A DNA stretch of 20,000 bases. Origin: an uncultured virus (IMG/VR IMGVR_UViG_3300026116_000007). Its lineage: Duplodnaviria > Heunggongvirae > Uroviricota > Caudoviricetes. Below the pieces are notes generated by a model. It saw only the letters and a program-made list of their open reading frames with translations, searched no databases and was not told where the DNA came from. The translations under genes were made by a program, and so were the position numbers. The first letter of the stretch is position 1; each line of letters starts with the position of its first letter. Where the stretch lies: the IMG/VR virus record IMGVR_UViG_3300026116_000007. One strand, 5' to 3'. Shown here in pieces: positions 1 through 20,000 of the stretch.

Positions 1-2
1 AG

Positions 3-206
3 TTCATCTTCACTCAACATGATAATGAACCTCCCACCCCTCCTCAACCAACGTTTGGGGAATATGACCCTAAGGGATTAGTCTTCCCCAATGGTGACGT
101 AGTTGCAGGTTTTTGGTTCCTCGAAGAGGGCTCAAAGCTTCATCTTGCAGTTGATGCAGATGGAAATGAATATGAGACCATTGACGAACCCATCAAGGTA
201 AGCTAG
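3..206 (+). CDS. 3' end of a hypothetical protein, truncated by the window edge
   Basis: Open frame from the window start (FIFTQHDNEPPTPPQPTFGEYDPKG...DEPIKVS) to TAG at 204-206; same strand as all downstream genes. Confidence 0.7.
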   Translation, partial: FIFTQHDNEPPTPPQPTFGEYDPKGLVFPNGDVVAGFWFLEEGSKLHLAVDADGNEYETIDEPIKVS

Positions 207-212
207 TTTGAA

Positions 213-276
213 CGAGTGGCTGAGGCAGTCTTATTGATTAGGATATCCTAACTAAGGCTATGACTTCAGCCACTCG
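213..276 (+). other. Long imperfect intergenic hairpin (processing signal, terminator or leader)
   Basis: CGAGTGGCTGAGG (213-225) pairs with CTTCAGCCACTCG (264-276), with inner AGTCTTA/TAAGGCT and TTAGGA/TCCTAA stems. G-U pairs favour the + strand. No U-tract follows. Confidence 0.6.
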
Positions 277-354
277 CTATAAATAATGAAGAGGCTACTT
301 CATTGTTTATATCGAGTCCATCGTTCAAACAAAATGTAAGAAAGGAAAATCAAA

Positions 355-1569
355 ATGGCCACAATACACGTAGTTTTAGCAAAAGTTGTAAATGAAGGAG
401 TTGCGAAGTTATTTTACGCCCATCCTTCAATTCAGAAGACGTCCCTCATTCTGAATAATAAGTCCGTCATCAAGGCCCCCACTGGCTCAATCGTCCAATT
501 GTCCATCAAGATGATGCCTTCCGGGAAACGTATCCTCCTCCACTGTGAAGCTATGAGCTACACGAGCATCCAACAGTTCATCAATTCAGTTGGTATCGAC
601 TCAATGAGAAAAGCAAGTATTCGTTCTGCGTCTGAGGGGTATCCCGTAACAACCGCATTTGACGGTTCGGACGACAAGGCCTACCTCATCAAGGCAGTCA
701 TTGCTCGTTTTGGAGATGATACTGAGCAGGTAAACAATGATGAACCTCAGGTCGAAGAAGAGCCCTCCGATGGTTTCACTCAGTATGGGGAACTTTTCAT
801 TCCCGAGATTATCCTTCGAGCACTTCGAGCAGCAAAGGATATCGCTTCGAAGGCCAAGGCTGCTAACGTCCTCTTGGTTGGTCCTTCTGGGAATGGCAAA
901 ACCTCCCTCGCTCATGAGTTTGCCAGTGAGAATGGTTTCCAGTTCGTCAAGGTAAACTGCTCCGTCGTTCGTGACCCCGAAGAGTGGTTTGGCTATCGTG
1001 AAGCAATCGATGGCTCAACCGTTTTTGTTGAGACTGATTTCACCAAAGCAGTCAAGGCTGGAAACGCAGTCATCCTCCTCGACGAAATCAACCGTTTGGA
1101 GCCCTACCTCCACAACTCGTTGATGCCTCTCCTCGATGAAACTCGTCGAACCTCAATTCATGGGAACAATATCGAGGTTGGGGACAACGTCATCTTTTTC
1201 TGCACCATGAACCTCGGCATTGGTTTTGTTGGAACTTTCCTCCTCGACACTGCAGTCAAAAATCGTATGGATGCCACCATCGTGATGGAAAAGCTTTCCT
1301 TTGACCGTGAAGTTCAACTCCTCATCGAGAGGGTTGGAGTAACAAAGACAGTCGCAAGCCGGATTGTTACTCTCATGGACAAGCTTCGTGATGTAGTCAT
1401 CCGCAACGAAATGGAAGTTGATATCTCTATTCGTTCCTCACTCAAGGTCGCTCGCATGGTCAATACCGAAATCGTGGACATTCGAGAGGCACTCACATTC
1501 GTTATTTTCAATAATGCAGAGGATGTTGAGCAGGCTAAAATGCTCGCCGATGCTTTGATTGGAGCCTAA
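355..1569 (+). CDS. MoxR/CbbQ/NirQ/CobS-type AAA+ ATPase with an N-terminal extension
   Basis: Walker A GPSGNGKT, Walker B ILLDEINR, sensor-1 region FCTMN, arginine-finger region DTAVKNR, sensor-2 ISIRS. RBS GAAAGGA at 340-346. Adjacent VWA gene. Confidence 0.9.
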   Translation: MATIHVVLAKVVNEGVAKLFYAHPSIQKTSLILNNKSVIKAPTGSIVQLSIKMMPSGKRILLHCEAMSYTSIQQFINSVGIDSMRKASIRSASEGYPVTTAFDGSDDKAYLIKAVIARFGDDTEQVNNDEPQVEEEPSDGFTQYGELFIPEIILRALRAAKDIASKAKAANVLLVGPSGNGKTSLAHEFASENGFQFVKVNCSVVRDPEEWFGYREAIDGSTVFVETDFTKAVKAGNAVILLDEINRLEPYLHNSLMPLLDETRRTSIHGNNIEVGDNVIFFCTMNLGIGFVGTFLLDTAVKNRMDATIVMEKLSFDREVQLLIERVGVTKTVASRIVTLMDKLRDVVIRNEMEVDISIRSSLKVARMVNTEIVDIREALTFVIFNNAEDVEQAKMLADALIGA

Positions 1570-1570
1570 C

Positions 1571-3343
1571 ATGGACGCAATTCAAAATGCACGTAAGTTG
1601 ATTGACAAGGAGTACGGGCTGCTGGGAATACCGGCAGTCCGCTCCCCTCGTTTTCTCAGTCTCATTCGTGGGACTAAAAATTTGCTCAGTATGACCACTG
1701 GGAAGTTTGGGACACGAAAGGCAAAATCGTTGGCCATCAGCTACGAAGTTGGTGAAATGGCCTCCACTGATTTGAAGCTCAATGTTCGTATCCCTGCCTG
1801 GTATTGCTACACTGAGTCATTACTAAAGTTTGTTGGTCGTCCTCTCAGTGAGAAGGAGTCCTCAGCAGTTTCATTGACCATTATCAATGGCTCAACCATT
1901 CATGAGGGACTTCACGTAGCACTTAGTCGTGACATCATGACAAAGGGGTACTTCGAGCGTATTCACGCTCACGAAAACTCCCAACTTTTTATGTTCTTAG
2001 TCAACATTGTTGAGGACATTCGAATGGAAGGAATTCTCCGCAGCTCAAGGCACATCGAATTTGCTGAGTACATCGATGCTAAGAACGAAATTTTCTTCTC
2101 TGAGGAAAATATGGTTGAGGAGCTCGACAAGGTTATAAGTGAAACTGAGAATGACCCCAAATCGGTTGCTCTCGCACTGCTTGCCCCTTACAAGTGCACA
2201 TCACGCAGAAAAAGAATTTTGAGTACGTTCGCCGAAGTTTTCCCTGAGGTTGGTACAATCGTGAGCAACATTGATGAGTCAACCAAAACCAATGAAGTAG
2301 CCGAAGAGCTCTTCAAACTTCTCAATGGAGCAAAGTCAACTAAGAGAGAAAGCGGTGATGGCAAACTTGGTACAGGTGGTGAAGCAGCCGAGTCAGAGTT
2401 CAATATGGAAAAAGCTTTAGCAAAGAAAGCAGAGAAGATAATGAGAAGTTTGCTAAAGGGAAATCCAACAGAGAAAATTGATGTTGAAGAGGATGAGAAT
2501 AAGGGTCCACTGAAGGATAAAGAAATGGAAGAGCGTGACATCACAAACATTGCTTTAACCATTTATCCTTGGGACTACGAGGATATCAATCTCGACTTTG
2601 GCTTCCTCAGGAAGTTGAAGGTCGCTCGTCAGCTCCTCCCCAGCCGAAGTGAACCCAAGACAAGAGGTTCAAAACTTCTCAACACTCGCATTAGTCACAT
2701 CATCACTGATGGGAAACTTTTCACCAATCATGGAGATAGCTTTTCATCCATGCAGAGGAAACACCCCGAATTTGTACTCTTACTCGATATGTCCGGGTCA
2801 ATGAGTGAGTATATTGGACGAGTAGCAGCCGCAGTTCGTAAGATTGCGAAGGAAATGAAGAGTGCGGATATCACATTTGCGGTTTATGGTCACACATCAT
2901 ATTATCTTGATGGTAGCAGCCATAAAGAAAGTGACCAACCAGTTCTCTATCACATCTTCTCTTATAAGACGAACAATCGAACTGACCGTGACTTTGATAA
3001 TCGATTTGAGTTAGCTCGTAAAGTTCACTTAGTTGAGAACTATGATGGATATGCAATCCGGAAAATGGCTGGTAAGTTCAACAAGAAATGTGACCATCGC
3101 AAATTGCTCGTCCTCTCTGATGGTTCACCAGCCGGACATGACTACGGTGGGTCAAAAGGAAATCAACACACAATTGAGTCCATTGCTTGGGTTCGCAAGC
3201 AGGGAATTCAAGTCATCGCAATGTCCCTTGTTGAAGACGTAATCTCGGCTAACAACTTCCTCTACGGGAAAGAGAACAACGTGGACGCATCAACGCAGGA
3301 CAAATTGGAGTCTCAACTACAAAAACTTATCCTAGGCGGGTAA
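1571..3343 (+). CDS. VWA (MIDAS) domain protein with an N-terminal HExxH motif (CobT/NorD-like partner of the AAA+ ATPase)
   Basis: HEGLH and NIVEDIRME in the N-terminal part; MIDAS DMSGSMS, ENYDG and LSDGSP in the C-terminal part. ATG at 1571 follows GGAG at 1561-1564 and is preferred over the ORF-track start at 1559. Confidence 0.88.
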   Translation: MDAIQNARKLIDKEYGLLGIPAVRSPRFLSLIRGTKNLLSMTTGKFGTRKAKSLAISYEVGEMASTDLKLNVRIPAWYCYTESLLKFVGRPLSEKESSAVSLTIINGSTIHEGLHVALSRDIMTKGYFERIHAHENSQLFMFLVNIVEDIRMEGILRSSRHIEFAEYIDAKNEIFFSEENMVEELDKVISETENDPKSVALALLAPYKCTSRRKRILSTFAEVFPEVGTIVSNIDESTKTNEVAEELFKLLNGAKSTKRESGDGKLGTGGEAAESEFNMEKALAKKAEKIMRSLLKGNPTEKIDVEEDENKGPLKDKEMEERDITNIALTIYPWDYEDINLDFGFLRKLKVARQLLPSRSEPKTRGSKLLNTRISHIITDGKLFTNHGDSFSSMQRKHPEFVLLLDMSGSMSEYIGRVAAAVRKIAKEMKSADITFAVYGHTSYYLDGSSHKESDQPVLYHIFSYKTNNRTDRDFDNRFELARKVHLVENYDGYAIRKMAGKFNKKCDHRKLLVLSDGSPAGHDYGGSKGNQHTIESIAWVRKQGIQVIAMSLVEDVISANNFLYGKENNVDASTQDKLESQLQKLILGG

Positions 3344-3353
3344 AAATAAGTAG

Positions 3354-3438
3354 GCATCTTCGGATGTGGTGGAGCAGTTGAGGTCTCCTTTTGGGGGTCG
3401 GGACAACCCCCTATTTTCCTTTCCTCAGCTGTTCCATC
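3354..3438 (+). ncRNA. Putative small RNA: cUUCGg hairpin plus a 16-bp stem with a pyrimidine-rich internal loop
   Basis: GCATC-TTCG-GATGT (3354-3367); GGTGGAGCAGTTGAGG (3368-3383) pairs with CCTCAGCTGTTCCATC (3423-3438); apical GGGGGT/ACCCCC stem. Confidence 0.5.
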
Positions 3439-3446
3439 TTAGCTAG

Positions 3447-3499
3447 GTCTCTCCCTCTGAGTCTGACGTTTATGACTGCAGGGGGAGAGACTTTTATTT
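3447..3499 (+). terminator. Probable intrinsic terminator
   Basis: GTCTCTCCCTCTG (3447-3459) pairs with CAGGGGGAGAGAC (3479-3491), followed by TTTTATTT. Confidence 0.6.
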
Positions 3500-3508
3500 G
3501 GAGGTACA

Positions 3509-3655
3509 ATGTTTGAAAAATTATTCGATAAAGTATTCTCATTCGTTGTTACGTCGTGGGTAAGCTATAAGCTAAAGAAATATGGCACACTGAACGTTCA
3601 GTTTCCCGCTTCACTTGGCAAACAGATTGACGTCTTCTTTGAGAAGGAGGAATAA
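3509..3655 (+). CDS. Hypothetical protein, 48 aa (not in the ORF track)
   Basis: RBS GGAGGT then ATG at 3509; MFEKLFDKVFSFVVTSW...FFEKEE; TAATG overlap with the next gene. Confidence 0.7.
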   Translation: MFEKLFDKVFSFVVTSWVSYKLKKYGTLNVQFPASLGKQIDVFFEKEE

Positions 3656-3885
3656 TGAACGGCGTTCGTAAGAAAGATGGAAAGACTGGTCGAGGGTTCG
3701 CCGTAAATGCTTTCGTTCATGGTAAATTATTTGATTGGACTTGCCCCAAATGTAATCTTCGGAATACAAACAACATATGGTTAGGGAGAATGGACTACTG
3801 TTGTGAAGGTTGTACAAAGTTGACCAACGTGAAAGGGCACACCATCGGAATGAACAAGGCAGTTTCACTTATTGAAATACTATAG
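3655..3885 (+). CDS. Small zinc-ribbon-like protein
   Basis: CPKC...CEGC cysteine pairs; RBS AAGGAGG. Confidence 0.7.
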   Translation: MNGVRKKDGKTGRGFAVNAFVHGKLFDWTCPKCNLRNTNNIWLGRMDYCCEGCTKLTNVKGHTIGMNKAVSLIEIL

Positions 3886-3893
3886 GTGGAATA

Positions 3894-3992
3894 ATGAAAT
3901 TCAAAATCTGGTGGTACTTATCAGTGGTGGTTCCAATGAAATGGTTGATGCTACGGTCGCTCAGGTTCATTCGAAACAGGAAAGTAATATAA
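3894..3992 (+). CDS. Possible 32-aa peptide
   Basis: AGGTGG then ATG at 3894; MKFKIWWYLSVVVPMKWLMLRSLRFIRNRKVI; fills the gap between neighbouring genes. Confidence 0.35.
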   Translation: MKFKIWWYLSVVVPMKWLMLRSLRFIRNRKVI

Positions 3993-4038
3993 CTATAAGC
4001 CTCGCTACTATAATGCAGCTGAGTGTAAGGAGAATAAA

Positions 4039-4317
4039 ATGGACGCAAATGAAAGTGATAAGTTAGACGAAATCGCAGACAAGATTTTTGACCTCAATGG
4101 AATGAATAGCTCTAAAGGGAGTTTTGCCCAAATGGGAATTGATGGGGATTATTTATTCATCAAATTTATGTCAGATAATGGGGTAACTGATGGAGAGAAT
4201 GGAAGAATACTCCATACTCTTTTAGAGAAGGCCAACGTCAGACATGAATACTTTGATGATAGAAAGTTCCTGGTCAAGACGAAGGATATCGAGTCATTCC
4301 TGAATGATAATCGGTGA
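4039..4317 (+). CDS. Hypothetical protein
   Basis: 92-aa ORF with RBS AAGGAGA. Confidence 0.75.
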   Translation: MDANESDKLDEIADKIFDLNGMNSSKGSFAQMGIDGDYLFIKFMSDNGVTDGENGRILHTLLEKANVRHEYFDDRKFLVKTKDIESFLNDNR

Positions 4318-4424
4318 CACTGCGGTCGCCTCTGGTAATCGAAAATTTGTAGTATGATAGATTATGTGTCTATACAGAGAGGAGGAACTATGGTGCTCCA
4401 TAAACCTTATCTAAAGGAGGTCAT

Positions 4425-4613
4425 ATGAGGCAATTCTTTATCGCACTATTGGTTGTTGGTATTCTATTTGGCATATGTGGTGGTCTTGTTGGATTTGCGA
4501 GTGTTATTGCTATGATTGACACGTTTATGTCAAAGTTCTTTATCACCCCACTATGGATACGAGTACTGGCATTCTTTGGTTTATTCATAATCATCATGAT
4601 AGGGAGGAAATAA
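4425..4613 (+). CDS. Small membrane protein (about 2 TM segments)
   Basis: RBS AAGGAGGT; two hydrophobic stretches. Confidence 0.75.
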   Translation: MRQFFIALLVVGILFGICGGLVGFASVIAMIDTFMSKFFITPLWIRVLAFFGLFIIIMIGRK

Positions 4614-4619
4614 ACATCT

Positions 4620-4692
4620 GGGGATGTAGCTCAATGGATAGAGCACCAGCCTTCTAAGCTGATTGTTCTGGGTTCGAGTCCCAGCATCCTCA
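4620..4692 (+). tRNA. trnR: tRNA-Arg(UCU)
   Basis: Acceptor GGGGATG/CATCCTC, D arm GCTC/GAGC, anticodon loop CT-TCT-AA, T arm CTGGG-TTCGAGT-CCCAG, discriminator A. CCA is not encoded. Confidence 0.95.
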
Positions 4693-4694
4693 CT

Positions 4695-4795
4695 AAGGAA
4701 GTCAGAAGCGGTTCCCTTGGACACACGAGCGAAGGCGAGCAGGCGTGGACAATCCATGGTCAAGAAAGAAATGAACCACTGACTTCCTTTTTTTT
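4695..4795 (+). ncRNA. Structured element of about 95 nt directly 3' of tRNA-Arg, ending in a U-tract
   Basis: Perfect 11-bp AAGGAAGTCAG/CTGACTTCCTT, inner GGTTC/GAACC, CTTGG/TCAAG and CGTGGA-CAA-TCCATG, followed by a T run. Confidence 0.55.
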
Positions 4796-4832
4796 GCACG
4801 AGACGTAAACAAATTTATCAAAGGAGAACAAA

Positions 4833-5036
4833 ATGAAAAAAGCATTTATTATTCAGGAAACTAAAGACTACGCAATGGGGGTATACCTTGTATTTGCTGA
4901 GAACGTGAAGGAAGCAAAGACTACTCTCTTCAATTATGAAGGGTCACTTCACGGAGGGGTACGCAAGGCTATCATGGAAGTTCAAGCTCAATTCAATGGT
5001 CAATACATCATCGAGTTAGGTTCATATATAGAATAG
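4833..5036 (+). CDS. Hypothetical protein
   Basis: RBS AAAGGAGA; 67 aa. Confidence 0.75.
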   Translation: MKKAFIIQETKDYAMGVYLVFAENVKEAKTTLFNYEGSLHGGVRKAIMEVQAQFNGQYIIELGSYIE

Positions 5037-5044
5037 GAGGTCTC

Positions 5045-5332
5045 ATGACTGTATCACCATGCAACTTCGGAAATCTGAATAAACCCATCAATGAACCACT
5101 TACCGAACTGGAAATCCAGGTGCTAAAGGTGATGGGAATGAAAAAGATGAATGCACCTGACCTTGACGTATGGGATGCTAGTTTGATTTGGCTAATGGCT
5201 GAAGCTCAAATGGGTCACTTCGCACGGTTAGCTACAGCATTCCCTGAGCTTGGCGAAGTCATTGCTTCGTTTATGTTTGGTAATCTTCAGACACGATACG
5301 AGGCTCAAACAAAAGAAGTTTGTGAAGCATAA
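5045..5332 (+). CDS. Hypothetical protein
   Basis: RBS AGGAGGT; 95 aa. Confidence 0.75.
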   Translation: MTVSPCNFGNLNKPINEPLTELEIQVLKVMGMKKMNAPDLDVWDASLIWLMAEAQMGHFARLATAFPELGEVIASFMFGNLQTRYEAQTKEVCEA

Positions 5333-5341
5333 AGGAGAACA

Positions 5342-5533
5342 ATGACCAATCTTCAGCAACTTGCAAATGAAATGAGAAAGAAGATTTATCTTTATCGTCT
5401 GAGCAACATGACGGTCGCGCACTCAGTAACTGCCTACTCTGTTGGAGACAAAGTTGAAAACATAACAGAGGACCAAATAGGAAAACTAACAATTATTGAG
5501 ATTATAGGAGCATATGTTCCGAAGGAGGAATGA
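5342..5533 (+). CDS. Hypothetical protein
   Basis: RBS AAAGGAGA; 63 aa; ATGA overlap with the next gene. Confidence 0.7.
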   Translation: MTNLQQLANEMRKKIYLYRLSNMTVAHSVTAYSVGDKVENITEDQIGKLTIIEIIGAYVPKEE

Positions 5534-5772
5534 TGGCAAAGAAAAGGGGTGGTTACAAGAATTTGACTGGCAATTGGCAGGATACGGTGAACGGGATTGT
5601 CCGCTCTGACAATTTTGTTCCTGGCGAAGGCGCAAAAGGGTATTCTCCCGACTGGGACAATCGTCCGCCTGTTCGTGATAGTGGCGGTCGTCCACTAATT
5701 CCTGGCGGCAATGGCAAAGTTGATTGGGTAAGATGGGCAGCCGAATTAGAAGAACAGAAAAAGAAAGGATAG
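5530..5772 (+). CDS. Hypothetical Gly/Pro-rich protein
   Basis: RBS AAGGAGG; 80 aa; start at 5530 or 5533. Confidence 0.7.
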   Translation: MMAKKRGGYKNLTGNWQDTVNGIVRSDNFVPGEGAKGYSPDWDNRPPVRDSGGRPLIPGGNGKVDWVRWAAELEEQKKKG

Positions 5773-5773
5773 C

Positions 5774-5992
5774 ATGTCAAGAAGAGGTACAAAATATAAC
5801 GACATGGAGCTCTACGACTTTATCAAAAAGTATATAGAGCTCCATAAGTATTCCCCTTCACTGAGGGAAATGGTAAAAGGAACTTCATATACGTCAACGA
5901 GTATTGCAACCTTAGGAGTAAATCGACTCATTAGAAGAGGGTATATCAGTAAAACTCCTCTTATCGCAAGGGGGATAGTAATTATCAAATGA
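5774..5992 (+). CDS. LexA-like N-terminal winged-helix DNA-binding protein lacking the peptidase domain
   Basis: LYDFIKKYIELHKYSPSLREM...STS...LIRRGYI...ARGI follows the LexA DNA-binding-domain pattern (P-S/T-x-R-E-I; L-x-x-K/R-G-Y-I; ARGI). The ORF ends at 72 aa. Confidence 0.8.
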   Translation: MSRRGTKYNDMELYDFIKKYIELHKYSPSLREMVKGTSYTSTSIATLGVNRLIRRGYISKTPLIARGIVIIK

Positions 5993-6002
5993 GGGGGACC
6001 AT

Positions 6003-6149
6003 GGGTTGTTACTCAAGTGGATGAAGAGTGTAGGATGTCTGGTTGAACATTATTAATGAGAGTCTTGGGACTACAGGGATAATGTGACAAGCCTACGATA
6101 ATTTGGGACTAACCATTCCATCACGTGAGTTCGAATCTCACACAGCCCA
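6003..6149 (+). ncRNA. Class-II tRNA-like RNA with a 57-nt structured segment in place of the anticodon loop
   Basis: Acceptor GGGTTGT/ACAGCCC plus A73; U8-A9; D arm CTC-AAGTGGATGAA-GAG; anticodon stem GTAGG (6030-6034)/CCTAC (6092-6096); 28-nt variable region; T arm GTGAG-TTCGAAT-CTCAC. Confidence 0.8.
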
Positions 6150-6174
6150 CTTTTTCATTTTGAAAGGAGAACAT

Positions 6175-6381
6175 ATGGTAAGTATAGAAGTAAGAATAAC
6201 CCCACAATGTGGCCACGAGCAGTTTACTTATGACTGCCTATGGTGTGCGGAGTCAAAGGTAGTTCAAAGAACTATTGTTCAATTCATTGAAGATAAGAAG
6301 GGACCATTCAAGTCACACTCACAAATAGAAATGAAAATCACTGACTATTCAGGATACGAGGGTAATGATGAGACCATCTAA
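6175..6381 (+). CDS. Hypothetical protein with a CxH...CxxC motif
   Basis: ATG at 6175 after AAAGGAGA. The ORF-track start at 6103 lies inside the tRNA-like RNA. Confidence 0.7.
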   Translation: MVSIEVRITPQCGHEQFTYDCLWCAESKVVQRTIVQFIEDKKGPFKSHSQIEMKITDYSGYEGNDETI

Positions 6382-6817
6382 ATATGAAACCTATATGGAA
6401 ATTGCAAAGATGTGGGCCAAACAATCTACATGTTCAGCACGTGTAGCGGTTGGAGCAGTCATCGTCAATAAGTTTGGCCAAGTGATTGCGAGTGGGTACA
6501 ATGGGTCACCCCGAGGTCATCCCCACTGTGATGAAGTTGGTTGTGACCTTGATGCTCTAGGTCACTGCAAGAGAGCTATTCACGCTGAATTGAATGCTAT
6601 ATTACAGTGTGCGAGAGTGGGTGTCTCATGTGACGACTGCTTTATCTATATAACTCATTCACCTTGTCCTCGATGCTCATTGATGATTGCCCAATCAGGG
6701 ATTATAAGAGTCGTCTATGATAATCAATATGGGGATTTGACTGACTCATCCGATATTCTTGCAGTCTCACGTATCCCAATGGTCCCATTTGTAAAGGAGG
6801 TAGGATGGACTTCATAG
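6365..6817 (+). CDS. dCMP deaminase (ComEB/T4 cd family)
   Basis: STC...VGAVIV, SGYNG, HC...GC, HAELNAI and PCPRC zinc motifs. Confidence 0.92.
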   Translation: MMRPSKYETYMEIAKMWAKQSTCSARVAVGAVIVNKFGQVIASGYNGSPRGHPHCDEVGCDLDALGHCKRAIHAELNAILQCARVGVSCDDCFIYITHSPCPRCSLMIAQSGIIRVVYDNQYGDLTDSSDILAVSRIPMVPFVKEVGWTS

Positions 6818-7050
6818 TCGAGGTGCACACCACATGGTGAGAGGAAACAAAATTCCTCATAAAAGGCTGTTCTAGCAGTGATGATGCACGTTCACAATTG
6901 GTAGAGCATTACAAAAATCACCGTCACGTTGACCTTCATCCTTGCATCCCTCCTCCAACGAAACGTGATGTTGGCTTTTATATCTTTGGAGTTGATGAGG
7001 TGAAAGATAAAATCACTGAGGTCCATGACTACTATCCACCGGAGGAATAA
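6805..7050 (+). pseudogene. 81-codon frame interrupted by one in-frame TGA at codon 12 (pseudogene, read-through or sequence error)
   Basis: RBS AAGGAGGT, ATG at 6805, TGA at 6838-6840, then 69 open codons to TAA at 7048-7050, which overlaps the next ATG (TAATG). Confidence 0.6.
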
Positions 7051-7250
7051 TGCAGGAGCGTCGCAAAAACTACAAACAAGTCCTGAAGGATAGCAAAGCA
7101 GCAAAAACCCAAAATGAAAGGAGCAAAGAGCTTTTTGACCAACTTGATGAAATTAGGGGCAAAATAAGAGGATGTGGGATAGACTATGATTTGTATTGCA
7201 AATATAAGCAACAGGAAATGGAAATCATAGCCAGGATAGCTACCTTTTAG
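7050..7250 (+). CDS. Hypothetical helical protein
   Basis: RBS GGAGG; TAATG coupling; 66 aa. Confidence 0.65.
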   Translation: MQERRKNYKQVLKDSKAAKTQNERSKELFDQLDEIRGKIRGCGIDYDLYCKYKQQEMEIIARIATF

Positions 7251-7277
7251 AAGTATTGAAAAATTATGTGCCGATGA

Positions 7278-7514
7278 CACACAGGTACATCCAGAGAGTC
7301 GACTCATTTATAGTTGAGTAACCTATCACCTATCAATGATAATCTACTCTGGGAGCTTCTGTGTGCCACTGTAAGTTTCATACCCGTGCATTCGTTCAAT
7401 AAGGATACCTTATAAAGAGACCGACCCTACTACCATCGTACTAGTCGACAAAACGTGGATGTGGCTAAGGCGACTTGCGGGAGATTTCGGGCGAACCGAA
7501 CTGCACGGACCGCA
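7278..7514 (+). ncRNA. Structured intergenic region: three-way junction (7278-7365) plus a pseudoknotted element (7384-7514)
   Basis: Stems CACACAG/CTGTGTG, CCAGAG/CTCTGG, ACTCA/TGAGT, TATCA/TGATA; then CCGTGCA/TGCACGG, ATAAGG/CCTTAT, AGTCG/CGACT, TGCGG/CCGCA, TTCGG/CCGAA. No ORF covers it. The strand of the second element is ambiguous. Confidence 0.45.
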
Positions 7515-7562
7515 ATCATTGATGGAACTTCCATCTGATAATTTTATGTAAGGAGAAAAATA

Positions 7563-7946
7563 ATGAAAATCATAAAGAAGGAAACTAAGGAAGACATTCG
7601 TGCACGAAAGCAGCGAGAGCGTGAACTGAAGATTGCTGAACGTGAAGAGAAGAAGGCCGAGCGAGAGCAGAAAAAGCAGGCTCGTCTCGAAAAGAAAGAA
7701 CTTCGCGAGGCAAAGCTACGCATTCAAAAACTGCCTGCCAAAAAGATGACCCCCGCTCAGGTCAAGACCGTTTTGACCATCATCGACCCTGATGAAAAGT
7801 TTTCAGCAAAGAAAACCAAATCAGTCAGCGCACGAATCAAACAGATTGGGGACCTAAAGCCTGGAGTTATCTCTAATCGTTTACGAGCTCGTCAAGCTCA
7901 AGTCAATATGATACAGGCAATTTTCACTGTTGTAACTGGAGAGTAA
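7563..7946 (+). CDS. Basic Lys/Arg/Glu-rich coiled-coil protein
   Basis: RBS AAGGAGA; 127 aa; highly charged N-terminal half. Confidence 0.75.
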   Translation: MKIIKKETKEDIRARKQRERELKIAEREEKKAEREQKKQARLEKKELREAKLRIQKLPAKKMTPAQVKTVLTIIDPDEKFSAKKTKSVSARIKQIGDLKPGVISNRLRARQAQVNMIQAIFTVVTGE

Positions 7947-7948
7947 AA

Positions 7949-8176
7949 ATGAATACACCTAATCTAAAGAAAGTCAAGTTGTCAAGTCTCAATGCGAGAA
8001 CACGCGATATTGCCGAATGTTTTGCTCTTGCTTGGGGGACCAAGGTTATAACAAATGAGCAGGAGGTTTACGTTTCAGAAAAGGAAACGAACCTACGCAA
8101 AATTACGGTCATTTACACTGATGACGGTTATCGCATTGATGAAAATACGTCTATGCCCTTCCGCCTTACTCACTAG
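7949..8176 (+). CDS. Hypothetical protein
   Basis: RBS GGAG; 75 aa. Confidence 0.7.
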   Translation: MNTPNLKKVKLSSLNARTRDIAECFALAWGTKVITNEQEVYVSEKETNLRKITVIYTDDGYRIDENTSMPFRLTH

Positions 8177-8190
8177 AAGGAACTAGGTAA

Positions 8191-8373
8191 TCTTTTCAGT
8201 CGTGGTTCGAGAGTAATTGAAAAGAGGGGGATGACAGGGACAAGCCAGTCCATGCGTCTACTACTTGCTGTTCAACCTACGCTAAGAGTCTTGAGGTACG
8301 AAAGGCCCAGTTAATCAAGATGCAATTAGTAGGAGTAGCCAGAACCGACCCTGATGGGACGCTGTGAGATTGG
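8191..8373 (+). ncRNA. Pseudoknot RNA motif, copy 1
   Basis: Leading hairpin 8191-8225; GACAGGGACAAG at 8233; CAGGG/CCCTG (8349-8353) crosses CCAGTC-CAT-GCGTC/GACGC-T-GTG-A-GATTGG; long inserted hairpin 8261-8338. Confidence 0.7.
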
Positions 8374-8389
8374 ACAAGACATTTACCAT

Positions 8390-8591
8390 CTGAGTTTCAC
8401 TTGTAGAAAGAAACTCAGTAGACAGGGACAAGTAGTCCATGTGTTGAACGTTTAGCAGTGTGCTGAGTCTAGCGATATTTGCAGGTGTTGAGAATGAGGA
8501 AACTCATTTGAGCCCAAATAGGAGGTAGTTCGAAGCATAACAAATTGCATTGCTAACAACAAACGACCCTGACGCAACGCTGTGGGACTAT
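8390..8591 (+). ncRNA. Pseudoknot RNA motif, copy 2
   Basis: Leading hairpin 8390-8418; GACAGGGACAAG at 8421; CAGGG/CCCTG crosses TAGTC-CAT-GTGTTG/CAACGC-T-GTG-G-GACTA; insert closed by TTAGCAGTG/CATTGCTAA and containing AATGAG-GAAA-CTCATT. Confidence 0.7.
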
Positions 8592-8607
8592 ACGTTTATC
8601 TTATATA

Positions 8608-8754
8608 TGCAGTTGACCTCTATGAAATCAGATGGAGGCTCTGCAAGAAAGGAGGTTCCTACCGCTCTTCATAAACTATAGGCACGGGCTTGACCCGAAA
8701 GTAGCCACTGATTGGTAATCAGTCCGACCTCGACGTGGGAGGTTGATGTTTATG
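8608..8754 (+). ncRNA. Hairpin plus four-way-junction structured element
   Basis: TGCAG/CTGCA with CCTCTAT/ATGGAGG; then CATAAAC/GTTTATG closing GGC..CGGG/CCCG..GCC, ACTGATT/AATCAGT and CGACCTC/GAGGTTG. Confidence 0.5.
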
Positions 8755-8981
8755 ATAAATGCTAAACTTTTTCCATAGAGTAAATGAGAATAATTATAGA
8801 ATGCACGTTGTAAGACAATGGGTTACCTCTATCCTATATAAGCGACAATTACAAGCTTATATAAAATGAGTGAAATGACAAGTGTCAGAATAAATATCGG
8901 ATGGCAAACACTGTGAAATCATTCGAGCTTGTCAATTTGAATTGAATGAAAATAAAAATACACCAAGGAGTAAAGATTAAG

Positions 8982-9839
8982 ATGGCTAAAACAATTAGTA
9001 AGACTAAGACAAAGTCAATTATCCGCAAAGGTCCAGCCTCTGGCAAAAAGTCAAATGACTTCATCGTAGTGAAAGAGGATGAGCCCGCAACGATTGTTCC
9101 CATTCTGCCCACAGGTGAAATCAATTCGATTGACCTTCACGCCTTTTGGGCCATCAACCCAGCGGTGACCTTCGCTTGCATCAAGGGTAGCGACGATGCG
9201 GGCGATGGCTGCCCTGGCTGCCTGCTGGGAGACAAAGCCGGTTATCGTGCATTCCTGCCGGTCCTCGATGCTGAGGGCGAGCTCAAAGTGTTCCCTTTTG
9301 GAATTTCTGTTGAGCGTCAGTTGGTTACCCTCGAGGATGAACTTGGGACAATCGTTGGAACAAAGCTTCGTGTTAAACGCACTGGGAATGGTTTGGCAAC
9401 CAAGTACCAGGTTATCAACCTCGGCAAAGAGGTCAAGATTGACGTTGATGAAGATGATGCAGCCAAGTTTGTAGAGGCTCACATCGAAATCAAAGACCGC
9501 GACAAAATCGTTGACGAGCTCACCGCAGCTGGCCTTATGGGTAAGAAAAAGAAGAGCAAGCTGGCTGAGGAAGAGGACGAAGACGAGGATAATGACGAGG
9601 AGGAAGAGGACGATGATGACGAGGAAGTAACCCCCGTCAAGAGCAAGAAAGCAAAGGTGGTTGAGGAAGAGGATGATGACGAGGATGATGACGAGGATGA
9701 TGACGAGGATGAGGAAGACGAAACTCCCGTCAAAAAGTCCGTCAAGAAGGTTCCAGCTAAGAAAGTACCAGTCAAGAAAGCTGCTCCAGTAGCTAAAAAG
9801 CCGGTTAAGAAGAGTAAAAAGAGCGATGATTGGGAATAG
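8982..9839 (+). CDS. gp32-like single-stranded DNA-binding protein with a long acidic/basic low-complexity tail
   Basis: H...C...CPGC putative zinc site and RTGNGLATKYQV motif typical of phage SSBs; first gene of the replication operon; ends in DDWE. Start placed at 8982 after AAGGAG (alternative 8946). Confidence 0.75.
   Translation: MAKTISKTKTKSIIRKGPASGKKSNDFIVVKEDEPATIVPILPTGEINSIDLHAFWAINPAVTFACIKGSDDAGDGCPGCLLGDKAGYRAFLPVLDAEGELKVFPFGISVERQLVTLEDELGTIVGTKLRVKRTGNGLATKYQVINLGKEVKIDVDEDDAAKFVEAHIEIKDRDKIVDELTAAGLMGKKKKSKLAEEEDEDEDNDEEEEDDDDEEVTPVKSKKAKVVEEEDDDEDDDEDDDEDEEDETPVKKSVKKVPAKKVPVKKAAPVAKKPVKKSKKSDDWE
9669..9710 (+). repeat. 12-nt tandem repeat (GAGGATGATGAC x3.5) encoding EDDD
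   Basis: Read directly from the sequence within the SSB tail. Confidence 0.85.
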
Positions 9840-10296
9840 TCTCGACGACCTTCTCAAACTTCAAACTGGTCTTATGCGTATTTTGGGAGTTGACCCTCTG
9901 TCGGGAGCAATCTCGGCAGGGGGTAAACCCTCTATGACTGAGCTTGGAGCAGCTATCAGCATAACGTGTGAGTCAGCCGAAATTCTTGAAGCAATGGAGA
10001 AGGCTGGACGAAAATGGAAAGAAAAAGAGGGTAGTATTGAGGCTGAGGTGAAAGAGGAGCTAATAGATGTAGTATTCTTTGTCTTAGAGTTAGCCATCCT
10101 TCTGAACCTCACTGGTGAACAACTGGCTAACCTCTACGTTGAGAAGTACAAAAAGAATTTGCTTCGCTACTTAGAGGCCACAGCTAATAGTGGTGGAGTA
10201 AGCAGTCTGCTTGTCTCAGCAATGGATGAACAATTCGGATATGCTGAGACAGAGAAGATTATCAAAGAAGCACTTGGAATAAAGGAGGTCAAATGA
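9826..10296 (+). CDS. All-alpha NTP pyrophosphohydrolase (dimeric dUTPase/dCTPase, MazG-like fold)
   Basis: ESAE...RKWK...EELIDVVFF...YVEKYKKN matches the ExxE / KxWK / EExxD pattern of dimeric dUTPases and T4 gp56-like enzymes. Confidence 0.75.
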   Translation: MIGNSLDDLLKLQTGLMRILGVDPLSGAISAGGKPSMTELGAAISITCESAEILEAMEKAGRKWKEKEGSIEAEVKEELIDVVFFVLELAILLNLTGEQLANLYVEKYKKNLLRYLEATANSGGVSSLLVSAMDEQFGYAETEKIIKEALGIKEVK

Positions 10297-10916
10297 GTGG
10301 ACTCGCCCCCTACCTTCTTGGTTGTTCAGCCTGCACACAGTGCGAAGGGGCAGCCTACCAGCTGCCTCCATTCCTTTATGCAGGGTCAAGTACTCCAACT
10401 GTTTTGGTTATGGCCCAAAATCCAGGTGAAATAAAAGAGGATTGGCGCTTGGATTTATCAAAGCTTATCGATGAGAAGACCACAGGTGAAACACTCAAGA
10501 CTATCTATGATATAGATTTCATCACCTCTCATGGTCACAAACAGATGACTAAAATCTTTGGAGATACTTGGCTCACAAACGGTAAGTTCATGTATACGAA
10601 TGCAGTTCGGTGTAGGACTAAAGATAATGCTCCTCCATCAAATGAGATGATTGAGAACTGTTTAGCGTGGACTTACCAATTACCAATCCCACAAATTGTT
10701 ATTCTCATGGGAAAGATTGCAGTGAAACAATTCTGCACAATGGTAGGAAAAAGTGAACTCCCTCTTTGGAGGACTGTGAAGCTCACAAGGTCAAAGTCTA
10801 AAGTGACTTATGTTACAACTATGCCGCATTATTCAGCTATGAGGTCACACTCAGATTTTGATGATGCTAAACGTCTCTTTGAGAAAACCCTTGAGGATGC
10901 CGAGGTGGTGTTATGA
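10293..10916 (+). CDS. Uracil-DNA glycosylase superfamily protein, family-4-like (Fe-S)
   Basis: CSACTQC, motif A variant MAQNPG, TNAVRCR, PSNEMIENC, LMGKIA, motif B variant MPHYS. Confidence 0.8.
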   Translation: MSGLAPYLLGCSACTQCEGAAYQLPPFLYAGSSTPTVLVMAQNPGEIKEDWRLDLSKLIDEKTTGETLKTIYDIDFITSHGHKQMTKIFGDTWLTNGKFMYTNAVRCRTKDNAPPSNEMIENCLAWTYQLPIPQIVILMGKIAVKQFCTMVGKSELPLWRTVKLTRSKSKVTYVTTMPHYSAMRSHSDFDDAKRLFEKTLEDAEVVL

Positions 10917-12196
10917 AAGCAAAGAACATCATCCTTGGCGGAGGTTTCGCTGGCCTACAATTAGCCTCGCTGTTGAATGACTCTATTATCATTGAAGCAT
11001 CCCCTTCAGTAGGTGGACTTTTGAAGTCCTTCAAATCAGATAGTGGACAATTCACGTTCGACATTGGCGGCCACGTCTATACAACGAAGGATGAGCTTCT
11101 CAGCGACATCATGCATGACTCAAATCCGAATTACTTCGCTGAGCGAAAAGCATACTATGATTATCAAAGACAAATCCCATATCCAATTCAGTACCATGCT
11201 GATGAGCTTGGAATAAAGCTAATGCACACTCCCAGCGAAAGACCTCCAAGCTTAGCCTCACTACTCATCCACGAATTTGGTCAAGAGTTCTATGAAAAAG
11301 TTTTAGGGCCGTTCAATAGGAGAGTATGGTCAACGAGTCCTAGTCAGATGGACACTGATTGGATTGATGGACGCATCGCAAAGATTAGTGAATTTGGGAA
11401 TAATTGGGGAACAAATTCATCCTTCTATTATGCTTGTGGCGAAGATATCCTTGAAACAATGAAAGCAAGACTTCGACTCACTGGAACTCGTATCTTTACC
11501 GACTCATCAGTCATCGACATAAAGCCTAATGATAAAGAGCTCTATGTCGATTGTGTTTTCCCAGCAGTCTATAAAGGGACAATCACGTATGAGCATCTAT
11601 TCGACACAACTGGGATGCTTCTCAACATGAATGACCAAATCCTTCCACACAATGATGTCCTCACAATTGGAATTGGTCTAAACCGAAAACTCGACGTTGA
11701 CTTCCACTGGTGGTACAATTCAGTTGAGAACACATCCCCAATTCATCGCATTACCCTACTCAGTAGGTATAGCGAAAAACTTGCACCTGATGGAGTGGAC
11801 TCTCTCCTCATCGAAATCCCATACAAGAACTATAACAATAGGGACATCTATGAAAGTGAAAATGATAATGAGTACTTCTCAAGAATTGGGGTACTAAGCC
11901 TGCTTCGTAGAGCAAATTTCAACTTCATAGATGATAGTAGCATAGAAGAGATAGTCAAAATCAGGTCAAAAGGGTATCCAATTCCTGTTATAACACATCG
12001 CACCAAAGTTGCAATTGCAAGGAAAAATTATGCAGAGAATTGTGCCTATTTAGTTGGTAGATGGGGAGCCCATGGGTACTACAACCTCGACCACATCATT
12101 CATGACGCAATTTCAGCAGTGAGTGCTTCACATAATGAAAAAGTTGAGGACTACTATTGGGCAAATCATTACTACAAAGAGAAAAGGAGATTTTAG
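10913..12196 (+). CDS. FAD-dependent UDP-galactopyranose-mutase-like flavoenzyme
   Basis: GGGFAG dinucleotide fold, FDIGGHVY, IPYPIQ, PFNRRVW, WIDGRIA, NWGTNSSFYY, GYPIP and GRWG..YNLDH follow, in order, the motifs I recall from fungal/trypanosomatid-type UGM (DVGGHVIF, PYPFQ, PYNFKVW, WxxERVA, WGPNxxF, GYPxP, GRFG..NQDH). Confidence 0.75.
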   Translation: MKAKNIILGGGFAGLQLASLLNDSIIIEASPSVGGLLKSFKSDSGQFTFDIGGHVYTTKDELLSDIMHDSNPNYFAERKAYYDYQRQIPYPIQYHADELGIKLMHTPSERPPSLASLLIHEFGQEFYEKVLGPFNRRVWSTSPSQMDTDWIDGRIAKISEFGNNWGTNSSFYYACGEDILETMKARLRLTGTRIFTDSSVIDIKPNDKELYVDCVFPAVYKGTITYEHLFDTTGMLLNMNDQILPHNDVLTIGIGLNRKLDVDFHWWYNSVENTSPIHRITLLSRYSEKLAPDGVDSLLIEIPYKNYNNRDIYESENDNEYFSRIGVLSLLRRANFNFIDDSSIEEIVKIRSKGYPIPVITHRTKVAIARKNYAENCAYLVGRWGAHGYYNLDHIIHDAISAVSASHNEKVEDYYWANHYYKEKRRF

Positions 12197-12197
12197 T

Positions 12198-12809
12198 ATG
12201 CTGTACATTTTTGAAGGGCCACGTAATAGCGGCAAAACAACTACTATCAACACGACACTTGCTTTGCTGAAAGAAAGCGGGAGGACGGCCTACACGATAA
12301 AATTCCAAAGGACCGCAAGACCTGCTCCTCCCGTCTTCATGATTGACTTTCTCACCAGGAACTACCTCGCTCTCATTGATAGCAGGTCAATCTGTTTGCT
12401 TGATAGGTTCCACCTCACTGAATTTGTGATGAGGACTCTTGATAAAAAGGTAGATACTCACGTGCTCGTAACAACTACTCATATGATTGATGAAACGCTT
12501 CGGAACATGGGGGCAGTAACTTTCATTCTCGAAGCAACCGCTGAGACTCGTCAGGCTCGTCTGAAACTGAGAGACGTTGACCACAACAAAAAGGAGTGGT
12601 TATCATATGATGAGCTTGACACCACTTGGACGTATGCAAGAAAGATTTTCAACGAGAGCGAAACTCGTATTCGCAAAATTGAAAATCGTGATGATGGCCT
12701 CAAGTTGGCTAGGGAGATTGTCAAGCATGTTGATGGAGGGAAACTTCTCAACGAGAAAATCCCTTTTCTCCCTCCAATCATAATCAGCAATGAGGTAGTT
12801 TTAGCATGA
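12198..12809 (+). CDS. dNMP (thymidylate-like) kinase
   Basis: MLYIFEGPRNSGKTT P-loop, LDRFHLTE, lid region RLKLR. ATG at 12198 after AAAAGGAGA is preferred over 12123. Confidence 0.82.
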   Translation: MLYIFEGPRNSGKTTTINTTLALLKESGRTAYTIKFQRTARPAPPVFMIDFLTRNYLALIDSRSICLLDRFHLTEFVMRTLDKKVDTHVLVTTTHMIDETLRNMGAVTFILEATAETRQARLKLRDVDHNKKEWLSYDELDTTWTYARKIFNESETRIRKIENRDDGLKLAREIVKHVDGGKLLNEKIPFLPPIIISNEVVLA

Positions 12810-13777
12810 GAACAATCCTCTACTCTACATGGGAGCCAGGACTTACCGGTAATACAAAAAGTTCTGGTGGTGGAGCTGCATGGACAAAGTATCTCTGGGG
12901 TTTCCTTGAAACAAATGGGTATAGCATTGTTGCTCCAGGGATAACTAATCCAGACTCAGTCGAACCAACCCAACCTGTTGATGCAGCCATTTTCTGTTGG
13001 AGATGGTTGTTACCAGATGCTCCTCAATATAAGGAGCGGAACCTTTTGTATGATAGACAAAATTATCTGATTGGCTGGTGCTTTGAAAATGCAATACCAG
13101 TCGTCATACATGACCAGGACTTGAAGATGCTTTCCGTTGAGCGTGAGTGGCTGAAGAAAAATGGAGCCATCATCGCTACTCCATCTTTATTTCCTGAGAC
13201 TGGAGAAATCTCTTTACACTTTCCAAATCCATACGAGTTTGAACCACTCATTCAGGGCTCAACTGGTCTAACCTACATTGGGAACAATTATGAAAGACTT
13301 GACCAAACATTCAAGTTGATTGAGCCCTTTGCACATGAAGTCCACACAACCTTCTATGGAAATTGGATTGAGCCAGGTTATGATAGGGACCCAAGTGTGA
13401 TAAAAGGGTTACTACCAAATGTTCATTTTATGGGTAGACTTCCACAGGAGGATGTTATCACCACATTGAGAAAAGCAAAAGCGACGGTGATGCTCCATAA
13501 GCCTGAATATGGACCGCGTGGATTTGTTACCATTAGATGGGCTGAGGCAGCATCTGCAGGTGTCCTCCCGTTTATCCCAGCTGAGTTCAATCTACCAAAT
13601 CAATATATCTATTCATTGAGCAGGCTGCGTGTCTCTGAGAGTGCCGAGATGCTAGAGGCCTATAATCAGATAGGAGAAAACGAACGCAAAAAACTGATAT
13701 ATCAATTACGGCGATTTGTCGTTCACTATATGTCCCCAGTTCCTTGGATAAAACTTTTAGAAAGGATAATCGTATGA
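12806..13777 (+). CDS. GT-B glycosyltransferase resembling T4 DNA beta-glucosyltransferase
   Basis: The C-domain YIGN..FYGN..FMGRLP..KPEY..FVTIRWAE..IPAEF..V.ESAEM parallels T4 BGT as I recall it (YGGS..FFGN..FTGKIP..KNY..FITLRVWE..IDEEF..VNNRAEL). HDQD lies at the expected catalytic-Asp region. Confidence 0.75.
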   Translation: MRTILYSTWEPGLTGNTKSSGGGAAWTKYLWGFLETNGYSIVAPGITNPDSVEPTQPVDAAIFCWRWLLPDAPQYKERNLLYDRQNYLIGWCFENAIPVVIHDQDLKMLSVEREWLKKNGAIIATPSLFPETGEISLHFPNPYEFEPLIQGSTGLTYIGNNYERLDQTFKLIEPFAHEVHTTFYGNWIEPGYDRDPSVIKGLLPNVHFMGRLPQEDVITTLRKAKATVMLHKPEYGPRGFVTIRWAEAASAGVLPFIPAEFNLPNQYIYSLSRLRVSESAEMLEAYNQIGENERKKLIYQLRRFVVHYMSPVPWIKLLERIIV

Positions 13778-14688
13778 CAAACTTTTCACCTAAAGACCTG
13801 TCCTATTTTATTCAGGACATCGAAGAGTGGGGAGCGAAGGTTGACTCAGAGAGAGGTGCCACACGAGAAGTTGAGAATGAAGTTCTCTCTATGAATAATC
13901 CTCTTGACCGCGTATGTACTGAAGAGTGGCGAAAAATGAACATTGGCTTTGCCATCACTGATGCAATTCAGCACATTGTAGGAGATGACTCACTTGCTCC
14001 CCTCACTCAGTTCGTTCCTGGCTTTTCAAAATATTCTACTAATGGTAGGACAATTGATGGAGCTTATGGCAAACGTTTTCATGCTAACGAGCAGCTCGAT
14101 AAAATCATCATGATGCTAAGGAAAGACCCAATGACAAGACGAGCTGTTCTTTCAGTCTATATGGGTCCAGTTGACCTCTGGGGTGGTGGTGGTCTGAATA
14201 CTCCATGCACCCTCAATTTTCATTTTCTTGTTCGTGATGAAAAGCTGAACATGAAGGTGATGATGAGGTCTAATGACGTAATCCTTGGTCTCACAAATGA
14301 CGTATTCACATTCACCATGCTTCATGAGTATATTTCATCTCATGTAGAAATACCAATTGGTGATTACACTCACTTTGCTTCTTCACTTCATCTCTACGAG
14401 AGTGACCTCAGTAAGTATAAACCCATTCATGGAGGTCATTGGAATAAGGTCATGCATGCGATGCCTTTCAAATGGGACCCAAAACCTCTCTATGATGCTC
14501 TCATTCATCTCAATGTTACCTTATTTGAAGATGCATGTTCCAAAACATTTTCAACACACTATGACCAAGACCTTTACTTTGCATCAGCAGTTGTCTTCTA
14601 CAGAAAACAAGACGGAGTCCGTGAGATGTGGCAATCAATTGGTGATGAGACTCTCAAACGAGTAGCTGGCTTCTGGATAGGAGAATGA
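13774..14688 (+). CDS. Thymidylate-synthase-fold dCMP-modifying enzyme (dCMP hydroxymethylase-like)
   Basis: GAYGKR, TRRA, catalytic PC (TPCT), MRSNDVILGLTND and SLHLY. Asp occupies the position of E. coli TS Asn177, as in T4 gp42. ATGA overlap at 13774. Confidence 0.85.
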   Translation: MTNFSPKDLSYFIQDIEEWGAKVDSERGATREVENEVLSMNNPLDRVCTEEWRKMNIGFAITDAIQHIVGDDSLAPLTQFVPGFSKYSTNGRTIDGAYGKRFHANEQLDKIIMMLRKDPMTRRAVLSVYMGPVDLWGGGGLNTPCTLNFHFLVRDEKLNMKVMMRSNDVILGLTNDVFTFTMLHEYISSHVEIPIGDYTHFASSLHLYESDLSKYKPIHGGHWNKVMHAMPFKWDPKPLYDALIHLNVTLFEDACSKTFSTHYDQDLYFASAVVFYRKQDGVREMWQSIGDETLKRVAGFWIGE

Positions 14689-15218
14689 AAATGAAATGGA
14701 TGATTAATCCACCTGAGCGTCCATCAACTTGGATTGCTCCAACAGCTGAGCTCCCTCCCTTCATGCAGCGAAGATTGCGAAATCCTCATAAGCGAACAAG
14801 AGAGGGAACTTTTCTTTATACCCACCCCTATATCAACTATTTAGAAAGGATGGTCCTCTGGGCTCGTAATGAGCACAACGCAGAATTTCATTATGCCGCT
14901 GACCACAACATGACCACTCTCATTCGTAGTTTGAGAAAGTTTGGTCCAGAATATATCTTGGCAATGCATGAGGATTTTGCTAGTATGGTCGAGATGATGA
15001 CCCCTGAAATGTGGGACCTACTCGACAGACGAATGAGAGACCACCTCACAGCAGCCTTTGAGGTAGCCAAGCGAATGGGAATTGTAAGACCAACTATTCC
15101 AGTTGAGAAAGCAATCAAAATGCTCCAAGAGATGGAGCCACCTAAGAGGACAAGTCGTGAGATGGTCAACTCAATCATCAATCACTTCATCCCTAAGGGT
15201 AGACAAGCAAGGAGATAA
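14685..15218 (+). CDS. Hypothetical protein within the modification/replication operon
   Basis: 177 aa; ATGA-coupled to the TS homologue; no motif recognised. Confidence 0.75.
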   Translation: MKMKWMINPPERPSTWIAPTAELPPFMQRRLRNPHKRTREGTFLYTHPYINYLERMVLWARNEHNAEFHYAADHNMTTLIRSLRKFGPEYILAMHEDFASMVEMMTPEMWDLLDRRMRDHLTAAFEVAKRMGIVRPTIPVEKAIKMLQEMEPPKRTSREMVNSIINHFIPKGRQARR

Positions 15219-15220
15219 AA

Positions 15221-18064
15221 ATGAAATTCACACATTTGCATACCCATTCGGATGCCTCGAAAGACGGTCTTCGAGAGGTGGGTCAACTTGTCAAAGCAGC
15301 CAAAGATTATGGGTTCGATGCTCTTGCACTTACGGACCATGGCAGCTTAGCCAACGCAGTATCATTTTCATTAGAGTGTGAGGCTCAGGGAATAAAACCC
15401 ATCATAGGTGTAGAAGCTTACATTGGATTTGATGGCAAAACTGGACACATCACTCTCCTTGGAAATGGCCAAAAGGGGTTGGAGAACCTCATTCGTCTCA
15501 ACAATGTTGGGCATGCCTCACGTTTCAAACAGCCGGAGTTCCCAATTGATAATCTTCTTGCTGATTGCAAGGATATAATCTGTCTTAGTGGCTGCGTAGC
15601 AAGCCCATTCAATCAACTCCCATTCTCTGAGGCAGTCGCACTCACATCAAAATTCAAGCACGCATTTGGAAACCGATTCTTTATGGAAATGATGTTTGTT
15701 GCCGATACGGATACGTGGACACGGCCAATCAAATTGGCTGAACGTGCTAACATCCCCCTTGTGGTGACAAACGACGTTCACTTCCCACTACATGAAGACT
15801 CGACCATCCATGAGTTAGTAACTCAAATGAGGTCGGGTTTTTCTTATAATTCAAAAGAGCTTTGGCTCAAAAATCCTGACCAAATTTGGAAACGCGCCAA
15901 ATCCGCAGTCAGTCTCGAGCGCTACAAATTATCATTAGCAAACACCTCGATGATTGTGAACAAAATTAAGCCAACCATCTTCGACGCAACCCCAACTCTT
16001 CCACATATCCCACATGCTCATGAAACTCTCGAGTCACTTGTAAAGAAGAGTGAGAGAACGAGTTTTGCTGGAGCAATGGGTAAATCCTACAATGAGCGTC
16101 TCTCATATGAGCTGAAGATTATCAAAGAGATGGACTATTCATCCTACTTCGTTATCCTCAACGACATTATAGAGGCAGCCAAGAAGTTAGGTGCATACAT
16201 TGGTCCAGGTCGTGGCAGTGGAGCAGGCTCTTTGGTTCTTTACTCATTGGGAATAACCGATATCAATCCCATGATTTACAACCTACCATTTGAACGATTT
16301 TTGAACCCAATGAGAAAAGGAATGCCAGATGTAGATGTTGACATCGACTCAAAACATCGTGATGAGGTTATCAAGTATGTTTCCATAAGATGGCATGGTG
16401 TCCCAATTGGAACAGTTGTTCGCTACTCTCACAAGACGGCAGTCCATGATTTGGCCAAAGCATTCAAGGTTCCTCGACCTATTGAAAATGATATTGCAGA
16501 GAAAGGACCAACATGCATCGAAATGAAACGTGTCGTAGAGGAAATTCCTCAGTTCCAGCAAGCATACGACACAATCATGGGTCAAATTAGGCACAGAGGA
16601 CGTCATGCGGCTGGGGTCGTCATCACTGACAGGGCAGTTCCAATCGAAAGAGCAGCTGGTCATGACCTCGTTGCAGCATGGACTCAAGGAAGTCACGATG
16701 AAATGTCAAAAGCAGGGATTGTCAAATATGACCTATTAGGATTAGAAGCTCTCACAATTCTACAACTCCTTGAGAAGTGGAGTCCTAAGGAGAAAATCTA
16801 CTCCAAGCTGCATGAAGACAATGACCCAGCTTTTGAACTTTTTCAAAAAGGTGATTTATCTGGTGTCTTCCAATTCTCTGGTAGTTACGGCATTCGCAAC
16901 CTAACAATGAAGTTATCCCCTACAAGATTTGAAGACCTCGTAGCTCTCAATGCATTGTATCGGCCAGGGGCACTCGATGCTGGTACAGCTGATAAGTTTG
17001 TAGAGTGGAGGCATTCACCTCGCAAGGTTCCCTCAGTGATTGAGCCAATCCTCAAATCAACTTATGGAGCAATTGTCTATCAAGAACAAGTGATGGAGCT
17101 CTATAAGGTAATGACAAATGGGACCTATGCTGAAGCAGATAATATTCGTCGTATCATCGTCAAAGCTCAAGATAAATTTGATGACCCAATTTGGCAGGCT
17201 CAGTACAAGAAAGCAAAAGAGGATTTTCTCAATGGAGCAACTAAGTTCCACAAAATTCCAATTCAGATAGCTGAAAAGATATGGAATGAAATCTCCACAC
17301 ACTCACGTTACAGTTTCAATAAGGCTCATGCTACAGCCTATGCTCAAGTAGCTTGGCAAATGGCATGGTGGAAATATTATCATCCAGTGGAATTCTACGC
17401 AGCGATGATGAGCTCTGACCGTGAGAACTTGACTCAATACATTTTCGAGGTCATCAAGCGAGGGATAAAGGTCAAAATGCCAACCATCAACATCATTGGG
17501 GATGACGACATTTTCATTGTTGATGGGGACTCAATCGTAATCCCAGCCAACGTAATCAAATATGTCACCAACGTTACTGTCATTCGTGAAGCTCTCAAGA
17601 AGGGGCCATTCAAATCCATTGAGGATTTTATGGCAAGAGTTCCAAAGAACGCAGTACGTGGTCAAGCACGAGCTTCTCTGTTGGGGATAGGTGCATTCAA
17701 AGGGATAAAGGGTTCTATTGATAATCTTGGGATATCAGGAAAGTCAAAGGAGATGCTTGATGATATACGAACCTCAAGCAACCCTGAACGTGAAGCTCAA
17801 ATCCGCCTGTTAGGGTTCATCATCCCAACAAAGAGTGAAATTGCAAATCTGGAGACAGCCTCTGAGGAAGGGATGACCACTGGGATTATTGGTTCAATGA
17901 AACAAAAGAAGTCAGCATTTGGCCCATATACAGTTTACTACCTCATTCCTAATGGACTTTTCTGGACAAGAGGTAAACTCATGTTTGAACCACAAGTTGG
18001 AGATTTCGTTGCAGCAAAAGTGAAAGCAAATTCTGGTAAAGCGACAAGCGTGAGGAAGCTATGA
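15221..18064 (+). CDS. dnaE: DNA polymerase III alpha subunit (family C)
   Basis: PHP domain HLHTHS, TDHG, NDVH; GPGRGSGAGSLV; FERFLNPMR..PDVDVD; HAAGVV; KYDLLGL; YRPG; YQEQ; YSFNKAHA. Confidence 0.97.
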   Translation: MKFTHLHTHSDASKDGLREVGQLVKAAKDYGFDALALTDHGSLANAVSFSLECEAQGIKPIIGVEAYIGFDGKTGHITLLGNGQKGLENLIRLNNVGHASRFKQPEFPIDNLLADCKDIICLSGCVASPFNQLPFSEAVALTSKFKHAFGNRFFMEMMFVADTDTWTRPIKLAERANIPLVVTNDVHFPLHEDSTIHELVTQMRSGFSYNSKELWLKNPDQIWKRAKSAVSLERYKLSLANTSMIVNKIKPTIFDATPTLPHIPHAHETLESLVKKSERTSFAGAMGKSYNERLSYELKIIKEMDYSSYFVILNDIIEAAKKLGAYIGPGRGSGAGSLVLYSLGITDINPMIYNLPFERFLNPMRKGMPDVDVDIDSKHRDEVIKYVSIRWHGVPIGTVVRYSHKTAVHDLAKAFKVPRPIENDIAEKGPTCIEMKRVVEEIPQFQQAYDTIMGQIRHRGRHAAGVVITDRAVPIERAAGHDLVAAWTQGSHDEMSKAGIVKYDLLGLEALTILQLLEKWSPKEKIYSKLHEDNDPAFELFQKGDLSGVFQFSGSYGIRNLTMKLSPTRFEDLVALNALYRPGALDAGTADKFVEWRHSPRKVPSVIEPILKSTYGAIVYQEQVMELYKVMTNGTYAEADNIRRIIVKAQDKFDDPIWQAQYKKAKEDFLNGATKFHKIPIQIAEKIWNEISTHSRYSFNKAHATAYAQVAWQMAWWKYYHPVEFYAAMMSSDRENLTQYIFEVIKRGIKVKMPTINIIGDDDIFIVDGDSIVIPANVIKYVTNVTVIREALKKGPFKSIEDFMARVPKNAVRGQARASLLGIGAFKGIKGSIDNLGISGKSKEMLDDIRTSSNPEREAQIRLLGFIIPTKSEIANLETASEEGMTTGIIGSMKQKKSAFGPYTVYYLIPNGLFWTRGKLMFEPQVGDFVAAKVKANSGKATSVRKL

Positions 18065-18228
18065 GACCAAAATTTGTAAGAGCCGCTGTATTAGTTTTGG
18101 TCCCATATCTATTTTCAATAATAATAACTGCTGCCTTTGTGAATGCACAAGCTGTAGTTTTCCTAGCAGTAGGATGGGTTTTGGGAATAGTCACTATGGG
18201 ATATCTAAAAGCTGCGAGGTTGATATGA
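18061..18228 (+). CDS. Small membrane protein, 55 aa (not in the ORF track)
   Basis: ATGA overlaps at both ends; MRPKFVRAAVLVLVPYLFSIII...GWVLGIVTMGYLKAARLI is hydrophobic. Confidence 0.7.
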   Translation: MRPKFVRAAVLVLVPYLFSIIITAAFVNAQAVVFLAVGWVLGIVTMGYLKAARLI

Positions 18229-18581
18229 ACACAAAACCTATCAGAATAAAACTACTGTTTGAACCTCGTGACCTATGGATTGGTGTATTCTGGGATGGAA
18301 CATATCTATGGCAACACTATGATAAAGATAATAATCGTTTAGAGAAATCCAAAAAGCTACATACGATTACCTTACGTATTTATATCTGTATTGTTCCAAT
18401 GCTCCCAATTTTGATAGCACTAGATATCCAGAGGCTAAAGATGATTTTCAAATATCCATGGATATGGGGTCATGATTTGAAAAGCACATACAAAAGCATT
18501 TGGCTGGGATGGTGGTTGATTACGTTTACATATGAAGGTAAACTTGACGACCTTTCAATATCATTCCAGCCAGGATTGTAG
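18225..18581 (+). CDS. Hypothetical Trp-rich protein
   Basis: ATG at 18225 after GAGGT; contains the segment EPRDLWIGVFW...IYICIVPMLPI. Confidence 0.65.
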   Translation: MNTKPIRIKLLFEPRDLWIGVFWDGTYLWQHYDKDNNRLEKSKKLHTITLRIYICIVPMLPILIALDIQRLKMIFKYPWIWGHDLKSTYKSIWLGWWLITFTYEGKLDDLSISFQPGL

Positions 18582-18587
18582 GCTAAA

Positions 18588-18686
18588 ATGAAAAAGACCC
18601 GTATCACGCTAGTATTCATCTACATTGTGTTGCTATTGATTGTGATAGCAATTCCGCTTTTATATTACTTTGGAGGAAAACCATGA
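18588..18686 (+). CDS. 32-aa single-TM peptide
   Basis: MKKTRITLVFIYIVLLLIVIAIPLLYYFGGKP; ATGA overlap with the radical SAM gene. Confidence 0.55.
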   Translation: MKKTRITLVFIYIVLLLIVIAIPLLYYFGGKP

Positions 18687-19693
18687 TTACAAAAGGTAGG
18701 CCATCCTATTCAGGGTCTGTTCAATTCGATAGACCTAGGACAATCTATTTCTATGCGACATCTCATTGCAATTCAAACTGCTCCTATTGCATCTTCAGGA
18801 AGTCGAATGGAGATTTGCTTAGGACAAATATGTCGCTAAACGTCATCGAGCAGGTTTGGCTCGAGTCAACTATTCTCAAAACATGTGGTGTAGTCGTCCA
18901 AGGGGGAGAGTTCACCATTCACCCTGAGGCTACCGGAATAATGCGGTTCTTCAGCTTGGTTGTCCCTAAGGTCACCTTACTGACGAATGCGGTTGACCCA
19001 GAGTTAGCCAAACCACTTATTCAATATGCAACACAAGTGACCATCTCTCTTGATGGTCCTCAGCATGATAAGTCAAGAGGGGTTGCTGGCAACCTTGATG
19101 GAGTATATGCTCTATTAGGTTACCTCAAGAACGTTGGCAAATCAACAACACTGCAAATAACTCTTGGTCCATGGAATGCTCGTAATCCAAAGTTGGCTAA
19201 TGATAATGTTGCATGGTTCATTGACACTTGCAGACAGTATGACGCTCAACCAAGGTTCAACATTGCATCAGATGATGGACTTCTTGGGACTGCCAACTAT
19301 GAGCAAAAGGCTGATGCTCTTCAGTCAGTTACCGACTTACTCTATGAATTTGCCACCTATAACACATTCGAAAGAATGAAAAGCTCATTGATAAGTGGAG
19401 CTCGTTATATAAACGCTGCGGTTGGCAAATCAACTGGCAAAGCTTTTATCCCTTGCTATAGTACATCAATCTATTCGACTATCAATGCGAATGGGGATGT
19501 TTGGCTGTGCCAGGGGTTGGAAGAAAAAGAAGCTGTTGTAGGAAACGTTTTGATGGACAATTTTGATACGATTTGGGAGAACTCAAGCGGAAAAAGAAAG
19601 GATTATGGAATGTGCCAGCGCTGTTCGCTCAGTTGCCAGCTAACTGGTGATTTAGCTTACTTACAAAGTAAGATTGATAGGATGGCGAACTAA
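18683..19693 (+). CDS. Radical SAM protein with a C-terminal SPASM/twitch domain
   Basis: CNSNCSYC (CxxxCxxC), GGE, LLTN, ISLDG; C-terminal PC...GDVWLC...GNV...IW...CQRCSLSC. Confidence 0.9.
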   Translation: MITKGRPSYSGSVQFDRPRTIYFYATSHCNSNCSYCIFRKSNGDLLRTNMSLNVIEQVWLESTILKTCGVVVQGGEFTIHPEATGIMRFFSLVVPKVTLLTNAVDPELAKPLIQYATQVTISLDGPQHDKSRGVAGNLDGVYALLGYLKNVGKSTTLQITLGPWNARNPKLANDNVAWFIDTCRQYDAQPRFNIASDDGLLGTANYEQKADALQSVTDLLYEFATYNTFERMKSSLISGARYINAAVGKSTGKAFIPCYSTSIYSTINANGDVWLCQGLEEKEAVVGNVLMDNFDTIWENSSGKRKDYGMCQRCSLSCQLTGDLAYLQSKIDRMAN

Positions 19694-19715
19694 ACTTTTG
19701 TTATGAGGAGTAAAG

Positions 19716-20000
19716 ATGAATAAACTAATTGTCGCATCACTCAAATCAAAGAGTGTTGACAGACTTGTAAGGTTCCCACAGGAATTGATGGATGAATTTG
19801 AGCTTCAAATCATTGGATGGGTTGCAGAATATATTTCAAAATATGACGAGACCCCATCACTTGAAAGACTCACAGAAGAATTTGAAGACTTCATCCCAAT
19901 CGATATTGACCCACCATTTGTAATTGATGACATTGCAGACCAAACACTAGAGCGGAAAAGATTATCATTTTTCATTTCTGCAATGACATCCTTGGTTGAT
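19716..20000 (+). CDS. 5' part of a gene, possibly the N-terminus of a replicative (DnaB-like) helicase; truncated
   Basis: RBS GAGGAG, ATG at 19716, open to the window end. YISKYDETPSLERLTEEF resembles phage helicase N-termini, but the motor motifs are outside the window. Confidence 0.5.
   Translation, partial: MNKLIVASLKSKSVDRLVRFPQELMDEFELQIIGWVAEYISKYDETPSLERLTEEFEDFIPIDIDPPFVIDDIADQTLERKRLSFFISAMTSLVD

Follow-up and report, generated by a model that had tools for sequence, protein, structure and literature searches.

What is a gene that has both ends of a tRNA, its D and T arms, and a middle interrupted by structure? The window analyzed here, a 20,000-nt stretch of a 57,592-bp virus genome from IMG/VR (42% G+C, 87% complete), contains at positions 6003 to 6149 a tRNA-shaped gene of 147 nt. 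It shares with ordinary bacterial and phage tRNAs (RF00005) a 7-bp acceptor stem, A73, U8, GG in the D loop, a TTCGAAT T arm, and a CCA end that is not encoded; it differs from them in its length and in the 73 to 74 extra nt that lie between its D and anticodon arms. The RNA could be a mimic that stays unspliced, a tRNA that is spliced, an aberrant class II tRNA, or the remains of a broken gene.

The DNA runs that contain this phage are soil and rhizosphere metagenomes; among the 24 runs listed, none was of RNA. The RNA begins 10 nt past the stop codon of a repressor-like gene and is followed by an open reading frame (ORF) of 68 aa that has a good ribosome-binding site and no PHROG match; the RNA and both neighboring genes lie on the plus strand (Table 1). 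The phage's only ordinary tRNA gene, for tRNA-Arg(TCT), lacks an encoded CCA. Elsewhere the genome encodes a CobS/CobT-like pair, a dCMP deaminase, a thymidylate-synthase-like enzyme, a nucleotide kinase, and a polymerase of 947 aa. The GenBank relatives of the polymerase (about 30% identity) are annotated as DnaE-like and reside in phages of bacteria; therefore, the host is probably bacterial. Beside the RNA, no convincing promoter or terminator was found, the counts being at the level of shuffled sequences. The sole promoter-like match falls inside the RNA itself.

TABLE 1 Parts of the tRNA-shaped gene and neighboring genes, with positions in the window
Feature	Position	Strand	Evidence or remark
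tRNA-Arg(TCT), the phage's only ordinary tRNA	4620..4693	+	ARAGORN (score 117.5); Rfam 70.1 bits
Repressor-like winged-helix gene, 72 aa	5774..5992	+	PHROG phrog_3502, phrog_24920, phrog_362 (transcriptional repressor), E 2.6e-9 to 8e-6
Acceptor stem 5' strand GGGTTGT	6003..6009	+	7/7 pairs with 6142-6148, one U.G; pair probability 0.87-1.0
U8 A9, D arm CTC/AAGTGGATGAA/GAG, position 26 (T6029)	6010..6029	+	Sequence, MFE fold
Arm A, rod of 67 nt	6030..6096	+	MFE fold of whole RNA and of rod alone
Rod base GTAGG/CCTAC	6030-6034/6092-6096	+	Ensemble pair probability 0.51
TGTC/GACA helix of rod	6036-6039/6086-6089	+	Ensemble pair probability 0.39-0.43
Rod bulge TGGTTGA	6040..6046	+	Sequence, fold; contains GTT, the codon complementary to AAC
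8-bp rod helix	6047-6054/6078-6085	+	Ensemble pair probability 0.95-1.0
Apical AGTC/GACT hairpin	6061-6072	+	Ensemble pair probability 0.98-1.0
Linker GATAATT	6097..6103	+	GATAAT repeats 6078-6083; arm A plus linker make up the 73-74-nt insert
Arm B, anticodon-type hairpin TGGGA/CTAACCA/TTCCA	6104..6120	+	5 bp, 7-nt loop; AAC at 6111-6113; position 37 is C
Variable loop TCAC, 4 nt	6121..6124	+	Sequence, Rfam alignment
T arm GTGAG/TTCGAAT/CTCAC	6125..6141	+	Pair probability 0.94-0.95
Acceptor 3' strand ACAGCCC and discriminator A (A6149)	6142..6149	+	Sequence; CCA not encoded
Downstream ORF, 68 aa, family unassigned	6175..6381	+	Shine-Dalgarno GAAAGGAG; starts 25 nt past the RNA

The rod (arm A) consists in order of 5 bp, an A/AG loop, 4 bp, the 7-nt bulge, 8 bp, internal loops, and a 4-bp hairpin with a TTGG loop. 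The unconstrained MFE fold reproduced, at the same coordinates, every helix listed in a first-pass annotation of this DNA, and the acceptor, D, and T arms and A73, which that annotation had called intact, were confirmed in sequence and fold. Folding energies are −42.7 kcal/mol for the whole RNA (z of −1.84; 10 of 200 shuffled sequences did as well) and −18.0 for the rod alone (z of −2.25; 5 of 200), which in this folding model is a modest excess over shuffles. The tRNA-specific features are another matter. When both strands of the 57,592 bp were scanned for a 5-bp T stem with a T-loop-like heptamer and 7/7 acceptor pairing, there were four matches, and only two of them, tRNA-Arg and the element at 6003 to 6149, had a TTCGA-type loop. 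It is because of such features, and not because of its fold energy, that we consider the element to be more than chance.

The arms also have close counterparts in other tRNAs. The D arm (6012-6028) has a 3-bp stem, with an ensemble pair probability of 0.39, and a long loop of the Ser type; with A/T allowed at 6021, the 18-mer at 6012-6029 matches at every position the D arm of a phage tRNA-Ser(TGA) in L068, which agrees with the Ser/Leu-type D arm proposed earlier. The T arm and acceptor 3' strand are identical over 23 nt to those of tRNA-Lys(CTT) in a proteobacterial MAG (L057).

Standard detectors did not report the element. ARAGORN at default settings, with introns allowed (a check proposed in the first-pass annotation) or not, called only tRNA-Arg(TCT), which was also the only tRNA that Rfam returned at its gathering threshold. 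At E values up to 10, the Rfam tRNA model (RF00005) gave the element 16.4 bits, compared with the gathering score of 29, and an E of 0.95. In a tRNA, the anticodon arm comes right after position 26; here 73 to 74 nt intervene, and the hairpin that follows (arm B) has the 5-bp stem, the loop size, and U33, with C replacing the purine at position 37. Several other candidates were discarded. Low-threshold ARAGORN calls of a tRNA-Pro(tgg) with a 67-nt intron and a tRNA-Ser(gga) with a 76-nt intron were ad hoc and had mismatched stems. Forcing ARAGORN to allow introns over all loci gave four calls, all in L017 and all artifacts. A hammerhead core and integron attC core sites, picked out by eye, had no match, and a likeness of 6038-6047 to the anticodon loop of tRNA-Ser was dropped because a copy of the D loop explains that segment better.

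Which hairpin, then, is the anticodon arm? The first-pass annotation had drawn a 57-nt structured arm in place of the anticodon loop, followed by a 28-nt variable region. In the alignment to the Rfam tRNA model, by contrast, the anticodon arm falls on 6104-6120 and the variable loop on TCAC, so that the supposed variable region contains a 5-bp/7-nt hairpin of the anticodon type. Four in silico removals of 72 to 74 nt (from 6029/6030 to 6101-6103) were all called by ARAGORN at default settings as tRNA-Val(AAC), with scores of 105.7 to 109.5; the removal of 6030-6102 or 6030-6103 gave a product of 74 to 75 nt and the score of 109.5, compared with 117.5 for the phage's tRNA-Arg. Arm B also has the geometry of an anticodon arm, with 5 bp, C32 and U33 and A38 in its 7-nt loop, and then a variable loop of class I size. 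The Rfam alignment, the excision calls, and the ancestral order recorded in the insert (described below) therefore place the rod between the D and anticodon arms, and in this respect the earlier drawing has to be revised. An insert can thus sit at the D/anticodon hinge, beyond the anticodon loop, where intron-aware tRNA finders do not search.

Some observations pull the other way. Arm B has an ensemble probability of only 0.03 to 0.04, and a fold constrained to contain it reaches −40.9, versus −42.7 without the constraint. Its loop carries A34 and C37, which are unusual for a working tRNA. The D arm of the class II Ser type counts against a class I ancestor and suits the earlier drawing better. 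The rod may even occupy the slot of the anticodon arm, starting as it does one nt past the D stem, with the old anticodon arm shifted to the slot of the variable arm; as a topology, the earlier drawing is still fair.

Taken literally, that drawing describes a class II tRNA with a Ser/Leu-type body, its anticodon loop replaced by a 57-nt structure and 6097-6124 serving as a true variable arm, which an enzyme of the LeuRS or SerRS type would charge so that it acts as a decoy or an amino-acid donor. LeuRS and SerRS ignore the anticodon. The D arm is the same as that of a phage tRNA-Ser, with the 3-bp stem and long loop of class II; the rod stands where an anticodon stem would stand; 6097-6122 form an arm of their own in the MFE fold; and A73 is present. 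We nevertheless think this reading improbable. Judged as class II, the element departs from type in having 57 nt between the strands of the rod base and 7 nt between the rod and the 6104-6120 hairpin, and a variable region of 28 nt is longer than that of any class II tRNA that we know of. The apex of the rod joins a copy of the 3' half of the D arm directly to a copy of the 5' strand of arm B, so these two parts were neighbors in the ancestor, and arm B combines anticodon-arm geometry with a 4-nt variable loop of class I. ARAGORN accepts the insert-free form, whereas it called none of four class II products made by hand-placed 50-nt excisions within the rod (giving GUA, GCA, or GUC anticodons), a comparison to which its limit on variable-arm length may contribute.

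The origin of the insert bears on all of these readings. The alignments indicate that the 73- to 74-nt insert is collinear with the tRNA that surrounds it and copies it in degenerate form, with internal deletions. It is about as long as that tRNA (73 nt), and it was direct repeats that first pointed to the copy: TTGGGACTA occurs at 6065 and 6103, GATAAT occurs at 6078 and 6097, and 6065-6073 equals 6103-6111 (9/9). In addition, 6056-6063 resembles 6021-6029, and 6081-6096 resembles 6134-6150 with 13 of 16 positions identical, a match that runs from the end of the T loop through the T stem 3' strand, the acceptor 3' strand, and A73 to the next base. By its sequence, the rod base thus reads as a slipped copy of the acceptor stem. 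A local alignment of the insert with the joined flanks scored 26 to 27, which 1 of 2,000 shuffles reached, its match being 6056-6073, which corresponds to the last part of the D arm followed directly by the first part of arm B; with the boundaries of the first-pass annotation the score was 19, reached by 79 of 2,000. The semiglobal score was 35.75, against a shuffle mean of 18.6 (standard deviation, 4.3), and was reached by 2 of 3,000 mononucleotide and 6 of 3,000 dinucleotide shuffles. All of these tests followed the sighting of the repeats, so their P values are optimistic. None of 30 other tRNAs from the fetched loci reached 35.75 when aligned with the insert (maximum, 26.25; mean, 18.0; tRNA-Arg, 16.5). 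Elsewhere in the genome, copies of the insert were limited to chance 9- to 11-mers.

Because the insert copies the tRNA, the pairing of the rod may stem from the rearrangement and is not evidence of selection. This weakens the earlier argument that a paired insert speaks against simple decay, and it carries a general caution: a well-paired insert alone is no evidence of selection. It also brings forward the main rival to a functional reading, namely, that the element is a neutral relic, a phage tRNA gene broken by duplication or insertion of its own sequence, with the hairpin as a functionless by-product and the event either recent or in a tolerant region. We regard a relic as a real possibility, well short of an even chance, and a copy that pairs with no need of selection is what it would leave; the odd combination of anticodon AAC with C37 and the rejection of the gene by the detectors point the same way. 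Harder to reconcile with a relic is the contrast between the two copies. The inner one is heavily changed by substitutions and indels, whereas the outer body has lost none of its 20 stem pairs or conserved loop bases. After a self-duplication, decay should strike both copies; provided that this gene was the source of the copy, the difference points to constraint on the body. If the element is merely a relic, it still captures cleanly how tRNA genes turn over in a hypervariable region of a phage. In either case, an insert built from the tRNA itself would show one route by which five-armed mimics or tRNA "introns" can originate.

We looked for relatives of the element in IMG/VR, the JGI metagenome collection, and GenBank phages and found it in only one species-level phage cluster. 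Among GenBank phages, blastn with a 1,201-nt query gave no match, and with the 147-nt query it gave matches to the T arm only. In IMG/VR, neither searches with three flanking proteins nor patterns (the D loop and the T arm separated by a long gap; arm B with the T loop; the 3' end) gave a homologue of the element, and the DNA of records G001 and G002 contained none, G001 being a fragment that starts downstream of the region. A metagenome scan with the upstream protein gave seven loci, of which only L058 has the RNA. The pattern scan of GTDB had one match, an ordinary tRNA-Lys. No insert-free homologue turned up when the D arm, arm B with the T loop, or the 3' end served as the search pattern. 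A covariance model of the element (R1), run at E values up to 10 against 70 sources (963,035 bases), had 13 matches: 2 were the element itself, 8 were ordinary tRNAs, 1 was L003:3878-3973 (12.8 bits), and 2 were weak and inside the polymerase gene. Such a search had been suggested by the first-pass annotation; it recovered the element and the L003 match, but no insert conserved in distinct phages.

The copies of the element itself are nearly invariant. L058, a 67.5-kb metagenome contig, has one difference in the RNA, 6006 T>C, which changes the U.G pair of the acceptor stem to C-G and so keeps the pairing; three soil runs share this variant, and one soil strain has 6021 A>T in the D loop. Over 5837-7989, L058 and the window differ at only four sites; therefore, conservation of the RNA in L058 says little. 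Four soil and rhizosphere runs were compared, one of which (X4) yielded no contig. Overall, strain copies have one to two substitutions in the RNA and none within the covered part of the rod; neither the contigs of the three soil runs nor L058 has an indel in the RNA, and those contigs have no joint there. In run X6, contigs break off at 6019 and at 6078 and start again at 6126, a hint of variation in 6079-6125. No covariation can be seen because the RNA is present only in near-identical strains.

More distant phages of the group have other things at this place. L002, a relative with 98% identity, is a fragment that begins downstream of the region. The nearest relative that spans the region, L003 (polymerase, 73% identical), is without the segment 3343-8946 of the window and has in the same gap between modules a different, 97-nt tRNA-like gene (3878-3974). 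In that gene, 6 of 7 acceptor positions pair, the D stem is again CUC/GAG, the T arm is identical at 16 of 17 positions, and the middle is noncanonical and AT rich. Homology of this middle to the insert was tried and rejected, since 432 and 620 of 3,000 shuffles reach the scores. L058 has an additional tRNA-like gene of 85 nt after its tRNA-Arg, and the window is without it. Neither the L003 gene nor the L058 gene has the self-similarity of our element (scores reached by 492 and 1,949 of 2,000 shuffles, respectively). The region is thus variable between strains and absent from the nearest relative, and with the scans yielding only the strain copy in L058, the confinement of the element to one species-level cluster is in keeping with a neutral relic. 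Set against this, the only acceptor-stem variant preserves pairing, and in L003 and L058 the locus again holds tRNA-like genes with odd middles. Phages of this group thus repeatedly retain the top half of a tRNA on an unusual lower part.

Could the insert be removed from the RNA? If its 73 to 74 nt were cut out and the halves ligated, the product would be a working tRNA-Val(AAC), and the insert would be a small intron of an unknown type. The first-pass annotation had held that it is neither a group I intron nor a canonical bulge-helix-bulge intron, and both judgments stand. A group I intron should match a model, be roughly at least 200 nt long, and sit in the anticodon loop; the insert is 57 to 74 nt long and matched no Rfam intron or other ribozyme family even at E values up to 10. 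A bulge-helix-bulge has two 3-nt bulges with a 4-bp helix between them, at both exon-intron junctions; inspection of the fold shows a continuous helix with its base at the 5' junction and, as its sole bulge, 7 nt on the 5' strand. Archaeal introns of this kind can sit outside 37/38, including near the D/anticodon junction, but the folds do not accommodate such a motif at 6029/6030 and 6102/6103, and the relatives of the polymerase indicate a bacterial host. The 87%-complete genome has no match to RNA ligase (PF09414) or RtcB (PF01139), which argues against splicing driven by the phage; a third model, PF09511, was silent even on its control and carries no weight.

We consider an intron very unlikely, even though exact removal yields a tRNA that ARAGORN accepts and the rod base is similar enough to an acceptor stem that it could draw tRNA-end-processing enzymes. 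The 3' boundary lies 6 to 7 nt past the rod, a place at which none of the known tRNA 3' enzymes would cleave; the soil-run contigs and L058 contain no insert-free allele; and A34 and C37 would be unusual in the product. GTT is the commonest valine codon in the genes of the window (133 of 334), a weak point in favor of a tRNA-Val(AAC). The nearest parallel in print comes from the Lak megaphages, whose tRNA genes contain short "enigmatic" introns that bacteria have no known way of splicing (Devoto et al. 2019, PMC6784885). As described there, the Lak inserts were placed by the eukaryotic mode of tRNAscan, and so are introns of the anticodon loop; cohorts share them in conserved form, and alleles without an intron also occur (PMC6784885). 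Our insert differs from them in its position at 26/27, in being a copy of its own tRNA, in its restriction to one lineage, and in that no insert-free allele was found.

The reading that we favor, tentatively and at slightly less than an even chance, is that the RNA is an unspliced, nondecoding tRNA look-alike derived from a phage tRNA. The nondecoding mimic proposed in the first-pass annotation is thus still the best functional guess, with the neutral relic as its main and nearly as likely rival. According to this proposal, a 73- to 74-nt copy of the tRNA, refolded as a 67-nt rod plus linker, would interrupt the body between the D and anticodon arms. The RNA would be cotranscribed with the surrounding plus-strand genes and, because its acceptor/T/D top half is intact, would be freed by RNase P and the 3'-end machinery, with CCA added after release. 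It would then stay unspliced as a five-armed look-alike, unfit for the ribosome because the rod leaves at the D/anticodon hinge and because the GUU of the bulge can pair with the anticodon-type loop. Once freed, the RNA may be a decoy or mimic for tRNA-binding proteins; alternatively, the role of the structure may be limited to marking where the transcript is cut between the flanking messages. Counting against the proposal are the z of only −1.84, the weakness of arm B, A34 and C37, the class II D arm, and an occurrence limited to near-identical strains.

Phages use their own tRNAs against tRNA-cutting host defenses such as PrrC, PARIS, and the retron-linked nucleases. Among phage RNAs, a classical example of a tRNA-related stable RNA is T4 species 1 RNA (rnaC), which is 139 nt long and is annotated as a "small, stable RNA" beside tRNA-Arg (NC_000866). 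Like our element, rnaC is a phage RNA of about 140 nt beside tRNA-Arg that carries a canonical T arm toward the 3' end and whose middle forms long hairpins; it differs in that its ends form no clean 7-bp acceptor stem and its MFE fold has no D arm. At E values up to 10, model R1 did not match rnaC (L070:1909-2047), whereas it matched the T4 tRNA-Leu and tRNA-Gly. We know of no function for rnaC. A large survey of structured viral RNAs speaks of tRNA-like candidates in general terms only, in the portion that we consulted (PMC10690425).

A more specific possibility arises from the bulge of the rod. The bulge UGGUUGA (6040-6046) can form six consecutive base pairs with the loop CUAACCA (6109-6115), so that GUU lies opposite AAC. 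The element might then be a self-nested, self-masked tRNA, in which a body of the valine type has its own AAC covered by the cognate GUU that the rod bulge offers. Such an RNA could be aminoacylatable, or at least CCA tagged, while its anticodon is hidden in cis; it could go unseen by anticodon nucleases and the ribosome and still occupy proteins that bind tRNA in defense or processing. Alternatively, cleavage that frees the rod could activate it. We think this scheme unlikely to be right. Literature searches, which covered their sources in part, turned up neither a codon-anticodon clamp in cis nor a tRNA gene nested in itself, and the self-nesting and the possible clamp are together unusual; if true, a clamp in cis would be a new way of silencing or protecting a tRNA. 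The predicted duplex between bulge and loop (−5.4 kcal/mol) was equaled by 227 of 20,000 random pairs of 7-mers, a P value that is optimistic in view of the roughly 15 loop pairs to choose from and because the pairing was noticed post hoc. A clamp in cis is thus only suggestive, and the bulge may be a mere copy of the D loop, as its sequence resembles TGG(A/T)TGAA.

A 97-nt tRNA-like element was found in the syntenic variable region of L003, the nearest relative with this region, whose polymerase is 73% identical. Its T arm matches that of the 147-nt tRNA-shaped RNA of the window at 16 of 17 positions. The acceptor stem has 6 of 7 pairs, the D stem is CUC/GAG, and the middle is AT rich and has no anticodon arm. 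If the two elements are orthologous, 4 acceptor pairs have changed on both strands with pairing kept.

We also compared the window with the contigs of X6, one soil metagenome run. Because these contigs break off at 6019 and 6078 and restart only at 6126, the data suggest that there are unrecovered strain variants within 6079-6125, that is, in the rod's 3' strand, the linker, or arm B. Upstream, an 80-amino-acid ORF differs from its counterpart in L058, a near-identical strain on a metagenome contig, at 98 of 243 alignment positions (40%, gaps included); the genes flanking it differ by 0 to 4%. From this sequence comparison, the ORF appears to have been exchanged as a cassette within the hypervariable region that also holds the RNA.

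Features in the window and in two related phages
Feature	Position	Remark
CobS/CobT-like pair, nucleotide-metabolism block and radical SAM gene, jointly	355-3343, 6365-6817, 9826-15218, 18683-19693	
Structured element, ~95 nt	4694-4795	directly downstream of tRNA-Arg(TCT)
80-amino-acid ORF	5530-5772	
Mini-ORF, 7 codons (MGCYSSG)	6001-6024	starts 2 nt 5' of the first base of the RNA
tRNA-like gene of L058, 85 nt	L058:907-991	insertion relative to window 4789-4804
tRNA-like element of L003, 97 nt	L003:3878-3974	

L058 has an additional tRNA-like gene that is absent from the window. Its acceptor stem is GGGGCCG/CGGCTCC, with a G3·U70 pair and A73, its T arm is ACGAG/TTCGAGT/CTCGT, and a 7-bp palindromic stem (CCTCATG/CATGAGG) lies in its middle. 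Neither ARAGORN nor Rfam gave a call for this gene. The structured element that adjoins tRNA-Arg, the phage's only ordinary tRNA, is kept in L058. It is closed by an 11-bp stem, after which come eight T's (MFE, −33.2; z, −2.6; 1 of 200 shuffles was equally good), and it could represent either a small RNA or a terminator whose large loop is decorated.

The mini-ORF spans the 5' strand of the acceptor stem and the D arm of the RNA. It is preceded by a Shine-Dalgarno-like run, GAGGGGGA, which shares bases with the stop codon of the gene before it. Because the spacing between this run and the mini-ORF is short, the mini-ORF is probably a coincidence.

Elsewhere, the window encodes a CobS/CobT-like ATPase pair and a nucleotide-metabolism block (dCMP deaminase, NTP pyrophosphohydrolase, and thymidylate-kinase-like and thymidylate-synthase-like proteins), with a radical SAM protein encoded downstream. 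Taken together, these genes may indicate that the phage DNA contains a modified base.

Follow-up and report, generated by a model that had tools for sequence, protein, structure and literature searches.

Positions 8233–8373 and 8421–8590 of the window, the 20,000-nt stretch of uncultured tailed-phage DNA analysed here, carry on the + strand two diverged copies of one RNA motif lying between genes. The motif is best read as a new, rare family of pseudoknotted RNA in the genomes of soil and sediment tailed phages. Nine further copies were found in six other metagenomic phage lineages, which gives 11 copies in seven lineages and eight loci. The favoured explanation, with a probability of about 0.4, is that the motif is a hitherto undescribed leader or intercistronic RNA, folding by itself, which would act in cis, processing the transcript or protecting its 5′ end.

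Layout of the two copies

In 5′ to 3′ order the motif consists of UGACAGGGACAAG, stem A, NAU, stem B and a variable arm of 57–118 nt, followed by CGACCCUGAYG, stem B′, UGUGR and stem A′. An earlier note had described two tandem copies built from such conserved blocks, and all of the blocks lie where it placed them. Copy 1 begins with the 5′ block UGACAGGGACAAG (8232–8244), identified as an exact repeat and near-invariant among the 11 copies; the CAGGG within it (8235–8239) is the proposed 5′ strand of the pseudoknot. The next segment (8245–8258) holds the 5′ strand of stem A (CCAGTC, 8245–8250), the junction CAT (8251–8253) and the 5′ strand of stem B (GCGTC, 8254–8258). The variable arm of 87 nt (8259–8345) is predicted by constrained folding to form a long irregular stem. 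The 3′ block (8346–8373) begins with CGACCCTGATG followed by G, includes the proposed 3′ strand of the pseudoknot (CCCTG, 8349–8353), and continues with stem B′ (GACGC, 8358–8362), the TGTG-A junction and stem A′ (GATTGG, 8368–8373).

Copy 2 has the same order. Its 5′ block AGACAGGGACAAG (8420–8432) contains CAGGG at 8423–8427 as the proposed pseudoknot 5′ strand, and the segment 8433–8446 comprises stem A (TAGTC, 8433–8437), CAT (8438–8440) and stem B (GTGTTG, 8441–8446). The arm (8447–8563, about 118 nt) is predicted to fold into a long branched stem. The 3′ block (8564–8590) begins with CGACCCTGACG and carries CCCTG at 8567–8571 as the proposed pseudoknot 3′ strand, stem B′ (CAACGC, 8575–8580), the TGTG-G junction and stem A′ (GACTA, 8586–8590). 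Both stems are those originally claimed, the inserts had been estimated at about 85 and 115 nt, and the CAGGG and CCCTG words cross stems A and B in the geometry proposed for them.

The repeated words are rare by chance. GACAGGGACAAG occurs exactly at 8233–8244 and 8421–8432; at one mismatch or fewer, about 0.12 chance matches per window are expected, and two matches were seen in 2 of 200 shuffles. CGACCCTGAYGNNACGCTGTG, at 8346–8366 and 8564–8584, had no match in 200 shuffles.

A hairpin had been regarded as the first element of each copy. One does precede both window copies: an imperfect hairpin at 8191–8225 (+), found by folding the 66 nt upstream of copy 1, and a perfect 9-bp hairpin CTGAGTTTC/GAAACTCAG at 8390–8418 (+), found as an inverted repeat and in the minimum-energy fold 5′ of copy 2. 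It is not constant across the family, being absent from two copies situated directly 3′ of a stop codon and from one that abuts the preceding copy, and both hairpins are thus optional accessories, that of copy 1 non-conserved. The proposed GAAA tetraloop is not borne out; the GAAA sits within a 10-nt loop of the variable arm and is not conserved.

A phage RNA family with covarying helices

Sequence comparison indicates that the motif is a family and not a local duplication, because independent homologues on nearly unrelated contigs score well with a covariance model. The carrier contigs span 42–62% G+C, and no protein family is common to more than three of the six whole contigs compared. The model (R1), built from three copies, recovers all 10 copies then known at E ≤ 2.6e-6, and sequences that match only the search pattern score E ≥ 0.016. 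The eleventh copy (L104) is found by the covariance model at E = 3.9e-5. The family is small, with several of its seven lineages related to one another. Each genome has only one or two copies, and tandem pairs occur in three of the eight loci (the window, L010 and L104). Units measure 110–171 nt, with at most two per locus; about 30 core junction positions are conserved, and the arm is always at least 57 nt long, no short-arm version having appeared in a scan of viral contigs.

Searches of other sequence collections returned no further members. Among GenBank phages, blastn with the 801-nt window gap gave no match, and blastn with one copy of 133 nt as the query, E being allowed to reach 10, gave chance matches only, pieces of the arm inside coding genes. 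A two-part pattern, which reached near-consensus copies with arms of one length range, had 10 matches in prokaryote genomes (one per species), none of them a family member by the covariance model (best E 0.044). Pattern matches L006, L007 and L009 were rejected as lacking the 5′ block. In one pattern search 37 of 42 loci were chance matches, mostly a single coding family from many similar contigs; they were judged by their missing 3′ block, L021, L028 and L040 alone being scored with the model. Three further pattern searches yielded 15 of 19, 3 of 4 and 13 of 18 chance loci, of which L058, L061, L072, L076, L085 and L093 were scored with the model and the others judged by eye.

The independent homologues confirm that the stems change in sequence with pairing kept. 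Across 10 copies all 142 of 142 pair cells are standard pairs, and 8 of 16 pairs are changed on both sides (5 of 6 in stem A, 3 of 5 in stem B). This degree of pairing and covariation was reached by none of 500 shuffles, and slid controls pair at 29–51%. The 10-copy alignment used here was fitted to helices A and B and therefore leans towards them; RNAalifold on a plain alignment and the raw segments of the copies are without that bias. On the structure-blind MAFFT alignment RNAalifold predicts the same two helices, with 7 of 10 pairs compensatory. Elsewhere in the family stem A is, for example, CCUGC/GCAGG, UCUGCU/AGCAGA or CUGAC/GUCGG. Stems A and B include four G-U or U-G cells, and all 11 copies are co-oriented with the flanking ORFs. 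Both features agree with the + strand assignment made from the window, and they point to a sense-strand RNA. The nine homologous copies and their covariation likewise back the original description of an unrecognised structured RNA with a fixed core and a free peripheral arm. The motif does not stand out by its folding energy alone: copy 1 folds no better than its shuffles (z = +0.23), with a minimum-energy fold that misses stems A and B, and copy 2 has z = −2.19.

The pseudoknot is less firmly supported than the earlier note implied. CAGGG/CCCUG is invariant in 8 of 8 aligned copies and shows no substitution covariation. The G-run and the C-run are matched in length, at 3 and 3 in seven copies and at 2 and 2 in L010b and L104b. 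In L036 and L077 the pseudoknot would have just 4 bp, with one G left over. Invariance and the matching one-base shortening in L010b and L104b favour the proposed pseudoknot, and the lack of substitution covariation and the partial mismatch in L036 and L077 count against it; on balance we infer that it forms. The pseudoknot strand is separated from stem A by a linker of 5 nt, ACAAG, which could plausibly span helices A and B.

A likeness of the pseudoknot and stem A to P4 and P7 of group I introns was offered in the earlier note as speculation. Group I introns have a P3/P7 pseudoknot of topology X, Y, X′, Y′ together with R and S elements; they interrupt genes and carry the P4–P6 domain between P3 and P7. 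The proposed fold shares this topology, and the GACUA/UAGUC-like words of copy 2 recall the R and S elements. Against a remnant or rearranged group I core, GACUA/UAGUC is but one state of a freely covarying helix, since stem A, likened to P7, takes five different sequences with full compensation. Furthermore, only the 5 nt of ACAAG lie where P4–P6 would sit. Neither the window nor eight other loci gave a match to any Rfam model, that of group I included, with E as high as 10 allowed, and the copies stand in tandem between complete ORFs that have a stop codon and a ribosome site of their own. The evidence already contradicts a group I origin, to which we give next to no weight.

A related strain (contig of run X10) provides a further view of the core. 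In this contig the copy 1 arm (8259–8344) is replaced by 89 unrelated letters, and both core halves are kept. Two differences are listed for copy 2, at 8419 and 8579, both outside the arm; the second (G>A) turns the U8442-G8579 wobble into a U-A pair. Over the piece 8345–8989 as a whole, another 36 letters differ and 20 gaps occur, almost all located past position 8600. This pattern is counted in favour of selection on the motif.

Position relative to genes and possible function

Seven of the 11 copies end 5–60 nt 5′ of a start codon with its ribosome site, and no terminator intervenes; in six the ribosome site and start codon lie 5–50 nt past stem A′, and in L003 the start lies about 55 nt past. 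No terminator-like hairpin adjoins stem A′ in the 11 copies, and the 160 nt downstream contain just two weak candidates, one 137 nt past copy 2 (+137) and the other within an ORF of L077 (+119). The first downstream genes are unrelated, and their products are in most loci small proteins that Pfam does not recognise; neither a class of genes nor a phage protein was found to accompany the motif. A search near the motif for a phage-specific promoter word found none repeated in the genome. Several candidate functions and neighbours were rejected. A leader peptide is disfavoured, since the reading frame closed by the conserved UGA varies in length and in its start codon; the arms are poor candidates for guides, their complementarity to the phage's own genome reaching a single 12-mer at most; and Pfam does not support a DNA methyltransferase assignment for the 218-aa protein downstream in L003.

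The favoured explanation, a cis-acting leader RNA, can be set out as follows. The motif would be transcribed within the sense-strand polycistronic mRNA. Helices A and B would stack, parted by the invariant AU/UGUG internal loop, and close a junction from which the long variable arm emerges. The CAGGG of the 5′ tail would pair back onto CCCUG in the junction strand, and the roughly 30 invariant junction nucleotides would therefore gather in one compact knot. The RNA would act in cis on its own transcript, alone or with a universally conserved host machine, because no protein or gene class accompanies it and a ribosome site follows within 5–60 nt with no terminator. Its likeliest roles would be to define or to protect the 5′ end of the downstream cistron, either by self-cleavage or by a knot that halts 5′-end-dependent RNA decay. 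The whole of this mechanism is inferred from sequence patterns, and the invariant junction nucleotides suit a ligand pocket, or a docking site for a protein or RNA polymerase, equally well.

A rival reading is that the RNA binds a host factor that is itself conserved. It could do so in cis, as a processive antiterminator on the transcribing RNA polymerase similar to HK022 put, or it could titrate an RNA-binding protein or a defence nuclease of the host, serving as decoy or sponge. The motif has no co-occurring phage protein, and conservation of its core in hosts that differ widely in G+C would suit a universally conserved target. The tandem copies in three of eight loci also agree with this proposal, and the exchange of an arm between close strains is conceivable in an arms race. 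In addition, ACAGGGA includes the word A(N)GGA, the CsrA binding motif, which would be in keeping with such a host factor; L104b, however, carries GACAGGCC, without GGA, and one or two copies per genome contrast with the many sites of known sponges. HK022 put RNAs are cis antiterminators of lambdoid phages that need no phage protein, lie in operon leaders and number about two per genome. They consist of two plain stem-loops of about 70 nt with no pseudoknot, and they have no sequence likeness to the motif. An antiterminator is further opposed by the scarcity of terminators downstream, which amount to the two weak candidates named above. Binding of a host factor is rated as possible, though less likely than the cis-acting leader.

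A riboswitch-type aptamer, sometimes in tandem, would sense a small molecule or ion and tune the downstream phage genes. The 5′ leader position and the conserved nucleotides around a pseudoknotted multi-helix junction are those expected of such an aptamer, and SAM-II/V, preQ1-II/III, c-di-GMP-II and THF-I aptamers likewise combine leader position, pseudoknot, conserved junction and occasional tandem arrangement, the last being known in some riboswitch classes. Some downstream genes do concern DNA nucleotides or DNA modification, namely a hypermodification cluster in the window and NT5C in L013, while L008 and L084 each have a C5 DNA methylase no more than about 1 kb away. The arms of L008 and L084 are related, so that their common methylase neighbourhood is not independent support. 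In contrast to these aptamers, the motif has no expression platform: neither a terminator nor a helix hiding the ribosome site overlaps its 3′ strand in any copy. Likewise, it precedes no consistent class of regulated gene, the first gene varying from locus to locus, and no riboswitch family of Rfam matches it at E up to 10. A riboswitch is thus rather improbable.

The blocks could also act as DNA, as a target for recombination or a homing endonuclease, a folded single-strand site, or origin repeats bound by a protein. In L010 and L104, compared with L084, the 3′ end of the a-type copy is the exact insertion point of a cassette that combines a b-type copy with a gene for an HNH endonuclease. 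Also consistent with a DNA site are the exchange of the copy 1 arm exactly at the core boundaries in the related strain and the location of the window gap next to replication and nucleotide-metabolism genes. Covarying helices with G-U pairs and co-orientation in 11 of 11 copies, on the other hand, are unexpected for double-stranded protein-binding sites. The cumulative GC-skew minimum, taken as a sign of the replication origin, lies 15–17 kb from the motif and not at it, and a homing enzyme that targets a conserved sequence leaves the origin of the conservation unexplained. The chance that the blocks serve as DNA sites is slim. The HNH cassette suggests that the motif is conserved enough for phages to use it as a homing target.

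Relation to known RNAs

The motif was compared with Rfam 15 (4227 models) at the gathering score and at E up to 10, and no family matches the sense-strand motif at any threshold tried. At the gathering score the window contains only a tRNA-Arg (4620–4692), and nine related loci gave no match. At E up to 10 nothing overlaps a motif copy in eight other loci, and the sole overlap in the window is an antisense mir-221 match across copy 2, at the level of chance (E 5.6; 13.6 bits, where the family's gathering score is 46.6). Literature searches on the conserved words returned unrelated primer matches only, and topic searches found no description of the motif. A survey of IMG/VR by Fremin, Bhatt and Kyrpides (2023; PMC10690425), the same kind of source data as used here, listed 10,006 candidate structured RNAs without names, of which many lie 5′ of a gene. 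Its supplement text contains none of six contig ids nor the 12-mer; the motif may nevertheless coincide with one of the unnamed candidates in its alignments. The RNA family and its fold thus appear to be new, a novelty that concerns family and fold and not mechanism.

Two known classes can be set aside on structural grounds. The hammerhead core has CUGANGA and GAAA strands around three helices. In the motif CUGAYG or CUGAYU may precede any of G, C and A, the final A of the hammerhead strand not being conserved; no GAAA strand adjoins stems A and B, and Rfam gives no hammerhead match. Type III antitoxin RNAs (ToxI-like) are tandem units of about 34–40 nt beside an endoribonuclease toxin gene; the motif has far longer units, never more than two to a locus, and its neighbours include nothing that resembles a toxin gene.

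A bolder proposal is a new catalytic or mechanical class of phage RNA, namely a self-cleaving ribozyme of novel fold or the first knot of the xrRNA type in bacterial viruses. A motif placed before a cistron, sometimes as a diverged tandem pair, would cut or shield the 5′ ends of messages against host decay. This proposal is tentative, rated as possible but less likely than not. New RNA folds are rare and valuable, and about 30 junction nucleotides are identical here across phages with hardly any genes in common and with G+C contents up to 20 points apart. Historically, RNAs under such constraint have turned out to be ribozymes or riboswitches, or else to bind a universal machine of the cell, and new self-cleaving classes have come from comparative finds of precisely this type.

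Twister, twister-sister, pistol, hatchet, hammerhead and HDV-like ribozymes also have a compact pseudoknotted core with invariant junctions and variable peripheral helices. Self-cleaving ribozymes of phages are likewise intergenic, near homing-endonuclease genes, with more than one copy per locus. The motif differs from them in its lack of an Rfam match and in its larger core, which has some 30 conserved positions and never occurs with an arm shorter than 57 nt, and its strand order fits none of these folds.

Exonuclease-resistant RNAs (xrRNAs) occur in flaviviruses and some plant viruses, where the 5′ tail pairs into the strand that leads from the inner arms of a multi-helix junction to the 3′ half of its closing helix. 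They have invariant junction nucleotides and covarying helices, act in cis on viral RNA, and are frequently found as diverged pairs in tandem. The predicted strand order of the motif (PK5′, A/B 5′, arm, PK3′, B/A 3′) has the same topology. Such an order would suit a ring closed by a 5′ tail paired into the junction, the pseudoknot that this would need being supported by invariance and co-deletion. Unlike in xrRNAs, the closing helix has 11–14 bp with an internal loop (about 5–6 bp in xrRNAs, the motif linker being 5 nt), the carrier is an mRNA leader of a DNA phage and not a 3′ UTR, and no Rfam family, those of xrRNAs included, matches the motif. To our knowledge no nuclease-blocking knot has been described in phages, and such a class, if true, would be a first. 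The combination of a small core and an exchangeable arm would suit biochemistry and structure work, and possibly an RNA part that stabilises or insulates messages. If the xrRNA-like block is real, a discrete exonuclease stop would fall just 5′ of UGACAGGG.

The motif in the window and its genome setting

The 5' block GACAGGGACAAG occurs exactly twice in the window, at 8233 and 8421 (about 0.12 occurrences expected by chance), and two sites, 8346 and 8564, have the 21-nt block CGACCCTGAYGNNACGCTGTG (present in none of 200 shuffles). The corresponding copies 1 (8233-8373, + strand) and 2 (8421-8590, + strand) are tandem, and their stem sequences have diverged with pairing preserved, as the earlier note had described, both in stem A (CCAGUC/GAUUGG and UAGUC/GACUA) and in stem B (GCGUC/GACGC and GUGUUG/CAACGC). 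The inserts between the core halves, here called arms, had been put at about 85 and 115 nt and measure 87 and 118 nt. Energy folding by itself is insufficient to single out the motif: copy 1 has z = +0.23 and stems A and B are absent from its minimum-energy fold; copy 2 has z = -2.19 and both stems are recovered.

Contigs from four soil or rhizosphere runs were compared over window 8100-9000. A related strain from one metagenome run (X10), 90-95% alike to the window, has the copy 1 arm (8259-8344) exchanged for 89 other letters and both core halves kept (single contig, depth about 3-6). Its copy 2 carries two changes only, G8579>A making the stem B wobble U8442-G8579 into U-A, and the 36 other letters and 20 gaps of this contig over 8345-8989 are nearly all past 8600. 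T8355>C, found in two runs (single contigs, depth about 3-6), falls on the Y position of CUGAYG. The strain differences, seen in single contigs of this depth, are the pattern expected for a constrained core and a free arm.

The IMG/VR source record, of which the window is part, is 57.6 kb long and 87% complete. The motif pair is located in a gap without ORFs (8177-8945), flanked on one side by a 75-aa ORF and on the other by a 297-aa ORF, the true start of the latter being probably the ATG at 8982. Long ORFs around the pair are all on the + strand and have phage nucleotide-metabolism and replication functions, including a CobS/CobT-like AAA and VWA pair, a radical SAM protein and a DnaE-type polymerase. 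No GenBank phage protein exceeds 32% identity to this polymerase, and the phage is therefore without a close cultured relative. A gene set at 6365-6817 and 9826-14688 hints at hypermodification of thymidine or cytidine in the phage genome: dCMP deaminase, a MazG/dUTPase-like protein, a UDG-like protein of the UDG superfamily, a flavin oxidoreductase, a thymidylate-kinase-like kinase, a glycosyltransferase and a diverged homologue of thymidylate synthase. A tRNA-Arg gene (anticodon UCU) lies among small ORFs at 4620-4693, and a fourfold 12-nt repeat (GATGATGACGAGGA...) at 9612-9710 in the 297-aa ORF codes for an acidic Asp/Glu-rich stretch.

In the gap remainder (8600-8945), where strains differ far more than they do in copy 2, there are four predicted hairpins and a terminator-like site (8725-8745), together with an inverted repeat, TATATAAGC/GCTTATATA (8835-8863), in an A+T-rich stretch, and a promoter-like TTGTCA...TAAAAAT directly 5' of the next gene. 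CTATAGG at 8676 is reminiscent of T7-type RNA polymerase promoters, but no longer word containing it recurs in the genome.

Family members, fold and relation to known RNAs

Eight pattern scans of viral contigs, one of metagenome contigs and one of genome contigs, all derived from the conserved blocks, together with a covariance model built from three copies (R1), give 11 clear copies. Besides the two in the window, these are found at loci L003 (IMG/VR 3300010397_000006), L008 (3300035688_000028), L013 (3300032156_000002), L036 (3300037468_000183) and L104 (L104b; 3300009285_015080), as a tandem pair at L010 (L010a and L010b; 3300025030_001172), and on two metagenome contigs (L077, L084); a decayed twelfth copy, L104a, lies directly 5' of L104b. 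R1 assigns E of at most 2.6e-6 to all ten copies then known and 3.9e-5 to L104b, and E of at least 0.016 to pattern-only sequences. The homologue search proposed in the earlier note has in this way brought out further copies in other phages. Whole-contig scans give one or two copies per phage; the six whole carrier contigs have 42-62% G+C and no protein family common to more than three of them (BLASTP E <1e-6).

Among prokaryotes, taken as one genome per species, a two-part pattern gave 10 matches, all chance under the covariance model; blastn against 50,697 GenBank phage records found no member, nor did scans of viral contigs for arms shorter than about 57 nt. These results argue that the family is real, phage-specific within reach of the searches made, and rare, and that its arm is obligatory. 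A partial 5'-block look-alike, GGGGACAGGGAAAAAG (L003:1413-1428), situated some 90 nt 5' of the genuine L003 copy, gets no covariance-model score. Chance 5'-pattern matches at L012:1501-1525 (- strand) and some 30 comparable loci fall within a coding region shared by many alike 20-48 kb viral contigs, and about 200 nt downstream a single CRISPR-repeat-like word (TTTCAATCCACGCACACCTTGCGGAG...) is present in several of the contigs and absent in others.

The consensus of the parsed copies consists of (U)GA-CAGGG-ACAAG, stem A (5-6 bp), N-AU, stem B (5-6 bp) and an arm of 57-118 nt, followed on the 3' side by (C)GA-CCCUG-AYG-N, stem B', UGUG-R, stem A' and often CAAG. In a model-guided alignment of ten copies, which had been fitted to stems A and B, standard pairs occupy 142 of 142 cells. 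Of the six pairs in stem A, five change on both sides, as do three of the five in stem B. The observed pairing values are equalled by none of 500 shuffles, and pairing falls to 29-51% when the partner is slid by 1-3 columns. RNAalifold on a plain MAFFT alignment finds the same two helices independently (compensatory pairs, 7/10). When stems A and B are imposed and the pseudoknot strands left unpaired, each arm is predicted to form a long irregular stem from the top of stem B; a purine-rich GG(N)AA-type stretch precedes the CCCUG strand.

The + strand, earlier chosen from G-U pairs and a GAAA tetraloop, is borne out by four cells with G-U or U-G pairs in the two stems (A-C mismatches if read on the opposite strand), and by the orientation of the neighbouring genes, shared by 11 of 11 copies. 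The hairpin reported 5' of each copy is present in the window but is optional in the family: L010a and L084 follow a stop codon immediately, and L104b adjoins the copy before it. The motif is very probably a structured RNA family, and a site acting at the DNA level is improbable.

CAGGG and CCCUG are invariant in eight aligned copies, and covariation is therefore silent on the pseudoknot that the earlier note drew between them. Invariance and the joint loss of one G and one C in L010b and L104b support it; in L036 and L077, three Gs face two Cs. On this sequence evidence the pseudoknot is fairly probable.

In the window and nine related loci, the motif is matched at gathering score by no Rfam 15 family. 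At E up to 10 nothing lies over the sense-strand motif in the window or over the copies in eight other loci, and the only overlap is an antisense miRNA-model match across copy 2 (E 5.6, chance level). The likeness to group I introns, earlier put forward as speculation, does not hold: the "P7" helix covaries freely, domains are missing, copies are tandem and intergenic, and there is no Rfam match whatever, so that a group I relic is extremely unlikely. The motif also departs from the checkable definitions of hammerhead, HDV-like, twister-type, group I, ToxI and riboswitch RNAs. Full-text searches with conserved words and of phage structured-RNA surveys gave no description of it. A 2023 survey of IMG/VR lists 10,006 unnamed candidate structured RNAs (PMC10690425); the motif contigs are absent from its readable tables, and an earlier unnamed prediction may be among its alignments. 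On a comparison with those tables, the RNA family and its fold are rated new, and the motif appears to be a real, conserved, previously uncharacterised RNA of phages, probably pseudoknotted.

Position relative to genes and possible function

A ribosome-binding site and start codon are located 5-50 nt 3' of six copies, and the start is about 55 nt 3' of a seventh (L003); none of these seven has a terminator-like hairpin in between. Copy 1 and L010a are followed by a second motif copy, copy 2 and L084 by about 350 nt more non-coding sequence. The first genes 3' of the motif are unrelated among loci and encode mostly small proteins without Pfam match. Recognisable neighbours are NT5C at L013 and, some 0.5-1 kb 3' of the motif at L008 and L084 (two copies with related arms), C5 DNA methylases. 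L003 has a T5orf172 protein on its 5' side, and L010 and L104 have putative HNH endonucleases. The close start codons, the lack of an intervening terminator and the unrelated genes point to a leader or intercistronic element of phage mRNAs, and argue against an independent small-RNA gene that carries its own terminator, as well as against a tie to one pathway.

Any explanation has to cover some 30 junction nucleotides that stay invariant in unrelated phages, helices that covary freely, an arm that is obligatory yet exchangeable, the absence of an accompanying protein and of gene specificity, the position just 5' of cistrons, and the frequent diverged tandem pairs. Our preferred reading, held tentatively (probability about 0.4), is a self-contained element that would act in cis on its own transcript, fixing or shielding the 5' end of the message that follows, through self-cleavage or as a knot blocking 5'-end-dependent decay. 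In viral xrRNAs the strands run from a 5' tail through the closing helix to an inner arm, then by way of the tail partner back to the closing helix, and diverged tandem pairs occur; the motif would resemble them in both respects. Binding of a host factor, for put-like antitermination or as a decoy, is a less likely possibility, and a riboswitch, for which both expression platform and gene association are missing, is unlikely.

Insertion and decay at related loci

Relative to L084:2440-2700 (+), L010:880-1680 (-) and L104:520-1330 (-) both have an extra 535 nt or so, consisting of a b-type motif copy and a 130-aa Cys/His-rich ORF and placed exactly after the a-type copy. The ORF, though without Pfam match, is a putative HNH endonuclease. 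The 3' part of the insertion is identical in L010 and L104, and short direct repeats, CAAGCACCTTA and GGGCCTGA, are found at its bounds. By sequence the event looks like intron-less homing with the conserved motif as landing site, and with its core shortened by one G-C pair the b-type might be an allele resistant to cleavage.

The decayed a-type copy (L104:1147-1290, - strand) has an additional hairpin inserted into the 5' block, GTCCCTGA instead of GACCCTGA, and lacks 2 nt, which disrupts stem B'; it is fused directly to the next copy. Upstream of this motif pair (L104:1316-1460, - strand), a direct repeat of about 75 nt is present as two tandem copies, each with a terminal G+C-rich hairpin followed by AAAAATCTTA. 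On the 3' side of the motif, a G+C-rich, ORF-poor region of about 360 nt (L084:2626-2985), conserved among L084, L010 and L104 and without Rfam match, may be a further structured RNA.
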